NCBI GenBank assembly: GCA_964291405.2
Contig: OZ219926.1
Span: 1,952,001 to 2,016,000 of the forward strand
Origin: Thermodesulfobacteriota bacterium
Lineage (GTDB): Bacteria; Desulfobacterota; Binatia; Bin18
Direction of reading: 5' to 3'
DNA: 64,000 nt
In this document: piece by piece, positions 1-64,000 of the stretch
Layout: each line of letters opens with the position of its first letter
Position numbering within the stretch: position 1 is the stretch's first letter
Program-made: the position numbers and the translations under genes
The notes under the pieces: generated by a model
What the model was told of the DNA's origin: nothing
Database searches by the model: none
The model's input: the letters and a program-made list of their open reading frames with translations, nothing else

Positions 1-1613
1 AACCGGTTCAGGCTGCGGGCAAACCAGGGGAAGTCACTACTGGTTATACTCACCCGAATACAGTGACCGGGTAAAAAGACATAATGAGTGGGCCAGAGCT
101 CCACCGCAAACCGTGTCACCGCTCCGGGGACGAGGGGCGTGGGCCGTTGCAGCGACTCCCGGTACGAGGCGCGCAGACATCCCTGGCTGACCTTCATTGA
201 GCGGCCGTCGGGATACACATCGGTCAGCTTGACGTGCCACTCCGTGTCGTCACAATCGCTCGCAGCGAACAGGTCGATATGCGGCCAGCCCGAGACGATC
301 ACTTCTGCCTTCAAGATATCGCTGGTGTAGCAGATGACATCGAGCCGGGCTTCAACCGCGTCCTGATTGAGCGGAATATCCTCAAGCGGATATTGCTTGA
401 CGTCCATCTGGGTGGGGGCCGGGTCGTTCGGGTCATAGCGATAGGTCTGCGGAGGTTCATCAGATGGGGGAGACGTGGCGGACAGAGAGCCACGGGTTCC
501 ATCGAAGTGCAAATAGAGCGCCTGCTCCGTATCACTCAGCGGCCAACGGTCCGTCTCACGCCAGACGTTTCGTCCCGTTTCAAAAAGACGGACCGGCGGG
601 TCATTCCGAACGCCGTTGTCCCGGCCTTTGAGCCAGTGATCAAACCAACGTAAATGAACCTGATGCATATCCAGCGCCGCGTCCGGTCCGAAGTTCACCC
701 CTGCATACTGATCGTGCGGCCAGCGGCAGTTGACGTGACTCCACGGTCCGACGATCAGCTGTTGCCTGCTGCGGGCCGGAGAGGCCTGCATCATATGCTC
801 ATAGTGATGAAAGGCACCGGTCAGATCCTCCATATCAAACCAGCCCGTCACATGGAGACAGGGCACATCGATCTGATCGTAGCGCTCATCAAAACGCAGG
901 GCCTGCCAGTGCGCGTCCAGGGTGTCGTGCGTCAGCATGTCGTTCCAGGTTTCCCCAACCGGGTCGATATATTCACCAATGGCGGTCAGCGGCAGGCGGC
1001 GCAGGATATCGTCCCAGTCGTGGACTTCGAGCCCGTGGAATTCGGCAATCCGCCGCCGGACGAGATACACCCACCAGCCAAAATAAAGCTGGAACACGCC
1101 CCAGGTGTACGGAATTTCCTGTTGCCAACGGCCGGCCGCAGAGGTGGAGACCATACAGCTCAGATGCGGCGGCCGTTCCGCAGCCGCGGCCCACTGGGTC
1201 CAGCCCATATAGCTTAAGCCGGTCGTGCCGACCTTGCCGGTACACCACTCCTGGCGCGCCACCCACTCAATCACATCATGCGTATCCGGCCCGTCGTGCA
1301 CAAACGCTCGCCACTGGCCCTCGGATTTCCCCCGCCCGCGCACGTCGTGCACAACGACGGCATAGCCATGTTCCTGATAAAAACGCGCCTCGTCCAAAAA
1401 GAAGGCCGTGGTGCTCTTGTCGTAGGGCGTGGACTGGACGATCGCCGGCGCGGGCAGCTCAGCCTTACTTGGAAGGTAGACATCCGCGGCCAGCTCGACT
1501 CCGTCCCGCATCGGGATACCGGTTTCAAACACGGGTCGGTCTGTCGCTGCCGCCGCGCGGATGGGCTCCTCAAAATAGCGCTGGCGAGGCGTTTTGGTGG
1601 GCATGGCAGTCAT
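1..1613 (-). CDS. CocE/NonD family serine hydrolase (runs off the left edge; 3' end missing)
   Basis: Not in the ORF track because it has no stop in the window. Manual translation from ATG 1613 gives MTAMPTKTPR...IPMRDGVELAADVYLP...TPYDK...GYAVVVHDVRGRGKSEG...WCTGKVGTTGLSYMGWTQW, with the GxSYxG nucleophile motif. Confidence 0.9.
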   Translation of the reverse strand, partial: MTAMPTKTPRQRYFEEPIRAAAATDRPVFETGIPMRDGVELAADVYLPSKAELPAPAIVQSTPYDKSTTAFFLDEARFYQEHGYAVVVHDVRGRGKSEGQWRAFVHDGPDTHDVIEWVARQEWCTGKVGTTGLSYMGWTQWAAAAERPPHLSCMVSTSAAGRWQQEIPYTWGVFQLYFGWWVYLVRRRIAEFHGLEVHDWDDILRRLPLTAIGEYIDPVGETWNDMLTHDTLDAHWQALRFDERYDQIDVPCLHVTGWFDMEDLTGAFHHYEHMMQASPARSRQQLIVGPWSHVNCRWPHDQYAGVNFGPDAALDMHQVHLRWFDHWLKGRDNGVRNDPPVRLFETGRNVWRETDRWPLSDTEQALYLHFDGTRGSLSATSPPSDEPPQTYRYDPNDPAPTQMDVKQYPLEDIPLNQDAVEARLDVICYTSDILKAEVIVSGWPHIDLFAASDCDDTEWHVKLTDVYPDGRSMKVSQGCLRASYRESLQRPTPLVPGAVTRFAVELWPTHYVFLPGHCIRVSITSSDFPWFARSLNR

Positions 1614-1632
1614 CCCGTTGACGCAAATGACC

Positions 1633-2451
1633 TCAGTCCTGCTTCTGCGCCTGGACCGCTTCCTCGGCAGTCATGACCACCACGTCGCCCGGCCCGGCGC
1701 TGACCTCGCCGCCGTCGACCACATAGGTCATGCTGGTCGCAAACATCCCGGCCGGACTGGCTAGAAATAAGGCCAGACCGGCGATTTCGTTAGGCTCGCC
1801 CACTCGCTTCTGCGGGTTGATCGGAGAGCCGCTGGTCTCAACTGCCTCGACCAAATCCTTTGCCAAGTCGGTCCGGATCAACCCTGGGGCGATACAGGTC
1901 ACCCGAATTTTATCGGCCGCCCACTCCTTGCCCAAGAGCTGCGCCATATTGATGAGGGCCGCCTTGGACAGGGCATACGTGCCGATACCCATGGACGGCC
2001 GGACACCCTCATTTGAGGTGATGTTAATCACCGCGCCTCCGCCGCGTTGGCGCATGGATTCCCGACACAGACGCGCCAAATGTAGCGGCGCCCAGACATT
2101 GGTCCTCATCACCCTGAGGAAATCCTCTTCGTTTTCCTCGGCCAGGGTCACCAGGGAAACACCGGCGGCGTTATTGACCAGGATGTCGACACCGCCGAAC
2201 TCTTCGATCGTTGCCTGATACAGCTTGTCGCAGTCCGCACTGATCGACATGTCTGCCTGTACGGTCAAGACGCGGCGACCGGTTGCCGCGACATCCTGTT
2301 TGGCCCGCTCCAGGGCTTCCGGTCTGCGCGCGGCAAGCACGAGGTTCGCGCCGTGCTCGGCAAAGGCCAGCGCAATCGCCCGGCCGATACCTTTGGAGCC
2401 ACCGGTCACGATGGCGACTTTGTCGTCCAAAGAAAAATCAACGATACCCAT
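1633..2451 (-). CDS. Short-chain dehydrogenase/reductase
   Basis: TGGSKGIG, NNAA, YALSK, PGLIRT and VDGG motifs. Confidence 0.93.
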   Translation of the reverse strand: MGIVDFSLDDKVAIVTGGSKGIGRAIALAFAEHGANLVLAARRPEALERAKQDVAATGRRVLTVQADMSISADCDKLYQATIEEFGGVDILVNNAAGVSLVTLAEENEEDFLRVMRTNVWAPLHLARLCRESMRQRGGGAVINITSNEGVRPSMGIGTYALSKAALINMAQLLGKEWAADKIRVTCIAPGLIRTDLAKDLVEAVETSGSPINPQKRVGEPNEIAGLALFLASPAGMFATSMTYVVDGGEVSAGPGDVVVMTAEEAVQAQKQD

Positions 2452-2581
2452 ATGCTCCTCCTTTATGTTTAGCGCCTGCGTTCCTGTCTCTTACCACGAC
2501 TGAGGATAAGAGCTAAAGCGCTTTTCTCTTGACTCTGCTACCTGACGAAGACTAGCATCCGAGCAGAACAAAGGGGGCGGT

Positions 2582-3775
2582 ATGAATTTCGAGCTGACGA
2601 CCCAACACAAACGCATTCAGGCTCAGTGCCAGGAACTGGCGACAGACTTTGCCACCAGGGCGGCCGAGCACGACCGCGAGGCAACCAATCCGGTCGAGAA
2701 TTATGCTCTGCTGCGTGAGGCCGGGTTTCACACGCTCAATATCCCTACCGAGTTGGGCGGTTGGGGAGAAAAACTGTTCGGCCACTCGCTCGCCCTGGAA
2801 CAGCTTGCCCAGGGCTGCCCGGCCACGGCGCTGTCCTTCAATATGCATCTGGCCTGGGTCGGCTATCTCATGGAAAATATCGAGATTACATCTGACGTGA
2901 AGCAACGCGTGGCAGACTGGGTGGTACAGGGCAGTAATCTGGTTGCCGGTTCCACGTCCGAGGCGAGCACGTCGGCCCTGCTGGCGTCGTACGCTCCGGC
3001 CACCCAGGCAAGACAGGTCGACGGCGGCTATGTCATCAACGGCAAGAAATTTTTTTCGTCTATGGTTGGGGCGGCGGATTTCCGGGCCGTCCCGGCGCGT
3101 CGCGAGGACGCCACCACACCCGGCGCGGCCATCGTTTTTCTGGTTCCGCGGGAGGCTTCAGGGCAGACGGTGGAGGAAGTGTGGGATGTCCTGGGGATGC
3201 GCGGCACCCGGAGTGACTGCCTGCTCTTGGAAGACTGCTTTGTGCCCGAGGAATCGGTCGTGTTTGACACCGATAATTTCTTTCCTTCCATTGCTCGCGG
3301 GGCGAACTGGTTCTGGGCCTCGTATACGGCGGTCTATTTGGGGGTAGCCGCGGCGATCTACGCAGAAATCCTGAAGGTCGTTCAGGAGCGGGTGCCGAGG
3401 GGCTTTACCCAACCCATGGCCTATCATCCCGACGTGCGCCGAAAGGTTGCGGAGATGAACGCCGACCTCGAATCGGCACGGCTGAGCGTCTATCACTCGG
3501 CCTGGTTGAGCGATACCGAAGGCCCGACGCAGAACGCCATCGCGGCCCTCTATCGGGCCAAATATCTGGTCGGCGAAGCCACGGCGAACATTGGGCGCAG
3601 CGCCATGACTCTCGGCGGCGCGCACGCCTTGTTCAAGAGTTCGCCGCTGGAACGGCTATTCCGGGACGGCACGGTCGGGGCCATTCAGTTTCCGCCTAGC
3701 GATTTCTGTTTGGCGAGCCTCGGGTCGTTAGAGCTGGGTCTTGATCCGCATGAGATTCCACCGCCGATGAAGTAG
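2582..3775 (+). CDS. Acyl-CoA dehydrogenase-fold flavoprotein (possibly a DszC/SfnB-like monooxygenase)
   Basis: AAEHDRE, IPTELGG, NGKKFFSS, LGMRGTRS and LERLFRD motifs. Confidence 0.85.
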   Translation: MNFELTTQHKRIQAQCQELATDFATRAAEHDREATNPVENYALLREAGFHTLNIPTELGGWGEKLFGHSLALEQLAQGCPATALSFNMHLAWVGYLMENIEITSDVKQRVADWVVQGSNLVAGSTSEASTSALLASYAPATQARQVDGGYVINGKKFFSSMVGAADFRAVPARREDATTPGAAIVFLVPREASGQTVEEVWDVLGMRGTRSDCLLLEDCFVPEESVVFDTDNFFPSIARGANWFWASYTAVYLGVAAAIYAEILKVVQERVPRGFTQPMAYHPDVRRKVAEMNADLESARLSVYHSAWLSDTEGPTQNAIAALYRAKYLVGEATANIGRSAMTLGGAHALFKSSPLERLFRDGTVGAIQFPPSDFCLASLGSLELGLDPHEIPPPMK

Positions 3776-3788
3776 CTCTGCGGAGCAT

Positions 3789-4190
3789 CTACGACTCCGT
3801 TGGTGTTTCCCAGTATTCCTCGAAGAACGGATTGTCGATCAGTGTGCGCCAGGTGCCGTCAGGCTGGCGGCGCACGACATTGACGGCCCGGCCAGAGATG
3901 GTTTCTTGTGTACCGTCGGCTCTCGTGCGCTTCATGCTCCAGGGAATCCAGGACAGGGCGATATCTCCAGCCCGCACGACGTGTCTGACCTCGACCGAGA
4001 GCTCAGGATGCGCATCGGTAAACGTGCGCAAATGCTCGCGTAAAGCCTGCTCCCCCTGGACCGGAGCCTGTCCCGGTTCGGGTACGAACACCGTGTCCGA
4101 CTCATAGAGCGCCAGCATCGCGTCAATATCGCGGGCGTTCATCGCCTCAGGGAAGAGATCTTCTACTTCCTTGGGGGTGCGAGCCGGCAT
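3789..4190 (-). CDS. NTF2/SnoaL-like (YybH/DUF4440) protein
   Basis: MPARTPKEVEDLF..AMNARDIDAMLALYE..RRQPDGTWRTLIDNPF. Start moved to ATG 4190. Confidence 0.8.
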   Translation of the reverse strand: MPARTPKEVEDLFPEAMNARDIDAMLALYESDTVFVPEPGQAPVQGEQALREHLRTFTDAHPELSVEVRHVVRAGDIALSWIPWSMKRTRADGTQETISGRAVNVVRRQPDGTWRTLIDNPFFEEYWETPTES

Positions 4191-4213
4191 GGGGGTGCTT
4201 TCTCCGCGCTGCC

Positions 4214-4576
4214 TTACGGCCGGGCGCGGGTTTCTTCGGAACGGTCCGCGCGGGTCGGGTCGTATAAATCTCCAATGCTCGCGCCCAGCAGCCGGATGGG
4301 GCCGGTTGACGGGGTTTCGGCCCAGTGCAGCGTATTGGCCGGCAGGTCGAGCCGGTCGCCGGGTTTGAGGACCCACTTCTGGTCGCCGACGCCCATGGTG
4401 ATTTCACCCAGGACCGCAACCAGCACCTCGTCGTTCGGGTGGGTATGCGCCTCATAGGAATGGTTGGGTTCGTCGTCTTCGATATAGGCGGCCAGCCCTT
4501 CGGCCTCCATGGCACGAACCAGCTCTGACTGGGTCGGCGGTTCGGGCTTATTCCAACGGGTCACTTTGAGTTCCAT
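4214..4576 (-). CDS. Cupin domain protein
   Basis: HTHPNDE...LKPGDRLDLPANTLH cupin motifs. ATG 4576 follows an AGGAGG RBS. Confidence 0.85.
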   Translation of the reverse strand: MELKVTRWNKPEPPTQSELVRAMEAEGLAAYIEDDEPNHSYEAHTHPNDEVLVAVLGEITMGVGDQKWVLKPGDRLDLPANTLHWAETPSTGPIRLLGASIGDLYDPTRADRSEETRARP

Positions 4577-4760
4577 ATCGTCCCTCCTGCCAATACGCTT
4601 AGTCCCTGAGATTCTCCTGTAGCGCCAAAGGACGGACGGGTCAACGCAAAAATCGGCAGAATTCCTCGATTTCGATTGACAAAATTGCGCCCCCGGACGG
4701 ATAATGCGGGCACAACTGTTCTTTACCATAAGACAGGGCTTTCCATAAGGAGGGAATCGT

Positions 4761-5885
4761 ATGCCAAAGCACAAAGTTATTTCGTCGGACGATCATATTT
4801 TTGAACCGCTCGACCTGTGGACGACGCGGCTGGATAAAAAATTTCGCGACCGCGCCCCACGGGTGATCCCGGCCGAGGACGGCGACTGGTGGTATTGCGA
4901 GGGCATTAAAGTCCAGACCGCGGCGGCGGCGGCCCAGGCCGGCCTGCGCTTCGAGGACCCGGACCGCCTGAGCTTTCAGGATAAGGTGGAGAATATCCGA
5001 CCCGGCGCCTACATTCCGGAAGAGCATATCAAAGACATGGACGCCGACGGCATTGACATGGGCCTAGTGTATCCGACCGTCGGGTTGCAACTCTACCAGC
5101 GCATTCAGGACAGCGAGTTGCTGACCGTCCTGTTTCGGACCTATAACGACTGGCTGGCCGAGTTCTGCGACACCTATCCGGACCGCCTACGAGGCATCGC
5201 CATGATCAACCTCGACGATATCCCGTCGGGGATCGAGGAAATGGAACACTGCGCCAAGCTGGGCCACCGCGGCATTATGATTACTATTCAGCCTTTAGGC
5301 GGCATGAGCTACGACAGGCCGGAGTATGATCCCGTGTGGGCCGCGGCCCAGGATTTGGCCCTGCCCATCAGCCTGCACGTCACCACCAACCGGCCCGACC
5401 CGAACGACCCGAGCGCCCTCCTCCTCGACGCGGCCAAGCTGTCCTTTTTTGTCAACCTGGATCACTGGCCCCGCGTGTGTCTGACCGACATGATTTTCAG
5501 CGGCGTGTTTGAACGCTATCCCAAACTCCAGGTCGGTTCGGTCGAAATGGAACTGTCCTGGGTGCCCCACTTCCTGGACCGTCTGGACTATAACTACACC
5601 CAACGTGCACGGGAGCTTGCCGGGGAACGCTTCAAAGAAGACATCATGCCGAGCGAGTTCTTTCATCGCCACGTCTTTTTGAGTTTTCAGGAAGACCAGA
5701 TGGGGATTCGGGACCGGGAGATCATTGGCGTGGACAGCCTGCTGTGGGGTTCCGACTATCCCCATTTCGAATCGACCTTTCCCAAGAGCCAAGAGTTTCT
5801 CAGTGACATGCTCGCAGACTGTACCGAAGAAGAGTGGGCCAAGATTGTCGGCGGGAATGCCGCCCGGGTGTATCAGTTGAGTTGA
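4761..5885 (+). CDS. Amidohydrolase 2 family protein
   Basis: SSDDHIFEP, YNDWLAEFC, ISLH and WGSDYPH motifs. Confidence 0.9.
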   Translation: MPKHKVISSDDHIFEPLDLWTTRLDKKFRDRAPRVIPAEDGDWWYCEGIKVQTAAAAAQAGLRFEDPDRLSFQDKVENIRPGAYIPEEHIKDMDADGIDMGLVYPTVGLQLYQRIQDSELLTVLFRTYNDWLAEFCDTYPDRLRGIAMINLDDIPSGIEEMEHCAKLGHRGIMITIQPLGGMSYDRPEYDPVWAAAQDLALPISLHVTTNRPDPNDPSALLLDAAKLSFFVNLDHWPRVCLTDMIFSGVFERYPKLQVGSVEMELSWVPHFLDRLDYNYTQRARELAGERFKEDIMPSEFFHRHVFLSFQEDQMGIRDREIIGVDSLLWGSDYPHFESTFPKSQEFLSDMLADCTEEEWAKIVGGNAARVYQLS

Positions 5886-5905
5886 GGACGCAGGGGAGGC
5901 CGAGG

Positions 5906-6697
5906 GTGGAACTTCAAGAGAAAATCATCGTCGTCACCGGCGGGGCGAGTGGCATCGGCAAGGCTCTATGTCGCCGCTTTACGGCCGAGGGCGCACGGGC
6001 GGTCGTGGTGGTGGACCTGAACGCAGCCGGGGCGGCTGAGGTCGCGGCCGAGATTGGCTCGGTCGCCATGACGGCCGATGTGTCCAAAGAGGCTGACGTG
6101 GTGCGGGTGATTGACCAGACCGAGCGCGATATCGGCCCGATCGATCTGTTCTGTTCCAACGCCGGCATTGCCGCGACCGGCGGCGTGGAAACTTCGGATG
6201 CGGACTGGCAGAAGAGCTGGGATGTGAACGTCATGTCGCATATCTACGCGGCCCGCACGCTGGTGCCGCGCATGATTGCCCGGGGCGGCGGCTATCTGCT
6301 GAATACCGCCTCTGCCGCGGGTCTGCTCAATCAGATCGGTTCGGCCTCCTACGGTGTGACCAAGCATGCCGCGGTCGGCTTTGGGGAGTGGTTGGCGCTG
6401 ACGCACGCGCATCAGGGCATCAAAGTCTCCCTGCTGTGTCCCCAAGCGGTCAGAACGCCCATGCTGGTGGATAATGAGGGCACCCGAGCGGCAAGTGTGG
6501 ACGGCCTGATGGAGCCGGAGGAGCTGGCAGAGGTTGTGGTCGAGGGCCTGCGGGCCGAACGCTTTCTGATCTTGCCCCACCCCCAGGTCCTGGAGTATAT
6601 GCAACGCAAAACCGGTGACTACGATCGCTGGCTCAGGGGCATGAACCGTTTACAGGAACGTCTGGGCGCGGCCGAGGACGAGAAGGGCCTGCCATGA
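5906..6697 (+). CDS. Short-chain dehydrogenase/reductase
   Basis: TGGASGIG, SNAG and YGVTK motifs. GTG start follows GGAGG. Confidence 0.9.
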   Translation: MELQEKIIVVTGGASGIGKALCRRFTAEGARAVVVVDLNAAGAAEVAAEIGSVAMTADVSKEADVVRVIDQTERDIGPIDLFCSNAGIAATGGVETSDADWQKSWDVNVMSHIYAARTLVPRMIARGGGYLLNTASAAGLLNQIGSASYGVTKHAAVGFGEWLALTHAHQGIKVSLLCPQAVRTPMLVDNEGTRAASVDGLMEPEELAEVVVEGLRAERFLILPHPQVLEYMQRKTGDYDRWLRGMNRLQERLGAAEDEKGLP

Positions 6698-7914
6698 GCT
6701 TTGCCCCCAGCGATAAAGTGTTAGCCCTGCGGGAGCGGCTTGAGCGCTTCATGGATGAGCATATCTATCCGGTCGAGCGTGCCTATTACGAGTTTGTCGA
6801 GGATCAGAACAATCTGTGGCAATATCCCCCCTTCTTTGAAGACCTCAAGCGCAAGGCAAAAGCGGCCGGTATCTGGAACTGGTTCCTGCCACGTGAATAT
6901 GAGCCCTGGAGTCCGGGTCTGTCCAACCTGGAATTCGCGCCGCTCATGGAGGTCATGGCCAAGGTCTTCTGGTCCCAGGAAGTCTTCAACTGTAGCGCGC
7001 CGGACCGGGGGAATATGGAAGTCCTGGCAAAATACGGAACCCCGGCCCAGCAAGAGCAGTGGCTCACGCCCTTACTGAACGGAGAAATCCGGTCGGCCTA
7101 TGCCATGACCGAACCCCAGGTAGCCTCCTCGGACGCCACCAATATGGAACTAGCCATCGTGCGCGACGGGGACCACTATGTGCTCAACGGGCGCAAGTGG
7201 TGGATCACGGGGGTATTAAGCGAGCGCTGCAAGGTCATGCTGGTCATGGGCAAGTCGAATCCCGAGGCGGACCGCCACTCCCAGCACTCAACCATCCTGG
7301 TCCCGGTTGACACGCCGGGCTTTCGGATTGTCCGGCCGCTCAAAGCCTTTGGCAGCTATCACTCTCCCGGCGGAGAAGGCGATCTGGTGTTTGAGGATGT
7401 CCGGGTCCCCAAAGAGAACCTCATTCTTGGCGAAGGGCGCGGCTTTGAGATCGCCCAGGGCCGGCTCGGGCCGGGCCGCTTTCAGTACGCCATGATGTTT
7501 GTTGGCATGGCTCAGCGCTGTCTCGATCTCATGTGCCAGCGGGTTGGCGAGCGGGTGGCGTTTGGCGAGACCCTCATCAAGAAGACCAGCATCCAGCATG
7601 AGATCGCCCGCTCCCGGTGTGACATTGAACAGTGTCGGCTGCTGGTGCTTGCGGCGGCCGACAAGATGGACCGCGAAGGATCGAAGGGCGCGCGCGATTT
7701 CATTTCCATGGTCAAAATCGTTGCCCCGCAGATGTGCCAGACCGTGGCCGACCGGGCCATTCAGGCGTTCGGCGGCAAGGGCGTCAGTCAGGACGTACCT
7801 ATGCACCACGTGTTTCAGACCAGTCGCTTTTGTCGCATCGCCGACGGACCGGACGAAGTGCATATGTCACAACTCGGCCGCTGGACCCAGCGCGATGCCA
7901 AAGGGGTGCGCTAA
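6694..7914 (+). CDS. Acyl-CoA dehydrogenase (ACAD10/11-like, FadE2 type)
   Basis: FNCSAPDRGNMEVL, MTEPQVASSDATN, AQGRLGPGR and RIADGPDEVH motifs. Confidence 0.92.
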   Translation: MSFAPSDKVLALRERLERFMDEHIYPVERAYYEFVEDQNNLWQYPPFFEDLKRKAKAAGIWNWFLPREYEPWSPGLSNLEFAPLMEVMAKVFWSQEVFNCSAPDRGNMEVLAKYGTPAQQEQWLTPLLNGEIRSAYAMTEPQVASSDATNMELAIVRDGDHYVLNGRKWWITGVLSERCKVMLVMGKSNPEADRHSQHSTILVPVDTPGFRIVRPLKAFGSYHSPGGEGDLVFEDVRVPKENLILGEGRGFEIAQGRLGPGRFQYAMMFVGMAQRCLDLMCQRVGERVAFGETLIKKTSIQHEIARSRCDIEQCRLLVLAAADKMDREGSKGARDFISMVKIVAPQMCQTVADRAIQAFGGKGVSQDVPMHHVFQTSRFCRIADGPDEVHMSQLGRWTQRDAKGVR

Positions 7915-8181
7915 GTGGACCGGGCCGGGTCGAATCGACCGTTTATCGCCGGGATGGTCCTGACCTGCCCGGAGCCGACCTGCGGCTATGCGTTGTACGA
8001 AATTACGCGCTGGGCCCTCACCCAGGATTTACTGGAAGACAACCAGCACTATATGAAGCCGCTCCACGCGGCGATTCGCCCACGCTCAGTGTGGTCTTCA
8101 CTCAAATGCGGGTTTTGCGGTACCTCGCTCTATGATTATAAGCGGCGCGCGCTACATACCTTTGAGCTGGGCTGGTGGTAA
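7915..8181 (+). CDS. Small hypothetical protein, putative zinc ribbon
   Basis: GTG directly after the upstream stop; CPEPTC and CGFC cysteine pairs. Confidence 0.55.
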   Translation: MDRAGSNRPFIAGMVLTCPEPTCGYALYEITRWALTQDLLEDNQHYMKPLHAAIRPRSVWSSLKCGFCGTSLYDYKRRALHTFELGWW

Positions 8182-8245
8182 GCTAGAGCAAAATTCACAT
8201 TAGAGCAAATTACGATTCCGTGTAGCCCGTCTCTCTCCTCCTTGA

Positions 8246-8293
8246 GGAGTGCGGGCTTCCAGCCCGCAAGCGGCCAAGATGGCCGCTCTCCCA
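8246..8293. repeat. Double-hairpin REP-like element
   Basis: GCGGGCT-TCC-AGCCCGC followed by AGCGGCCA-AGA-TGGCCGCT. Confidence 0.65.
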
Positions 8294-8431
8294 GGAGGGG
8301 AGCCCCCCGCATCCCCCTGGGACGCTTGGGGCAGGCCCGTGTCCTTCCAGACGAGCGCGGACTGGCACGGCTACAACGTAGCGTAAACCGCACTAGTGTA
8401 GCGTCCAACGGCCTCCGCGCGTTGCCCGATA

Positions 8432-8485
8432 CGTAGGGTGCGCCCTGCGCACCGGGGCAAGGTGGTGCATGGGATGCACCCGACG
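8432..8485. repeat. GTAG-family REP pair (inverted)
   Basis: CGTAGGGTGCGCCCTGCGCACC ... GGTGCATGGGATGCACCCGACG. Confidence 0.65.
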
Positions 8486-8524
8486 GAACTCTGGAGAGCA
8501 CCTCGCTACACCACGGAGGAAACT

Positions 8525-8555
8525 GCTCACAGCCCGCGTTGCGCGGGCTGTGAGC
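8525..8555. terminator. Perfect 14-bp stem hairpin between convergent genes
   Basis: GCTCACAGCCCGCG-TTG-CGCGGGCTGTGAGC. Only a weak T-tract on the minus strand. Confidence 0.45.
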
Positions 8556-8558
8556 CCG

Positions 8559-8622
8559 AGCGGCACTTGAGCGGTGTAAATTAACACCCTAGCGGCGCTT
8601 GAGCGGTGCAAAACCTCACCCT
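8559..8622. repeat. Two tandem 32-bp imperfect repeats
   Basis: AGCGGCACTTGAGCGGTGTAAATTAACACCCT vs AGCGGCGCTTGAGCGGTGCAAAACCTCACCCT (26/32 identical). Confidence 0.6.
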
Positions 8623-8992
8623 AACCTTCCGGACCCGCTTCGTTAGCGACGGTGAGCAACACATCCGCGTGGCAATCGTCGTCCAGCGGACACCAGCAGG
8701 CCAGATTCTTGCCTTTCAGGTGGTGCTGAATGGTCTCCGCCGAGGGCGGGGGCGGGAGCGTATCGCCGCCCTTAAAAAGCGCGGCCAGCCCCGGGACTAG
8801 TTGGTCGTTCAGCCACAGCTTGTACACCGCAACCAGAAAGCCCCGGTCAACGGCCATGTCGGGGTTTTCCTTGAGCCGAAAGAACGGGTTGCCCCACTTG
8901 CCGGGCCGTCCGACATAGACGGCGTTTTTCGGCATCTTCCAGTCCTTGGTACGTTTGCGCTGAATCCGCCGTGGGTGTCTTTTGCGTGCCAT
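8621..8992 (-). CDS. DUF4326 domain protein (phage/plasmid-associated)
   Basis: RIQRKRTKDWKMP..VYVGRPGKWGNPF..LKGKNLACWCP..CHADVL signature. Confidence 0.88.
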   Translation of the reverse strand: MARKRHPRRIQRKRTKDWKMPKNAVYVGRPGKWGNPFFRLKENPDMAVDRGFLVAVYKLWLNDQLVPGLAALFKGGDTLPPPPSAETIQHHLKGKNLACWCPLDDDCHADVLLTVANEAGPEG

Positions 8993-9106
8993 GCGCCCAG
9001 CATAAGATGGTCCGGCGTTCAGAGCAAGCGTTGACAGACGCTCGACAAGGCCGCCCTGAACGCAGTACGCTAGGTGCATTCATGTATCGCTCATGAGGAT
9101 ACGGCT

Positions 9107-10402
9107 ATGCCCAAGCAAATCCATCTCGCCTGCTTCGCGCTCTTTACCCCGGCTCCGCATATGCCGCTGTCGTGGATCTATCCGCGCGAGAAGATTCGTC
9201 ACAAATGGTATGAGGGCGAGTACTGGGAATCCGTGGTCCGTACGTTGGAGCGCGGCAAGTTCGACATGCTGTTTTTCGCGGACAGCCTGGCGGGAGGCAC
9301 GCAGCCCGACCAGGTGCGCTACGCCATCCAATTCCCCAGCCACGACCCGGTCTCTCTGATCACCTATCTCTCGGCGGTCGCCAAAAAACTCGGCTTTGCC
9401 GTCACCATGTCCACGACCTTTTACCCGCCGTTTCTGCTGGCCCGGACCCTATCCACCCTCGATCATCTTACCAAGGGCCGGATCGGCTGGAATATCGTGT
9501 CCTCGACCTCAACGGCCGAGGCCAGAAACTTCGGGCTGGAGAGCCTGCCGGCGCATGACGACCGCTATGAGCGCGCCGACGAGTATATGCAGGTCTGCTA
9601 CGGCCTGTGGAACAGTTGGGACCCGGATGCCGTGCAGATGGACATGGAGCACAAGGTCTTTGCCGACCCGTCCAAAGTCCACCGCGTCGATTTTCAGGGG
9701 CAGTGGTATCAGGTCCAGGGGCCGTTTACGGTCATACCCTCTGCCCGCCGGCGGCCGTTTCTTTTTCAGGCCGGCCAGTCGGACCGGGGCCGGGCCTTTG
9801 CCGCCCAACACGCCGAGGGCATCTTCAGTGCCGCGCGCGGCGTCAAGCAGATGCGGGCATTCTGCGAGGATATTGCCAGCCGGGCCGAACGCCTGGGCCG
9901 CAACCCGGACGACATTCCCATCATGTGGGCCGGCCAGCCGCTGGTGGCCGAAAGCGCGTCCGAGGCGCGCGAACGCTGGGCCGCCATTCGCGCCCGGATT
10001 CCGCTCGAAGCCTCATTGGCCCAGATGTCGATGCACTTCAATCTCGACCTGTCCCAGTTTGATATTGACGTGCCGGTCCAGGATTTGGACGTGCCCGGCA
10101 CCAGGGGCCTGTTCGAGATGTATCAAAAATACGACGTGAACATCACACTACGTGATATCGCCAAAACCTATCTGACCGGCAGCGATACCAACCCCTTAGT
10201 CGGCACCCCGTCGCAGGTGGCGGACGCCATGCAGCACTTTCTCGAAGAAGGCGGCGGCAACGGCTTTCAGATCACGCCGCCGTTTTACGCGCCCGACTAT
10301 TATGAAGACTTGGTGAATCTCTTGGTTCCGGAACTCCAGAAGCGCGGAGTCTACCGGGACGACTACACAGGCACGACCTTACGGGAACATCTGTGCGGGT
10401 AG
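9107..10402 (+). CDS. NtaA/DmoA/SnaA family FMN-dependent monooxygenase
   Basis: LERGKFDMLFFAD, LDHLTKGRIGWNIV, FQAGQSDRGRAFAA and TLREHL motifs. Confidence 0.93.
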   Translation: MPKQIHLACFALFTPAPHMPLSWIYPREKIRHKWYEGEYWESVVRTLERGKFDMLFFADSLAGGTQPDQVRYAIQFPSHDPVSLITYLSAVAKKLGFAVTMSTTFYPPFLLARTLSTLDHLTKGRIGWNIVSSTSTAEARNFGLESLPAHDDRYERADEYMQVCYGLWNSWDPDAVQMDMEHKVFADPSKVHRVDFQGQWYQVQGPFTVIPSARRRPFLFQAGQSDRGRAFAAQHAEGIFSAARGVKQMRAFCEDIASRAERLGRNPDDIPIMWAGQPLVAESASEARERWAAIRARIPLEASLAQMSMHFNLDLSQFDIDVPVQDLDVPGTRGLFEMYQKYDVNITLRDIAKTYLTGSDTNPLVGTPSQVADAMQHFLEEGGGNGFQITPPFYAPDYYEDLVNLLVPELQKRGVYRDDYTGTTLREHLCG

Positions 10403-10407
10403 AATAA

Positions 10408-10480
10408 GTAGGTCGGATTAGCGGAGCGTAATCCGACAAACCCAGGATGTCGGGTTACGCCTACGGCTAACCCGACCTAC
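10408..10480. repeat. GTAG-family REP pair (REPIN-like)
   Basis: GTAGGTCGGATTAGCGGAGCGTAATCCGACA ... TGTCGGGTTACGCCTACGGCTAACCCGACCTAC, inverted. Confidence 0.75.
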
Positions 10481-10499
10481 ACGGCTGCCGTTCCGCGTT

Positions 10500-10574
10500 C
10501 GTCATGCCGGACTTGATCCGGCATCCAGAGACCCGGGGCTGAAAGCCTGGATTACGGCTTCCGCCGGAATGACG
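10500..10574. repeat. CGTC-family REP-like palindromic element
   Basis: CGTCATGCCGGACTTGATCCGGCATCCAG ... CTGGATTACGGCTTCCGCCGGAATGACG. Confidence 0.7.
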
Positions 10575-10604
10575 TTGCTAGCGGTGGCCCCAGAGGCAAG
10601 GATG

Positions 10605-11414
10605 CTACGCCGCCTGAGTGTCCTCAGGCAGCTCCATATAGGTCTCGCGCCACTCGCCGGTTTCATCCCAGCGAAAGGGCGTTTGCAGCGTCGTCAGCGG
10701 ATAGCGCGCGGTCTCAAGCAGGTCGAGGGCCATGCCGACGATAGCCCGCTGCATATCCTTATCTCCCGGCTTGCCGCACGGATTGCCGAGCGGAAAGTCG
10801 GTAAAGACAAAGCGCGGCACCCCGCACTGCTCAACAATATCGCGCGCCGAGCCGAGGACGACCGTGGGAATGCCGTGCGCTTCGAGATGCCGGGCGACCA
10901 GACTCACGGTCTGGTGACACACCGGTCACAGGGCGACCAGCAGGGCAATATCGACCCCATCCTCACGGCAGAAGTCGAGGACGGCCGGGGCATCTTCGTG
11001 CACAGTCTGCCGTGCACTATAGACCGTGGGCACGCCGTAAAAGCGCGGCGCCAGGCTGCCAAGCCGACCTTCTTCCACGTACTCGTTTAAGCGGCGGACA
11101 GGCAGAAAGGTTTCGACATCATCGGTATGGGTAGCTGTTTTGTGCCACGACAGGTGATGGGTGTAGAGCGCCTCAGGGGCAGGTCGGGTGGCCGCGGCAT
11201 ACCGACTGCGCTTCCGTCCGCCCTGCAAATCCGGAGCCGCGGTGGTGACCAAGGCGACCCGGCTTTCACTGAGCGGTTTGGTCAGCGGTACGAACGGCGC
11301 GTCCGGGTTGGACGCCCAACGGTAGGGATTGCCGTAGCCCTTCGCCAAGTAGAATTCACGCGATTTGTCGATATAGCTGACAAAGCCACGTTGGGTTGGA
11401 TCGAAATCACTCAT
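10605..11414 (-). CDS. Glycine/sarcosine/betaine/proline reductase selenoprotein B-like protein; Sec at codon 163 (269 aa)
   Basis: ORFs 10926-11414 and 10605-10922 are in frame across the TGA at 10928-10926, giving ...DGVDIALLVAL-U-PVCHQTVSLVARHLEAHGIPTV (UxxC motif). Confidence 0.88.
10897..10915 (-). promoter_or_regulatory. Bacterial SECIS-like hairpin
   Basis: ACCAGAC-CGTGA-GTCTGGT, starting 10 nt after the in-frame UGA. Confidence 0.7.
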
Positions 11415-11438
11415 CGCTGTTCTCCCCTCATCACCCCT

Positions 11439-11508
11439 CCTTCGACTTCGCCCTTTGGGCGACGCTCAGGACACACCGTTCACCCTGAGCGTAGCGGAGC
11501 AAAGTCGC
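11439..11508. repeat. Intergenic palindromic repeat (CCTTCGAC..GCTCAGG / CCTGAGC..GTCG type)
   Basis: CGACTTCGC..ACGCTCAGG ... CCTGAGCGT..GCAAAGTCG inverted arms. Confidence 0.5.
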
Positions 11509-11526
11509 ACGACCAGGTCACTCCCT

Positions 11527-12876
11527 CTACGCGGCCTCCAACTCGGCCAACGCCTCGGCGTCGCTGACGGGCTCGGGCCTACCGTTGGCCAGGGGCCGCG
11601 AGCCGGGTTTTTTCTCAAACGGATCAACCAGCCCCAGCGTCTTGCCGTGCTCGCGCATGGCCGGAATGACGTCGCGGTTGATCAGCTCCAGACAGCGCAT
11701 CCGATCCTTGGCCGGGACCGGGCCGTCCAGCCAGAAAGAGAAGATGCCCGGACGCAGGATATCCTGGATTTTCTTGAGCTTCGGAATCACGTCGTCGGGC
11801 GTACCCGCGATCATGACCATGTCCTTGAGGACACCGGGATAGCTGTCGTAAATGGTCTTTTTGACGGCCTCGATCTCTTCGACCGTCGTTTCCCCGCCCT
11901 CACCGTACAGCGGTCCGGCAGAGGCATTGACGCCGAAGTTCGTCCGGGCCAGCCGGCGGGTCGCCGCCTTCGAGTTATAGCCCGGCGGGAACATCCACTC
12001 GGGCCGGGCAAAGTGGGCAAAGGCGCCACCGTACAGAATACGCTTACCCATTTCTTCCGCGCGCTCCTGGCTATCGGAGACCATGACCGGTTGCAGATAG
12101 CCGAAATTCTCCGGGCCGGCCTGATAGCCCTCACGGGCCGCGGCCTGGTTGTAGAAGTCCCACAGTTCCAGGGTGGGTTCGAGCCGGGTGGCGAGCGCCA
12201 CGTAGGGGTAACGGTTCTTGGCGCACCAGGACACGGTTTCCGGGCTGATGAGGCCGGGAATCCAGAACGGTGGATGGGGCTCCTGGACGGGTAGCACCCA
12301 GGGATTGACGTGCCGGAAGTGGAAGTGTTTGCCCTCATACCGGAACGGACCGGGCTTGGTCCACGACTGGACGATAAAGTCGATGCCCTCTTCAAAGTAT
12401 TCGCGATTAAAGGCCGGGTTGGCATTATTGGCAAGCTGTTCGCTGCCCGCGCCACGAACCCAGCCGGAGATCAGGCGGCCATTGGAGATCAGGTCGATCA
12501 TGGCCAGCTCTTCGGACAGCCGGAGGGCGTTCGAGACAGTGGGAACCGGGTTGCCGAGCAGAGCCATTTTGACCCGGCTGGTCGACTTGGCCAGGACCGA
12601 GGCTTCGACATCCATGACTGCGCCCAGGCAGAAGGGGTTGGCATGGTGCTCGTTGAGCATGATGCCGTCAAAGTTCATCAGCTCCTGGTCGGTGTAGATC
12701 TTCTCATCGAGATACTGGTTGAGCAGCCGCACGCCGTGCTTGCGGTCAAAAAAGCTGTTCGGCGTGCCGAAAAAGCTGCGTTTGCGAATGATCTCGTTTT
12801 CGAGGTCGCGGTATTGCTCAGGATGTTCCTCCGGGTCGTAGTGATACGCACGTTCCGTAAACCACATGAAATGCAT
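11527..12876 (-). CDS. Luciferase-like (LLM class) flavin-dependent oxidoreductase
   Basis: FDGIMLNEHH, EELAMIDLISNGRL and GTPDDV motifs. ATG 12876 follows AGGAGG. Confidence 0.9.
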   Translation of the reverse strand: MHFMWFTERAYHYDPEEHPEQYRDLENEIIRKRSFFGTPNSFFDRKHGVRLLNQYLDEKIYTDQELMNFDGIMLNEHHANPFCLGAVMDVEASVLAKSTSRVKMALLGNPVPTVSNALRLSEELAMIDLISNGRLISGWVRGAGSEQLANNANPAFNREYFEEGIDFIVQSWTKPGPFRYEGKHFHFRHVNPWVLPVQEPHPPFWIPGLISPETVSWCAKNRYPYVALATRLEPTLELWDFYNQAAAREGYQAGPENFGYLQPVMVSDSQERAEEMGKRILYGGAFAHFARPEWMFPPGYNSKAATRRLARTNFGVNASAGPLYGEGGETTVEEIEAVKKTIYDSYPGVLKDMVMIAGTPDDVIPKLKKIQDILRPGIFSFWLDGPVPAKDRMRCLELINRDVIPAMREHGKTLGLVDPFEKKPGSRPLANGRPEPVSDAEALAELEAA

Positions 12877-13078
12877 AGTCCGTCCTCCTACTGTGAAAAA
12901 ATTAGAAATATAAGAGACGGGCGGATGAGGCAAGAGGAAATCTGATCGGGTAGTGGTTCAGTTTGAAATCTTTTTCTTACGGGATTCCTTAGTTTAAGCC
13001 CCTGATTCTCGACCGTTCTTGACAACCTATTTTCTCTTCTGCATTTTTACGCCCATCTTGCATCGGAGAGGGAACTGC

Positions 13079-13477
13079 ATGAGAAGATGGAAATATCTCG
13101 GACTGATCGGACTCCTGCTTGTCCTGCACGGCTGTTCGGTCGGGATGGCCATGTCTGGACGGCCTGACCCGAATACCGGCGCATTGCGGGTCGGGCAGGC
13201 CCGCGATGAAGTCTTGTTACATTTGGGACAACCGACACAGACCTATGCTACGGAGACGGGCCGGACGGATACCTTGCATCTACAACGCGGGAACCAGCCC
13301 TCCACGGGCCGGGCGGTCGGCCATGCAGTCATGGATGTCTTGACACTAGGAGCCTGGGAGATCATTGGGACACCGGTGGAAGGATTTACAGGCGAAAAGT
13401 TCACGATCTCGGTCTCCTACGACAAAGAAGAGCGAGTCACAAAGATTGCGACCGCGCCAGGAGTTCCTGAATTTTAA
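13079..13477 (+). CDS. Putative lipoprotein
   Basis: MRRWKYLGLIGLLLVLHG-C signal peptide with lipobox. Confidence 0.75.
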   Translation: MRRWKYLGLIGLLLVLHGCSVGMAMSGRPDPNTGALRVGQARDEVLLHLGQPTQTYATETGRTDTLHLQRGNQPSTGRAVGHAVMDVLTLGAWEIIGTPVEGFTGEKFTISVSYDKEERVTKIATAPGVPEF

Positions 13478-13501
13478 CCTTACCCCTCATCAAATGGCAG
13501 A

Positions 13502-13626
13502 ATGAGCACGTTTGGCGACGATCTGATCCAGTCTCTTAATGAGGCCCTCGCCCACGCAAAGGGCAATGGTCCTGCCATTCTTCACACTGTTGTGACTCCG
13601 CGCGAGGTTCGGAAGCAAGCGAACCT
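13502..13626 (+). pseudogene. 5' half of a HigA/YiaG-type XRE HTH antitoxin
   Basis: MSTFGDDLIQSLNEALAHAKG...TPREVRKQANL, then homology is lost. The matching 3' half is at 18108-18299. Confidence 0.75.
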
Positions 13627-13754
13627 TCGGGTTCGACAAGTTCCGCCTGCTGCCAGAAGGTCTCGTCCAACTCGGGAATATCGCTGAAGTCGATGTCCTC
13701 ATCCTCCGTGGCCGCGATTTGTCGTGGGGTGAGGGGTTTATCGTATCCGCTCAT
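13627..13754 (-). pseudogene. N-terminal fragment of a BrnA-type antitoxin
   Basis: ...EDEDIDFSDIPELDETFWQQAELVEP, truncated where it meets the HTH fragment. Confidence 0.7.
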
Positions 13755-13770
13755 GGTAAGCCTGCCTTCG

Positions 13771-14007
13771 TCATCCGGCGTCATCTTTCCCGATCCACTC
13801 ACGGAGCGCCTGGTCAATCCGTGTCTGCCATCCACGACCACCGGCCTTGAAGTAATCGATCACGTCCTGCGACAGACGGATAGTCGTTGACACTGTCGGT
13901 TTGGCGACCGGCGGCCTGCCACGGCGGACGGTCGCCGTGGCGAACTTCTCCGGCCAGCCGTCCCCGGACAGGTCTGGTGCCGTATCCCGATCAAAATCTT
14001 GTGGCAT
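13771..14007 (-). CDS. brnA: BrnA antitoxin (orphan)
   Basis: RRGRPP..KPTVSTTIRLSQDVIDYFKAGGRGWQTRIDQALREW. Confidence 0.85.
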   Translation of the reverse strand: MPQDFDRDTAPDLSGDGWPEKFATATVRRGRPPVAKPTVSTTIRLSQDVIDYFKAGGRGWQTRIDQALREWIGKDDAG

Positions 14008-14331
14008 AGAGCGTTCATTCCGGTACTGGCTGAATTCGGTCACTCGGGCTCAAGCGCAGCCATTCGGGGTGATTTGAGTGGTGGCGTTTGAATGGGGGGA
14101 GTGGCTGCGTTTGGGTCGTGGGAGGGGGTGGGACGGATTCAACCTATCTTTTCCCAGTTCCCCACGGGATTGACGGAGACGGCCCAAACGAATAGGGTCT
14201 GCCCGCCAAAAATAGTATATAGATTTCCCTTCCATTCTGCACAAAGTAGGCGCTATTCCTTTAGGACCTCAACCATTTCTCTTTCCGTCATGGGCGCGCG
14301 GGCGGTCGTCCAACCGCCCGCGCGCTGGTCG

Positions 14332-16944
14332 TTATTCAACATCCACAATCTGGAAGTTCTGCGAAGCTTGGTGCCATTGCAGAATGACCGTGGTGCCCGG
14401 TTCAGGAAAATCCTCCACCCGCACCCGTTCACTCTCCACGTCCTCCAGAAACTCCTCATCAGAAATACGGATCACTTCCATGAGGTTCGTGTCCGGGGTG
14501 AAGGTTCCATCATCGGCTTCCCAGCCGATTTGCTGGCGGCCCACAAAAGCCCGGACGTTATAGAGACCCGCGTCCAAATGATTCAAATTGAAGGTACCGC
14601 CAAAGCCAAAACCGTGGTCCGGTTTCGGGTTACATTCCTCGGCGCGTGTCACATCGGCGCGTGGCGAGCCATAGGGCACGATGAACGCGGGAACCGCCAG
14701 ACGGTTGCGGCGTTGGTCACGAATCTCGATCCGTACGCCATTGCCATCATCCTGACAGACCCACCCGCGCACCATCACCACCCCACTGCGGATGTCGTCG
14801 TGGCCGGGTTCTTCCAAGACGCCGTGGGGGTCGGGGTCGATTTCGGTATCGGTGTCCGTGTCGGTGTCCGTAACCGGCGGTCGGGTCGTGGGCTCCTCGA
14901 CGGTGACATCCTCGGCAAAGTTGGCGGTCAGATCATAGCTCCCTTCCGTCGTGCCGGTTTGTCCCTCGACTTCCAGCAGATAAAGGCCAGGGGTCACATT
15001 GGCCGCAATGCGGAAATTGTTGTCGGACCCGCCATTATCATTCAATTGGATAGGAGTACCGTCTGGTCCATACAGCGTGGCCTTCACGTCGATCCCACCG
15101 GTACTCTGAAGATATAGCGCCCCTGCGGAGGTGACCTCGAACAGATACCGATTGCGGTCTTTTTCGGCGTTGGTACCTTGAGGGTCGATGGTTTGCCCCG
15201 TCAGAATACGTGTCGGCTGGACACTGGTATCAGTCCCGTCCACGACGGCATCGAAACGGAAACTGATCCCGTAGCTCCCATCTTTAGTGCTGGTCACGTG
15301 GACCAAATGCGGCATGTCCGCTTGTACGGGCACAGCAAACCGGAAATGGGGTGTGCGCGTATCTGTCGCAATCTGGCCGCGTGCCCCATAGAGCGCTCCT
15401 TGTGTTTGGGCAATCGGCGTTGTGGCACCATCTACCCCTCTGACGGTTAGCCAGCCAGCCTTGCCGGGTGTAAAGACAAATACGTCCTGATCCGCTTGAT
15501 TATTGTCTTCAGACCGACGTGCAATCGACAACTCCGTGTCATCATCCAGGACGGTTCCAGTCCAAGCGGGCGCAGGCTCGACCGTCACATCGGTGATTCC
15601 AGCAGTAAACATGGCAACTGCGAATGCCACATCCAGGGTGTAACGACCAGTGATATGGTCTTCTTGGCCCGCGACTCGCAGGGTATAGGCGGTATCCTGT
15701 TGCAATATTGGTACGGCCATTACGAAATTGCCGCTCGTGCCTCCGTCCTCCGCCACGATATTCATGCGATTAGCGACAGGACCCGTTGCTCCGACAAGCG
15801 TCCCTTTTGTATCCGTTTGGCCTGTGGTCTTCAGGGTCAGCAGTCCGGGGGCGGTGACGGTCAGACTATGGGAGACCACGGCTCCCCGGCTGCTGATGTC
15901 GCCCTGTCGGCCCGGCAGGGCGTCCGAGAGGACTCCATGGAACTGAACAACCAAATCGGGGGCGGGTAAGTTTGGATTCCCGTCGATGTTGGGCCGGAGG
16001 GAATTCAGCGTCGGTGTATCTGGGTCCGATTGGACGGTCACAAGAATATACTCGCCTTCCCCGGAGTTAACTGTGGCCCGAAGTTCTAAGCCTTCATGAG
16101 GGTCTTCGCTGATTGCTTCCGCTACCAAAGTAGCCGCTGCCTCTGCCAACCAGCCAGCCACCCCCGTTCCACCGTCACGGTTCGAGTTGATGGTTCCCAG
16201 GTCGCTGATTTCCATATCCGGGGTATTGTCCTTGGCGTTAGTGGAAGAAGTCGTCCCTTGGCCCTTAACCGTTTCCGCGTTTGTCTGCATGGTCCCCGCA
16301 AGTCCCCTTCTGTCGGCGGGAGCAGTTGCCCGTTCCCCCCTATCAGCACTCTCCAGGGCTTTTGAGGCGTTATCGAGGGCCGTGGCAGCCGTCCGCAACG
16401 CTGTGCGGGCATTGTCCTCGGCCTGGCTGGGATTTGGATTCGTCGTCCTATCTCTGAGGGCCGCAGCATCTGTCGCCGCCTTGACGGCAGCATCAGCTGC
16501 GTCAAAGGCTTTCTTCGCCGCACTTTCCTCGGCGATATGGTCGGACGTATAGGTCGTTTTGTAGCGAGCGCGTTCACTGGAACCGTAGCACAGCACCGCA
16601 TCGACCGGTGCCCCATCAGTGGAAAATACCCGCAATTCTCCCGCAGCTAACTGCGGGACGGTAATCTTGGTGTAGCGATAACGTGTGTTTCCCTCCCCAC
16701 TCTCCCCTGTGCCTCGTTTGCTTTCATCATCATCAGTATTCAGCATGGGGGTGATCGTGGCCACGCCCGATCCTGGGGTAATTGCAAAAGTCGCCTCTGG
16801 TGCACTGGCGGTGCCAAAAAAGTCGTTATCCGGCAGCCCTCTACACCCCGGCAGCGCCTGCGTATGCGCCCACACATGTCCACTCAACCCGAGCCACAGG
16901 ACGCCCCCCACGACTCCACCGATGATCTGCTGGTATTTCCTCAT
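14332..16944 (-). CDS. Large secreted/surface protein (870 aa) with PPC-like beta-sandwich repeats
   Basis: ATG 16944 follows GAGGAGG. Signal peptide MRKYQQIIGG..HVWA, Ala-rich insert, repeats of the LxSTGxxDxxGTLYGPDG..NDNGGSDNNFRI type, TDTDTDT linker and a C-terminal beta domain. Confidence 0.8.
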   Translation of the reverse strand: MRKYQQIIGGVVGGVLWLGLSGHVWAHTQALPGCRGLPDNDFFGTASAPEATFAITPGSGVATITPMLNTDDDESKRGTGESGEGNTRYRYTKITVPQLAAGELRVFSTDGAPVDAVLCYGSSERARYKTTYTSDHIAEESAAKKAFDAADAAVKAATDAAALRDRTTNPNPSQAEDNARTALRTAATALDNASKALESADRGERATAPADRRGLAGTMQTNAETVKGQGTTSSTNAKDNTPDMEISDLGTINSNRDGGTGVAGWLAEAAATLVAEAISEDPHEGLELRATVNSGEGEYILVTVQSDPDTPTLNSLRPNIDGNPNLPAPDLVVQFHGVLSDALPGRQGDISSRGAVVSHSLTVTAPGLLTLKTTGQTDTKGTLVGATGPVANRMNIVAEDGGTSGNFVMAVPILQQDTAYTLRVAGQEDHITGRYTLDVAFAVAMFTAGITDVTVEPAPAWTGTVLDDDTELSIARRSEDNNQADQDVFVFTPGKAGWLTVRGVDGATTPIAQTQGALYGARGQIATDTRTPHFRFAVPVQADMPHLVHVTSTKDGSYGISFRFDAVVDGTDTSVQPTRILTGQTIDPQGTNAEKDRNRYLFEVTSAGALYLQSTGGIDVKATLYGPDGTPIQLNDNGGSDNNFRIAANVTPGLYLLEVEGQTGTTEGSYDLTANFAEDVTVEEPTTRPPVTDTDTDTDTEIDPDPHGVLEEPGHDDIRSGVVMVRGWVCQDDGNGVRIEIRDQRRNRLAVPAFIVPYGSPRADVTRAEECNPKPDHGFGFGGTFNLNHLDAGLYNVRAFVGRQQIGWEADDGTFTPDTNLMEVIRISDEEFLEDVESERVRVEDFPEPGTTVILQWHQASQNFQIVDVE

Positions 16945-17654
16945 GCCGTCCTCCTCTCGCGTCCGTTTTGTTTGCCTTGCCCTGCCTTGCCTGGCCCTGT
17001 TTCGCCATGCCATGCCCCTGCCGCGCCTTGCCTCGCCCCGCCCCGCCCAGAACCGTTGACTGGTGCAATACTCACCAGCGCAAACCGGCCAAAATCTCCG
17101 GACTTCTCCGGCCGCCAATCCCCGAGCCCGATGCGGCGCCCCGCGATGGTCAGCCACTGTTCCAGTTGAGAGGCGTCTACTAACTCGTCGTCCGCCTCTA
17201 CCACAAACGTCACGCCCCACTCGTCAAACTTGGCGCGCGTGCGCGGAATGCGGTTACGTTGAATGACCACATTGGTAGTGAACTGCACGGTCTTGCCCAG
17301 TTCTTCCATTGTGGTCCCGAGGGTGCGGTCATAGGAGAATTCTTCAATCTCCTCGACCAACAAGCCTTCTCTCACCTGCGGCCCCTGCTTGAGCTTGCGG
17401 GCCGCCGTCTCGATGCATGAGCGCAGCGCTGCGGCGGGGATTGTCGGGATGCCGCTCTTATCGAGCCACAGGCTCGTCTGACACTCCAATTCCTGCAACC
17501 GCTCCTCATCATGAATGGTGCGATCACGGCCGCGCCTCTTGGCAATCTCGTCCTTCTCCTTGTTGGCCGGGGAGCGTTTGTCGAGGCCCGCTTGACTATT
17601 GTGCATAATCAGCGGTCGCCGGCCGTCCAGACATATCCGGTAACGCTGCATCAT
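16941..17654 (-). CDS. Solo Cas7/RAMP-like protein
   Basis: N-terminal strand YRICLDGRRPLIMHN, PTIPAAALRSCIETAA (like the RAMP PxIPxSSxKG motif) and C-terminal Gly-rich loop IGLGDWRPEKSGDFGRF. RBS AGAGGAG. The CDS is confident; the fold is inferred. Confidence 0.7.
   Translation of the reverse strand: MMQRYRICLDGRRPLIMHNSQAGLDKRSPANKEKDEIAKRRGRDRTIHDEERLQELECQTSLWLDKSGIPTIPAAALRSCIETAARKLKQGPQVREGLLVEEIEEFSYDRTLGTTMEELGKTVQFTTNVVIQRNRIPRTRAKFDEWGVTFVVEADDELVDASQLEQWLTIAGRRIGLGDWRPEKSGDFGRFALVSIAPVNGSGRGGARQGAAGAWHGETGPGKAGQGKQNGRERRTA
16972..17047 (-). repeat. Phased (GGC-NN) pentamer array, 14 units; candidate guide RNA
   Basis: Minus strand reads GGC-GG GGC-GG GGC-GA GGC-AA GGC-GC GGC-AG (G) GGC-AT GGC-AT GGC-GA AAC-AG GGC-CA GGC-AA GGC-AG GGC-AA GGC-AA. 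Confidence 0.85.
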
Positions 17655-17914
17655 CCGCGTCTCCTCTTCACGTCGAGAGTCCCGGCGGGGTGCCGGGCCG
17701 TGTCAACTGCACAACCGTGAGGTAATGTCTCACTTTGAAGCTTATGACCAGAAAAAATGGGGCAGTCCGCCCTCTCCCCAGCTCCCTCTCAGGCATCGTG
17801 TTCTCCTCTCGGCTTCGAGCCCACGCGTTCGTCCGCTGATGACGAATGTTTATGTTCTCTTTTACAATGTCTTATAGATATAGTTTTGCTTATAAATCAC
17901 GTCTGGAAGACGCT

Positions 17915-17944
17915 ATACTATTACTGATAAAGATATATTGTCAA
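17915..17944 (-). promoter_or_regulatory. Putative sigma70 promoter for the Cas7-like/secreted-protein operon
   Basis: TTGACA-18 nt-TAGTAT on the minus strand within an AT-rich stretch (about 17845-17950). Confidence 0.5.
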
Positions 17945-18107
17945 TAAACTATCCCCATCAGACTGTTCGCCTAACATAGTGGTCTATCCATACTGGTCTT
18001 GAACCGCGAGGCGGGTATGAATGACCGAGAGCTGTTAGGGGGTGTCGTCAGTTAAGGAGGATCACCGAAGCGGCGAGGTAAATGGCGCCGAGGAAGCTGC
18101 TGGCGCG

Positions 18108-18299
18108 TTTACCCCACGCGAGGTTCGGAAGCAGGCGAACCTGACGCAAGCTCAGATGGCACCACTGATGGGCATGAGCCTGTCCGGCTACCGGAAATGG
18201 GAACAGGGGACACGGCGGGTCAGCGGCCCGGCCGCTACCCTGCTGCGTGTGCTCGAAAGGGAGCCGGAGGCGGTCAAGCGTGCATTGCTTGGCTCATAA
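18108..18299 (+). pseudogene. 3' half of a HigA/YiaG-type XRE HTH antitoxin
   Basis: TPREVRKQANLTQAQMAPLMGMSLSGYRKWEQGTRRVSGPAATLLRVLEREPEAVKRAL, lacking its native N-terminus. It could be expressed from GTG 18042. Confidence 0.75.
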
Positions 18300-18384
18300 G
18301 GACGGCTGACCGGGACCATCTGATACAAAACCGGGATATAAATCCTCATTATGAGAAGAGGCCATAGTAGCTATTACAGCTCTC

Positions 18385-18636
18385 ATGAAAGAAATGGCTG
18401 CCAGGGACGCCAAGAACCGCTTTAGCTATTTGCTGGATGCCGTGCAGAGGGCGCCCGTGCGTGTGACCAGGAAAGGCAGAGCGGTCGGCGTGATGATGTC
18501 GGTGCAACACTATGAGCGCCTTCGCGGCGCTGCCTGGGAACGTCTGACGATGACGATGGACGCTTTGGGAGAGGAGGCATCCGCGAGCGGCTTGACGGAG
18601 GCCAAGCTCAAGGCGCTTCTCGCGGATAAGAACTGA
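18385..18636 (+). CDS. Phd/YefM family antitoxin (orphan)
   Basis: AARDAKNRFSYLLDAVQRAPVRVTRKGRAVGV. Confidence 0.88.
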   Translation: MKEMAARDAKNRFSYLLDAVQRAPVRVTRKGRAVGVMMSVQHYERLRGAAWERLTMTMDALGEEASASGLTEAKLKALLADKN

Positions 18637-18657
18637 GACTATCGTTCCCGACACCAA

Positions 18658-18693
18658 TTAGTCCACAATACGTACCTCGTGCCCGCTGCATAC
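18658..18693 (-). repeat. Duplicate of the 3' end of the EthD gene (direct repeat with 19493-19528)
   Basis: CCACAATACG(T/C)ACCTCGTGCCCGCTGCATAC at 18663-18693 and 19498-19528, encoding VCSGHEVRIVD* vs VCSGHEVRIVG*. Confidence 0.85.
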
Positions 18694-18761
18694 GCCTGTA
18701 AGGTCATTGTCCCACAAGGCACTACGGTCTATTGTAGCCGTAGTGGTTCACCTTGAGGGAT

Positions 18762-19007
18762 ATGATGCACGAGGTTCAATTACGCGACGCAAAGGCTAGA
18801 CTCTCAGCGCTGGTAGAAGGTGCGGCCCATGGAGAGACGACGATCATCACTCGCTACGGCAAACCTCGGGCCGTCATCCTTGGAATCGATGAGTGGAATC
18901 GTCTCTGCAAAGTGCCGTCCTTTGGCCGATTGCTGCTCTCTGCACCACTGGAGGACGGGGACCTGCCGCCGCGTGACATGAGCCCGTCACGGGACGCGGC
19001 ACTCTAG
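18762..19007 (+). CDS. Phd/YefM family antitoxin (VapB role)
   Basis: VQLRDAKARLSALVEGAAHGETTIITRYGKPRAV, upstream of a PIN toxin. Confidence 0.88.
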   Translation: MMHEVQLRDAKARLSALVEGAAHGETTIITRYGKPRAVILGIDEWNRLCKVPSFGRLLLSAPLEDGDLPPRDMSPSRDAAL

Positions 19008-19016
19008 GAACGATTC

Positions 19017-19457
19017 TTGTACCTGGTCGATACCAATGTACTGTCGGTTGGGGCTCCCGGCCGGGTGGGTCGGTCCACGACATTGATCGACTGGATGGAG
19101 ACGCATTCGAGCAGGCTTTTCCTGTCGGTCGTCACCGTGGCCGAGATTGCCGACGGGGTGGCCAAGCTGAAACGGACCAGGTCCGCCGCCAGGGCTGCTG
19201 CCATTGAGGACTGGCTCCAACTTGTGCTCCGTCTCTATGGCAGTCGCGTGCTGGCATTTGATGCTGCCGCAGCCCGGCTGGCGGGGGAACTGACAGATAA
19301 GGCGCGAGCGGCGGGTCATGCTCCTGGCTTTGCCGATATCGCCATCGCGGCTACAGCCGAAAGCCATGGCCTGACGATCCTGACGCGCAACCTGCGCCAC
19401 TTTATGCCGCTCGGCGTCCCGGCAACCGATCCCTTTGCTGGATTACCCCGCTCCTGA
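19017..19457 (+). CDS. vapC: VapC PIN-domain toxin
   Basis: YLVDTNVLS, SVVTVAEI, DIAIAATA and LTRNLRHF motifs. Confidence 0.92.
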   Translation: MYLVDTNVLSVGAPGRVGRSTTLIDWMETHSSRLFLSVVTVAEIADGVAKLKRTRSAARAAAIEDWLQLVLRLYGSRVLAFDAAAARLAGELTDKARAAGHAPGFADIAIAATAESHGLTILTRNLRHFMPLGVPATDPFAGLPRS

Positions 19458-19492
19458 CAACAAGCAGGACCATCTCATATTACTGAGGGCCA

Positions 19493-20161
19493 TCAGCCCA
19501 CAATACGCACCTCGTGCCCGCTGCATACCAGCATGGGCTCGACCAGCTCGCCGAAACCGTCCGGCTCATAGCCCTGGATGTCGGCGAAGGTGGCGTTGGG
19601 GTGATCGATGCAGATTTGCGCCACACCGTCGTAGGCGCGCTCTCGCTTAGCATCGTCCAGGGCAACCAGGTCCACGGAATAACGCACCGCGTCCGGCGTA
19701 TTATTGATGGCCGCGACAACGTTCGGCACATGGACGTTCAGCCAGTAGTCGTCCAGATGGGCGCGCTCAATGCCCTGGCGTCGCTTGATAAAGAAGACGA
19801 GCTTGGTGGTGTCGCGGGTCGTCGGCCCGTCAACGTTGAGATGCTCGGTCACAAACAGATTGCAGCCCGGCTGTATGGTGGCATAGGTGCTGAATTTGTC
19901 GGCGTCGATATTGGGTGGGGCCTGCTGGCCGATCGTAGTCTCAAAATGTTCCCTGTCCCGGAACCACAACTCGGCCATACCGTCCGGCGGACGGCTGTCC
20001 GCATCGGCACCGTCCGAGGGCGGATCAAAGAAGGTGATGCGATAGCGTTCCGGCTTGACCAGCGAAACAACGTGCGGGGCGTGCACATGCTCCCAGACGT
20101 GCACCAACTCGTCATGCGAAACATGCTCCAGACGCCGAACAGCGCCCATAAACTTTAACAT
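19493..20161 (-). CDS. Two-domain EthD family protein
   Basis: Two W..VH.P helices and DGMAELWF / YDGVAQI motifs. ATG 20161 follows AGGAGG. Confidence 0.8.
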   Translation of the reverse strand: MLKFMGAVRRLEHVSHDELVHVWEHVHAPHVVSLVKPERYRITFFDPPSDGADADSRPPDGMAELWFRDREHFETTIGQQAPPNIDADKFSTYATIQPGCNLFVTEHLNVDGPTTRDTTKLVFFIKRRQGIERAHLDDYWLNVHVPNVVAAINNTPDAVRYSVDLVALDDAKRERAYDGVAQICIDHPNATFADIQGYEPDGFGELVEPMLVCSGHEVRIVG

Positions 20162-20171
20162 GGGTTCCTCC

Positions 20172-21026
20172 TTAGAAGCGTGCCTGGGGTACGGGCAGCC
20201 CAGGGATATCCGAACGCGTCCGAAAGACGCTGCCCTTGAGCTCGCGTTGATCGTTGTTGGCGGTGACCACGTACAGGTCCGACATGTCGGGCCCGCCAAA
20301 GGCCACGCTGGTGACCGTTTTGGCCGGCACCTTAATGCGTTGATCGACCGTGCCGTCCGGCTTGAAGCGTACGATTTCACCCCGCCCGGCCACCGTGGCG
20401 ACCCACACTCCGCCTTCGACATCAACGGTCATGCCGTCGGGCATGCCCTCGGGGAGCTGCGCGAACAGTTGGCGGTCACTGACCGTGCGGTCGGCCCGCA
20501 CCTCATAGGCCCAGACGGCCTTGGTGGTGGAATCACAGTGGTAGAGCAGCTTGCGGTCCGGACTGAAGCCCAGGCCGTTGGTCACCTCGACCCCCTCCCA
20601 GAGGTGCGTCACCTGGCCCGGCGGGTCAATGCGGAAGAGCGAGCCCGGTGGCGGCGTACTCTTGAAATCAAAGGTATGAATATCGCAGCCAAACGAACCG
20701 ACCCAGATACTGCCCTGGTCATCCATGGTGAGGTCGTTCAGGCCGAACAGCGGCTTTCCCTGCCATTCGGCAAAGATATCCCGCAGCGCGCCGGACTGCT
20801 CATCCCAGTGCGCCAGAGACAGACCCGTCACCAGGATGCCGCCGCCCGCGTTCAAGGCGATGCCGCCAACAAACTTCCGATCCGCTATTAAGGTTTCAAT
20901 CTCGCCGTTGGGGCTGCGCCGGAAGACACCGCCGCCGCGCACATCGCTGTAATAGAGCCGATTCTGCTCATCGGTCCGTGGCCCCTCAACGAGTCCGTAG
21001 CCGCTGGCCAAGGTTTCGAATTCCAT
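20172..21026 (-). CDS. SMP-30/gluconolactonase/LRE family protein
   Basis: EGP, LNDLTMD, NGLGFSPD, PDGMTVDVEG and FGGPDMSDLYV motifs. Confidence 0.92.
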   Translation of the reverse strand: MEFETLASGYGLVEGPRTDEQNRLYYSDVRGGGVFRRSPNGEIETLIADRKFVGGIALNAGGGILVTGLSLAHWDEQSGALRDIFAEWQGKPLFGLNDLTMDDQGSIWVGSFGCDIHTFDFKSTPPPGSLFRIDPPGQVTHLWEGVEVTNGLGFSPDRKLLYHCDSTTKAVWAYEVRADRTVSDRQLFAQLPEGMPDGMTVDVEGGVWVATVAGRGEIVRFKPDGTVDQRIKVPAKTVTSVAFGGPDMSDLYVVTANNDQRELKGSVFRTRSDIPGLPVPQARF

Positions 21027-21183
21027 ACGCTCCCTCCTTGTGTGTGGCCGCCCTCGTGAACAGCCGCCTGATGGGGCGAGGGTAATAGCTCCGAGGACGG
21101 AAGACAATGGGCGGGCGGCCACAGACAAAGCCGCCGACTTTGTATAAGGTGCGCCTCTACATCTGTCATCACGACACTATCCG

Positions 21184-22506
21184 ATGCGGCAAAAAGAATT
21201 TCCCTTTTATTATGGTTGGGCGGTGGTGGCCGTGGCCTTTATTACGCTGGCCATTGGCGTGAACACGCGCACGACCTTTTCCTTGTTGTTTCCGCCCATT
21301 CTGGAGGAATTCGGTTGGGACCGGGGCAGTACGGCCGCGGCCTTTTCTTGCGGTTTTCTGGCGGCAACCGTGTACGCTCCCATGGTCGGTATGCTCATGG
21401 ATCGCTGGGGACCGCGCCTGGTTATCCCGCTGGGTGCGGTGCTGGTCAGCAGCGGCATGGTGGCGATTACCCTGGTTTCTCAGCCGTGGCACCTGTATCT
21501 CACCTTCGGCATCCTGGTTGGTGGCGCGAGTACCTCCATCAGCTATCTCGGTCACTCCCTGTTTTTACCCTACTGGTTTGTACGGCGCCGTGGCCTGGCC
21601 CTGGGGATTGCCTTTTCCGGGGTGGGTGTCGGTTCCATTCTGCTCTTTCCGTGGATCCAAAGCATTATTGACCAGGCCGGCTGGCGTGAGGCGTGTTGGG
21701 TGGTGGCTGGGACCCTGATAGTGATCGTGTTTCCGTTGAACGTGATCCTGCAACGCCGGCGGCCCGAGGACCTCGGCTTGGCACCCGACGGAGACCACGC
21801 CCCGCACGCTGCTCACGGTGCGCAGCGCCCGGCTGACAATATCGTGGACCACGCCTGGGCCGCAACGGATTGGACCCTGGCCCGCGCCATACGCACCTCC
21901 CGTTTCTGGTGGCTGGGCGCCGCTTTCTTCAGCAGTCTGTACGCCTGGTACGCCATCCAGGTGCATCAAACCAAATACCTGACCGATAGCGGCTTTTCAT
22001 CCGAGGCGGCGGCCTTTGCCCTGGGCTTGGTTGGACTGACCTCCTGTGGCGGTCAGATTGGGCTGGGCCTGCTCTCCGACCGAATCGGACGTGAATGGGT
22101 CTGGACTATCAGCATGATGGGTTTTGTCCTGTGCTACGTCATCCTGCTCGGCATGCCTGAGCAGCCCAGTCTGGTGCTGTTATACGCCATGGTCGCGGCC
22201 CAGGGCGTATTGGGCTACGGGACTGTCTCGGTGTTCGGAGCCATCCCAGCCGAGATTTTTCAGGGCAAACAGTACGGCCGCATCTACGGCACGCTGACCA
22301 TTGCCGGCAGTCTGGGCGGCGGGACCGGGCCCTGGGTGACCGGTCTGCTCTTTGACCGCACCGGGAGTTATACGGTTGCCTTCTGGATTGCGCTGGCGTT
22401 TGCCTTTATCTCCATTGGCAGCATGTGGATGGCCGGTCCGCGCAAGGTGCGTGTGGTGGCCGGTCAGGTGAAGCATCTGGCCGCGCGGCGGGCTCTGGCG
22501 GAATAG
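21184..22506 (+). CDS. MFS transporter (MCT/OFA-like)
   Basis: About 12 hydrophobic segments; GMLMDRWGPR and GLLSDRIGR motif A. Confidence 0.93.
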   Translation: MRQKEFPFYYGWAVVAVAFITLAIGVNTRTTFSLLFPPILEEFGWDRGSTAAAFSCGFLAATVYAPMVGMLMDRWGPRLVIPLGAVLVSSGMVAITLVSQPWHLYLTFGILVGGASTSISYLGHSLFLPYWFVRRRGLALGIAFSGVGVGSILLFPWIQSIIDQAGWREACWVVAGTLIVIVFPLNVILQRRRPEDLGLAPDGDHAPHAAHGAQRPADNIVDHAWAATDWTLARAIRTSRFWWLGAAFFSSLYAWYAIQVHQTKYLTDSGFSSEAAAFALGLVGLTSCGGQIGLGLLSDRIGREWVWTISMMGFVLCYVILLGMPEQPSLVLLYAMVAAQGVLGYGTVSVFGAIPAEIFQGKQYGRIYGTLTIAGSLGGGTGPWVTGLLFDRTGSYTVAFWIALAFAFISIGSMWMAGPRKVRVVAGQVKHLAARRALAE

Positions 22507-22582
22507 AAAAAGCTGGTCCTGGGAGAAACCCGCTCTCCCGAGTTTACCTTGATTCTCCAGATACAATATGTACAGTGTACAT

Positions 22583-22876
22583 ATGGATGAGTTGCGGTTT
22601 GAGTGGGATGGGCGGAAAAACAAGGGAAACATCAGAAAGCATGGGGTCGCCTTTGAGGAAGCCCGAACGGCTTTCTTCGATGAGAACGCGATCCAGTTTT
22701 TTGATCCGGATCATTCCGAAGAGGAAGATCGTTTTATCCTGCTTGGGATGAGCTTCAAGCTGCGGGTTCTCGTTGTCTGCCATTGTTTCCTCGAAAGTGA
22801 GACGACGATACGCATCATCTCTGCAAGAAAGGCTGACAGAGCTGAGGAGCAGGATTACTGGAGGCGACAGACATGA
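22583..22876 (+). CDS. brnT: BrnT toxin
   Basis: FEWDGRKNKGNIRKHGVAFEEA..EDRFILLG..IRIISARKA. Confidence 0.93.
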   Translation: MDELRFEWDGRKNKGNIRKHGVAFEEARTAFFDENAIQFFDPDHSEEEDRFILLGMSFKLRVLVVCHCFLESETTIRIISARKADRAEEQDYWRRQT

Positions 22877-23091
22877 GAGACCATTATGACTTCTCAAAAA
22901 TGAAGGGGCGGAAAAACCCGTACCTCAAGCATCTCAAACAGCCAGTGACCATGCGACTGGACCGGGACACGATTGCCTACTTTAAGTCTCTGGCCGAGGA
23001 AGTAGGCATTCCATATCAAAGCCTCATTAATTTGTACCTGCGTGACTGTGCCATGAATGAACGCAAACTCCGCATGAAGTGGGCCCCGTAG
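22873..23091 (+). CDS. brnA: BrnA antitoxin
   Basis: YDFSKMKGRKNPY..VTMRLD..YFK..GIPYQSLINLYL. ATGA overlap with brnT. Confidence 0.92.
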   Translation: MRDHYDFSKMKGRKNPYLKHLKQPVTMRLDRDTIAYFKSLAEEVGIPYQSLINLYLRDCAMNERKLRMKWAP

Positions 23092-23169
23092 GTCTTCGCC
23101 TTTCCGACCTTGACTGCCCAAATGATATGTGAGGGCGTGGACCGTCGATCGGGGGAGCGAGAGTGTACC

Positions 23170-23967
23170 TCACCGGCTCAACGCACCGCCGTTATTTTGA
23201 ATCGTAAAGCCGCCGTCAACAACCAGCGTGGCTCCGTTGATGTATGACGCGGCCGGCAGGACGAGGCTCAGGGTTGCGTGGGCGACTTCTTCCGGGTCGC
23301 CGTAACGCCTGAGCGGCACGCGCCGGCGGGCAAAGATGTCTTTTGCCTTGTCCGGGATGGCGGCGGTCAGGCCGGTATGAATCGCGCCCGGACAAATGCA
23401 GTTGACGGTGACACCCTGGGTCGCCAGTTCCACCGCCAGCGCCCTGGTGAGGCCCATAACGCCATGCTTCGCCGCAGTATAGGGGCTGGCAAAGGCGCTG
23501 CCGCCGACCGCTTCGGTCGAAGCGATATTCACGATCCGGCCGGCCCCGCTTTTCGTGAGATGCGGCAGGGCGGCGCGAATGAGACGCTGGTGGGCCGTCA
23601 GATTCACACTGAAACAGCGCTCCCAGACCTCTTCGTATCGGCTGCTCTGAATACGGGCGGAGGCATCGATACCGGCATTATTGACCAGAATGTCGAGCCC
23701 GCCGAAATGTTCGACGATCCGGGTCAGCGTCGGTTCGATCTCCGCAGCGTTGGCGAGGTCCAGGGTCCACCCCATGGCCGTTCCACCGGCTTGGGCAATC
23801 TCCTCGACGACTCGGGCAACGCCTTCCGTGTTTCTGTCCAAAACGGCAACCTGAGCCTCTTCGTCTGCAAAGAGATGGGCGGTTGCCCGTCCCATGCCGC
23901 TGGCGGCCCCGGTCACCAGCGCAATTTTTCCTTTGATTGAGCGACTCAGCTTACTCAGGCGTGGCAT
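23170..23967 (-). CDS. Short-chain dehydrogenase/reductase
   Basis: TGAASGMG, NNAG and YTAAK motifs. Confidence 0.93.
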   Translation of the reverse strand: MPRLSKLSRSIKGKIALVTGAASGMGRATAHLFADEEAQVAVLDRNTEGVARVVEEIAQAGGTAMGWTLDLANAAEIEPTLTRIVEHFGGLDILVNNAGIDASARIQSSRYEEVWERCFSVNLTAHQRLIRAALPHLTKSGAGRIVNIASTEAVGGSAFASPYTAAKHGVMGLTRALAVELATQGVTVNCICPGAIHTGLTAAIPDKAKDIFARRRVPLRRYGDPEEVAHATLSLVLPAASYINGATLVVDGGFTIQNNGGALSR

Positions 23968-24130
23968 GTTTTGTGGCTCCTTTTGTCCCTCTCATCCATC
24001 CCGTCCATACTTATCTGTGGCCGGATCGATACAAAAGGCTCCAGCGGCGTCGGATTCCGTCGCGCACGCCCCTTTCTTGTCTTGCTCTTCGGTCTCATCC
24101 CGAGTACACATGCCAGCGAGGAGGGGAGTG

Positions 24131-25132
24131 ATGAAATATCGAGCCATGGCATTGCCGGTAAGCATGATCCTCGTGACTACTCTCATGCTGGAACGTCCAA
24201 GCGTCGCTCGTGCGGCAGACCCCCTCCCCCAGCTCACGGCGGCGACGCTGGAGCAGTGGATGGCCAGCCTCTCGAATTGGGGACGCTGGGGAGAGGACGA
24301 TCAGCTCGGCACGCTCAATCTGATTACCTCCAAGAAACGGCGTCAGGCCGCCACGCTGGTGACCGAGGGCGTCTCGGTTTCTCTGGCCTTTGACCTGGCG
24401 AAAGAGGCCGGCACCAATAATGAGTTCCCGCTTGAGCATAGCCTCCTGGTGCATGATGACGACGGCAACGTCTTTGCCGAGGATATCTATACGATCCGGT
24501 ATCACGGCTTTGCCCATTCGCATGTGGATGCGCTGTGTCATATTTTCCATCAGGGCAAGATGTACAATGGCTTCCCGCGTTCGGCGGTCAAACCTTCGGG
24601 CTCGGAGCAACTCGGCGTACAGACCATGCACCAAGGGATTTTCACCCGCGGTATCCTGGTGGATATCCCCTGGTTAAAGGATGTGCCTTATCTCGAACCG
24701 AGTACCGCGGTCCGCGTCGAAGACCTGGAAGCCTGGGAGCAAAAGACCGGCATACAGATCGAGAGCGGCGATGTACTGCTGGTGCGTACCGGACTGTACA
24801 AACGATACCGGGAGGTCGGCTCCTGGGACCTCACCCAGGGGGCTGCAGGCCTGCACGTTGCGGTCGTCCCCTGGCTCAAGGCGCGCGACGTGGCAACGGT
24901 TGGCTCCGACGGCACGAATGAAGTCTTCCCGTCCGAGATTGAGGGTATGCCGTTTCCTATTCATCGCCTGGCCGTGGTCGCCCTGGGCATGCCGCTGTTG
25001 GATAACCTGAACCTCGAAGACCTGGCCCGCGAAGCGCAGGCACGCCAGCGCTGGACCTTTCTCTTTGTGGCCGCGCCCCTGCGGGTCCCTGGCGGAACGG
25101 GCTCGCCGCTCAACCCGCTAGCCCTGTTTTAA
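24131..25132 (+). CDS. Cyclase family (kynurenine formamidase-like) metallohydrolase with probable signal peptide
   Basis: NWGRWGEDDQLGTLN, HSHVDALCH, GDVLLVRTG and GGTGSPLNP motifs. Confidence 0.9.
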   Translation: MKYRAMALPVSMILVTTLMLERPSVARAADPLPQLTAATLEQWMASLSNWGRWGEDDQLGTLNLITSKKRRQAATLVTEGVSVSLAFDLAKEAGTNNEFPLEHSLLVHDDDGNVFAEDIYTIRYHGFAHSHVDALCHIFHQGKMYNGFPRSAVKPSGSEQLGVQTMHQGIFTRGILVDIPWLKDVPYLEPSTAVRVEDLEAWEQKTGIQIESGDVLLVRTGLYKRYREVGSWDLTQGAAGLHVAVVPWLKARDVATVGSDGTNEVFPSEIEGMPFPIHRLAVVALGMPLLDNLNLEDLAREAQARQRWTFLFVAAPLRVPGGTGSPLNPLALF

Positions 25133-25178
25133 GATAAGGATGTTTTAGGCTGATGATGCAAGGCCGCGGAGGTTCATT

Positions 25179-25856
25179 GTGTTGAGCGTCGAAACAATAC
25201 GGAACGCCCTGAAGAGGGAACGTGTCCTTCAAATCTCCTCTGAGAAAGTTGGACACGTTTCCCCTTTGGCCGCTCGTCAGCCTACGCCCGGTCGTCTCAA
25301 TGCTGATCGCAGTTGTGCCGCGGTAGCCCTGATACTCGCGGGGCCGGAGGACAATCCCGAGCTGTGCGTGATCCGGCGAGCCGAAAAATCGGGCGATCCC
25401 TGGTCGAGCCATATGGCCCTTCCGGGTGGACGCTATTCTCCCGAGGATGCCGACCTTCGCGTCACGGCCGAGCGTGAAACGCGCGAAGAAGTTGGCCTGC
25501 ACCTGGACCCGGCCCACCGTCTGGGGTCGCTTGCCCCCCTCTCCATCTGGCTGAGCGGACGGGAACAGCCCCTGGCCCTGTTTCCTGCGGTCTATTATCT
25601 GGGACCAACCATTCCGACATTGACGCTGAATCATGAGGTCGCCGCGGCCTACTGGATGCCGCTGTCGCATCCCTGGGAGGCCGAGAACGCCACTCACCTC
25701 AAGCTGTCTGCGGACGGCAAGACGCTCTACTATCCGGCGATTCGTCTTCAGGACCAAGTGATTTGGGGTATCACCCTACGCGTCCTGACCCTGTTCTCCG
25801 ACGTGCTGGGCCGCCCCTTGCCGCATTTGGAAGAAATTCCGGGACTCGGGCACTAG
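25179..25856 (+). CDS. Nudix CoA pyrophosphatase
   Basis: ALPGGR..TAERETREEVG Nudix box and IWGIT. Confidence 0.9.
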   Translation: MLSVETIRNALKRERVLQISSEKVGHVSPLAARQPTPGRLNADRSCAAVALILAGPEDNPELCVIRRAEKSGDPWSSHMALPGGRYSPEDADLRVTAERETREEVGLHLDPAHRLGSLAPLSIWLSGREQPLALFPAVYYLGPTIPTLTLNHEVAAAYWMPLSHPWEAENATHLKLSADGKTLYYPAIRLQDQVIWGITLRVLTLFSDVLGRPLPHLEEIPGLGH

Positions 25857-25881
25857 CCCGTCCATGTCAAAGGAGGGAAGC

Positions 25882-28113
25882 ATGGAAATTGTTGGTTATG
25901 CCGATCAGTTCAGTGTCGCACCGGGGGAGACCGTTCGATTTCATGTGAGCTGTATGCAGCCCACCTACCAGGCCGACATTGTGCGTTTGATCCATGGCGA
26001 CCCCAACCCAAAGGGCCCGGGCTTCAAAGAGGAACTCGTTGCAACACCGGTCAGCGGCGAGTATCCGGGCCGTCGCCAGGATATCCACACCGGCTCACAC
26101 GTTCTCGTGCCCGATACGCCGCTGCTGGGTCTGCGCGACGGCTTCACCCTGCACGCCTGGATATATCCCACAACCCCACAAAAAGGTGTGCAGGGCATTC
26201 TCACCAAGTGGTCCGAGGCGGAAGGCGGCTATGGTCTGGTGCTCGACGAGGGTGGGGTCTTGGCCGTGTGGCTGACTGACCCGTCAGGGCGCACCGAGCA
26301 GGTACGGATCAATACCCCGCTCCGCTCCGTGGACTGGTATTTTGTGGCGGCCACGTTTGACACTCGCAGCGGTCAGATCGCCGTGTATCAGGAGCCGCTG
26401 CGCACGTGGCCACAGGACCAGACCCGGGCGACCGCAACGGCCACGACCCAACTCCAGGCCACCCCCACGACTCCGGTCGATTGCGTGATGGCCGGCCTGT
26501 GGCAGACGGGCGAGGACGGCGAGTCCCGCGTTGGCCGCCATTTTAACGGCAAGATCGACCGCCCGGGGGTGTTCCGGCGAGCCCTGAGTCGGGACGAGTT
26601 GCTCTCGCTCCAGCGCGGAGCCTCGCCGCTGGCCTTTGGCGATGATCTCGTCGCGGCCTGGGATTTTTCGGCCGAGGTTGCCTCCGACACCGTCATCGAC
26701 ACCTCACCCCACGGTTTACACGGCCGAGCGGTCAACATGCCCGCCCGGGCCATGACCGGTTATAACTGGAGCGGACAGGAGACGGATTTCCGCAATACTC
26801 CACACGAGTACGGCGCGATTCATTTTCATGACGACGACCTTGAAGACGCCGGCTGGCAGGTCGATTTTAGCTGGACGCTGCCGGTCGAGTGTCGAAGCGG
26901 GGTGTATGCCGCGCGCCTGCGGACCGAGGGCGGCGAAGACCACATTCCGTTTTTTATCCGTCCGCCACGGGGCCGGGCCACCGCGGACATTGCCTTCCTG
27001 GCCCCGACCAACAGTTATCTGGCTTATGCCAACGAGCAACTCACCACCCTGCCGCCGGCACTGTTTCCCAATCGAAAGCAGGGCGAGCTTGCACCGGACG
27101 ACCACTACATCAGAGAGAACCACTTGCTGAGCCTGTACGACAGTCATGCCGATGGCAGCGGGGTGTGTTATTCCAGCCGTCTGCGGCCCATCATCAATAT
27201 GCGCCCGCGCTACCACATGCGGGCGCTCAACTGCCCCCATCAGCTTCCCGCGGACCTGCACCTGATCGACTGGCTCGAGGCCAAGGGCCACGCCTATGAC
27301 GTGATTACCGACGAAGACCTGCATGCCGAGGGCCTGGACCTGCTCGCCCCGTACAAGGTCATCATCACCGGCAGCCATCCCGAGTACTGGTCCGGGCCGA
27401 TGCTGGACGCTTTGGAAACCTATCTGAACACCGGCGGGCGGCTGATGTATTTGGGCGGCAACGGGTTTTACTGGATCACCTCGTTTGCTCCCGGTCGCCC
27501 CCACGTGGTTGAGGTTCGACGCCGGGTCGGCACCCGGAGCTGGCATGCCAGGCCCGGCGAATACCACCACAGCACCACCGGCGAACCCGGCGGCCTCTGG
27601 CGGGACCGGGGCCGAACACCCCAGCGCCTGGTCGGTGTCGGTTTCACCACCCAGGGCTTTGATAACAGCGCGCCATACGAGCGTAAGTCCGACAGCTTTG
27701 ATCCGCGTGCGGCGTTTATTTTTGAGGGGATTAGCGACGAAGAAGCCATTGGCGACTTCGAGTCCCTGGTCCTCAACTACGGGGCGGCCGGTTTCGAGTT
27801 GGACCGGGCCGAACGTTCCCTGGGAACACCGGCCCACGCCCTGGTGTTAGCCTCCTCCTCCGGCCATTCGGACTCCTATCAGCATGTGATTGAAGAGGTC
27901 TTGCTGAGCGACTCGCAACAGGGCGGCACCGTCAATCCCAGGGTCCGGGCCGATATGGTGTATTTTGAATACCCCCAGGGTGGAGCAGTTTTTTCGGCCA
28001 GTTCTATCGCCTGGGACGGAGCCTTGTCTCACAACCAGTATGAGAACACCGTCTCGCGCATTACCGATAACGTCCTGCGCCGCTTCGCCGCCGAGGGGCC
28101 GCTGAGCGAGTGA
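25882..28113 (+). CDS. N,N-dimethylformamidase large-subunit family protein (LamG plus DMFase domain)
   Basis: IVRLIHGDPNP, AIHFHDDDL, YLAYANE, GSHPEYWS and YLGGNGFYW motifs. Confidence 0.9.
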   Translation: MEIVGYADQFSVAPGETVRFHVSCMQPTYQADIVRLIHGDPNPKGPGFKEELVATPVSGEYPGRRQDIHTGSHVLVPDTPLLGLRDGFTLHAWIYPTTPQKGVQGILTKWSEAEGGYGLVLDEGGVLAVWLTDPSGRTEQVRINTPLRSVDWYFVAATFDTRSGQIAVYQEPLRTWPQDQTRATATATTQLQATPTTPVDCVMAGLWQTGEDGESRVGRHFNGKIDRPGVFRRALSRDELLSLQRGASPLAFGDDLVAAWDFSAEVASDTVIDTSPHGLHGRAVNMPARAMTGYNWSGQETDFRNTPHEYGAIHFHDDDLEDAGWQVDFSWTLPVECRSGVYAARLRTEGGEDHIPFFIRPPRGRATADIAFLAPTNSYLAYANEQLTTLPPALFPNRKQGELAPDDHYIRENHLLSLYDSHADGSGVCYSSRLRPIINMRPRYHMRALNCPHQLPADLHLIDWLEAKGHAYDVITDEDLHAEGLDLLAPYKVIITGSHPEYWSGPMLDALETYLNTGGRLMYLGGNGFYWITSFAPGRPHVVEVRRRVGTRSWHARPGEYHHSTTGEPGGLWRDRGRTPQRLVGVGFTTQGFDNSAPYERKSDSFDPRAAFIFEGISDEEAIGDFESLVLNYGAAGFELDRAERSLGTPAHALVLASSSGHSDSYQHVIEEVLLSDSQQGGTVNPRVRADMVYFEYPQGGAVFSASSIAWDGALSHNQYENTVSRITDNVLRRFAAEGPLSE

Positions 28114-28282
28114 GGTAGGCTGAGAGGAGGCGTGTGGCTAATGGGAAAAGAAGGCCGTGCGTTTAAGATGTGAATAAAGTGGCATTTAGAGATCAGCAGT
28201 AGTCGTGTCAGCAGGAAGAAGCTTGAACCATTTACATGGTTGTAGCGTGGACACTAAACGGTAGCATCGTCACTGGCGCTCT

Positions 28283-29443
28283 CTATTGAACAAGCTGTCG
28301 ACTTACTATCAGCCAAGACTCATAGGCCACTCCATCATCCGCAAGGACTGCCTTTGGTCGCGCTTTTATGGGATCAGCGCTTACCGCAATACGTTCGATG
28401 ACGGCATTGCGAGTTTCATCAGATAGACTCTTCCACCAATCAGGTTCCATGTGAACGTTTTCGCAATGTGTGAAAAAGAACCGTAACAACGCAGCCGTTA
28501 CGAACTCATCCGGTATTGCCTTCAAACTCTCAACGAATGCACGGCAGGTCCGGTCGCTCTCCGCTAACCAGGAGAACGCCACGGCACCACGTTCTCCTCC
28601 ATGGAATGAAGTAAAACAGAGGAGATCCGGGGTATTTCGGATATCTGCAACATCTTGCAGTTCAACGCCTCCGAAATCTTGCTCGGGATAGACCGCCCCG
28701 CTACACATGACAGGAGGTGCAGTCTCGAATTCAATGATATACGCTTGGACGGTTTTGTATTCCTGGCTTTCGAGAAGTCCATCGTATAGTGATTTGTAGT
28801 GGTCTGTGTCCCGGAGGGCTGCTTCAAGACCAATATTGTGAAGTTGAGCCATCGATTGAATCTGGACCTGTTCCGCGAAAGTCTTTCCTTTATCCATGTC
28901 TCGATATAATCCCCGGAGTCTATTTGCAGCACGTTTTGTATAAAACTCCCTGACTAGGGCGCGATAGCCGAGTAAGAAGCATTGCTCCGGTGTACCGCAG
29001 AACGGTTGCTGCTCCAGAGGTGCAAAAATGGCGCTGTCATGATGAGCGCAGAATCCCGTAAATGTCGAAGCCTTCTGAATACCAAAGAGTTTTGGAACGA
29101 GTTTACCCTGGTTCTTCCTCAGATTCTCTGGACTTGGATCAAAGGAGTAGACGTGCCCGTTCCGCGCGATCTGTTCAAGACTCCCGGATTTTGGCACGGT
29201 ATGGGCTCTGGAGATTGGGCCCTTACACTCGTTCTGCCACGCTTCCGGCACCAGGCATGTCTTGACGGAAAACGCTTGCTTGAATTTCTTAGAAGCCTCC
29301 CAAGGCTGTATCGGAGTCTGTATCTCTCGGTCTAGGTGGCAACGTTTATACTTCTTCCCTGATTCGCACCAGCAGGGATCGTTACGGCCGAGCCTTCCTT
29401 GTCTTTGACGAGGTATTCGTCGTTTCTTTTGGTTAGCGGCCAT
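28283..29443 (-). CDS. SEC-C motif protein with a putative HNH-like Zn domain
   Basis: GRNDPCWCESGKKYKRCH, then C..C..AHTVPK and FCAHHD. Visibly more AT-rich than neighbours. Confidence 0.8.
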   Translation of the reverse strand: MAANQKKRRIPRQRQGRLGRNDPCWCESGKKYKRCHLDREIQTPIQPWEASKKFKQAFSVKTCLVPEAWQNECKGPISRAHTVPKSGSLEQIARNGHVYSFDPSPENLRKNQGKLVPKLFGIQKASTFTGFCAHHDSAIFAPLEQQPFCGTPEQCFLLGYRALVREFYTKRAANRLRGLYRDMDKGKTFAEQVQIQSMAQLHNIGLEAALRDTDHYKSLYDGLLESQEYKTVQAYIIEFETAPPVMCSGAVYPEQDFGGVELQDVADIRNTPDLLCFTSFHGGERGAVAFSWLAESDRTCRAFVESLKAIPDEFVTAALLRFFFTHCENVHMEPDWWKSLSDETRNAVIERIAVSADPIKARPKAVLADDGVAYESWLIVSRQLVQ

Positions 29444-29482
29444 CGCTGTAGTAGGTGAGTAAGGTTTCTCTTGGAGGGGCGG

Positions 29483-29893
29483 TCAGGGTTTGATCGAATG
29501 TCGTTCCACGTAGCTGAGCGCCGCGCGGGCGAGAAAGCCCGAGCGCGTTTCTCCTTCGCGGGCGGCAGCTTCGTCCACGATCGCCAGCACCCGCGCCGGT
29601 ATGGTGATATTGACTCGTTTGGCCTTGCTCGACAGCTTTGAGATATCAACCGATACGAGTGCCCAGGTTCCGCCTCTGAATTCCTTGTTGGTGCGGTGAG
29701 CTTCCAGCGGTGCTTGCTCGGGAATCGTTTCCCCATCCATCAGCAGCCCTTCAAGATGGCAAGTAATGGCTTCGTGTGTCGAGTCGATGGCTTCGTCCAG
29801 AGAGTCGCCAGCCGAAAAGCAACCGGGTAGATCGGGCACGGTGACACCGTAGCCGCTATTACGGTCTTTATGGATAACGATTGGAAAACGCAT
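29483..29893 (-). CDS. hicB: HicB antitoxin
   Basis: YGVTVPDLPGCFSAGDSLDEA and RVNITIP..RSGFLARAA (RHH). Confidence 0.93.
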   Translation of the reverse strand: MRFPIVIHKDRNSGYGVTVPDLPGCFSAGDSLDEAIDSTHEAITCHLEGLLMDGETIPEQAPLEAHRTNKEFRGGTWALVSVDISKLSSKAKRVNITIPARVLAIVDEAAAREGETRSGFLARAALSYVERHSIKP

Positions 29894-30087
29894 CAGCGAT
29901 CCTCCCATTTCCAGTCGGCCTGTCGAAAGATGTTGCGCAGTGTCCCGATTGGAATATCCTTTGTCGGATGCTTGACCGTCACCCGTCCAGACTTTTGGGG
30001 GTGAACGAACTGGTGGTGGCTCCCCTTGGTGTTCCGCACTACCCACCCCTCTCGCTTGAGCTTCCGAATGATATCCCCGCTGGTCAT
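29893..30087 (-). CDS. hicA: HicA toxin
   Basis: GW..TKGSHHQFVHP..VTVKHP.KDIPIGTLRNIFRQA. Confidence 0.93.
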   Translation of the reverse strand: MTSGDIIRKLKREGWVVRNTKGSHHQFVHPQKSGRVTVKHPTKDIPIGTLRNIFRQADWKWEDR

Positions 30088-30218
30088 GCTTATTGCAATG
30101 TGTATAGTACGCATTGCCCGAAGCTTGTCAAACTCTCTGCCGATCCGCCCGAAGATTGACAGCCGGCGCGTCGGCAGGATAAGGGCTTGCAGATAGGGCT
30201 GTGCCCAAAGGGGGGAAT

Positions 30219-30767
30219 ATGGAGCAGGGTGTCCACACCGACCAGACGGCCGAGCCGTTGCTCGCCTTTACCGCCAAAGCGGTCGAGATGATCAGGCACG
30301 CCATGCGGCTGAAGGGCCTACGGGACGGTGGCATTCGGATGACGGTCGCGGGCGGCGGCTGCAAGGGCTTCCAGTACAGCCTGAACCTTGAGCGGACCGC
30401 GCAAGCGGACGATACGGTGGTCGTACAGGACGGGATCAAAGCCTTCCTCGACCCGAACAGTGCCCAACATCTCCAGGGAACGCGGCTGGATTATGTCACC
30501 AATCGTCAGGGTACCGGATTTCATTTTTTCGGGATGGAGTCGTCCCGGACCATTGGCTGTCGGTCTACGGTTCTGCTGCGGTGGTGTATCGAAAACAACA
30601 CCCGGACCGAGGGCTGCATCCAGTGCGCCAAGCGCCCGCTGATGGACATAGACCTGGAGGCGGCGACACAGTTTGTGGACAGCAGACAGAGCATCTCCCA
30701 TCCCGGTCTGCGCCCGATGCAGCTGTGTGAGAAGTGCCACTATGTCATCTGTCAGTGTGATAATTAG
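30219..30767 (+). CDS. HesB/IscA-like A-type carrier with an atypical Cys-rich C-terminal extension
   Basis: FTAKAV..GGGCKGFQYSL..LQGTRLDYV..GFHF. CGCG is replaced by IGCR, with extra CIQC, CEKC and CQC. Confidence 0.8.
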   Translation: MEQGVHTDQTAEPLLAFTAKAVEMIRHAMRLKGLRDGGIRMTVAGGGCKGFQYSLNLERTAQADDTVVVQDGIKAFLDPNSAQHLQGTRLDYVTNRQGTGFHFFGMESSRTIGCRSTVLLRWCIENNTRTEGCIQCAKRPLMDIDLEAATQFVDSRQSISHPGLRPMQLCEKCHYVICQCDN

Positions 30768-31132
30768 ATTTGGAGCCCCGGCCACTTCGAGAATTCCGTA
30801 TAGGTCCAGTCCGTCGCGATTTTCCCATCGCGGCAGGTGAGTACGGCGCAGAAGGGCAGTTGCCAATTCGCGCCCTGGTCCGGGTCGAGTAGCACGGCTT
30901 CGACCACGACAACGTTTCCGGCTGCGTGCTTGCGGTCAACCCGCATCTTTCGTTGTGGGGCGGCCTGGAGGACCTGCCGTTCAATTTGGATGAGCTGTTC
31001 GTGCCCGCGAATAAAGCCCCCGTTCACTTCGCAGTCAGGGGTGTAGACCTCAAAGACAAAGCGTTCGATGTCGTTGTTGTACATATCCTCATACGCCTGG
31101 GCGACTGCAAGACTGCTTTCTTCCTGTGTCAT
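30764..31132 (-). CDS. SnoaL-like/NTF2 family protein
   Basis: YNNDIERF..YTPDC..GNVVVVE..VLTCRDGKI. Confidence 0.75.
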   Translation of the reverse strand: MTQEESSLAVAQAYEDMYNNDIERFVFEVYTPDCEVNGGFIRGHEQLIQIERQVLQAAPQRKMRVDRKHAAGNVVVVEAVLLDPDQGANWQLPFCAVLTCRDGKIATDWTYTEFSKWPGLQI

Positions 31133-31300
31133 CTTTCCCTCCTTTGGAATGCCGACAATTTGAAGATGCAAACGACCATTTGTCAAGGACAGAAATTCCT
31201 CCCTCGGTCTCCTTTGCCCAGGGAAGGCCAGTTGTGATATGGGTAGGGCGCCTATGTGGCCGCTCAGGCCGCTACTGAACAAATCTGGGAAGGGGAAAGT

Positions 31301-32461
31301 ATGGGCGTATTATCTGGATATAAAGTTGTTGAATTCGCGGGCATCGGGCCTGCTCCAATGTGTGCGATGCTGCTCTCGGATATGGGAGCGGAGGTGCTGC
31401 GTATAGACCGGGCCGAAGATGCCGACCTCGGCGTGCCGACCGACGCCAAGTTCAACCTGCTCGGGCGCGGGCGCCGCTCGGTTGCGATTGACCTCAAGAA
31501 ACAGGAGGGGACGGAGGCGGCGCTCAAGCTGATCGAGCAGGCTGACGCGCTCATCGAGGGCTTCCGGCCCGGGGTGATGGAACGGCTGGGACTCAGCCCC
31601 GAGGTGTGTATGGCCCGCAACCCCCGCCTGGTCTTTGGGCGCATGACCGGTTGGGGCCAGGAGGGACCGCTGGCCAACGCGGTTGGTCATGACATTAACT
31701 ATATTGCCCTGATTGGGGCACTGCATTCGATTGGGCGTAAAGGCGAAGCGCCAGTGCCGCCCCTGAATCTGGTTGGTGACTTTGGCGGCGGCGGAGTCTT
31801 CCTGGCGCTGGGCGTGGTCGGTGCCCTGCTGGAAACCCAGAAGTCGGGCAAGGGTCAAGTCATTGACGTGGCCATGATCGATGGCGCGGCGTCGCTGATG
31901 ACCGCCATCTACGGTCTGCGCGCGGCCGGCAAGTGGACGGACAACCGTGGAGAAAACATTCTGGATACAGGCGCGCATTACTACAATGTGTATGAGACCA
32001 GCGATGGTCAGTACCTCTCCATCGGCTCGATTGAAGCCAAATTCTATGCGGAACTGCTGCGTTTGACCGGGCTGGAGAGAGAAGAGCTGCCCCACCAGAA
32101 CAACCGGACCGAGTGGCCATCGCTGACCGAAAAACTGGCCGCAATTTTTAAGACCAGGACCCTGGCGGAGTGGAACGAACTCCTGGAGGGCAGCGACATC
32201 TGCTACGCACCGGTTCTCAATATGGCCGATGCGCCCAACCATCCGCACAACCAGGAACGTGGCACGTTTGTCGAGGTCGAGGGAGTCCCGCAGCCAGCTC
32301 CGGCGCCGCGCTTCAGTCGCACCCCGAGCGCCATCCAGCGCCCGCCCGCCAGCCCGGGCGAGCATACGGAAGAGGCCCTGCGCGATTGGGGCTTTGATAC
32401 CGGGGAGCTTGAGCGGTTGCGCGGAAGCGGCGCGATCGGCGTTCGGACCGCGGCAAAATAA
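31301..32461 (+). CDS. CaiB/BaiF CoA-transferase (alpha-methylacyl-CoA racemase-like)
   Basis: GIGPAP, EGFRPGVMERLGL, GHDINY, NLVGDFGGG and PAPAPRFSRT motifs. Confidence 0.93.
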   Translation: MGVLSGYKVVEFAGIGPAPMCAMLLSDMGAEVLRIDRAEDADLGVPTDAKFNLLGRGRRSVAIDLKKQEGTEAALKLIEQADALIEGFRPGVMERLGLSPEVCMARNPRLVFGRMTGWGQEGPLANAVGHDINYIALIGALHSIGRKGEAPVPPLNLVGDFGGGGVFLALGVVGALLETQKSGKGQVIDVAMIDGAASLMTAIYGLRAAGKWTDNRGENILDTGAHYYNVYETSDGQYLSIGSIEAKFYAELLRLTGLEREELPHQNNRTEWPSLTEKLAAIFKTRTLAEWNELLEGSDICYAPVLNMADAPNHPHNQERGTFVEVEGVPQPAPAPRFSRTPSAIQRPPASPGEHTEEALRDWGFDTGELERLRGSGAIGVRTAAK

Positions 32462-32517
32462 TCCTAGCAGCCCAGCGAAACGGTGCTGGGCGGTCTCATC
32501 CTTATCCGGTGCAGGGT

Positions 32518-32545
32518 GTAGGGGCAATTCATGAATTGCCCCTAC
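32518..32545. repeat. Perfect 28-bp GTAG REP palindrome
   Basis: GTAGGGGCAATTCATGAATTGCCCCTAC. Confidence 0.85.
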
Positions 32546-32593
32546 GGCGCTCACTTTGATATGTCCTCACCGCTCTGAAACGGAGCCGACACG

Positions 32594-33556
32594 ATGCAAC
32601 TCGGTGTAATTGGTTTAGGCCGGATGGGTGGCAATATGGTCCGCCGCCTCATGCGTGGCGGACATGCGTGTGTGGTGTTTGATCTGAATGCGCAAACGGT
32701 CAAACAGTGCGAGCGGGACGGGGCGGTTGGTGCGTCTTCACTCGATGATCTGATCCAAAAGCTCACGCCGCCCCGCGCCGTGTGGGTCATGCTGCCGGCG
32801 GGCGCGGCAACGGATGAAACGGTAACCGCCCTAGCCGAGAGAATGGACGCGGACGACATTATTATTGATGGCGGAAACTCGCATTTTAAGGACGACATTC
32901 GACGGGCCGAAGCCCTCAAACCGAAAGGGCTCCATTACGTGGATGTTGGGACGAGCGGTGGGGTGTGGGGAGTCGAGCGCGGCTATTGTCTGACAATCGG
33001 CGGGGAACAAGAATCGGTCCGGCGACTCGATCCGATTTTTCGTACCCTGGCCCCCGGCAAGGGGGACATTCCAGAAACGCCGGGTCGCGATCAGATGAGC
33101 GGTACGGCTGAGGAGGGCTATCTGCACTGCGGCCCGGCCGGAGCCGGGCATTTTGTGAAAATGGTCCATAACGGCATCGAGTACGGGCTGATGCAGGCCT
33201 ATGCCGAAGGCTTTGATATCCTGCGAAGCGCCCGCGGCAGCGGACTGGACTATCACTACGAGTTGAATCTGCCGGATATTGCCGAGGTGTGGCGCCGCGG
33301 CAGCGTGGTTGGCTCCTGGTTGCTGGATTTGACGGCTATGGCGCTGGCGGAAAGCCCGGAGCTGTCCGAGTTCTCCGGTGAGGTCCAGGATTCAGGCGAA
33401 GGCCGCTGGACGATTGCAACGGCCGTTGAGGAGGCGGTTCCCGCCGATGTCCTGTCAGCAGCGCTCTATGCGCGCTTTCGGTCCCGCCAGGCTCATACCT
33501 TTGCCGAGAAAATCTTATCGGCCATGCGCTTCAAGTTCGGCGGGCACCGCGAGTAG
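32594..33556 (+). CDS. gnd: 6-phosphogluconate dehydrogenase, decarboxylating (short YqeC type)
   Basis: [34 protein letters not shown] and DSGEGRWT motifs. Confidence 0.96.
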
Positions 33557-33580
33557 GGGCAATTCATGAATTGCCCCTAC
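33553..33580. repeat. Identical second copy of the 28-bp REP palindrome; overlaps the gnd stop codon
   Basis: GTAGGGGCAATTCATGAATTGCCCCTAC. Confidence 0.85.
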
Positions 33581-33673
33581 AGTTTGCGGGAAACAATTCG
33601 GCATGAGAGAAAGAGTAAACGTGTTCAGCATCTACATGCTGGTTAGAGGACACATTTACTCTTTAAAACCGTC

Positions 33674-34708
33674 ATGACAACCCATGTCCTGGCCGGTGAT
33701 ATTGGCGGAACCAAGACAAACCTGGCCCTGTATGCGCTTGAGGGAGAAGATGAGCTCCGCCTCGTTCGGGAATCTTCTTTTCCAAGTGCCCAATATGCCG
33801 GGCTGGAGGACGTCATTGCCGACTTTCTTGCGGGGGAAGTTTCCCCCGAGCCCCCTCTTCGCTCCAGTGAGGTGGACGCGGTCATAGCGGCCGGTGCATT
33901 TGGTATTGCCGGTCCAGTTCTTGACGGCAGGGTCGAAGCGACAAATCTGCCCTGGAAAGTTGACACTCCCGACATCCGTCAGGCCATTGGTGGCGGCCGG
34001 GTCCGGCTCATGAACGACCTTGAGGCAACCGCCTATGGGGCGTTATTCCTGCCTGCGGCTGAAATCCTGACACTTAATGCGGGAAAACCTCGACGCGGCA
34101 ACTGTGCGGTGATTGCGGCCGGAACCGGCCTGGGGCAGGCCTTTCTGTTCTGGGATGGGCAAGGCTATAGGCCCGTGGCCACGGAAGGCGGTCATGTTGA
34201 TTTCCCGCCGCGGAACGAAAAAGAAGTATCCCTGTTGCACTTCCTCAGCAAGCAGCACGACGGACGAGTGTCCTATGAGCGTGTGCTGTCCGGCCCCGGC
34301 CTGGTGAGTATCTTCAACTTTTTATGTCAGGTATTACAGCGGCCTGTGGCCGAGACCCTGCGGGCGCGCCTGCACGCCGAGGATGCGGCCGCGGTCATTG
34401 GCGAAGCGGGTGTCACCGGCAGGTGCCGGACCTGCGAGGAAGCGGTGGACCTGTTCGTGAGTTTGTACGGGGCTCAAGCCGGCAATCTGGCCTTAACGGT
34501 GATGAGTGTTGGCGGGGTGTATATTGGCGGTGGGATCGTGACCAAGCTGCTGCCCAAGATGACATCCGGCGGGTTTATGCGGTCCTTTACGGACAAGGGG
34601 CGCTTCAGCCAACTCCTGCAGGATATGCCGGTTCGTATCATTCTGAATCCCAAGGCGGCCCAGGTCGGCGCGGCCCACGCGGCCCGAGCGCTGGTGGACC
34701 AAGGTTGA
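33674..34708 (+). CDS. glk: Glucokinase
   Basis: LAGDIGGTKT, NDLEA, GTGLG, EGGH, ERVLSGPGL and GGVYIGGG motifs. Confidence 0.95.
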   Translation: MTTHVLAGDIGGTKTNLALYALEGEDELRLVRESSFPSAQYAGLEDVIADFLAGEVSPEPPLRSSEVDAVIAAGAFGIAGPVLDGRVEATNLPWKVDTPDIRQAIGGGRVRLMNDLEATAYGALFLPAAEILTLNAGKPRRGNCAVIAAGTGLGQAFLFWDGQGYRPVATEGGHVDFPPRNEKEVSLLHFLSKQHDGRVSYERVLSGPGLVSIFNFLCQVLQRPVAETLRARLHAEDAAAVIGEAGVTGRCRTCEEAVDLFVSLYGAQAGNLALTVMSVGGVYIGGGIVTKLLPKMTSGGFMRSFTDKGRFSQLLQDMPVRIILNPKAAQVGAAHAARALVDQG

Positions 34709-34744
34709 GCCGGCCGCCTCGACTACTGTCGAGCGACCCCCCTC

Positions 34745-36730
34745 TTATTTGATCTTGCCCGTCTGGGTTGTGTCGTAGCCGTCCAGTTGTTCGACTGCGC
34801 GCTTGAAAGCGTCGGAGCGGATGACGGCAACGAGCCGCTGGCCTGTGTCGCCGTTGAAGAAGTCTTTCTGAAAGACGAGGTCGTACTCCTCGCGCTCAAT
34901 GGGAACAAAGTCGAGCCCCAGGGCTTTGGCGGCTGATTTGACGCCAAGACCGGTATCCATAAGACCGCTGGCGATGGCCACCGCGACCGCCATATGGGTA
35001 GTTTCTTCACGTTCGTAGCCCTTGACGCGTTCCGGTTTGATGCGGAGTTTACCGAGCTTATAGTCCAACAGCACGCGCGTACCCGCCCCCGGCTGGCGAT
35101 TGATAAAGGTGACGTCCTTGCGCGTCAGGTCTCTGAGATTCTTGATCTTTTTGGGATTGCCTTTCGGAACGATCAGGCCCTGTTCACGAATGACCAGATT
35201 CATCACGACCGACTTGGTGAGCAGCCGCTGCTTTTTGAGGTCGGGCAGATTATAGACACCACTGGCGGGATCAAGCAGGTGGGTGCCGACCATATGAGCC
35301 TCGCCCCGTCTCAGGGCGACCAGACCACCGAGTGAACCGATATTGCTGGCGGATATTTTGAGACCTGGATGCTGGGCGCGGAGTTGATCGTCAAGCACGC
35401 CGATGGTCAGGTCGTTGCTGCCGGTAAACAGAACCGTGTTGGCGATTTCCTCTGCCGGCCTCAGGAGTTCGACCTGCACCTCCGTGCCCGCGTTCAACCC
35501 TTCGTCCAAGGACGGAATACGCAACACTCCGTCGGCCTTAACCATAGTGGTGATAACTCCGGCGCCGCGGCCGATGGGGTTGGCCACGATCGTATCGCCA
35601 ACCTGCCCGAGGTTGACCCGGACAAACTCTTCCAGGCCGAGCCGCGATGGGACCTTGCGGGGCAGGACCGCCCTGATCTTCGCGGGCTCCTCTGCCGGCC
35701 GACCGAGATAATGGGCGATCAGTTTGTGCAGGACCTGCTGACAGATTACGACCGCGGAAACCGGATAGCCGGGCAGGCCGATGACCGGCGTGCCGTCAAG
35801 AACCGCCAGAATTGCGGGCTTACCGGGCATGACATCAATGCCGTGGACCAGGATGTCGCCCAGCGATTCCAGGGCCCGTAGCGTAAAATCGTGCTCACCG
35901 GCCGAGGAGCCGGCAATGATGATAACGATGTCGTGCCGCTTGACCGCTTTTGCCAGCGCCCGAGTAATGGTTTTGAGATCGTCCACGACTCGGGACAGAC
36001 GCTTGGACGTACCGCCCCACTCTTCGACAAAAGCCCCGGCAACACGGGAGTTGAATTCGATAATCCGGCCCGGTTCGGCCGGATCGCCGGGTTCGATCAG
36101 TTCCGAGCCGGTCGGGATAATGCCGACCGTCGGTGGGGCTATGACCGGAATGGTGGTGTGACCGGCGGCCAGCAGCGCGCCCAGATCGTACGGCCTCAGC
36201 TTATGGCCGCGCGGCAGCAGCGGTTCGGTGGCAACAATGTCCTCGCCGACGAGGCGGACGTGCTGCCACGGGGTGGCGGAATCACGAATTTCAATCTCGG
36301 CGGCGCTTTTCTTAAACACCCGCTCGATCATGACGACCGCATTGGCCCAGGTCGGAATGGGGTGGCCGGTATCGACATACTGAAACGGAGGCGGGGTGGC
36401 CGCACCGTTCCTTTTCCGGCGCGGCCGGGCGTCTTTTGCGACCCGCTTGAGCGCCAGCGGAGCAAACTCACTGGCGCCGAACGTATCCTCGGCGCGCACG
36501 GCAATGCCGTCCATGGCCGCACCGTGGTAATGCGGGGCGGACAGCACCGCGAAAATGGGTTCGGCGGTGGTGCGGTGGAGTGCCTTTTCGACCGGAATCC
36601 GTTCGGTTTTCGGACTGGGCGGGACGGCACCAAGAAAAATATCGAGGGCGTCTTCCAGCGATTTCTTTTTGAGATAGCGCTTGCGGTCGGTCTTGGCGGC
36701 GGGCTGTCCAGGCGGGTGATGGTCGTGCAT
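34745..36730 (-). CDS. moeA: MoeA fused to a C-terminal PBP (LysR-type substrate-binding) domain
   Basis: AMDGIAV, PTGSEL, PGKP and GLPGYP, then GSND..GSLGGL..NRQPGAGTR..EEYDL. Confidence 0.93.
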   Translation of the reverse strand: MHDHHPPGQPAAKTDRKRYLKKKSLEDALDIFLGAVPPSPKTERIPVEKALHRTTAEPIFAVLSAPHYHGAAMDGIAVRAEDTFGASEFAPLALKRVAKDARPRRKRNGAATPPPFQYVDTGHPIPTWANAVVMIERVFKKSAAEIEIRDSATPWQHVRLVGEDIVATEPLLPRGHKLRPYDLGALLAAGHTTIPVIAPPTVGIIPTGSELIEPGDPAEPGRIIEFNSRVAGAFVEEWGGTSKRLSRVVDDLKTITRALAKAVKRHDIVIIIAGSSAGEHDFTLRALESLGDILVHGIDVMPGKPAILAVLDGTPVIGLPGYPVSAVVICQQVLHKLIAHYLGRPAEEPAKIRAVLPRKVPSRLGLEEFVRVNLGQVGDTIVANPIGRGAGVITTMVKADGVLRIPSLDEGLNAGTEVQVELLRPAEEIANTVLFTGSNDLTIGVLDDQLRAQHPGLKISASNIGSLGGLVALRRGEAHMVGTHLLDPASGVYNLPDLKKQRLLTKSVVMNLVIREQGLIVPKGNPKKIKNLRDLTRKDVTFINRQPGAGTRVLLDYKLGKLRIKPERVKGYEREETTHMAVAVAIASGLMDTGLGVKSAAKALGLDFVPIEREEYDLVFQKDFFNGDTGQRLVAVIRSDAFKRAVEQLDGYDTTQTGKIK

Positions 36731-36739
36731 GGTGAACCA

Positions 36740-38029
36740 CTAGAACAGAATCACTTCAACTTCTTCTCCGGCCTCGCGGCCTTCTTCATTATGGGGGATG
36801 CAGACCATGCCGTCGGCCTGCACCAGGCTGAAGATTGCGCCGGATTTCCCCGGCAGCGGCTGGGCGAGCTGCGAGCCTCGCTCTCCATTTGGGGAGGCGT
36901 TTTGCAGCGTGACCCGGACGTAATCCTCCCGTCCAGGGGCGGAGGCAATGTTCTGGGCCAGCCGGGCGCGAGCCGTGCGCAACGGTACAAAGGCCGTGGC
37001 CGCGGACTCGCCGCCTATCATCCGCACCAGCGGCGCGCCAAAGAGGGCAAAAACAACCAGCGCCGACACCGGGTGACCGGGCAGACCCATGACCGGCTTG
37101 CCAGCGGCGCGGGCAAAGATCGTCGGCTTGCCCGGAGCAATGGAAATACCGTGAAAGAAGAGTTCCGAGCGCGGAAAGGAACAGATGACATCCAGCGCCA
37201 TGTCCTTGATGCCCACCGAACTGCCGCCGGAGACCATCACGACGTCGGCGGCTTTCAGTGCGGTGGAGAGCGCCTGGGTAAACGCCTGCGGATCATCTTT
37301 GATAACCCCCAGGTCCGTCACAGTCCCGCCACATTCGGTAATCATGGCGTGGAGAGAATACTGGTTCACGTTCCGGACCTGGCCGGGGCGGGGGGAGCGT
37401 GAGGGCGGAATGATTTCATCGCCCGTGGAAATCAGCGCTACGGTCGGGCGTTTATAGACCGGCACTTTGGTAATCCCCACGCCGGTAAGCGCGCCGATAT
37501 CGTGGGCGCGCAGACGGCGGCCGGCAGGAAAGATCGGCTTCTTCTTTTTGATGTCCTCGCCAACGCGGAGAATATTTTCCCACGGTGATACGCTGCGTAA
37601 GACCTCGACCGTCCCGTCGCCCAGCTCTTCGGTGTATTCCACCATGACCATGGAGTTCGCGCCTGGCGGGAGCATGCCGCCGGTCGCAATCCGCATGGTC
37701 TCGCCCTTCTTGAGCCGACGTTTCGCTTCCGAGCCCATCTCGATTGACCCAACGAGTTTCAGATAGGCCGGCAGACTGGCCGACGCCCCAAACGTATCCT
37801 GGGCGCGGACCGCATAGCCGTCCATATTCGTTCGGTTGAAATGGGGCAGATCGACCGGCGAGGTCAAGGGCTTGGCCAGCGTCCGCCCGCAGGCGTCGAG
37901 TACCGGGATCTGTTCGCTTTTGGTCTGGGGAGCAAAGGCGGCAAGCTGGCGGCGGGCTTCCTCGGACGTCACCACCCGAAAAAAGGCTTTGACCGGGGCC
38001 GGGGCTAGAGCCGCTGATGCGCGAGGCAC
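36740..38029 (-). CDS. moeA: Molybdopterin molybdotransferase MoeA (Glp)
   Basis: MDGYAVRA, STGDE, SGGSSVG, PGKPT and GLPGHP motifs. Confidence 0.94.
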   Translation of the reverse strand: MPRASAALAPAPVKAFFRVVTSEEARRQLAAFAPQTKSEQIPVLDACGRTLAKPLTSPVDLPHFNRTNMDGYAVRAQDTFGASASLPAYLKLVGSIEMGSEAKRRLKKGETMRIATGGMLPPGANSMVMVEYTEELGDGTVEVLRSVSPWENILRVGEDIKKKKPIFPAGRRLRAHDIGALTGVGITKVPVYKRPTVALISTGDEIIPPSRSPRPGQVRNVNQYSLHAMITECGGTVTDLGVIKDDPQAFTQALSTALKAADVVMVSGGSSVGIKDMALDVICSFPRSELFFHGISIAPGKPTIFARAAGKPVMGLPGHPVSALVVFALFGAPLVRMIGGESAATAFVPLRTARARLAQNIASAPGREDYVRVTLQNASPNGERGSQLAQPLPGKSGAIFSLVQADGMVCIPHNEEGREAGEEVEVILF

Positions 38030-38808
38030 GGCAGTTCCTTCCTCACTTTTTCCAGATAATCGAGATCAATCTCGGCAGTGATGAAACACTCGCGGTCGGG
38101 CGCTCGGGCAAGAATCTTGCCCCACGGATCAATAATCATGGAGTTGCCATAGTCGGCAAAGCCGTACACGTTTTTGCCGATCTGGTTCGGGGCAATGATA
38201 TACACCTGGTTCTCAATGGCCCGCGCCCGCAGCAAGGCTTCCCAGTGGGCCGCGCCGGTCGGAAAGGTAAACGCCGACGGAACGGAGATGATTTCCGCGC
38301 CCTTGCGGGAGAGCCCCCGGTAGAGTTCAGGGAAACGGAGATCGTAGCAGACCGAAAGGCCTACCGTGCCGAGCGGCGTGGAGGCCACGACGACTTCTTC
38401 CCCCGGCTTCATGCTGTCGGACTCTCTGACGCTGACCTGACCTGGGATATCAACGTCAAAGAGGTGGATCTTGCGGTACTGGGCCAGGAGGTCGCCCTGC
38501 GGGCTGATCAGCAGACTGGTATTATAGGCGCGGGCCTCATTCGATTTTTCGAGGAAGGAACCGGCCAGCAGATGGACCCCGAGTTGGGTTGCCAAATCCT
38601 GTAGGCGGTGTGTGGTCGGACCGGGGATGGGCTCGACCTGTTCGGGCTCTTTTCTATGCCGCCCGCGCCAGGAAAAGACCTCCGGCAGCACGACCAGGGC
38701 GGCGCCCCGTTCTGCGGCCAGGCGTACAAATGTTTCGGCCTTGGCCAGATTCTCTTCTTTTGAGGCGGACGCGGTCATTTGCACTGCCGCGGCGAGGTAG
38801 GATCGCAT
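38005..38808 (-). CDS. Carbon-nitrogen hydrolase, Nit1-like deaminated glutathione amidase
   Basis: LPE, YRKIHLFDV, VCYDLRFPE, HWEALLRARAIENQ and IIDPWG motifs. Confidence 0.92.
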   Translation of the reverse strand: MRSYLAAAVQMTASASKEENLAKAETFVRLAAERGAALVVLPEVFSWRGRHRKEPEQVEPIPGPTTHRLQDLATQLGVHLLAGSFLEKSNEARAYNTSLLISPQGDLLAQYRKIHLFDVDIPGQVSVRESDSMKPGEEVVVASTPLGTVGLSVCYDLRFPELYRGLSRKGAEIISVPSAFTFPTGAAHWEALLRARAIENQVYIIAPNQIGKNVYGFADYGNSMIIDPWGKILARAPDRECFITAEIDLDYLEKVRKELPCLAHQRL

Positions 38809-38944
38809 GATTCAGACTCCTTCAGTCTCTGAGGACGAAGACTACCGAACGCCTCACAGAGGGTCAAGAGAAGAGGCAGGCACTTTGCGACTCCCATCTG
38901 TTTCGATACAGATACATGAGAGTGATCCCACGGTCTCTTTCACT

Positions 38945-39235
38945 ATGCGATCTCATACGAATAGAGCCAGTTGGCGGTGGCGGCTTCAACTCATGGGGGG
39001 AGGCCTGGCAGTCTGTGGGATGTTCCTCGCGGGCTGCCAAACGCTTCAGTATGCGCTGTCTTTTGCCGAGTCGAGGCGTGACCCGCAGCTTGCCCGGATA
39101 TTGGGCACACGAGCGGAACTGGAGGAGCAGTACTGGCAGTGCCGGGTCGAGCACGGGTCCGCCGACGCCGCCGAGTGTGCCCAGTACAAACGAGAGTTGG
39201 ACAAGCCGCCGGCGCTGCCGGCTGCCTCAGAGTAG
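38945..39235 (+). CDS. Small putative lipoprotein
   Basis: ..GLAVCGMFLAG-C lipobox. Start position uncertain. Confidence 0.5.
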   Translation: MRSHTNRASWRWRLQLMGGGLAVCGMFLAGCQTLQYALSFAESRRDPQLARILGTRAELEEQYWQCRVEHGSADAAECAQYKRELDKPPALPAASE

Positions 39236-39265
39236 GAGCCCCAACACCAGCGGACGGCTCCCCGC

Positions 39266-40024
39266 TCAGGACCTCGGCATATCCATAACGGCCATGCCCT
39301 CCAGAGCCAGCCCATAGCCCAGACCGTCAAGCATCAGTTTTTTGATCTGATGGGTAATGGAGATGCGTGCATACCGTAGCGTCAGCGGAGGCTGTTTGGC
39401 CAATTGTTCGGCCAGCTCCCAGGCGCGAGCGGACAGTTGATCCGGTGGCAGCACCTCATTCACCACCCCAAGGCTGAGCGCCTCCTGGGCGGACAGCTTT
39501 TGCCCGGTCAGGAGAAAATAGCGCCCCCGGTTGGCCCCCAAAAGTAGCGGCCAAACCAGATGGACGCCGTCACCCGGTACGATACCATTTGGAAAATGGG
39601 GAGCATCCTGAAACGCCGCGGTCTCGGACGCCAGCACGATATCGCACAGCACGGGGATCTCGGCATGAATGAGGGCCGGCCCGTTGACTGCGGATATCAT
39701 CGGTACGGGAATGTCGAGCAGATTCATCAGCAGACGCTTGCCTTCCCAATACACGGTGTCCCAGCCGCGTGGCGTACCCAGGCTATCCCCAAAGCTGGCA
39801 AAATCGATATCCGCACAATAGCTGTCGCCCGTTCCGGCCAGAATAACAACTTTATTCTCCGGGTCGGCTCCGATATCAACGCAGGCGTGGCCGATTTCGC
39901 GGTGGGCCGGTTCATTCCAGACCAGCGGCCCGTCGTTGACGTGAAAGGTGACTTCGAGAATGCCGTTGCGACGCTGCATTTTCATTGTCTCGTACTTATT
40001 GGCATAATCTTCCAATTGGCTCAT
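39266..40024 (-). CDS. Crotonase-family beta-diketone hydrolase, 6-oxocamphor hydrolase (CamK)-like
   Basis: LVWNEPAH, ENKVVIL, LGTPRGWD, VNGPALIHAEIPV, FQDAPHFPNGIVPGDGVHLVWP and NRGRYFLLTGQ closely follow the CamK sequence as recalled. Confidence 0.85.
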   Translation of the reverse strand: MSQLEDYANKYETMKMQRRNGILEVTFHVNDGPLVWNEPAHREIGHACVDIGADPENKVVILAGTGDSYCADIDFASFGDSLGTPRGWDTVYWEGKRLLMNLLDIPVPMISAVNGPALIHAEIPVLCDIVLASETAAFQDAPHFPNGIVPGDGVHLVWPLLLGANRGRYFLLTGQKLSAQEALSLGVVNEVLPPDQLSARAWELAEQLAKQPPLTLRYARISITHQIKKLMLDGLGYGLALEGMAVMDMPRS

Positions 40025-40137
40025 CTGTCCCCTCCTGTGTGCTTTTACATCTTCTTCTAACGCTTCTCTCAGGGCGCTGTCGAGAGATATGGTATATGAG
40101 GAATACGTCTGCACCAATAAAAGAAAGGTGAATAGCC

Positions 40138-40800
40138 ATGCCGCAGTTTGAGAGAACCGAGCGAACCCGATTACGCCGCATGCCGGAGCGCGCGTCGTAC
40201 GACGCCGCAGTCGTCGGGGCCATTTTGTCGGAAGGCTTGTACTGTCATGTCGGCTTCAGCGTTGACGGCCAACCGTATGTGATTCCCACGATCTACGCGC
40301 ATATTGAGGATCGTCTGTATATTCACGGTTCGGCTGCGAGCCGGATGCTACGCACGATTGGGGAGAGTCTGCCGGTTTGCGTCACGGTTACCCTGATGGA
40401 CGGTCTGGTGCTGGCCCGTTCTGCCTTTCATCATTCGATGAATTATCGTTCCGTGGTGATTCTCGGTCAGGCGACAGAAGTCACCGATCCGAACGAAAAG
40501 CAGACCGCCCTCAAAGCCATTGTCGATCACGTCATGCCCGAACGCTGGGCTGACGTCCGCGAACCCTCGGCTCAGGAACTGAAGGCCACCAGCGTAATCC
40601 GAGTGCCCCTGGAAGAGGTGTCGGCAAAAATTCGTACCGGGCCACCGGTGGATGCGGAGGAAGACTATCAGCTCAACTGCTGGGCGGGCGAGCTGCCGTT
40701 GCACCTGGTGCCGCAACAGCCGGTCGCTGACCCGCAACTCCGGGCCGGTATCGCTCTGCCGGAGTACGCGAAAGATTATCAACGTTCCGGAGAGAAATGA
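40138..40800 (+). CDS. Pyridoxamine 5'-phosphate oxidase-like flavin-binding protein
   Basis: PYVIPT, YIHGSAASR, DGLVLARSAFHHSMNYRSVV and SAKIRTGPP motifs. Confidence 0.92.
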   Translation: MPQFERTERTRLRRMPERASYDAAVVGAILSEGLYCHVGFSVDGQPYVIPTIYAHIEDRLYIHGSAASRMLRTIGESLPVCVTVTLMDGLVLARSAFHHSMNYRSVVILGQATEVTDPNEKQTALKAIVDHVMPERWADVREPSAQELKATSVIRVPLEEVSAKIRTGPPVDAEEDYQLNCWAGELPLHLVPQQPVADPQLRAGIALPEYAKDYQRSGEK

Positions 40801-41435
40801 TGTACTGCCCAGAAGCATTTGTGGTTTCAGACCCCGAACAGCTCCAGAGTTTTATCGAGCAATACAGCTTTGCCACGTTAGTGAACACCGTAGATGGCCA
40901 TCCTTTTGCAACGCATCTTCCACTCCTTCTTGACATCAGCACTTCAGCGCACGGGACACTGCTTGGTCACATGGCGCGGGCCAACCCGCAATGGCAGACT
41001 TTCGAGGGCAGTCAGGAAGTGCTCGCTATATTTCAAGGACCGCACTCCTATATCTCCCCGAGTTGGTACGAGACGACGCCGGCTGTTCCAACTTGGAATT
41101 ATGCAACGGTGCACGTGTATGGCGTGCCTCGCATTATCGAGGATAGCGAGCGGCTCGCGACTTTGGTTGACCGGCTTACCACCGTCTACGAGTCCGGGAT
41201 GCCACAACCATGGCCAGGAGATATCCCGAGGGACTTTAAGCAAAAGCTGCTCAAGGCCATTGTCGGCTTTGTGATTGATATCACACGCATTGAAGGAAAA
41301 TTCAAACTTGGTCAGAACAGGCCGCTTGCGGATCAACAGGCGGTAGCCCGACGGCTCGCTACGCAGGCTGATCCCGTTGCGCATGAATTGAGCGCGCTGA
41401 CGCTGGCACAGCTCGCAAAAAATGCTTCCGTCTGA
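40797..41435 (+). CDS. PaiB-like FMN-binding protein
   Basis: ATHLP, GHMARANPQW, YISPSWY, VPTWNY and GKFKLGQNR motifs. Confidence 0.92.
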   Translation: MMYCPEAFVVSDPEQLQSFIEQYSFATLVNTVDGHPFATHLPLLLDISTSAHGTLLGHMARANPQWQTFEGSQEVLAIFQGPHSYISPSWYETTPAVPTWNYATVHVYGVPRIIEDSERLATLVDRLTTVYESGMPQPWPGDIPRDFKQKLLKAIVGFVIDITRIEGKFKLGQNRPLADQQAVARRLATQADPVAHELSALTLAQLAKNASV

Positions 41436-41502
41436 ACGCTGGAGGGGGTTGGCTTAACGAAAAAGAATAACGAAAAAGAATATTCCCGCCGAACACTGCA
41501 CC

Positions 41503-42495
41503 CTATTCCGACAGCGCTCCGCCGCAGGAGCTGCCTGCGCCGGCGGTGCAGCCATAGCAATGGGCATCCAGACGGATGTCCCGGCCGATGAGCTGCCGGA
41601 TCAGGCTGTCGGCCGAGTGTTCGCCTAAGCGCAGCGGAGTGCCGTTGCCCAGCCGCAGATCAAGCATCTGGTTAAAATCGCAGTCGTACAGATAGCCGTC
41701 CCAGGAGACGCTCACCAAGTGGCGACACATCAGGCTCTCAAGCGTGGCCGGATTAAAGGCCTGGGCCAACAGCTCCATATATTCGGCCAGCTTGCCATCT
41801 CGCTCCAGGCTATGGGCAAAGCGGGCGATGGGCATATTCGTAATCGTCAGCAGACTGTTAAATGTCAGCCCGAAGCGTTCGCCGAGTTCTCGTTTATAAT
41901 CCGCCTCCAGGTTTTTCTGAGGTGGCGGCAGGTGAGCACCAACCGGGTTGTAGACAAGATTGAGGACTAAGCTCGAACCTGCCCGCCCATAGCCAAGGGC
42001 GTTCAATTGTCGGAGGGCGGCAATGGATTTCTCGTAGACACCGTGGCCGCGTTGCGCCGAGACATTCTCTTCCGAGTAACAGGGCAGGCTGGCAAAGATT
42101 TCAACCTGATGTTCGGCCAAAAACTCGGCCAAGTCTTCCTGACCGGGCTCAAACAGGACGGTCAAATTACAGCGGTCCAGCACATGCCGACCGTCCTGGC
42201 GGTTTTGCTCAACCAGAAAGCGGAAAGATGGATTCAGCTCGGGCGCGCCGCCGGTCAGATCGACCGTCCGAGCCCGGGCCGCGCGGATGAGTTCGAGTGC
42301 CAGTTCGGCCGTTTGCGGCGCCATGATCTCGGTCCGTTTCGGACCGGCGTCCACATGACAGTGGAGGCAGGCCTGGTTGCACAGCTTGCCCAGGTTGATC
42401 TGAACAGTATCCAGATTGACCCGTTTAAGAGGAAAGCTCTTCTCTTGGCCTACTCGCTCTGTAAAAGGCTGAAAAGATTGTTCAGCAACGTGCAT
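41503..42495 (-). CDS. arsS: Arsenosugar biosynthesis radical SAM protein ArsS (Cys form)
   Basis: QINLGKLCNQACLHCHVDAGP, DLTGGAPE, ASLPCY, YDCDFNQML and HCYGCTAGAGSSCGGAL motifs. Confidence 0.88.
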   Translation of the reverse strand: MHVAEQSFQPFTERVGQEKSFPLKRVNLDTVQINLGKLCNQACLHCHVDAGPKRTEIMAPQTAELALELIRAARARTVDLTGGAPELNPSFRFLVEQNRQDGRHVLDRCNLTVLFEPGQEDLAEFLAEHQVEIFASLPCYSEENVSAQRGHGVYEKSIAALRQLNALGYGRAGSSLVLNLVYNPVGAHLPPPQKNLEADYKRELGERFGLTFNSLLTITNMPIARFAHSLERDGKLAEYMELLAQAFNPATLESLMCRHLVSVSWDGYLYDCDFNQMLDLRLGNGTPLRLGEHSADSLIRQLIGRDIRLDAHCYGCTAGAGSSCGGALSE

Positions 42496-42517
42496 GCCTG
42501 TGTATCCACTCCTTGGG

Positions 42518-43435
42518 CTAACAGCATTTACTTGGCGCACAGCACGCCTGCGTGTCTGTGGTCGCTTGATAGTCGAGCGCCTTAGTGCCAGGTTCCCCTT
42601 TATAGGCAACCACGGTCATGGACCGGAACGCGATTCCTTCGACCGTTTGCCACGGCTGCTCATCACGCTTGAGGACGGCTATGCCGCAGAAACCGGCTTC
42701 TTCGAACGCTGTGATGAATTCCTTTTCCTGCATGGCCCCAGAGACGCAGCCGCTCCATAATTCGGGGTCGGCTTTCAGGTGAGCCGGCACCGGTTCGTCG
42801 GCAACGATATCAGAGATGACCGTCCGCCCGCCCTGGCGCATTACCCGAAAGATTTCACTAAACAGTTGCCGTTTGTCTGCATCCTGGACCAAGTTGAGCA
42901 CGCAGTTCGAGACGACAACATCAACACAACCGTCGGCAATCAGCGGCCGTTGCGCGCGCTGTTCGGTCATGACCGTCTCAAAGGTTTGGAGTTCTTCAAA
43001 CGAGGCCACCGGGTGCTCGCGCAGATAAACATCTGCGGCATCGAGGTCGGTGCGCAAATCCTGGATTCTGCCGCGGTGAAACTCGACGTTGTGATAACCC
43101 AGTTGTTCGCCAATGGAATGACGATATTTCTCCGCTAGGGCTAACATCTCCGGCGTCATATCAACGCCGATAACCCGGCCTTCAGCCCCAACGACCTGGG
43201 CGGCAATATAACAGATCTTGCCCGCACCCGAGCCGAGATCAAGCACGGTTTCGCCGGGCCGGAGGTGCTGCGAGGGGTCCCCACAGCCGTAGTCACGCGC
43301 AAGAATTTCTTCAGGGATGAGCGCGAGAAAGCGTGGGTTATAGTCCACCGGACAACACAGCGCCGCTTCCTCCTGCTGTGCTCCCACGGAATAGCGAGCT
43401 TTGACCGCCTGCTCGACATCAAACACTTCTGCCAT
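42518..43435 (-). CDS. arsM: Arsenite methyltransferase-like SAM methyltransferase
   Basis: LCCP, YGCGDP, VLDLGSGAG, VSNCVLNL, WSGCVSGA and C-terminal CC..CC; adjacent to arsS. Confidence 0.8.
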   Translation of the reverse strand: MAEVFDVEQAVKARYSVGAQQEEAALCCPVDYNPRFLALIPEEILARDYGCGDPSQHLRPGETVLDLGSGAGKICYIAAQVVGAEGRVIGVDMTPEMLALAEKYRHSIGEQLGYHNVEFHRGRIQDLRTDLDAADVYLREHPVASFEELQTFETVMTEQRAQRPLIADGCVDVVVSNCVLNLVQDADKRQLFSEIFRVMRQGGRTVISDIVADEPVPAHLKADPELWSGCVSGAMQEKEFITAFEEAGFCGIAVLKRDEQPWQTVEGIAFRSMTVVAYKGEPGTKALDYQATTDTQACCAPSKCC

Positions 43436-43652
43436 TGCTTCTTCTCCTTCTGGATCACGACCATTAGAACTGGATCGGTATACTATCGTATCTCTTCGTC
43501 AGTGTACTAGTGTCCCACGGACGATCAAGCTACCACCGTGGAGGTATCGTGCGGCGCGCTCTGGTGGAGGCCCAGGCTTTGCTCCAGTGTTGACGGAATC
43601 ACGCAGACATCTTATTGCGAGAGGGATAGCTCCCCATGCTGAGGCAGACTGA

Positions 43653-44852
43653 ATGCCAACGATGAAAGACGACGCGGTCTCGGAATCGGATACAGCGGCA
43701 GGCTTCCACCTCCGACCTCACTTCAAGCGCTTCAACCAAAAAGATGACGTGTTTCGTCGCTCGTGGTGGGATGAACGTATTCGGACCCGGAAGAGCGAGT
43801 TATTCTACGAGACGTATAGAGAGCCGCTCAAAACCTGGCGCAAGGTTGATGGTTTTACCCAAAAGGATTATGCGCTTCGCAATGCCGCCTGGCATGTCAG
43901 CGACCTCTTCACCGAAATTAAACAAGACCAAGATCGTCGAGAAGGCTTTTCCGACGAGTTTACCTTGTACCGAGACGTGGCCACAGAGCAGATGGACCTG
44001 GGGACGCCGGCTCAAGCCGCGTCCGAGATAAAACGGGTCGGAAAATCCTTTGGTGCAGACCTGATTGGCATTGCCGAGTACGACGAACGCTGGATGTACG
44101 TGAATAAATTCAGCGACATGAGTAAACGCGAAAAGCCACAAGAAATACCTGAAGGCCTGTCGTCTGTCATTGTGGTTGCTCAGGCCATGGACTACGACCT
44201 GATTCGGACCGTTCCGTCTGCCCTCAGCGGGGCGGCCACCGGCCTTGGGTATTCGCACGACGCCCTCGTTGTCTTGTCACTCGCCCAGTACATCCGCAAC
44301 CTCGGCTATAGTGCGATTGCGAGTATGAACGATACCGCGCTCGCCATTCCGTATGCGATCAAGGCCGGCTTGGGTGAGTATGGGCGGCTTGGGCTGTTAA
44401 TTACCAAAGAGTTCGGCCCTCGCGTCCGGCTCGGCAAAATTTTTACCAACCTCCCGCTTGCGCCCGATAGACCGATTCGGTTTGGGGTGAAGGAGTTTTG
44501 CGATACGTGTCGGCGGTGTTCTGAGGGCTGTCCGGTGAACGCCATTCCCTCGAACGCCCCGTCGGACGAAATCTACAATCAGTCCAACATCAAAGGGGTG
44601 GTGAAATGGACGGTCGATGGGGAGAAATGTTTCGGCTATTGGGCCGCCCAGAATAGTGACTGCTCTATTTGTATCCGGGTGTGTCCCTACAACAAGGACT
44701 TCTCCAAATGGTATACGCGGCTCGGACGCTGGCTGGCCGGCACGCGATTACGCAAGCTGATGTTGCGGCTTGACCTTGCCCTGGGTTTTGGGAGCCGGAT
44801 GCCCTCGAAGCGGTGGTGGCGGGGGGAAGGGGAAACCGCGGGTGGCTCCTGA
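43653..44852 (+). CDS. Reductive dehalogenase-family cobalamin/2x[4Fe-4S] protein, no Tat signal
   Basis: FGADLIGI, IRNLGYSA, AGLGEYGRLGLLITKEFGPRVRL, FCDTCRRCSEGCP and CFGYW..CSICIRVCP motifs. Confidence 0.8.
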   Translation: MPTMKDDAVSESDTAAGFHLRPHFKRFNQKDDVFRRSWWDERIRTRKSELFYETYREPLKTWRKVDGFTQKDYALRNAAWHVSDLFTEIKQDQDRREGFSDEFTLYRDVATEQMDLGTPAQAASEIKRVGKSFGADLIGIAEYDERWMYVNKFSDMSKREKPQEIPEGLSSVIVVAQAMDYDLIRTVPSALSGAATGLGYSHDALVVLSLAQYIRNLGYSAIASMNDTALAIPYAIKAGLGEYGRLGLLITKEFGPRVRLGKIFTNLPLAPDRPIRFGVKEFCDTCRRCSEGCPVNAIPSNAPSDEIYNQSNIKGVVKWTVDGEKCFGYWAAQNSDCSICIRVCPYNKDFSKWYTRLGRWLAGTRLRKLMLRLDLALGFGSRMPSKRWWRGEGETAGGS

Positions 44853-44925
44853 GCCGCTTGGCGTGGGGGAAGGGGAAATGGTGAGAGCCGCCGAACGACC
44901 CTGCCCACCCGCCCTGTAACGCGCA

Positions 44926-46299
44926 TCACCCTGGAAAGGTCACCTCAGGCACGGTCTGCATAGCCCGTTCAATCGCTTCGGCCGGATACTCGTAGCGTTC
45001 GAGTTTCCCGGCGTGGTAGTCCGCATAGGCGCTCATATCAAAATGACCGTGGCCGCTTAGATTAAACGCAATGACTTTCTTTTCGCCGCTTTCCCGGCAC
45101 TGCACGGCCTCGTTCATCGCCGCGCAGACCGCGTGGTTGGACTCGGGCGCCGGCACGATACCTTCGGCCCTGGCAAACGCCACACCGGCCTCAAAGGTCA
45201 CAAGCTGATCAAACGCGGTGGCTTCGATATGGCCACCGTGTAAAAGCGCACTCACGTGCGGAGCCATGCCGTGATAGCGCAGCCCGCCGGCATGGATGGT
45301 GGCCGGCATAAACGAATGACCCAGCGTATACATCTGACAAATCGGTGCGACACAGCCGGCGTCGGCCCAGTCCCAGGTGAAGGAGCCTTTGGTTAAGGTC
45401 GGGCAGGCGGCCGGCTCGACCGCGATGATACGCGTGCGCTTGCCGTGCTTGAGTTTCTCTCGAACAAACGGAAAGGCAAACCCGGCAAAATTCGAGCCCC
45501 CGCCAGCACAGCCGATCACAATGTCCGGATACTCGCCGGCCATCTCCATTTGCAGCAGGGTCTCCTCACCAATAATGGTTTGATGGAGTAACACGTGCGG
45601 AAGAAAAGAGCCGAGACTATACTTTTTTGTCCCCCCGGACGTTTGGGCGGCTTCGATCCCTTCGGAGACCGCCAGCCCCAATGAGCCGGGATGGTCCGGA
45701 TTGTCGGCCAAAAACCGCCGGCCTACTTCGGTGCGGTCGGACGGACTGGCAAACACCTCGGCGCCATAGGTCGTAATCACGTGGCGGCGGTAGGGCTTTT
45801 GCTGGTAGGAGATACGGACCATATACACCTCGCAGCCAAGCCCGAACATATTGCAGGCCATGGCCAACGCGGTACCCCACTGGCCCGCCCCCGTTTCCGT
45901 CGTCAGCGTCTCGATACCTTCTTGCTTGGCGTAAAAGGCCTGGGCCACGGCCGTGTTCGGCTTATGCGAACCAACCGGACTGACGCCCTCGTATTTGTAA
46001 TAGATATGGGCTGGGGTCTGGAGCGCCTGCTCCAGGCGACGAGCCCGAAAAAAAGGAGTCGGCCGCCAGAGTTTATAAATATCACGGACCGGCTCCGGGA
46101 TCTCAATATACTGCTCTTGGCTGACATCCTGAGCGAGGAGCGCTGTTGGCGTAAAGGAAGCGAGGTACTCGGGCGTGACCGGCTGTTTGGTTTCCGGGTG
46201 GAGCGGCGGCATCAGGGGCACGGGCATATCGGCGTTGATGTTATACCACGCCGTGGGCATCTGGCGTTCTTCCAGCAGATATTTGATCTGGTCGCTCAT
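44926..46299 (-). CDS. trpB2: TrpB-like PLP enzyme (TrpB2)
   Basis: [35 protein letters not shown] and FNLSGHG motifs. Confidence 0.93.
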
Positions 46300-46628
46300 G
46301 CACTCAATCCTTGAGCCGGGTCGCTACGCCTGAGTTACGTCGCGGACCGGCCATACGACGTCCTTGGGTCGTGATGCTGCTCCGAAATCCGCGCTGTTGC
46401 ATAATGCTTTGCCTTCCTTATGCGATAGGCCGGGCAATATAACATCTTTTTTTTGGAACGTCGCTAGGCCGCGAGGAAAAACCCCGCTTCTCGCGGCAGG
46501 CGTGCTCATCCGCAAACGGTCTCTCTCTGTAGGAGCGCGACCCCTGCGAGATATGCCTTCCCTTTATTGAGAGCCTCCAACACGCTAGAAGAAACGCTCT
46601 GGCATAGCGCAAGGAGGAATACAGCATC

Positions 46629-47390
46629 ATGGCAGGGCAAGTAGACGGAAAAATTGCATTGGTGACGGGCGGGGGGTCGGGTATTGGTCGGTCTACGTCA
46701 TTGGCGTTCGCCCGCGAAGGCGCGACGGTCGTTGTTTCCGATGTAGTTGTTGAAGGTGGAGAGGAGACGGTCAATCTCATCAAATCCGCCGGGGGCGACG
46801 CGGTGTTCGTTCAAACCGATGTGGCTCAGGCTGCTGAAGTCGAGGTATTAGTTACACGAGCGGTTGAGACGTATGGGCGGCTTGACTGCGCATTCAATAA
46901 CGCCGGGATTGCGGGAGCTGCGGCTCGGACCGGAGAGTATACACTGAAACACTGGGACCGGGTGATTGCGATTAACCTGACCGGGGTGTGGCTGTGCATG
47001 AAGTATGAGCTCCAGCATATGCTGACGCAAGGCAGTGGTGTGATTGTCAATACCGCCTCAGTTGCCGGTCTGGTTGGTTTTCGGAGTGGACCTGCGTATG
47101 TGGCCGCAAAGCACGGTGTGGTCGGACTGACCAAAACCGCGGCATTGGAATATGCCAAATCCGGTATTCGCGTGAACGCCGTATGTCCAGGGGTCATCCG
47201 TACACCGATGTTCGAACGCGGCATGGAGATAGACCCACGCATAGAAGACGGGATGACCGCCAGAGAGCCGATTGGCCGCCTGGGAAAACCCGAGGAGATT
47301 GCCGAAGCTGTGGTCTGGCTCTGCTCGGATGCGGCGTCGTTTGTGACCGGCCACCCAATGGTTGTCGATGGCGGTTGGGTTGCCCAGTAG
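46629..47390 (+). CDS. Short-chain dehydrogenase/reductase
   Basis: [13 protein letters not shown] and YVAAKHG motifs. Confidence 0.94.
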
Positions 47391-47446
47391 GACTGGAAGA
47401 AAGGAGCGGAGGAACCGCAAAGAAATGTTCTCCTCGGCGACTCGTA

Positions 47447-48325
47447 CTACGTCTTTTGCCCAAACGCGCTCACCGTCTCCGAGCGTGGATCTCGTCGACT
47501 CCACTGCCCGGCTTTGGCCGTTTGAAAGAATTCGTCGAGCAAAACATTAAAGCGTTCGGTCTCTTCCAAGTTCAACAGATGGCCGCTTTTCGGAAAGATG
47601 CTGAGTCCTGAGTAGGGCATGCTGCGTTTGAGATACAGATTGACATCCAGACAGGATTCATCTTCATCGCCGACAACCAAGAGTGTCGGCGTAGTCACCG
47701 CGCGCAGGTCAGCGGTAAGATCGTACAGCGAGGGCCGTTCGGCCTGGACGTGACGCAGGGTATAGGCTGAGCCCAAGGCTGAGTGTTCAGACAGGTGAGC
47801 CGCAAACTGCTCCCAGACTGCGGGGTTTTTGTTCTGAAGCTGTACCCGGCTGGGGCCGGAGGAAATTCCTGCCGCATCGACCGCGTTCGCCTGTAATATT
47901 TTCTCTGCTACTGCAGCGGTATCGGCTAAGAACTGTTTGCGCGTTTCTGGATACGCGCCCGAACCACCACTGGCAAACACGAGCGCACGGACTCGCTCGG
48001 GGTGCTGCATGGTGAGCATCAGGCCCGTATAGGCTCCCATACTCAGGCCGACGACAAATGCCTGCTCAATATCGAGGGCATCAAGCACGCCCTTCAGATC
48101 AGCAGTAGAGAGGTGCTGGCCGTAGAGCGTCTCGTCTTCGGGAACGTCCGAGGGTGGATAGCCCCGGGCGTTATAGACGACGCACCGATAGTGCTGAGAG
48201 AAATGCTCGACCTGCGGCTGCCAGCTTCGCGCATCGCCGCCAAACTCGTGGACAAAAATAATCGGCTCGCCAGAGCCGGTCTCTTCAACATGGAGGCTGA
48301 CGCCATTTATTTGTCTGCGTGCCAT
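47447..48325 (-). CDS. Alpha/beta hydrolase
   Basis: HEFGG, YNARGYPPS, GLSMG, GDED and GHLLNLE motifs. Confidence 0.92.
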   Translation of the reverse strand: MARRQINGVSLHVEETGSGEPIIFVHEFGGDARSWQPQVEHFSQHYRCVVYNARGYPPSDVPEDETLYGQHLSTADLKGVLDALDIEQAFVVGLSMGAYTGLMLTMQHPERVRALVFASGGSGAYPETRKQFLADTAAVAEKILQANAVDAAGISSGPSRVQLQNKNPAVWEQFAAHLSEHSALGSAYTLRHVQAERPSLYDLTADLRAVTTPTLLVVGDEDESCLDVNLYLKRSMPYSGLSIFPKSGHLLNLEETERFNVLLDEFFQTAKAGQWSRRDPRSETVSAFGQKT

Positions 48326-48343
48326 GCATAATCCTTCCGGGCG

Positions 48344-49411
48344 CTATTGTGGCCGACCCACTCTCGGGATGCCGGCGATCATTTCGCTGGCCAGTTCCGT
48401 GCGGACGATCCGGGCTCCGTCTGCCAGGGCTTTCATTTTTCCGCGGGCCGCTCCGCGGCTGCGAGGGATCATACCACAGTCCGTACAAGGGTAGAGCTTG
48501 TCCGGCGCGACATAGGGAAGCGCGGCTCGAATGCGTTCCGCAACGGCTTCGGGAGTTTCGATCTCTTCTGTCCCCACATCAATAACCCCAACCATCAGGT
48601 CTTTTCCCTGGGCCAGTTCGAGGACGGACGGATCGACACCAGAGGCCGCACATTCGATCGAGATCATACCGATCGTACTGGTGCGAAGAAGAGGCAGAGT
48701 GCGGTGATAATGGTGCCAATCGGTATTCGTTGTCTTCCAGGCCAGGACCTGGGGAACGCCATAGCCGTAGCAGATGTGGACCGCAGCCTTTGCCTGGATT
48801 CCCTCGGCCGCGGCTTCGAGCGTGGCGATACCCCACTCCTCAACCGCATCGAGATAGATATTAAAGCAGGGTTCATCAAACTGAATGATGTCACAGCCGT
48901 TCTCGGCCAGTTCGCATGCCTCATCATTGAGGACGGCTGCTAAATCCGCGGCGAGCTGCCGCGGCTCTCCATAATACTCATCCGCCAGGGTATCCGCGGT
49001 GGTCATCGGACCCGGAAGGGTGACTTTCACCGCCTGGGTCGTGTGACGTTTGAGGAAGCGCAGCGCGTCAAGAAAAATAGAGCGTGGTCGTCGGATTGGG
49101 CCGGTGACACGGGCGACCGCGACCTTGGTTCCATACCGACCGCCGCGCGTTTCCTTTTGAACCATACGGCTGAAATCAATCCCGCTCAGTTCCTCGGTCA
49201 ATCCCCAGATATAATGTCGCCGGCGCTGTTCGCCGTCCGTGACAATATCCACTCCGGCGGCGTGCTGATCGAGCACGGCCAGACGCACGGCATCGTCCTG
49301 GCCCTCGGGTAATGTGTCGGTCGCAAGCCTTAGGGAGACAGATGAGATCTGGTTCTGCGGGGCGAGCCACGTCGGGCGCGGCAAACTGCCGGTAATCATT
49401 GTTTTCAGCAT
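48344..49411 (-). CDS. Cobalamin-independent methionine synthase II family (core catalytic domain only)
   Basis: GSLPRP, TDGEQRR, QFDEP, HICYG (Zn ligands) and TDCG motifs. Confidence 0.9.
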   Translation of the reverse strand: MLKTMITGSLPRPTWLAPQNQISSVSLRLATDTLPEGQDDAVRLAVLDQHAAGVDIVTDGEQRRRHYIWGLTEELSGIDFSRMVQKETRGGRYGTKVAVARVTGPIRRPRSIFLDALRFLKRHTTQAVKVTLPGPMTTADTLADEYYGEPRQLAADLAAVLNDEACELAENGCDIIQFDEPCFNIYLDAVEEWGIATLEAAAEGIQAKAAVHICYGYGVPQVLAWKTTNTDWHHYHRTLPLLRTSTIGMISIECAASGVDPSVLELAQGKDLMVGVIDVGTEEIETPEAVAERIRAALPYVAPDKLYPCTDCGMIPRSRGAARGKMKALADGARIVRTELASEMIAGIPRVGRPQ

Positions 49412-49525
49412 GGTAAATTCCTATATCCCCTTTTTCGATTCAGCGCCAAGCGCGGGACGCGTCCCTGGTTCCCCCGGAACGGTTTTGGTACAGTTCAGCG
49501 GAATACTGTGAGGAATGGAGCCACT

Positions 49526-50692
49526 ATGCGTCAACGCCTTCGCTTCGGTGCTTTTCTTGCCCCCCACCACCCGCTGGGGGAACATCCGACACTGCAATTT
49601 CAGCGTGACCTCGAACTAGCCGCGTTTCTGGATGATCTCCAGTTCGATGAGTTCTGGGTCGGGGAGCATCACTCGGCCGGCTGGGAAACCATCGGCTCAC
49701 CGGAAATGTTTCTGGTCGCCGCCGCGGAGCGTACCCAGCGCATCCGGCTGGGGACCGGAGTGATTTCCGTGCCGTATCACCATCCTTTTAATATCGCCCA
49801 GCGCATCGTTCACCTCGACCACCTGAGTCGTGGCCGGGCTATACTCGGCGTAGGCCCAGGAGCATTGCCATCGGACGCGGTGATGCTGGGCATAGACCCA
49901 AGCACGCAACGCGACCGGATGGATGAGGGGCTGGGTGTGGTCCTGCGTCTGCTGAACGAAGACGAGCCGATTACGGTGGAGAGCGACTGGTTCAGGCTGC
50001 ACGAAGCGGCCTTACAATTACGCCCGCTCCAGGATGAGATTCCCGTGGCCGTTGCCTCCTCGATCTCTCCGGCTGGTATGAAAGCGGCGGGCAAGTACGG
50101 CGTTGGCGTGCTGTCAATTGCATCGTATTTGGAAGAAGGGCTGACCGCGCTGCCAACGCAGTGGGGCTGGGGCCAAACCTCAGCCCGTGAGCACGGCCAA
50201 CGGCTCGACCGGGCGGACTGGCGTATTGTGATGCCCTTTCATTTGTCTTCCTCAAAGGAACAAGCCTACCGCGAGGTGGCCGACGGGCTTCAGCACTGGC
50301 AGAACGAGTATATTGTCGGCACCCTCGGCACGCCAAAACGCAAGCCGTTTGAGGATGGCTATCGGGCGGCGCGGAGCTTGGATGAACACGGCGGGGGTAT
50401 TTTCGGCACGCCCGAAGACGCGCTGGAAAAAATCACCCACCTCCAAGAACTCTCGGGTGGTTTCGGCACGCTGCTGTGCTTTGTCCACGACTGGACGCCG
50501 CCGGACCTGGCCCGCAAGAGCTATGAGCTCCTGGCGCGGCATGTGATGCCGCACACACAGGGATTGCTGCGGCGGCTGGAGACCTCGGCAGAGCGGGTGT
50601 CAGCCAACAAGAAGGAACTGATGGACAAGGCGGGCGGAGCGATTTTGAAGGCCATCCGCGAGTACAACGCCGCACATCCACGAGAGAAATAG
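49526..50692 (+). CDS. LLM-class flavin monooxygenase (limonene 1,2-monooxygenase-like)
   Basis: FGAFLAPHH, WVGEHHSAGWE.I.SPE and GVGPGALPSDA motifs. Confidence 0.85.
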   Translation: MRQRLRFGAFLAPHHPLGEHPTLQFQRDLELAAFLDDLQFDEFWVGEHHSAGWETIGSPEMFLVAAAERTQRIRLGTGVISVPYHHPFNIAQRIVHLDHLSRGRAILGVGPGALPSDAVMLGIDPSTQRDRMDEGLGVVLRLLNEDEPITVESDWFRLHEAALQLRPLQDEIPVAVASSISPAGMKAAGKYGVGVLSIASYLEEGLTALPTQWGWGQTSAREHGQRLDRADWRIVMPFHLSSSKEQAYREVADGLQHWQNEYIVGTLGTPKRKPFEDGYRAARSLDEHGGGIFGTPEDALEKITHLQELSGGFGTLLCFVHDWTPPDLARKSYELLARHVMPHTQGLLRRLETSAERVSANKKELMDKAGGAILKAIREYNAAHPREK

Positions 50693-50695
50693 GGC

Positions 50696-51478
50696 ATGGG
50701 TATTTTTTCTGGAAAAGTCACCGTCGTAACCGGCGCCAGCCGCGGCCTTGGCAAACCTATCGCGATTGAGCTGGCGGAGGCTGGCGCGCGGCTGGCCTGC
50801 GTGGCGACCCGGGCCGAAAACGCGGCAGAGACGGTTGCTGAGATCACAAGTCAGGGGGGAGAGGCGAGCGCCTTCGGCTGCCATGTCGAGCGGGCGGACG
50901 AGGTCACGCGCCTGTTTGCCGAGGTTGAGGAGCAGCTCGGACCGGTTGACATTCTGGTCAACAATGCCGGCATCACCCGTCCGCAGTTGACGCTGGAGAT
51001 GACCGAAGAGAACTGGGATCAGCATATGGACATCAACGTAAAGTCCATTTTCCTGTGCTCCCAGGCCGCGGCACGTCAAATGACGCAGCACGGCGGCGGC
51101 TGCATTATCAATATCGGTTCGATTTTAGGCCGCAACGCCTTTCCGGCCACGCTCGGGTACTGCACCTCGAAAGCCGCGGTAGATCACATGACCAGGGTCA
51201 TGGCGATCGAGTGGGCCAGGTATGGCATTCGTGTGAACTGTGTCGCGCCGGGCTATATCGAGTCGGACATGATCGAGGGTCTTGAGGCTGACGGCAAGCT
51301 GACCGCGATCGATTTAATCAAGCGCACACCTCAACGGCGGCTGGGCTCGAATGCGGACATTGCCAAAGCCGTGCGTTTTGTCGCCAGCGAGGACGCCGGT
51401 TTCATGACCGGCGAGATCATGGTTATCGACGGCGGCTGGAGCGCCTTCGGATATTACCAGACCAGAGGGGGGAAATAG
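50696..51478 (+). CDS. Short-chain dehydrogenase/reductase
   Basis: TGASRGLG, NNAG and YCTSK motifs. Confidence 0.93.
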   Translation: MGIFSGKVTVVTGASRGLGKPIAIELAEAGARLACVATRAENAAETVAEITSQGGEASAFGCHVERADEVTRLFAEVEEQLGPVDILVNNAGITRPQLTLEMTEENWDQHMDINVKSIFLCSQAAARQMTQHGGGCIINIGSILGRNAFPATLGYCTSKAAVDHMTRVMAIEWARYGIRVNCVAPGYIESDMIEGLEADGKLTAIDLIKRTPQRRLGSNADIAKAVRFVASEDAGFMTGEIMVIDGGWSAFGYYQTRGGK

Positions 51479-51570
51479 TCGGGTGCCGTCTCGCCGAGGT
51501 CCTCGACACAGTCAAACGGGCAGCACAGAGTGATCCGCTGGTTGCGCGCGACACCGGAGAAGACGCCCCC

Positions 51571-52797
51571 TCAATCCGTCATGGCCACCACTTCTATCTC
51601 GATCTCCATCTTTTCGTAGGCCAGGCACGGCAGCGGGATGCCCGTCGTGGCGGGCCCGGGTTCGGTGAAACTGGACGAGCGGATACTTAAGTTGTCGTGC
51701 AGGACCTCGGCCGACGCATTGCCCGCGTAGAACGCCGTCACCTTGACGACGTCGTCCAGCCCGAGGCCGAACTCGCCGAGCACCTTGGCGATGTTCGCCA
51801 TGCTGGTGCGCGTCTGCGTGACGAGGTCGCCAGGATCGATGACCGCGCCGTGAGAATCGATCGATACCTGACCGCCAACGTAGATCATGTTCCCGCACTT
51901 GACGCCGTGCTTATAGGGAAGGTGCACCGGCCAGTCCCAATGCCCTGTCGGCCACGCGTGCCGGCGCGGCAGAGGGCTGCTGTCCTCACCCAGCAGGGCC
52001 GTCACTTCGACGGAGATCATCAATCCATCGCGAAAGAGCGCCGGGATGGGAATGCCGGTCGCCGCAGGACCGGGTTCCGCAAAGTAACTCGCGACCGCCA
52101 GCGCCGATCCCTCCCATTCTGCGGCCGTGCCACCGGCGACGTAGTACCGGTTGACCTTGACGACGTCGTTGTAACCGGCCCCGAGGTCACTGAGCAGCCC
52201 GCCGATACGCTCCGCAACCAGGCGGCTCTGGGCGACGAGATCGCCGGCCTCGACGACGCCGCCATCGGCATCGAGTGCCGTTTGTCCGCCGACGAACAGC
52301 ATGCGGCCGCATCGTAAGGCGTGACTGAACGGCGCGGGCAGGGGCGCCGGTATGCCGGCGTTGGACGCCGTTCGCGCCGGACGCGCACCGTCGGCGCCGC
52401 GCATCGCCACGCCCTCGATCTCGACGACCATGTCCTCATAAGCGAGCGCCGGCAATGGAACGAGGGAGATCACCGGTCCCGGCCCCTCGCCGAGCGCCGC
52501 CGCGACTTCCGCGAGCAGACGATCCCGGTCCTCGTCGCGCTCGTGAACGTAGAAACAGATGAGCTTGACGAGATCGACCATGTCCGCGTCGAGCTCGGCC
52601 AGAATGACGCGGATGTACGCCATCGCGGCCCGGGTCTGCGCGGTGAGGTCACCCGGATTGCGGACGTTGCCCGCGGAGTCGAGATCGACCTGGCCGCCGA
52701 AGAAGATCATCTCGCCGCACCGCACCCCGTGCTTATGCGTCACGTGTATGGGCCAGTCCCAGTGCCCGTCGGGCCAGGTATAGCGTCGTGCAGCCAT
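51571..52797 (-). CDS. Rid (YjgF/RidA) family protein with three tandem domains
   Basis: Three GGQ..D..G...GDL..Q....VK...P.L....EIE units. Domains 1 and 3 share WPxGHWDWPxH. Confidence 0.85.
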   Translation of the reverse strand: MAARRYTWPDGHWDWPIHVTHKHGVRCGEMIFFGGQVDLDSAGNVRNPGDLTAQTRAAMAYIRVILAELDADMVDLVKLICFYVHERDEDRDRLLAEVAAALGEGPGPVISLVPLPALAYEDMVVEIEGVAMRGADGARPARTASNAGIPAPLPAPFSHALRCGRMLFVGGQTALDADGGVVEAGDLVAQSRLVAERIGGLLSDLGAGYNDVVKVNRYYVAGGTAAEWEGSALAVASYFAEPGPAATGIPIPALFRDGLMISVEVTALLGEDSSPLPRRHAWPTGHWDWPVHLPYKHGVKCGNMIYVGGQVSIDSHGAVIDPGDLVTQTRTSMANIAKVLGEFGLGLDDVVKVTAFYAGNASAEVLHDNLSIRSSSFTEPGPATTGIPLPCLAYEKMEIEIEVVAMTD

Positions 52798-52825
52798 CAG
52801 TTACTCCTTCCTTTAAGGATAATCC

Positions 52826-54784
52826 TCACGCCTCGTACGCGGCAAGAAACCCCGGCCAGATACAACTGCGCAGGTTGCCGAGCCGCACGCAATCGCCGAC
52901 GAAGCGCGACGCGGGGGCGAGCTCTTGCGCAACACCGTCGAATTCTCTGTCGGGCCGGAAACCCCAGGCCGGCACGACGGTGTCAGCTTCGAGATCGATG
53001 ATCTGGCCGTCGTCGCCGGTGAACCGGGCGCCCTCCTCCGTGATCTCGGCGATGCGGTGGTTGCCCTTAATCTCGACGCCGTTGCCGATCAGCATGTCCA
53101 TGAACACTTTGCGGCTGAAGGGCTCGAGATCGGGAATGAGATCGTCGGCGGCTTCCTTGACGGTGGTCAGCACGACCTTTTTGCCGAGGCGGGCGAGGTA
53201 GACCGAGATGTCGCAGCCCAGCCAGCCGCCACCGACGACAATGACGCGGTCGCCCGCCGTCGCCTTCTCTTCCAGCAGGTCGACGGGAAAGGATACATGC
53301 GGCAGACCGACACCGGTGACGTCGCGAAACTTCGATTGCACGCCGCAGGCTACGATCAGCAGGTCCGGGTTCAACGGGCGGATCAGCTCGGGTGTCGCCT
53401 CTGTCTCCATGCGGATATCGACGTCCAGGCGTGTGACCTCGTAGGCCATGTGATCCATCAGCGCGCGCAGGTCGTCCTTGAAACCGAGCTGCGCGGCTAT
53501 TTGAAGCTGGCCGCCCAATCGATCGGTCTTTTCGAACAGCGTGACCTCGTGTCCCCGCAGGCAGGCGACGCGCGCTACCTCCATGCCGGCAGCGCCGCCG
53601 CCGAGCACGACCACGCGACGCCGTGTATCGGCGGCGCGCATCGGGTAGGTGCTTTCGCGTCCGCACTGGAAATTCACGTCACAGCGTTGCGGGCGCCCCA
53701 GCATCTCGCCGTTCAGGCAACTCTCGTTGCAGCGAATGCACGGCCGGACGGCCCTGACGTCACCCGTTGCGGCGTGGTTGGGGATCTCGGGGTCGGTCAG
53801 AAAACCGCGGCCGATAGCGACGATGTCGGCTTTTCCGTCGCGCACCACCTCCGCCGCCATCGGAACGTCGATCGCGCCTACGGTGATGATCGGCAGGGTC
53901 GCGACGTGCTTGACCGCATCGGCGAGATGCACGAGGTTGCCGCGCGGCGCGTAAATAGGCGCGCAGCACTCCTCCCAGCTCTCTCCGATCGACCCCGACA
54001 CGTGATGCGCATTAATGCCTTCCGCCTCCAGCATCAGGGCGAACTCGCGGGCTTCTTCTATGGCGAACGCCTCGGGCGAGAAGTCGTCGCCGTTGTACCG
54101 ATAGATGATCGGGAAATCGGGACCGACCAGCGCGCGGGAACGGCGTACGATCTCGAGCGAAAAGCGCGCCCGATTCTCGAGCGATCCGCCCCACTCATCG
54201 GTGCGCTTATTGCCGTAAGGCGACAGAAACGTACCGGGCAGGTAGCCGTGCGCGCCATGAATCTCGACCGCCTCGAAACCGGCGTTCTTGGCGCGCCGCG
54301 CGGCTTCGGCAAATTTGTCGAGCACTTCCTCGATTTCGTCCGGTGTGATCTCCCGGACTTGATAGTGATCACCGTAGAGCGCTGCGTAGACCTTGTCCGG
54401 AACTGCGGACGGCGACAGACAGGGTTGCGCATACGAACTCTGACGGCCGGCATGCGCGAGCTGCAGGCACGCACGCGCGCCGTTGAGGGTAATGGTCTCG
54501 GCGAGCAGGCTCAGACCCACCAGATAGCGATCGCTGCTCGCGCTCAGCATGCCCCATTCCGCCGACGAGGACTTTTCGTCGACGTGGGCGAACTCGATGA
54601 TGAGCATGCTGGCGCCGCCTTTCGCGCGCACCGCGTAGTGATCGATCAATGCCTGCGTGACCTCCCCGTCCGCCGTCGGCAAACGCGAGCACATCGGCGC
54701 CATCACGATCCGGTTCTTGAGATTCAACTTGCCGATCTTGATGGGCTGGAACAGCGGTGAGAGATCAGCGTTGGACATGGGCAT
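52826..54784 (-). CDS. NADH:flavin oxidoreductase (OYE/FadH/BaiCD-like, FMN + 4Fe-4S + FAD)
   Basis: LKNRIVMAPM, EIHGAHGYL, NKRTDEWGGSLENR, CIRCNESC and GGGAAG motifs. Confidence 0.93.
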   Translation of the reverse strand: MPMSNADLSPLFQPIKIGKLNLKNRIVMAPMCSRLPTADGEVTQALIDHYAVRAKGGASMLIIEFAHVDEKSSSAEWGMLSASSDRYLVGLSLLAETITLNGARACLQLAHAGRQSSYAQPCLSPSAVPDKVYAALYGDHYQVREITPDEIEEVLDKFAEAARRAKNAGFEAVEIHGAHGYLPGTFLSPYGNKRTDEWGGSLENRARFSLEIVRRSRALVGPDFPIIYRYNGDDFSPEAFAIEEAREFALMLEAEGINAHHVSGSIGESWEECCAPIYAPRGNLVHLADAVKHVATLPIITVGAIDVPMAAEVVRDGKADIVAIGRGFLTDPEIPNHAATGDVRAVRPCIRCNESCLNGEMLGRPQRCDVNFQCGRESTYPMRAADTRRRVVVLGGGAAGMEVARVACLRGHEVTLFEKTDRLGGQLQIAAQLGFKDDLRALMDHMAYEVTRLDVDIRMETEATPELIRPLNPDLLIVACGVQSKFRDVTGVGLPHVSFPVDLLEEKATAGDRVIVVGGGWLGCDISVYLARLGKKVVLTTVKEAADDLIPDLEPFSRKVFMDMLIGNGVEIKGNHRIAEITEEGARFTGDDGQIIDLEADTVVPAWGFRPDREFDGVAQELAPASRFVGDCVRLGNLRSCIWPGFLAAYEA

Positions 54785-54935
54785 CCCCTCCTCGTCGTCA
54801 AAGTCGGGTCCGCAGAATACCGATAGGTGATCGGCGCTGAGTATAGACCGGTACGATTGTTTTTCTCAAGCGTACGTGGCTAAATGCAGGGTGTCGTAGG
54901 CTAAAATACGGACGGCAACACGAGAGGAGGGCAGT

Positions 54936-56474
54936 ATGGCAGACGAGACGGTCCAGACCGAGCTGTCCGAACGGGCGCGCGGCTGGCTCAAATACCTGTA
55001 CCGCAAGGCCATGGTGGATGACGACTGGTCCAAAGACGGTCGGCCATCTGACATGTGGGACGATAAAAGCCTCCCCCCCATGGGGAATTTTCATCGTTTC
55101 GACGCCGTAGATTCATCCTACGCGGTCGCCCTGATGAGCGACATCACGCCGGCCTGGCGCGAGGTGTACGGTAAGATTCTGGAAAGCCTGGTTGACCGCA
55201 TTACCGACTACTGGGGGACCTATGACTGGTCCGAGCAGATCGGCCCCGACCCGCAGCGCGAGCACTATCCGGACGAATTTTTCCCCCTGCTCATTCCCAA
55301 CGAGCTGCGCGGGAAATATGACACGCCGGGCTGGGCCGCAAACGGGATTGAGCCGTGGGGCTATGAGCCTGACCCGATCAAGGCCGCCGGGGCGATTTAC
55401 TACAAAGGCTTTCTGTCGTTGACCATGGGCCTCCATCTGTATGTGTCGGGTGACAAAAAATATAACGACGGCTTCAGCGTCGTGAATAACGGCGAGCACA
55501 CCTTTCACTACACCCACACCAGCATGAATGAGTACATCAGCGATCAGTGGTGTGGCAGACCCGAAGGCTCGCATTGAGAGAACACCAAAGTGTGGCCGCT
55601 GTGACTCACGGTCACCAGCCTCGGTCTGAGGCTTTACGACATCTTCTACAACGGCAACACGTTCCGCGCGTTTGAGCAGTGGTACGAGTACGCCAAGAAA
55701 AACTATATTGCCCCGTCCGAAGACCCGCTCCTGCCCGAGTGGGTGACCATCTATTACGACCCGTTGATTGATTACAACAACACCCTACCCGCCGTCTTTA
55801 GCTGGATTATGTGGGGGTTTTACCTGTTGCCGAGTGACCGGGCCATGGCCACCCGCTTTTATGAGACCGTCAAGCGGGACTATCTGGTCGAAAAGCCGGA
55901 CGGTACGGCGTATATAACCTTCGCGCCCGGTGCGACCGAAGATCATCCGTATATGACGGTCCGGGCCTTGAGTCTGGCCCAGGATCTGGGTGACACGGAG
56001 ACGGCCAGGAAAATACGTGCCCATGCCGAGGCCAACTACGAGCCAACCTGGGATCGGGACACGGGCGAGTTCTATTATGGCTTTGGCTTGAACGAGCCCT
56101 ATCCGCGCGGGCAGTATAACGCCAATCTAATGGTGGCCGAGGTCGGCGGCCCAGGTGCGTGGTCGCGCATCTATACCGAGCCGAACCTGGAGAAGTTCGA
56201 CCAGCCGACTGTGTACGGAGTGGACTTTCCAAACATGGGTTTGTCGCAGGCGTATTACGACCAAGAGAAGAAGACCCTGGTCTTGCGGACCTATACGGCT
56301 GACCCGGCCGCCCAGGGACGACCGACCAGCTTCCGCGTCAAGAACCTGGAGCAGCCGGGTACCTGTCGGGTGCTCATGGATGGTCAGGTGTGGGACAACT
56401 GGAGCGTGCGGGACGGCGAGATTGAGGTCTCGACCGAGATCGGCACACACGCGTTCCGGATTATTGAAACGTGA
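54936..56474 (+). CDS. Linalool dehydratase/isomerase-like protein with two in-frame TGA codons (probable Sec214 and Sec223), 512 aa
   Basis: ORFs 54936-55577 and 55743-56474 are in frame. Read-through gives RPEGSH-U-ENTKVWPL-U-LTVTSLGLRLYDIF, matching the spacing of the LinD C-x8-C motif. TPAWRE and DPI...IYYKG also fit. Confidence 0.8.
55592..55615 (+). promoter_or_regulatory. SECIS-like hairpin after the first UGA (encloses the second UGA)
   Basis: GTGGCCG...CGGTCAC 7-bp stem with one G-U pair, 14 nt after TGA 55575-55577. Confidence 0.5.
55617..55633 (+). promoter_or_regulatory. SECIS-like hairpin after the second UGA
   Basis: AGCCTC-GGTCT-GAGGCT, 12 nt after TGA 55602-55604. The GGUCU apex resembles the E. 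coli fdhF SECIS. Confidence 0.72.
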
Positions 56475-56504
56475 GAGCGTGTGCTCTCCGAAGGAGTAAA
56501 TGCC

Positions 56505-57224
56505 ATGACCACAGCGGATTGGAACAGCTTAGCCGAGCGCCTCACCAAGGTGCTACGCCCGGTGGCCGCGCCGCTGGCGATTACCTTTAGCCCGACCCGA
56601 CCGGAAAACATCCCGGCCTTTGACGAGCCGCTGGCCAAACCGACGCTGGATGGGCGGACCGGGCGGGTGCCCGCCGGCTGTGTGTTCTGGATCAAGGCCG
56701 GGGAGCGCACCTTCAGTACAGTTGCCGAAGACCACGGCAACTGTAGCGTGGGCAGTCTCACCCACGGTTTCAAAACCTTGGAAGAGGCCGCACAAGGCAA
56801 AGACGTGGCGACCTTGCTGGACAGCGGCTGGGTGGCGGAGGAGGTTTTCCCCCATATTCCAACGGTAGCGGACAAGCCTGGGGCCGTTACCTATGGGCCG
56901 CTGGCGGAAACGCCGTTTGATCCCGACGTTGTGCTGCTCCGTATCAACCCGCACGCCGCCATGGTGCTCTCGGACGCCCTGCCCGATCTCAAGATCGAGG
57001 GCAAACCGCAGTGTCATATCGTGGCCATGGCGAAAGACGGCCAGGTCGCCGTGAGTGTTGGCTGCGCGCTGAGTCGGGCGCGCACCGGCATGCAGGCCAC
57101 CGAGATGACGTGTGCCATTTCCGCCCGACGTCTGGCCGAGGTCCTCGACAAGGTGGAACGGACATCACAGATTGACACGATGGTTGCGCGCTACGCCGGA
57201 GAAGACGCCCGCCGCTTTCAGTAA
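56505..57224 (+). CDS. DUF169 domain protein
   Basis: P.GCVFW, HGNCSVG, YGPLAETPFDPDVV, PQC and SVGCALSR motifs. Confidence 0.85.
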   Translation: MTTADWNSLAERLTKVLRPVAAPLAITFSPTRPENIPAFDEPLAKPTLDGRTGRVPAGCVFWIKAGERTFSTVAEDHGNCSVGSLTHGFKTLEEAAQGKDVATLLDSGWVAEEVFPHIPTVADKPGAVTYGPLAETPFDPDVVLLRINPHAAMVLSDALPDLKIEGKPQCHIVAMAKDGQVAVSVGCALSRARTGMQATEMTCAISARRLAEVLDKVERTSQIDTMVARYAGEDARRFQ

Positions 57225-57284
57225 GCGGCCGATGTGTCAACTGAGGTAACCTCGGTAAGCGCGTCGCGAGTTTTCCGAATTACT

Positions 57285-58232
57285 TCAGCGGATCGCGACG
57301 GGATTCACAATCGTCTGCACCGCCCCGGCCATGCGCGGCGTGCCGAGCACGAACATGAACTCGTAGGCCGCATCTGCGGCTAGCGCGGCCGTGTCCATGT
57401 TCTCGAGGATGTAGGTGCCGTTCTTGACCAATAGCTCCTGGTGGACCGGAAAGCGCTCGGCCTCCTTCTCGAACGGAATGGCCTCCAGCGCCCAGGTGTC
57501 CGCCCCGACCGCCACGACACCCTTCCCGGCCAGGTAGCGCGCACCCTCGACGCCAATGCCCGGTTCGGGAAAGCCAATCTTCGGCTCGCCCTCACCCATC
57601 TGCGCGAATTGCTTCAGCCAGCCGGTGTGGAACAACACCACGTCGCCTTCGCGGATTTCTATACCCTGTCTCTGCGCGACCTCGTCGATCTCCTTGCTGT
57701 TGAAGGCCGTACCGTTGGGCACGATATCAACCTCATAGTATTTCGTCATATCCAGCAGCACGCCGCGCGCCACGATGGGTGGGATGTTCTCCACGCCGAA
57801 CTTCTTGATGCCCGTGAGCGAGAGGAAGTCCTGCGTCTTCCAGCCGTTGTAATGCACGTGATCGATGCCGACGTGGCCGAACCCGTCGATCTGGCTGCCG
57901 ACCCCCAGCCAGGTAACGGCCAAGTCGTCGGTGGTGGTAAGCTCGTTCGGTCCCCCCAGCACGGTATCCCAGACGTACACCTTGTAGTGGCGGGGCGGAT
58001 AGGCCGGCGTATCGGGGCCGGTCACCATCCCGAGCGCGTACGTCTTGCCGGTTTTGACCAGACTGGCCGCGAGCTTCACGCGTTCAGGCGTGATGTAGTT
58101 CGCGCTTCCGATCTCATCCTCCGGCCCCCACTTCGATTGCGTCCATTCTTGTCCGGCGGCCGGATAACCCCACACGAGAACGGTCGCCAGCAGTGCTCCG
58201 AACAATACCTGTCGAGATTGTCGCTTGCTCAT
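57285..58232 (-). CDS. Cyclase family protein with signal peptide
   Basis: WGPEDEIGSAN, GSQIDGFGH, GDVVLFHTGW, VGADTW and VHQ.LL motifs. Confidence 0.9.
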   Translation of the reverse strand: MSKRQSRQVLFGALLATVLVWGYPAAGQEWTQSKWGPEDEIGSANYITPERVKLAASLVKTGKTYALGMVTGPDTPAYPPRHYKVYVWDTVLGGPNELTTTDDLAVTWLGVGSQIDGFGHVGIDHVHYNGWKTQDFLSLTGIKKFGVENIPPIVARGVLLDMTKYYEVDIVPNGTAFNSKEIDEVAQRQGIEIREGDVVLFHTGWLKQFAQMGEGEPKIGFPEPGIGVEGARYLAGKGVVAVGADTWALEAIPFEKEAERFPVHQELLVKNGTYILENMDTAALAADAAYEFMFVLGTPRMAGAVQTIVNPVAIR

Positions 58233-58433
58233 ACACTCACTCCTCTATGCAACCTACTATACGACGCATCCTGAATGTAAAGCGTAAACTGCTCTTCGAT
58301 CTTGCAGGGTAGTTTTCAGCGTCCGCGTGACAGCGGATCGCCAGCTATCTTTCTTTTTTCACCTGCGCTATGCTGCCGGACCTTTGAAGACAAGCGTTAG
58401 AAGATTGCTACGACCCGAAGGAGGATACACAGC

Positions 58434-59528
58434 ATGACACAACTCGATTCACCGATGCAGATTGGCATGGCCGCAATCTGCCAAAATCCGGCCCAGAAGA
58501 TCTCGGACTATGAAGTCTACAAAAATGAAATGCGGCTGGCCGATTTGGCCGAGCCGCTGGGCTTTGATTCAATTTGGAGCGTTGAGCACCACTTTACCGA
58601 TTACACCATGGTGCCTGATGTCCTTCAGTTTCTGACCTATATGGCCGGCCGGACCAAGACAGTCAAACTCGGCTCGATGGTCGTCGTGCTGCCCTGGCAT
58701 GATCCCATGCGGGCGGCAGAAGAAATCGCCATGTTGGACGATATGTGCGACGGGCGACTGATTCTCGGGCTTGGCCGCGGCGCTGGGCAGGTCGAGTTTG
58801 AGGGTTTCCGGGTCGATATGGGCGAGTCTCGCGAACGCTTTGTTGAGGCCGCGGATATGGTCCTGACCGGACTCGAACAGGGCTACTGCGAGTATCAGGG
58901 TCAGTATTATACCCAGCCCAAGAAAGATATCCGTCCCAAGCCGTTCAAATCCTTTAAGGGCCGGACGTATGCCGCCGCGGTGTCACCTGAGTCATCCGAG
59001 ATCATGGCCCGTCTGGGCGTCGGCATCCTGATCATTCCCCAGAAGCCGTGGGAAGACGTGGCGGTCGAGTTGGATACGTACCGGACGGTCTATCGTGAGG
59101 CCAACGGAACCGAGGCACCGGCGCCGGTCGCCGGCGGCTGGGTCTTCTGCGATAAGGATGCTGGCCGCGCCGAAGAGATGGCCCGGCGTTACATTGGCGC
59201 CTACTGGCAGTCGGCCATGAAGCACTACAATTTTGGTGGTGACCATTTCGCCAAGACCAAGGGCTACGAATACTACGGCAAGATGTCTGAGGCCATGGGC
59301 AGCGTCGAAGGCGTGACCGACTTTTTCCTCAACCTCCAGGTCTGGGGCACGCCGGACCAGTGTTTTGAGAAAGTCCTTGAGATCCGCTCCAAGATCGGCT
59401 GCGACGCCTTCACCGGTGTGTTCAGCTATGGCGGCATGCCGTATGAAGACAGCGAGCAGAGCATGCGTCTGTTCGCGGCCGAGGTCATGCCGCGCTTGCA
59501 GCAGTTGGACCAAAAAGCGGTCGCCTAA
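58434..59528 (+). CDS. LLM-class flavin-dependent oxidoreductase
   Basis: GFDSIWSVEHHF, VLPWHDP.R.AE and GTPDQC motifs. Confidence 0.92.
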   Translation: MTQLDSPMQIGMAAICQNPAQKISDYEVYKNEMRLADLAEPLGFDSIWSVEHHFTDYTMVPDVLQFLTYMAGRTKTVKLGSMVVVLPWHDPMRAAEEIAMLDDMCDGRLILGLGRGAGQVEFEGFRVDMGESRERFVEAADMVLTGLEQGYCEYQGQYYTQPKKDIRPKPFKSFKGRTYAAAVSPESSEIMARLGVGILIIPQKPWEDVAVELDTYRTVYREANGTEAPAPVAGGWVFCDKDAGRAEEMARRYIGAYWQSAMKHYNFGGDHFAKTKGYEYYGKMSEAMGSVEGVTDFFLNLQVWGTPDQCFEKVLEIRSKIGCDAFTGVFSYGGMPYEDSEQSMRLFAAEVMPRLQQLDQKAVA

Positions 59529-59596
59529 GGCTCCTTTCATTCACTCGGCTCCCGCCCATGTCACTGGGTGGGAGCCGCACTCTTCCCTCTCGATCC

Positions 59597-59899
59597 TTAC
59601 TGTCCTGCCGTTGGTCGTGGCTCGTAGCGCTTGACCTCGATTTCATCCTCACGCGCTTGCGCCTGCGCCACATAGTAAGCGGCCTGCAATCGTATCCATG
59701 TCTCCGTTGTAGAACCAAAAGCTTTCGCCAGCCCGACCGCCATGTCGGGAGACATGCGAGCATGACAATTCACCAAGTTCGAGAGTGCCCGGCGGCTGAC
59801 GCCAAGCACCTTTGCGCTTTCGGTGACATTCAATCCGAGCGGTTCCAGACAGGACACCCGGACAATCTTGCCGGGGTGCGGCGGATTCTTCATCGGCAC
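59597..59899 (-). CDS. higA: HigA family antitoxin (no adjacent higB)
   Basis: MKNPPHPG..LGVSR.ALS.LVN..MA..LAKAFGST.E.W..LQ..Y. Confidence 0.9.
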   Translation of the reverse strand: MPMKNPPHPGKIVRVSCLEPLGLNVTESAKVLGVSRRALSNLVNCHARMSPDMAVGLAKAFGSTTETWIRLQAAYYVAQAQAREDEIEVKRYEPRPTAGQ

Positions 59900-59937
59900 G
59901 GTGGCTCTCCTTTCAGTTAAACGAGAGCCCCATCACC

Positions 59938-60162
59938 TTAAACGTCTCTCTTGCGTGACTCACCCACGGCGTCCAGAATATCCGCCGTAGTGGCCCGTGT
60001 CTTGACTCCCGGTACATCAAACGGTGATCTAGGTACGTTTTTTTTGACTTTGAGAGAAAAAACGCTGCCGTCTCGTCTGCGAATTTCTACTTCTTCTTTT
60101 TGCGCAAGAATCAACAGTTGGGCGAGATTCTGACGCGCTTCCGAATAAGTAAATGCCTTCAT
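59938..60162 (-). CDS. Phd/YefM-like antitoxin
   Basis: FTYSEARQNLAQLL..EVEIRRRDG. Confidence 0.85.
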   Translation of the reverse strand: MKAFTYSEARQNLAQLLILAQKEEVEIRRRDGSVFSLKVKKNVPRSPFDVPGVKTRATTADILDAVGESRKRDV

Positions 60163-60168
60163 GGGTAC

Positions 60169-60558
60169 TCACTCCAGTATGTCGATCCCTAGATCACGAG
60201 CTATTTGCTTCATTCTTTTATCCAGTGACATGAGAGATTGAACCAAGGATTTTGCGCAGAGTAAAAAATACGCATCGTAGGCGTAAATATTGTATTCAAT
60301 GGCCAACTCAAGCGCCTGCTGAACATCGATGCTGACCAGCCTGACTGGAATAAGGTTTGCCGCCTTTTCGGCGGCCAATGCTTCGCCTTTGGAAATGCGT
60401 CCGCGCTTGGTCATCGCAGAAAGAGCGTTGCCAATTTCATAGGGCAGTATTTCCGGGGCACTCAATACCGCGTCCGACGTGACTTCTATTATGTGCCCCT
60501 TTTGCGGCTCGTCCAATGCGATAGCAAGGAAGATGTTCGTGTCGGCGACCACATTCAT
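60169..60558 (-). CDS. vapC: VapC PIN-domain toxin
   Basis: VADTNIF, YEIGNAL, YAYDAYF and SLDKRM motifs. Confidence 0.9.
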   Translation of the reverse strand: MNVVADTNIFLAIALDEPQKGHIIEVTSDAVLSAPEILPYEIGNALSAMTKRGRISKGEALAAEKAANLIPVRLVSIDVQQALELAIEYNIYAYDAYFLLCAKSLVQSLMSLDKRMKQIARDLGIDILE

Positions 60559-60751
60559 AGTGACAATTGTACAACTAAAAAGCGACCCGAAAAAGAGGCG
60601 TTGAAGCAGGACGGCCCGTACAGGCCGTCAGCAAGTCAAAGGCCCAATCGGAGGATTGGAATTATCCGAATATGACAAGCCCCCGAGGGAGTACTCTCTC
60701 AGGGGTTCGCGTGAATTGATGGGTCAGATCAAAGATGCCGCTTCGGTGAGC

Positions 60752-61195
60752 ACCGCTGCGCCACCGATAAGGGCCGGACGTCTTGCCCGGCCTCGGGAAT
60801 CACCTGGCTCATCCGTGCCCTCCACTCTTGCGGAGTGGCGCCGGCCTCCCTTCGAGCTGTAGCAAGGCTTTTTTTAACAAGGCGTTCTCCATTGTCAGCT
60901 GCCCTACCATCCGTTCCAACTCCGCTAGCTTCGCCTCGTCCTGATACGGCCGCCCGTTCCCCGCAAACGCCTCCTCGGCGTACCGGCGATGTCACTGCCG
61001 CCACTTGCCTACTTGCGTCGGATGCACTCGATATTCCCGCGCTACCTGGGCCACCGCCTTGCCCGCTTCGACTTCTCGGATCACCTGTAACTTAAATTCT
61101 CGGGTAAACTGTCGTCGCTTCAGTCCCACCTGCTGTCTCCCCTTTGACCACCACCACGAGCTTATCTCTGTGTCTCAGTCAAGGGGTGCAGTCCA
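60752..61195 (-). mobile_element. Truncated IS3-family element: left IR, orfA pseudogene and start of orfB
   Basis: End TGGACTGCACCCCTTGACTGAGACAC at 61195. From GTG 61129: MGLKRRQFTREFKLQVIREV..VAQVAREY.VHP..KWRQ*..ELERMVGQLTMENALLKKA, with an internal TGA and a TTAAAAAAAG slippery site. orfB breaks off after LSVAQRC. Confidence 0.85.
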
Positions 61196-61320
61196 GACAC
61201 TTGCTACAGAGCCACATACGACGAGACCCTAAGGGAAGCACCCTCAGGGTCTCACGTGAATTCATGGGTCGGATCAAAGATATGGCTCGGGTGAGTGCCA
61301 CCCCCCCCCCGACACCCCAA

Positions 61321-62043
61321 CTATTCTGGGACCGGGCGGGCGCGTTGGTTGTAGAGCATTTTGCGTAGCTGGTCTTTCTCTTCCTGAGAGAGCTTGGTGA
61401 CGTCGAAGCCGAGGTCGCTGCCGACGGCCATGCCTTTTTTGACGCCCTCGCGTTCCGAGAGTTCCTCGAACCAGCGCTTGAAGTACTTGAACTCGTTGAT
61501 GTCCTGGCCCTGGGACTCCCAGTTGACTGTCCAGGGGTAACAGATCATGTCGGCAATGGTGTATTCGTTCCCGGCCAGATAGGGCTGCCGGTATAACTGG
61601 TTGTTCATCACGCCGAACAGGCGGTTGACCTCATCCGTAAAGCGCCGGACCGCGTAGGTCTGATCGCCCTGGTCGTCGCCCAAACGACGAAAATGGCCGC
61701 ACTCGCCACTCTTGGGTCCCTGGTTGGCCATCTGCCACATCACCCACTGGTTCACGTCGTAACGAACGCGAACATCCTGGGGATAAAACTGCCCGGCCTT
61801 CTCGGCGATATACATCATCATCGCCCCGGACTCGAAGATGCTGATCGGCTCGCCCCCGCCGAGCGGCTCGTGGTCCACCAGGGCCGGCATGCGGTTATTG
61901 GGGCAGATTCCGAGAAACTCGTCCGTGAACTGATCCCCCTGGGCGATATTGCACGGGATCATATTGTACGGCATGCCGCACTCTTCCAGCAGAATGGTGA
62001 CTTTCTTGCCGTTCGGGGTGGGCCAGTAGTGTAAATCAATCAT
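61321..62043 (-). CDS. Glutathione S-transferase, YfcG/YghU-like
   Basis: WPTPNG, PNNRMPAL, FESGA and YTIADM motifs. Confidence 0.93.
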   Translation of the reverse strand: MIDLHYWPTPNGKKVTILLEECGMPYNMIPCNIAQGDQFTDEFLGICPNNRMPALVDHEPLGGGEPISIFESGAMMMYIAEKAGQFYPQDVRVRYDVNQWVMWQMANQGPKSGECGHFRRLGDDQGDQTYAVRRFTDEVNRLFGVMNNQLYRQPYLAGNEYTIADMICYPWTVNWESQGQDINEFKYFKRWFEELSEREGVKKGMAVGSDLGFDVTKLSQEEKDQLRKMLYNQRARPVPE

Positions 62044-62071
62044 ACGTTCTTCCTCCTGAGGGTTGATTCAT

Positions 62072-62917
62072 CTAGCTCATACTCGATATAAAAGCGGCGT
62101 ACTTATCCAGAATCGGCAGGACTTTGTCTCGGCTCTCGGACGGGACGGCGAAAATGGAGCGTTCAATCCCCAGTTCCTGATACTGGTTGATAATCGCTTC
62201 CTCGGCCGGGGCCATAAAAGCGGAGACGGCCAGGTCCGAGGCCTGACGCCCGAACTTTTCCGCCCGCGCGTGCATATCGCCGATCCAGCCCTTGAGATCG
62301 GGAATTCTCGGCCCAATCGGAATCCAGCCGTCGCAGTAGTTGGCGACCCGATTCAAACCGCCTGGAGTGTGAGCGCCTAACAGAATGGGCGGATAGGGTT
62401 TCTGTAGCGGTTTGGGGTAGGACCAGATCGGATCGAAGTTCACAAACTCGCCGTGATACTCGGCTTCCTCCTCCGTCCAGATCGCCTTCATGGCCTCGAT
62501 TTTTTCTCTCAGAATCTTCCAACGTCTATCAAAGGGGGTGCCGTGATTTTCCATTTCTTCGGCATTCCAGCCGCCGCCGATCCCGAACAGCAGGCGGCCG
62601 TTCGAGAGCTGGTCTACCGTGGCCACTTCCTTGGCCAGCTTGATGGGGTCGTGTTCCTGCACCAGACAGATGCCACTGCCGACCTTGATCGTTTTCGTGG
62701 CGGCCGCAGCGGCCATCAGCGACGCGAACAAATCGTGGGTATGCCAATAGTCCCTGGGTAACTCCCCGCCACCCGGCCACGGGCTGCGCCGACTGGCCGG
62801 AATATGGGTGTGTTCCGGATACCAGACCGACTCAAAGCCGCGGTCTTCACACTCTTTGGCAAAATCGTCGGGACGGATGGCGTAATCCGTGGCGAACATG
62901 ACAATACCATATTTCAT
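62072..62917 (-). CDS. LLM-class, probably F420-dependent oxidoreductase (Rv2161c-like)
   Basis: GFESVWYPEHTHIP, GIGGGWNAEEMENHG and PKPLQKPYPPI motifs. Confidence 0.88.
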   Translation of the reverse strand: MKYGIVMFATDYAIRPDDFAKECEDRGFESVWYPEHTHIPASRRSPWPGGGELPRDYWHTHDLFASLMAAAAATKTIKVGSGICLVQEHDPIKLAKEVATVDQLSNGRLLFGIGGGWNAEEMENHGTPFDRRWKILREKIEAMKAIWTEEEAEYHGEFVNFDPIWSYPKPLQKPYPPILLGAHTPGGLNRVANYCDGWIPIGPRIPDLKGWIGDMHARAEKFGRQASDLAVSAFMAPAEEAIINQYQELGIERSIFAVPSESRDKVLPILDKYAAFISSMS

Positions 62918-62984
62918 GCTTTCCTCCTTTTATTAAAAGCTCTGTGCACTTCATGCGAATTCCACAGGGGAGTCAAGCCACAAC

Positions 62985-63011
62985 GTAGGGGCGACCCCCC
63001 GTGGTTGCCCT
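62985..63011. repeat. GTAG REP-like palindrome
   Basis: GTAGGGGCGACCCCCCGTGGTTGCCCT. Confidence 0.55.
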
Positions 63012-63071
63012 TCCCAATACCTCATCTCCAGCCCCGTCCGCTTGGACCCCCGCACCGTATTCGCTCCGGTG

Positions 63072-63956
63072 TTATAAACTGCTGTACCACTTGGCCAATT
63101 CGGTCCCGATGAGATGGGGGTTGTCCTCTTGGACGAAATGAATGCCCGCGCCAATGTCGACCACTTGCAGATTCGGGAGATTTTGCTGACACCACGCAAC
63201 GGCTTGGGCATCGATGATCCCTCCTGGGGTGGCGGACAAGAGCAACTTCGGCAGCCGGGATTGCTGGAGTTTGCGGTTGTACTCCTCCACCATCGCCACG
63301 ACGGCGGCGGGCTCCCCCGCGATCGGAATCTCGTTCGGCCACCGCCACAACGGCTTGCGACTCGGCGGGTCGATGTACGGCGCCCGGTAGTGGTCCATTT
63401 CGGCGTCCGTGAGGTCGCGAACGACCAACGAGGGCAAGACCTGCTCCACGAACATATGCTGATTGACGATCATGTCCCAGCCGACCTCCGGGGTCCGGAA
63501 GGCTTGAAACGTCTCCTTTAGGTCCGGGGGCATCGCGTCCCAACTCGGGATTGGCATTAAAATCGCCTCCATGAACGCAAGCGCCTTGATGTTCGCTTCG
63601 TTGCGCATGGCATAGTGGAACCCTAAGGCCGAGCCCCAGTCGTGAATGACGAGGGTGAGATTCTGTAAGCCGAGCGTTTCAATAAAGCCCTCGACGTATT
63701 GGGCGTGATCAAAAAATGAATAGTCGATATCGGGCTTGTCCGATTTGCCCATCCCGATCAGATCCATAGCGATACAGCGCGCATGGGATTGGACGTGGGG
63801 GATAATATTCCGCCACAGATACGACGAGGTCGGATTCCCGTGCAGGAACAGCACGGGATCGCCGTTGCCTTCCTCGATATAATGAATCCGCGAACCGTGC
63901 ACCTCCGCGTAGTGGGATGCATAAGGGAAATCCGCTGAAATGGCTTGAGTCTTCAT
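63072..63956 (-). CDS. dhaA: Haloalkane dehalogenase (HLD-II)
   Basis: [52 protein letters not shown] and HFVQED motifs. Confidence 0.92.
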
Positions 63957-64000
63957 GGTGTGTTTCCTTTTGTGTACAGTCTCCGTTCCCGGATGGATGT

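Follow-up and report, generated by a model that had tools for sequence, protein, structure and literature searches.

The first reports of VIPR (Viral Interference Programmable Repeat) date from 2026; the four preprints of that year include 10.64898/2026.04.26.720920, 10.64898/2026.04.26.720927 and 10.64898/2026.10.15.759431. Experimental work on VIPR concerns enterobacterial and Pseudomonas phage systems. The published collection comprises 667 systems; of 664 loci, 70.8% were scored as viral or proviral and 25.5% as cellular (10.64898/2026.04.26.720920). According to the same source VIPR loci 'typically' carry a vap gene, arrays are called from at least 4 units and were observed with 9-16 units, and an invariant structured 3' tail is stated for type II only, out of the types I-VII. 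In the Vipr protein of Escherichia phage SUSP1 the residues H17, R138, D177, W178 and R179 hold the bases G1, G2 and Y3 of the RNA (10.64898/2026.04.26.720927), and this system is reported to target conserved coding sequence in a mobile element (10.64898/2026.10.15.759431).

The locus described here lies around positions 16941..17654 on the minus strand of the window, i.e. of the whole 64-kb stretch of DNA that was analysed. It is very likely a chromosomal VIPR, made up of a Vipr gene and a directly adjoining array of five-base repeats serving as guide (vrRNA). Since the VIPR preprint already scores a quarter of its loci as cellular, the locus is a further chromosomal example and not a novel type of system. 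It shares with the type II exemplars of phage SUSP1 and of a Pseudomonas fulva prophage (10.64898/2026.04.26.720920, 10.64898/2026.04.26.720927) a protein homologous over its full length with identical GGY-contact residues, a YNNGG array on the strand of the gene, and the absence of cas genes, CRISPR repeats and a self-target. Unlike the exemplars, the locus is situated in a chromosomal island and not in a phage. A single compound array follows its gene immediately, whereas the exemplars are described with one vrRNA upstream and three downstream. A vap gene and a conserved 3' tail were not detected at the locus, its reading frame is open through the array, and its guide is conserved among relatives, while guides of the described VIPR systems are hypervariable. 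The locus adds a clear chromosomal member from a lineage without cultured representatives; its structural model is very confident and its RNA-contact residues are intact.

The Vipr protein

17064..17654, minus strand: core coding region of vipr (residues 1-197), with RRM core, alpha-helical bundle, thumb and glycine-rich loop; matches 36pp_D, phrog_4652 and the Csm3 fold
16941..17063, minus strand: read-through extension of the reading frame (residues 198-237); crosses the array, and its final TGA and the start ATG of the next gene overlap (ATGA)

A preliminary description, made from the DNA sequence alone, had proposed a RAMP-like protein with three characteristic motifs in a defined order. 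The reading frame 16941..17654 on the minus strand does encode 237 amino acids with these motifs, including the glycine-rich loop GLGDWRP. The same description had mentioned a report on VIPR. The report exists (10.64898/2026.04.26.720920), and the protein turned out to be a sequence homologue of the solved SUSP1 Vipr: in a phmmer search of the PDB sequences the ORF matched 36pp_D ('SUSP1 Vipr protein') with E 1.7e-11 and 47 bits, residues 5-194 aligning with residues 4-188. Pairwise identity with SUSP1 Vipr is low, in keeping with these values, and related phage Vipr genes lie at about 26%. With a profile built from 88 family members the match improved to E 1.2e-50 (profile positions 2-192 against residues 2-190 of the 202-residue chain), and up to E 1 no other chain among the PDB sequences matched this profile. 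The phage family phrog_4652 was matched with E 1.5e-29, whereas no Cas family in Pfam, NCBIfam or PADLOC matched. From this sequence homology the product of the ORF is assigned as a Vipr protein, a relative of the CRISPR backbone proteins.

The structure was predicted with AF2. A single-sequence model was discarded (pLDDT 35.3) and the alignment-based model, with pLDDT 97.7 and pTM 0.91, was used instead. The best Foldseek matches were type III-A Csm3 chains, Cmr4 and type VII Cas7 (E 2e-5 to 5e-4, probability 1.00, TM ~0.5) in a structure library older than the Vipr entries. VIA-align gave Z 11.1 for the Csm3 chain 9g9a_D (rmsd 3.2, 148 aligned residues), Z 10.9 for 6s6b_I and Z 10.6 for 8d9g_B. 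The Cas7/RAMP fold that had been suspected is therefore borne out by the model, which predicts a minimal version of it: a single RRM core, thumb and glycine-rich loop. These elements are common to the Cas7-group RAMPs (Csm3, Cmr4, the Cas7 domains of gRAMP/Cas7-11, type VII Cas7), with Z values of 9-11 to Csm3, Cmr4 and gRAMP domains, and Vipr and Cas7-group proteins alike have a fixed RNA step per protomer. For Vipr this step spans 5 nt, 3 of its bases being sequestered, and for the Cas7 group 6 nt with 1 base flipped (10.64898/2026.04.26.720927). The window protein differs from Cas7-group RAMPs in lacking a Cas-family sequence match, and its locus in lacking partner subunits, CRISPR repeats and adaptation genes.

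Pairwise alignment placed H18, R140, D179, W180 and R181 opposite the five GGY-contact residues of SUSP1 Vipr, with identical amino acids at all five positions. Within the 88-sequence alignment R140 never varies, and conservation reaches at least 90% at D179 and R181. The residues of the SUSP1 DNA clamp, R39, K82 and G87, align with R41, R86 and G91 of the window protein.

Most homologues are 196-204 amino acids long among the 120 matches listed, and three related loci (L002, L005 and L006) have a stop codon ahead of the array. For these reasons the final ~40 residues encoded by the 237-aa frame are, judged from the homologous sequences, a read-through of the array that lies outside the protein family. 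About 19 nt are absent from the window at the place where L002 and L005 have their stop. The 90%-identity cluster of the window protein has 15 members of 224-237 aa and one of 611 aa. Because the frame stays open across the array, the guide could be traversed by ribosomes. Public records label the gene 'hypothetical protein', and ORF calls can swallow a guide array; both are a warning for annotation.

The guide array

16975..17050, minus strand: vrRNA-type YNNGG (GGY/NN) array of 76 nt; 14 canonical in-phase units in two blocks
17050-17016, minus strand: array block A, 7 YNNGG units
17015, minus strand: extra G between the blocks
17014-16975, minus strand: array block B, 8 units, one of them degenerate (CGAAA, without GG)
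17915..17944, minus strand: sigma-70-like promoter match upstream of vipr; TTGACA, 16-nt spacer, AATAGT; 10 of 12 positions, a consensus match only

The pentamer array announced in the preliminary description was found at the 3' end of the gene with its period of 5. It begins 14 nt past the end of the Vipr protein core, and TRF reported 13 copies of period 5 at 16972-17037. The whole 4.95-Mb genome contains three runs of at least five in-phase YNNGG units, two of which belong to this array, and five shuffles of sequence (1 Mb) contained none. The array is thus far beyond chance and unique within the genome. Its 14 units exceed the preprint's calling threshold and fall inside the published range. 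With one unit of 6 nt and another (CGAAA) lacking GG, a continuous filament in a single register is not assured.

The array RNA showed no secondary structure beyond that of shuffled sequences (z -0.29). No conserved 3' tail or pseudoknot was detected, and the sequence 3' of the array is not conserved across five loci of the subclade; a hairpin follows the array in L002 and L005 and is absent from the window. A search of the locus with Rfam returned a single sub-threshold, snoRNA-like match at the start of vipr (E 0.1), and neither a hammerhead nor another Rfam ribozyme was found near the array. Short contigs assembled from one RNA library map to the locus at 17670-17850 and in the bin 17040-17176; DNA carry-over could account for them, and neither transcript ends nor strand or level of expression can be read from them. 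The promoter match upstream of vipr sits within a repeated intergenic module.

The fold matches could also be read as an orphan CRISPR Cas7, the pentamers then being a mere Gly/Ala/Arg-rich coding tail and no RNA element. Csm3 and Cmr4 are indeed the top fold matches in the older PDB library, the tract lies within the ORF in this genome, and Cas1 homologues occur elsewhere in the genome. The direct sequence homology is nevertheless to Vipr, with Cas families unmatched; the tract has a period of 5 and not of 3; and it follows the stop codon, outside the ORF, in L002, L005, L006 and other loci and lies upstream of the gene in L009. The orphan Cas7 reading, which is contradicted by the homology and by the position of the tract in relatives, has a negligible probability.

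Conservation of protein and guide

If the array is functionally linked to the protein, the two should occur together in relatives, as the preliminary description had pointed out. Same-strand arrays adjoin the homologue in 12 of 13 related loci by scanner count; in the 13th, L012, the array is degenerate as judged by eye. Both phages named among the relatives were inspected as well. Gp34 of Mycobacterium phage LittleE is 32% and gp044 of Citrobacter phage Mijalis 26% identical to the window protein (tblastn, ~81-84% of the query), both being annotated 'hypothetical protein'. Their arrays flank the gene on both sides on the same strand, enclosing a two-gene unit of vipr and a small second gene; the window has one array and lacks the small second gene.

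The proteins of the window and of L002 are 82% identical, while third codon positions match at 85 of 197 (43%). Block A of the array is identical at 34 of 35 positions between the same two loci, and the sequence flanking the array on either side cannot be aligned. The array core was kept and the flanks were not in L002-L005, the array being conserved well above its flanks in all five loci. The guide is thus almost invariant among orthologues with near-saturated synonymous sites, and both protein and guide are under purifying selection. What is maintained in this way is vipr with a single array, without a recognisable vap-like gene or tail.

A search with a closer family alignment yielded six metagenome loci and matched no viral contigs. 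One relative, the 70%-identical L011, adjoins a phage terminase gene. Within the phylum vipr was found in 4 of 201 sampled genomes, and it was not found in a genome of the same genus.

The island and its genes

12890..21199, no strand assigned: variable island of ~8.3 kb with vipr, the array, the gene for the 870-aa protein, and genes of the Pfam families BrnA, HTH, Phd (two genes), PIN, EthD and SGL
14332..16944, minus strand: gene for an 870-aa protein with signal-peptide-like N-terminus and no family; downstream of vipr, its start overlapping the vipr stop (ATGA)

In the same-genus genome G110 the island is missing and the flanking luciferase-like and MFS genes are 158 bp apart. The island is rich in toxin-antitoxin genes and has a mosaic make-up, with remnants of genes and with intergenic modules that are repeated. 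Pfam searches covering nearly all of the 63 ORFs of the 64-kb window revealed neither phage nor cas families, TRF found no CRISPR-like repeats in the whole window, and no tRNA genes were found in it. The cellular location and the 'solo' status ascribed to the gene beforehand thus hold within the window; the Cas1 homologues lie 0.8 and 2.8 Mb away from the locus.

No vap-like small DNA-binding gene was detected 3' of vipr on the same strand at the locus. A divergent HTH gene (18042-18299) resembles the antitoxin of a toxin-antitoxin pair and is common only to the syntenic locus L003.

The gene for the 870-aa protein adjoins vipr in the same orientation in all four subclade loci that have enough flanking sequence. 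Its orthologues are downstream of vipr in L003 and L004, and upstream on the same strand in L002. The protein is hypervariable across the subclade and had no match in Pfam, NCBIfam, PADLOC or the PDB sequences. Its Atlas scores were all <0.9, and the PPC or glycan-binding domains that they pointed to are leads only. The gene may or may not be a component of the VIPR system.

Several features of the locus would fit a decaying remnant, that is, an inactive VIPR cassette left by a mobile element and stripped of accessory gene, tail and stop codon. Neither a vap gene nor a tail was detected, the ORF crosses the array, there is a degenerate unit and another of 6 nt, the surrounding island has the mosaic make-up described above, and the occurrence is sparse (4 of the 201 sampled phylum genomes, and not found in the same-genus genome). 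Decay would however hardly leave the signature of purifying selection seen in amino-acid against third-codon-position identity (82% against 43%), five of five GGY-contact residues intact and an array conserved well above its flanks in five of five loci; besides, a cluster of 15 sequences has retained the read-through form. We consider decay very unlikely and a maintained VIPR locus the better description.

Search for a target

At skip 0, 1 and 2 the best matches of the guide in its own genome were no better than those of shuffled-unit controls, and at skip 3 the array itself was the sole match. The preprint likewise reports no self-target for its systems (10.64898/2026.04.26.720920). A 15-unit guide pattern with up to 3 mismatches had no match in any of 401 genomes of the phylum, and four long exact guide patterns had none in IMG/VR. 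The matches of a 16-base AT-rich sub-pattern, more than 115 and scattered, were taken as chance. Conversely, the 22 guides of related loci did not target this genome or the other related loci above controls.

These results bear on the possibility that the VIPR has been domesticated, a fixed vrRNA controlling a cellular or island-borne function, perhaps one tied to the hypervariable, apparently secreted neighbour, and not serving against phages. The near-invariance of the guide (34 of 35 positions in block A, against 85 of 197 third codon positions), the chromosomal site within 64 kb devoid of phage genes, the co-oriented 870-aa gene adjoining vipr in four of four subclade loci despite the flipped order in L002, and the ATGA overlap of the two genes all speak for it. 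On the other hand, at skip 0, 1 and 2 host sites do not fit the guide better than they fit shuffled controls, skip 3 returning the array only. A conserved guide is equally expected against a mobile element whose targeted coding sequence is conserved, as reported for SUSP1 (10.64898/2026.10.15.759431). The adjacency of the 870-aa gene may be inherited rather than functional, since the four loci are relatives, and the 870-aa protein appears to be secreted and would then not be related to DNA. Domestication for a host function is accordingly judged very unlikely. A speculative reading, also of low probability, sees the subclade as a VIPR that settled in cellular chromosomes and was pared down to one protein and one fixed guide without vap or tail. 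It would share an operon with the gene of the hypervariable, apparently secreted protein and would let the bacterium silence, in a hard-wired manner, a single conserved target. If true, this would be a form of innate, non-adaptive RNA-guided immunity or regulation, midway between phage VIPR and cellular CRISPR.

Proposed mode of action

For the chromosomal VIPR itself the following scheme is suggested by homology with the solved SUSP1 complex. Vipr would act as a minimal RAMP with the 76-nt GGY/NN array directly behind its gene, on the same strand, as guide. After transcription and processing the vrRNA would most likely arise as the 3' portion of the vipr message. Each five-base unit would be bound by one Vipr protomer, which would sequester the GGY bases through His18, Arg140, Asp179, Trp180 and Arg181 and present the NN pairs for reading double-stranded DNA, one base being skipped per unit. 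The filament assembled in this manner may silence the target by blocking its transcription. As the guide has no match above controls in the host genome, the target is probably a foreign element, and conservation of the guide across diverged hosts predicts that this target is itself conserved in the habitat. The host bacterium is probably a sponge-associated, Binatia-like symbiont, to judge from how related records are titled and how sequencing runs are labelled; the 'sponge metagenome' labels of the runs are a habitat lead only.

Family and fold of the protein

The open reading frame 16941..17654 (-), designated vipr, encodes 237 amino acids and contains, in the order stated in the preliminary description, all three RAMP-like motifs reported there. 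The gene is present in a single copy in its own genome. The product had no match in Pfam, NCBIfam or PADLOC; in PHROGs it matched phrog_4652 (E 1.5e-29, function unknown). One real match was found among PDB sequences, chain 36pp_D, the 'SUSP1 Vipr protein' of an Escherichia phage (E 1.7e-11, residues 5-194 against 4-188 of 202). A profile of 88 relatives recovered the same chain over its full length (E 1.2e-50) and no second chain up to E 1. The VIPR identity suggested in the preliminary description was thus borne out. The family comprised 904 proteins at E<=1e-3 in 90% clusters and 2890 representatives with E<=1e-3 at 50% identity; most of the 120 matches listed were 196-204 amino acids long.

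The model based on the alignment of the 88 relatives had a pLDDT of 97.7 and a pTM of 0.91 (single-sequence model: pLDDT 35.3). Foldseek placed it closest to type III-A Csm3 chains, Cmr4 and Cas7 of type VII, with probability 1.00, TM about 0.5 and E values from 2e-5 upward. The PDB copy searched ends 2026-04-08, and Vipr entries were absent from the matches. An independent structure search returned Csm3 (9g9a_D, Z 11.1, rmsd 3.2, 148 aligned), Cmr4 (6s6b_I, Z 10.9) and the Cas7 domain of gRAMP (8d9g_B, Z 10.6); nearly all of the 27 chains reaching Z>=8 were RAMPs. The proposed Cas7/RAMP fold was therefore obtained independently of the Vipr sequence match.

VIPR was described in a bioRxiv preprint (10.64898/2026.04.26.720920) with a structural companion (10.64898/2026.04.26.720927), and was extended by two later preprints (10.64898/2026.10.15.759431, 10.64898/2026.10.21.760802). 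According to the first two, Vipr forms a polymer with one protomer per YNNGG unit of the guide RNA (vrRNA) and sequesters the bases of each GGY, the NN pairs read DNA while skipping one base per unit, and binding silences transcription. VIPR loci are mostly viral or proviral, cellular ones making up 25.5% of 664 (10.64898/2026.04.26.720920). The base-holding residues reported for SUSP1 Vipr, H17 and D177 (G1), R138 and W178 (G2) and R179 (Y3) (10.64898/2026.04.26.720927), are identical in the window protein (H18, D179, R140, W180 and R181). The clamp residues R39, K82 and G87 align with R41, R86 and G91, whereas K33, E71/M72 and K88 are not conserved. We conclude that the locus is a new chromosomal member of the VIPR family. 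Its novelty is modest, as preprints have already covered the family, the mechanism and cellular examples.

A YNNGG array adjoins vipr

Tandem Repeats Finder detected a period-5 tract (16972-17037, 13 copies) overlapping the 3' end of the reading frame. The array was delimited as follows:

17050..16975, - (strand of the gene), YNNGG array, sequence CTGGGCGGGGCGGGGCGAGGCAAGGCGCGGCAGGGGCATGGCATGGCGAAACAGGGCCAGGCAAGGCAGGGCAAGG

It consists of seven in-phase YNNGG units (block A), one extra G, and eight further units including a degenerate one (CGAAA). Runs of at least five in-phase units occurred three times in the 4.95-Mb genome, two of them being the vipr array, and not at all in five shuffles of 1 Mb, indicating that the array did not arise by chance.

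Thirteen related loci (five from species genomes, two usable ones from the phylum sample and six from metagenomes) were scanned for arrays with at least three perfect in-phase units and at least four units overall. Twelve of the 13 carried same-strand arrays adjoining the homologue; in the only miss, L012, a degenerate array directly past the stop codon was seen by eye. In the phages LittleE and Mijalis, whose Vipr homologues are distant (32% and 26% identity), arrays flank a pair of vipr and a small gene on both sides. The tract could also be regarded as a coding tail of the protein. This was ruled out by L002, L005 and L006, where a stop codon precedes the array, and by L009, where arrays stand upstream of the gene; it follows that the tract is a nucleic-acid element. 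Together, the related loci and the two phages point to the array as the partner of the protein, as had been suggested.

At L009 (3-1276, +) twelve successive YNNGG arrays precede a distant Vipr homologue. Most finish with a common motif of ~20 nt closing on two CAAGG units, likely a conserved 3' handle in that clade. At L006 (2444-4597, +) a 717-aa open frame leads into the vipr homologue with no intervening stop, possibly as a fusion, possibly just as a stop-free upstream frame. Two long arrays with a GC-rich hairpin between them lie past this homologue.

Read-through and upstream region

In a five-way alignment of the closest loci, the window and L003 lacked about 19 nt, among them the stop codon, that are present in L002. 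As a result, the reading frame continues for 40 codons through the array and finally overlaps the following gene at ATGA. A 90%-identity cluster contained the read-through form as well, with 15 members of 224-237 aa and a further one of 611 aa. Upstream of the start codon the following site was noted:

17944-17915, -, promoter-like site

Between this site and the vipr start lies a terminator-like hairpin followed by a T run (17760-17772, -), which could act as a leader or attenuator, or mark where a short RNA ends. The upstream region consists of two repeated modules. The first (17721-17814) has three further copies in the genome; the second (17812-18039) has two (C3 4325531-4325748 and 4330821-4331028), each beside an HTH-type or RelE-like gene. 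The window copy of the second module terminates in the truncated start of an XRE-type gene near 18020.

Constraint on protein and guide

Between the window and L002 the Vipr proteins are 82% identical and the coding DNA 77%, with 85/197 third codon positions matching, and block A of the array is identical at 34/35 positions. The array core was the sole conserved block in the five-way alignment; neither the spacer before the array nor the sequence after it could be aligned across the five loci. Judged by these comparisons, both the protein and the guide, NN positions included, are under constraint. This differs from published type II vrRNAs, described as hypervariable at NN (10.64898/2026.04.26.720920), and predicts a conserved target.

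The conserved core comprises about 11 units; the window and L003 carry 4-5 extra. All five arrays retain an irregularity at unit 6/7, either a 6-nt unit or a degenerate GGY. It could be degeneracy inside the array, or it could mark where two staggered vrRNAs meet; both are mentioned for VIPR (10.64898/2026.04.26.720920).

Search for a target

Guides were converted to target patterns as in the VIPR preprint, each GGY becoming one wildcard. In the own genome the best matches (13/14, 13/16 and 21/30) were equal to or below shuffled-unit controls. Matches at skips 0 and 2 equalled the controls, and at skip 3 only the array itself matched. This agrees with the VIPR preprint, in which no self-target is reported either (10.64898/2026.04.26.720920). 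Among 401 sampled genomes of the phylum, none contained the 15-unit pattern with up to three mismatches, and four long exact patterns had no match in IMG/VR. A short AT-rich pattern gave >115 scattered matches, which were read as chance. Twenty-two guides of related loci gave nothing above controls in the own genome or in other related loci.

The 870-aa neighbour

Beside vipr lies the following gene:

14332-16944, -, 870-aa protein with a signal-peptide-like start

The product belongs to no recognised family and has about 30 paralogues in the genome. The gene stands beside vipr in all four loci of the closest subclade with enough flank, its orthologues lying downstream in L003 and L004 and upstream, on the same strand, in L002. 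The linkage is real but may be inherited. Between the window and L003 the protein reaches only 45% identity, although flanking genes there are 95-99% identical, and in contigs of other populations the gene body is replaced between conserved ends (joints at 14364 and 16843/16849). The protein is thus hypervariable. It was not recorded as a vap, the small accessory gene of published VIPR loci.

Genomic island, distribution and mobility

Of 201 sampled genomes of the phylum, 4 contained a vipr homologue, and none was found in the sole same-genus genome (G110). Many sequencing runs containing the stretch are labelled sponge metagenomes, which is a lead only. The surroundings of vipr are organized as follows:

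11531-12889, luciferase-like gene, island flank
~12890-21199, island with BrnA, the 870-aa gene, vipr, an HTH gene, two Phd antitoxins, a PIN toxin, EthD and SGL
21199-22493, MFS gene, island flank

Since the two flanking genes are 158 bp apart in G110, the intervening segment constitutes an 8.3-kb island. Pfam detected no phage, integrase or cas families in nearly all of the window's 63 ORFs, and the window contained no tRNA or CRISPR-like repeat. The claims that vipr has no CRISPR array or cas genes around it and is a cellular VIPR example thus hold within the window. Two Cas1-family matches above the Pfam cut-off lie far from vipr (C3 2764026-2764724 and 4806313-4806972), so the organism probably has CRISPR-Cas beside VIPR. 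The locus has no recognisable vap-like gene or tail, and its guide is unusually conserved.

A Vipr relative at L013 lies near a TnpB-type transposase gene, and a 69%-identical relative is annotated as 'hypothetical protein' in an alphaproteobacterial MAG. At L011 a phage terminase large subunit gene (93-2642, +), which contains LAGLIDADG/homing-endonuclease (intein-like) domains, is directly upstream of a homologue 70% identical to the window's. These three cases indicate that the clade is mobile between phages and chromosomes belonging to different phyla.

A repeat of ~75 nt at 10408-10480 resembles a REP- or MITE-type element; blastn gave 21 matches in the own genome, counting the repeat itself, and dozens in G110. 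For the PIN toxin gene (19017-19457, +), located after the second Phd antitoxin, syntenic L003 has no counterpart; there Phd is directly followed by EthD. The HTH gene (18111-18290, +) showed very high depth and many variant contigs in four sequencing runs; in these communities it appears to represent an antitoxin-type family that is multi-copy or widely shared.

What the first reader, a model, noticed from the sequence alone, without database searches (positions are those of the whole stretch)
16972..17047. Phased GGC-NN pentamer array: constant trinucleotide, variable dinucleotide (candidate gapped guide code)
Seen on the gene strand: 14 GGC units at 5-nt period with NN = GG,GG,GA,AA,GC,AG,AT,AT,GA,(AG),CA,AA,AG,AA,AA. 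One degenerate unit (AAC-AG) keeps the phase and there is one 1-nt slip. A period of 5 does not fit codon structure, and the fixed-GGC/variable-NN pattern is unlike a slippage microsatellite. The array begins about 30 nt after the conserved GRF motif, and the ORF reads through it as a low-complexity tail. Inference: each GGC binds one Cas7-like subunit and the NN pairs jointly specify a nucleic-acid target. A limited by-eye scan found no target in this window.
Basis: partly seen in the sequence, partly recalled or inferred. Interest (0 to 1): 0.88.

Follow-up and report, generated by a model that had tools for sequence, protein, structure and literature searches.

The report
VIPR guide RNA beside Vipr gene
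The five-base GGC-NN repeat is the guide RNA of a VIPR system, a recently described phage-derived cousin of CRISPR in which a small Cas7-like protein coats the repeat and reads DNA through the variable base pairs; this copy is a new, stripped-down example in a Binatia-like bacterium, not a new kind of system.

Summary
In detail: 15 pentamers (14 GGC-NN, one AAC-AG, one 6-nt unit) on the minus strand at 17047-16972. It is the only such array in the 4.95-Mb genome.

The ORF carrying it (16941-17654, minus strand) is a Vipr protein. A family profile hits PDB 36pp 'SUSP1 Vipr protein' at E=1e-50. The residues reported to grip GGY are conserved. The predicted fold is Cas7/Csm3-like.

In 68 of 81 related loci from several phyla, a GGY-NN array starts within 250 nt of the same GRF motif, usually after the stop codon. 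GGY is about 95% conserved and NN is near-random. The array is therefore a nucleotide-level element. The 40-aa peptide tail is an accident of a lost stop.

This matches VIPR systems (bioRxiv 10.64898/2026.04.26.720920 and .720927): 9-16 YNNGG repeats, one Vipr protomer per repeat, NN reading dsDNA with a 1-nt skip.

Local peculiarities: no accessory (vap) gene, a single guide, an ORF that reads through the guide, and no target found.

Verdict: new member of a known kind.

The parts
17064..17654 (-). vipr gene core (codons 1-197), a minimal RAMP / Cas7-like protein. The annotatable ORF continues to 16941 because no stop codon precedes the array.
   Evidence: phrog_4652 E=1.5e-29 over residues 2-193. 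Profile hit to PDB 36pp_D 'SUSP1 Vipr protein' E=1e-50; single-sequence E=1.7e-11. AF2 pLDDT 97.8. Best Foldseek hits are Csm3 chains, E about 1e-5, TM 0.5. dN/dS 0.10 against the 92%-identical orthologue L012.
16972..17047 (-). vrRNA repeat tract: 15 pentamers (14 GGC-NN, one AAC-AG, one 6-nt unit). The NN are the presumed guide positions.
   Evidence: Homologous arrays lie at the same place in 68 of 81 related loci. GGY is 94/96/99% conserved and NN near-random.
16945..16971 (-). Possible vrRNA 3' tail. It also holds the ribosome-binding region (GGAGGA) of the downstream gene. The assignment is uncertain.
   Evidence: Published vrRNAs carry an invariant 3' tail. Here the stretch is almost identical in L012 but shows no significant fold (z -0.26). 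It lacks the AGGGA-type ending seen in most relatives.
16941..17063 (-). C-terminal 40-codon extension of the ORF, translated from the linker and the guide. It is a by-product, not part of the protein family.
   Evidence: Most homologues are 197-202 aa. In L003-L007 and L011 a stop lies before or inside the array.
17915..17944 (-). Sigma-70-like promoter match about 260 nt upstream of the vipr start (weak, consensus only).
   Evidence: TTGACA, 16-18 nt spacer, 10 of 12 matches. 3 sites were found in the region against a mean of 0.7 in shuffles.

Best explanation
Window 16941-17654 (minus strand) is a minimal VIPR (Viral Interference Programmable Repeat) locus: a vipr gene followed at once by a single vrRNA. 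By homology with the characterised SUSP1 and P. fulva systems, the transcript's GGC-NN tract is coated by Vipr protomers, one per pentamer. The protomers flip out and hold each GGY (inferred from conserved H18, R140, D179, W180, R181) and present the 15 NN dinucleotides as a gapped guide. That guide pairs with double-stranded DNA reading two bases and skipping one, which silences transcription of a competing mobile element. In this genome the system has no accessory (vap) gene. The stop codon of vipr has been lost, so the ORF runs through the guide and ends in an ATGA overlap with the next gene. Shown here: family membership, fold, the array, its conservation at nucleotide level, and purifying selection. 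Inferred: RNA expression and processing, filament assembly, DNA targeting, and the biological target.
For: (1) Protein. An 87-sequence profile hits PDB 36pp_D 'SUSP1 Vipr protein' at E=1e-50 over 2-194 vs 2-191. The single sequence gives E=1.7e-11. In that alignment SUSP1 H17, R138, D177, W178 and R179 align with H18, R140, D179, W180 and R181. The cryo-EM paper reports those SUSP1 residues as gripping G1, G2 and Y3. R140 is invariant and D179 and R181 are at least 90% conserved in the 87 sequences. The AF2 model has pLDDT 97.8 and pTM 0.91. The top Foldseek PDB matches are Cas7-family Csm3 chains (9g9f_D E=7.8e-6, TM 0.50).
(2) RNA. 15 GGY-NN units lie within the published 9-16 range. It is the only such array in the genome.
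(3) Linkage. In 68 of 81 loci (the window plus 80 from Binatia, Dehalococcoidia/Chloroflexota, Alphaproteobacteria, Vicinamibacterales and Gammaproteobacteria MAGs) an array starts within 250 nt after the GRF motif. 5 more loci have arrays only upstream. The background is 3 chains in 1.10 Mb.
(4) In 156 strict runs, positions 1-3 are G 94%, G 96% and C/T 99%. Position 4 is A41/G27/T22/C10 and position 5 is near-uniform. Run lengths peak at 13-17 units.
(5) The array is independent of reading frame. It lies after the stop in L004-L006 and L011, has a stop inside it in L003, and is in frame in the window, L002 and L008.
(6) Selection. The vipr core has dN/dS 0.104 with dS 0.418 against L012. The 120 nt holding the array differ at 8 gapless columns, which I read as about 5 events, far below the synonymous rate. 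Contigs from 4 runs of 4 studies cover the array with 0 other letters; one of these runs may be the window's own source.
(7) The tract has no stable fold (z -0.26), as expected for a protein-coated single strand.
(8) Nucleotide homology among Binatia loci starts at the gene start and ends with the array.
Against: [quoted passage not shown] 0 of 28 genus genomes match at up to 3 mismatches. Exact scans of IMG/VR and of metagenome contigs gave 0. Six IMG/VR hits to an 18-base sub-pattern match only 1-3 of the 10 remaining positions. No vap gene is present: the HNH-like ORF seen in 61 of 81 loci (upstream of vipr in 60) is absent from the window and from all 10 Binatia-titled loci. The guide has one degenerate unit (AAC) and one 6-nt unit. 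It lacks the AGGGA-type 3' end common in relatives, has no recognisable structured tail and no terminator-like site after it. The ORF runs through the guide, an arrangement not mentioned in the parts of the papers that I read. Whether ribosomes interfere with guide maturation is unknown.
Confidence: 0.88

Rival explanations
1. It is a decaying or domesticated relic of a VIPR system. The gene and array descend from VIPR but no longer guide anything. The guide is degenerate, the nuclease partner is lost, and the locus persists by inertia or in some other role.
For: No vap gene is present. The array has a slip and a degenerate unit. The stop codon is lost, so the guide is translated. There is no typical 3' end, tail fold or terminator. 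No target was found in any collection searched. The setting is chromosomal, among metabolic genes and antitoxin genes rather than in a recognisable prophage.
Against: The vipr core is under purifying selection (dN/dS 0.10 at dS 0.42). The array changes about ten-fold more slowly than synonymous sites. All five GGY-contact residues are kept. The 6-nt unit is shared by Binatia loci whose arrays lie outside the ORF, so it appears to be tolerated. [quoted passage not shown] Failure to find a target in incomplete collections, by exact or near-exact matching, is weak evidence.
Confidence: 0.08
2. It is a cis-acting protein-binding site on the mRNA, in the manner of TRAP, which binds 11 (G/U)AG triplets spaced by 2-3 nt (recalled knowledge). 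Binding would control translation of the downstream 870-aa secreted protein or of vipr itself, rather than providing a trans-acting guide.
For: The geometry of a triplet plus a 2-nt spacer is the same. The array ends about 15 nt before the GGAGGA ribosome-binding region, and the ORF stop overlaps the next start codon. A homologous downstream gene follows the array in L015 and L016.
Against: The downstream gene is not conserved across the 81 loci; no neighbour family other than the HNH-like ORF recurs in more than 11 loci. Many loci carry 2-7 successive arrays ending in terminator-like hairpins with no gene attached. The partner protein is a Vipr homologue with an established guide function.
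Confidence: 0.03
3. It is an ordinary slippage microsatellite or a low-complexity coding tail with no nucleotide-level function.
For: The ORF is open through it, and the translated tail is G/A/R/Q-rich low complexity. Unit number varies between loci.
Against: The array is conserved at the same position across several phyla, whether in frame, out of frame or after a stop. There is strong positional conservation of GGY with free NN, which slippage of a single unit does not produce. It is unique in the genome.
Confidence: 0.01

Closest known systems
VIPR type II systems of Escherichia phage SUSP1 and a Pseudomonas fulva prophage (bioRxiv 10.64898/2026.04.26.720920; cryo-EM 10.64898/2026.04.26.720927; PDB 36pp)
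   Same: A Vipr protein of about 200 aa with an RRM core, G-loop (GxGDWRP...GRF) and thumb. The guide consists of GGY-NN pentamers (15 here, 9-16 published) next to the gene. The GGY-contact residues are conserved.
   Different: Only about 26% identity at the best phage matches. No vap1 gene. One guide rather than four. No pseudoknot-like tail detected. Chromosomal rather than phage context. The guide lies inside the extended vipr ORF.
Nuclease-associated VIPR types (types III-V in the paper; HNH-type Vap mentioned in the legend of fig. S21; figures and supplements not seen)
   Same: The window's closest relatives outside Binatia carry a small CxxC...HH...CxxCH ORF directly upstream of vipr in 60 of 81 loci (61 with a match anywhere; weak Pfam HNH, E=0.045, below cut-off). 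Many of them have a single vrRNA. The paper says types III and V sit in defence islands and include single-vrRNA systems.
   Different: The window and all 10 Binatia-titled loci lack this ORF. I could not assign a type because the classification data (fig. 5A, S16, data S4) were not readable.
Class 1 CRISPR backbone subunits (Cas7: Csm3/Cmr4, type VII Cas7)
   Same: Same fold class (Foldseek E about 1e-5, TM about 0.5 to Csm3 chains). One subunit per repeat of the guide, with a thumb that flips bases periodically (paper text).
   Different: No CRISPR array or other cas genes. Period 5 with three sequence-specific flipped bases (GGY), rather than period 6 with one flipped base. Two bases are read per unit and one is skipped on the target. 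The guide is genome-encoded, not acquired.
TRAP (trp RNA-binding attenuation protein) binding sites of Bacillus (recalled knowledge, not tested)
   Same: RNA made of conserved triplets separated by 2-nt non-conserved spacers and bound by one protein subunit per triplet.
   Different: Unrelated protein fold, a closed 11-mer ring, GAG/UAG triplets, and spacers that carry no information. No TRAP homologue was sought or seen here.

Membership tests
VIPR system | Vipr protein: a minimal RAMP homologous to characterised Vipr | tested here: met
   Profile vs PDB 36pp_D 'SUSP1 Vipr protein' E=1e-50. Single sequence E=1.7e-11, residues 5-194 vs 4-188. phrog_4652 E=1.5e-29.
VIPR system | RAMP fold with G-loop and thumb | tested here: met
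   AF2 pLDDT 97.8. Foldseek best hits are Csm3/Cas7 chains, E 8e-6 to 4e-4. G-loop GLGDWRPEKSGDFGRF at residues 176-191. The Foldseek PDB copy predates the Vipr entries, so Vipr itself could not appear there.
VIPR system | Residues that recognise GGY (SUSP1 H17, R138, D177, W178, R179) | tested here: met
   They align with H18, R140, D179, W180 and R181 (alignment, residue numbers counted by me; roles). SUSP1 K33 aligns with D35, which is not conserved, though K34 is adjacent. R39 aligns with R41 and K82 with R86.
VIPR system | vrRNA: 9-16 tandem YNNGG/GGYNN units next to vipr | tested here: met
   15 units at 17047-16972, starting 30 nt after the GRF codons.
VIPR system | GGY conserved and NN variable among homologous loci | tested here: met
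   156 runs from 64 of 79 non-duplicate loci: G 94%, G 96%, Y 99%, and positions 4 and 5 variable. Among 10 close Vicinamibacterales copies (11 aligned, L080 dropped) the contrast is modest: GGY 6.4% vs NN 10.5% pairwise difference.
VIPR system | Invariant structured 3' tail on the vrRNA | tested here: inconclusive
   No significant fold (z -0.26) and no Rfam match. The 27 nt after the array are nearly identical in L012 but also serve as the next gene's ribosome-binding region.
VIPR system | Accessory vap gene (typical, not universal) | tested here: not met
   tblastn with the HNH-like ORF of L090 found it in 61 of 81 loci but not in the window. The paper notes stand-alone vipr genes, so this does not exclude membership.
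VIPR system | vrRNA expressed, processed and bound by Vipr | not testable with these tools
   No RNA run was listed for this stretch. See Tried and rejected.
VIPR system | Natural target matching at least 80% of NN under the 1-nt skip rule; no self-target | tested here: inconclusive
   There is no self-target: 19/28 = 68% at best, below shuffles, as the paper reports for its systems. No external target was found, but only exact or at most 3-mismatch searches were possible.
CRISPR-Cas class 1 | CRISPR repeat-spacer array and cas gene set | tested here: not met
   No other cas-like family appears in Pfam, NCBIfam or PADLOC scans of the two genes or of the 10 neighbouring ORFs scanned against Pfam only. 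The only tandem repeat nearby is the pentamer array.

The most novel reading that the evidence does not exclude
In this Binatia lineage the guide has become part of its effector's own coding sequence. Because vipr lost its stop, ribosomes must cross the GGC-NN tract to finish Vipr and, through the ATGA overlap, to start the downstream 870-aa secreted protein. Vipr coating of its own mRNA would then block both. This would create an autoregulatory loop in which the same 76 nt act as guide, as coding sequence and as a translational switch for a host gene. A chromosomally domesticated, vap-less VIPR would thus be used for host gene control rather than for conflict between phages.
Probability: 0.08. 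Interest if true: 0.55.

Novelty: new member of a known kind. Interest (0 to 1): 0.3.

Why it matters
VIPR was described only in 2026, as a second, possibly older logic of RNA-guided DNA recognition. This locus shows the system in a chromosomal setting in a Binatia-like genome. Its near relatives (44-92% protein identity) are spread across at least five bacterial lineages. It also shows the system reduced to its bare minimum: one small protein and one guide, with no accessory gene. That makes it a compact natural test case for what Vipr plus one vrRNA can do alone. The related loci gathered here (up to 7 arrays in a row, an HNH-like partner, multi-copy 1-kb cassettes) extend the natural catalogue of guide architectures. 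For the scan, the result is mainly a calibration. A reader working from raw sequence recovered a real, recently published mechanism.

Tried and rejected
Before the PDB hit I considered five other ideas.
- A TRAP-like triplet-plus-spacer RNA site.
- A CsrA-type sponge RNA.
- A G-quadruplex or R-loop-forming tract.
- A phage pac/cos or iteron DNA site.
- A type III toxin-antitoxin repeat RNA.
All were dropped once the adjacent protein proved to be a Vipr homologue and the papers were read.

Rfam gave nothing relevant in the window (4 matches, all far below gathering scores). It gave nothing in 8 multi-array loci, so I found no hammerhead-interspersed arrays.

Neighbour-gene clustering over 81 loci at first seemed to show no conserved neighbour. 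I had misread family 2 (63 loci) as an overlapping-frame artefact. One search showed it to be the HNH-like ORF.

Target searches found nothing convincing.
- Own genome.
- 28 genus genomes.
- IMG/VR.
- Metagenome contigs.
- 140 sister guides against the own genome plus all loci showed no excess over shuffles: 14 real vs 17 shuffled at 0.8 or more.
The collection scans accept only exact patterns, so targets at 80-95% NN match would have been missed.

Expression: no RNA holder was listed among the 24 runs, which is no evidence either way. The contigs laid cannot show RNA ends.

Supplementary data of the VIPR papers (type tables, data S3/S4, figures) could not be seen. They may already list this clade, its type and its targets.

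Full report
**1. The observation**

On the minus strand, 17047 to 16972 reads as 15 five-base units. Fourteen are GGC-NN. One is AAC-AG (17001-16997). One unit carries an extra G (17017).

Tandem Repeats Finder sees period 5, 13 copies, score 39.

The array is unique in its genome. A strict-phase scan (at least 8 of 15 phased GGC) of both strands of the 4.95-Mb assembly returned this locus alone. A slip-tolerant GGY caller also returned it alone.

The ORF 16941-17654 (minus strand, 237 aa) reads through the array. Its TGA overlaps the ATG of the next ORF, which encodes 870 aa with an N-terminal hydrophobic segment that I read as a signal peptide.

**2. The array is a nucleotide element, not a peptide**

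Pfam, NCBIfam and PADLOC do not recognise the 237-aa protein. PHROGs places residues 2-193 in phrog_4652, of unknown function, at E=1.5e-29.

The word-index search found 904 relatives. Most of the 120 listed are 197-202 aa long, so the last 40 residues are not part of the family.

Among 41 genomes searched (G000 plus 40 relatives), 9 had the gene. In L001-L008 a GGC/GGT-NN array follows the GRF motif whatever the reading frame.
- After a stop codon: L004, L005, L006.
- With a stop inside the array: L003.
- In frame: the window, L002, L008.

A scan of the species-representative genome collection returned 80 more loci. Their record titles name MAGs of Candidatus Binatia, Dehalococcoidia/Chloroflexota, Alphaproteobacteria, Vicinamibacterales and Gammaproteobacteria, at 44-92% protein identity.

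Across the 81 loci:
- In 68, an array starts within 250 nt after the GRF motif.
- In 5, arrays lie only upstream.
- In 7, my caller found none.
- In 1, the motif was not found.
- More than 2.5 kb from the gene there were 3 chains in 1.10 Mb.

In 156 strict runs the five positions read as follows:
- Position 1: G 94%.
- Position 2: G 96%.
- Position 3: C 80% / T 19%.
- Position 4: A41 / G27 / T22 / C10.
- Position 5: near-uniform.
Run lengths peak at 13-17 units.

Of the 68 loci with a downstream array, 44 carry 2-7 arrays in series within 1.5 kb. The examples printed show short linkers such as GGACATCAA between arrays, and some series end in terminator-like hairpins.

**3. What it is**

A profile of 87 diverse homologues hits one solved structure, PDB 36pp chain D, 'SUSP1 Vipr protein', at E=1e-50. 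The single sequence gives E=1.7e-11.

A literature search found three 2026 preprints on VIPR, Viral Interference Programmable Repeat. What I read of each:
- 10.64898/2026.04.26.720920: abstract, all Results, Discussion, four Methods sections and legend passages.
- 10.64898/2026.04.26.720927: abstract and all Results.
- 10.64898/2026.10.15.759431: abstract, Methods section 17 and Discussion.
I saw no figures or supplements.

They report the following.
- Vipr is a minimal, early-branching RAMP.
- vrRNAs consist of 9-16 YNNGG repeats, with conserved GGY and hypervariable NN, plus a 3' tail.
- One Vipr protomer binds per repeat in a helical filament.
- H17, D177, R138, W178 and R179 grip G1, G2 and Y3.
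- The NN pair with double-stranded DNA while every third target base is skipped.
- The outcome is transcriptional silencing of competing phages and satellites.

In the window's protein these five residues align with H18, R140, D179, W180 and R181. The AlphaFold2 model is confident (pLDDT 97.8). Its best PDB fold matches are Csm3/Cas7 chains (E about 1e-5, TM about 0.5). That Foldseek library predates the Vipr entries.

**4. Is this copy alive?**

Evidence that it is:
- Against the 92%-identical orthologue L012, the vipr core has dN/dS 0.104 at dS 0.418.
- The 120 nt holding the array differ at only 8 gapless columns. I read these as about 5 events, including a pair of compensating single-base indels that move the 6-nt unit by one repeat.
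- Contigs from four runs of four studies cover the array with no differing letters; one may be the source sample.
- The tract has no stable fold (z -0.26).
- The 6-nt unit is shared by Binatia loci whose arrays lie outside the ORF.

Evidence that it may not be:
- No accessory gene is present. A small CxxC...HH...CxxCH ORF has a weak Pfam HNH match (E=0.045, below cut-off). It was found in 61 of 81 loci, directly upstream of vipr in 60, but not in the window or any of the 10 Binatia-titled loci.
- There is no structured tail and no terminator after the array.
- The AGGGA-type 3' end common in relatives is missing.

**5. Target**

I used the published conversion, in which each GGY becomes one wildcard base.
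- The own genome gives at best 19 of 28 informative positions, below 30 shuffled guides at 20-22. There is no self-target, as the paper also reports for its systems.
- None of 28 genus genomes matches at up to 3 mismatches.
- Exact scans of IMG/VR and of metagenome contigs gave nothing.
- Six IMG/VR hits to the 3' 18-base sub-pattern fail in the 5' half.
- 140 sister guides scanned against the own genome and all loci show no excess over shuffles.
The target is unknown. The searches could not tolerate the 80% match level that the authors used.

**6. Context**

The locus sits in a chromosomal stretch. It holds luciferase-like monooxygenases, an MFS transporter and an SDR (short-chain dehydrogenase). 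Upstream of vipr there is also a small cluster of antitoxin-type genes: one MqsA/HTH and two Phd/YefM.

Among Binatia loci, nucleotide homology begins at the vipr start and ends with the array. Gene plus guide therefore behave as one cassette.

Distant homologues in cultured phages (129 records, all below 60% identity, mostly Felixounavirus-like) lie in early or replication regions.

**7. Verdict**

The locus is a new member of a known kind.

It has three local peculiarities: it is vap-less, it has a single guide, and the guide lies inside the ORF, with an ATGA overlap onto a secreted-protein gene. These allow one speculative novel reading, that Vipr regulates its own and the neighbour's translation. 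I rate that at about 8%.

Interest is modest (0.3). The finding's main value is as a correct blind rediscovery and as a minimal natural VIPR.

Noticed in passing
L054:6600-7053; L056:6597-7100; L031:6601-7282; L070:6604-7226; L074:6629-6849: Dehalococcoidia and gammaproteobacterial relatives carry 3-7 successive GGY-NN arrays of 12-17 units downstream of vipr. Short linkers (for example GGACATCAA) or hairpins separate them, and some series end in a terminator-like hairpin. Rfam found no ribozyme between them.
   Followed up: partly
L090:5705-6004 and the same position in 59 other loci: A small ORF of about 100 aa with CxxC...HH...CxxCH lies directly upstream of vipr and overlaps its start in 60 of 81 loci. 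The Pfam HNH match is weak (E=0.045, below cut-off). It is probably the nuclease-type Vap. It is absent from the window and from all Binatia-titled loci.
   Followed up: partly
L073, L075, L077, L078, L080 (contigs of one Vicinamibacterales MAG); L084:6001-8260; L063: The HNH-vipr-vrRNA unit of about 1.03 kb occurs at least 5 times in one genome. It occurs twice in tandem within L084 and L063. Similarity between copies ends about 20-60 nt after the array. This suggests that the cassette itself is duplicated or mobile.
   Followed up: partly
L039:5480-5696; L040:5531-5696; L049:5324-5974; L051:5864-5973; L058:5618-5713: In five loci the arrays lie only upstream of vipr, on the gene strand, and none follows the gene.
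   Followed up: no
window 17828-18039 and 18036-18110: The non-coding stretch upstream of vipr matches short segments in other Binatia loci at 80-87% identity (L015, L016 and L018; L037 twice, in both orientations). It looks like a small dispersed repeat.
   Followed up: no
window 14335-16944 (-): This 870-aa ORF has an N-terminal hydrophobic segment that looks like a signal peptide and no family match (only sub-threshold hits to a galactose-binding-like domain and a T9SS tail). Its start codon overlaps the stop of the extended vipr ORF. A homologous gene follows the array in L015 and L016.
   Followed up: partly
window 18042-19007 (+): Three small antitoxin-type genes lie in a row: one MqsA/HTH_3-like and two Phd/YefM. 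None of the 10 neighbouring ORFs I scanned was a toxin partner.
   Followed up: no
window 17004-17053 in runs X4, X6, X9: Other contigs in the same metagenomes match only the 5' part of the array and then diverge (loose ends at 16987-17026). Sister guides from related organisms therefore seem to share the first 5-6 NN units and differ in the rest, as also seen between the window and L004/L011.
   Followed up: partly
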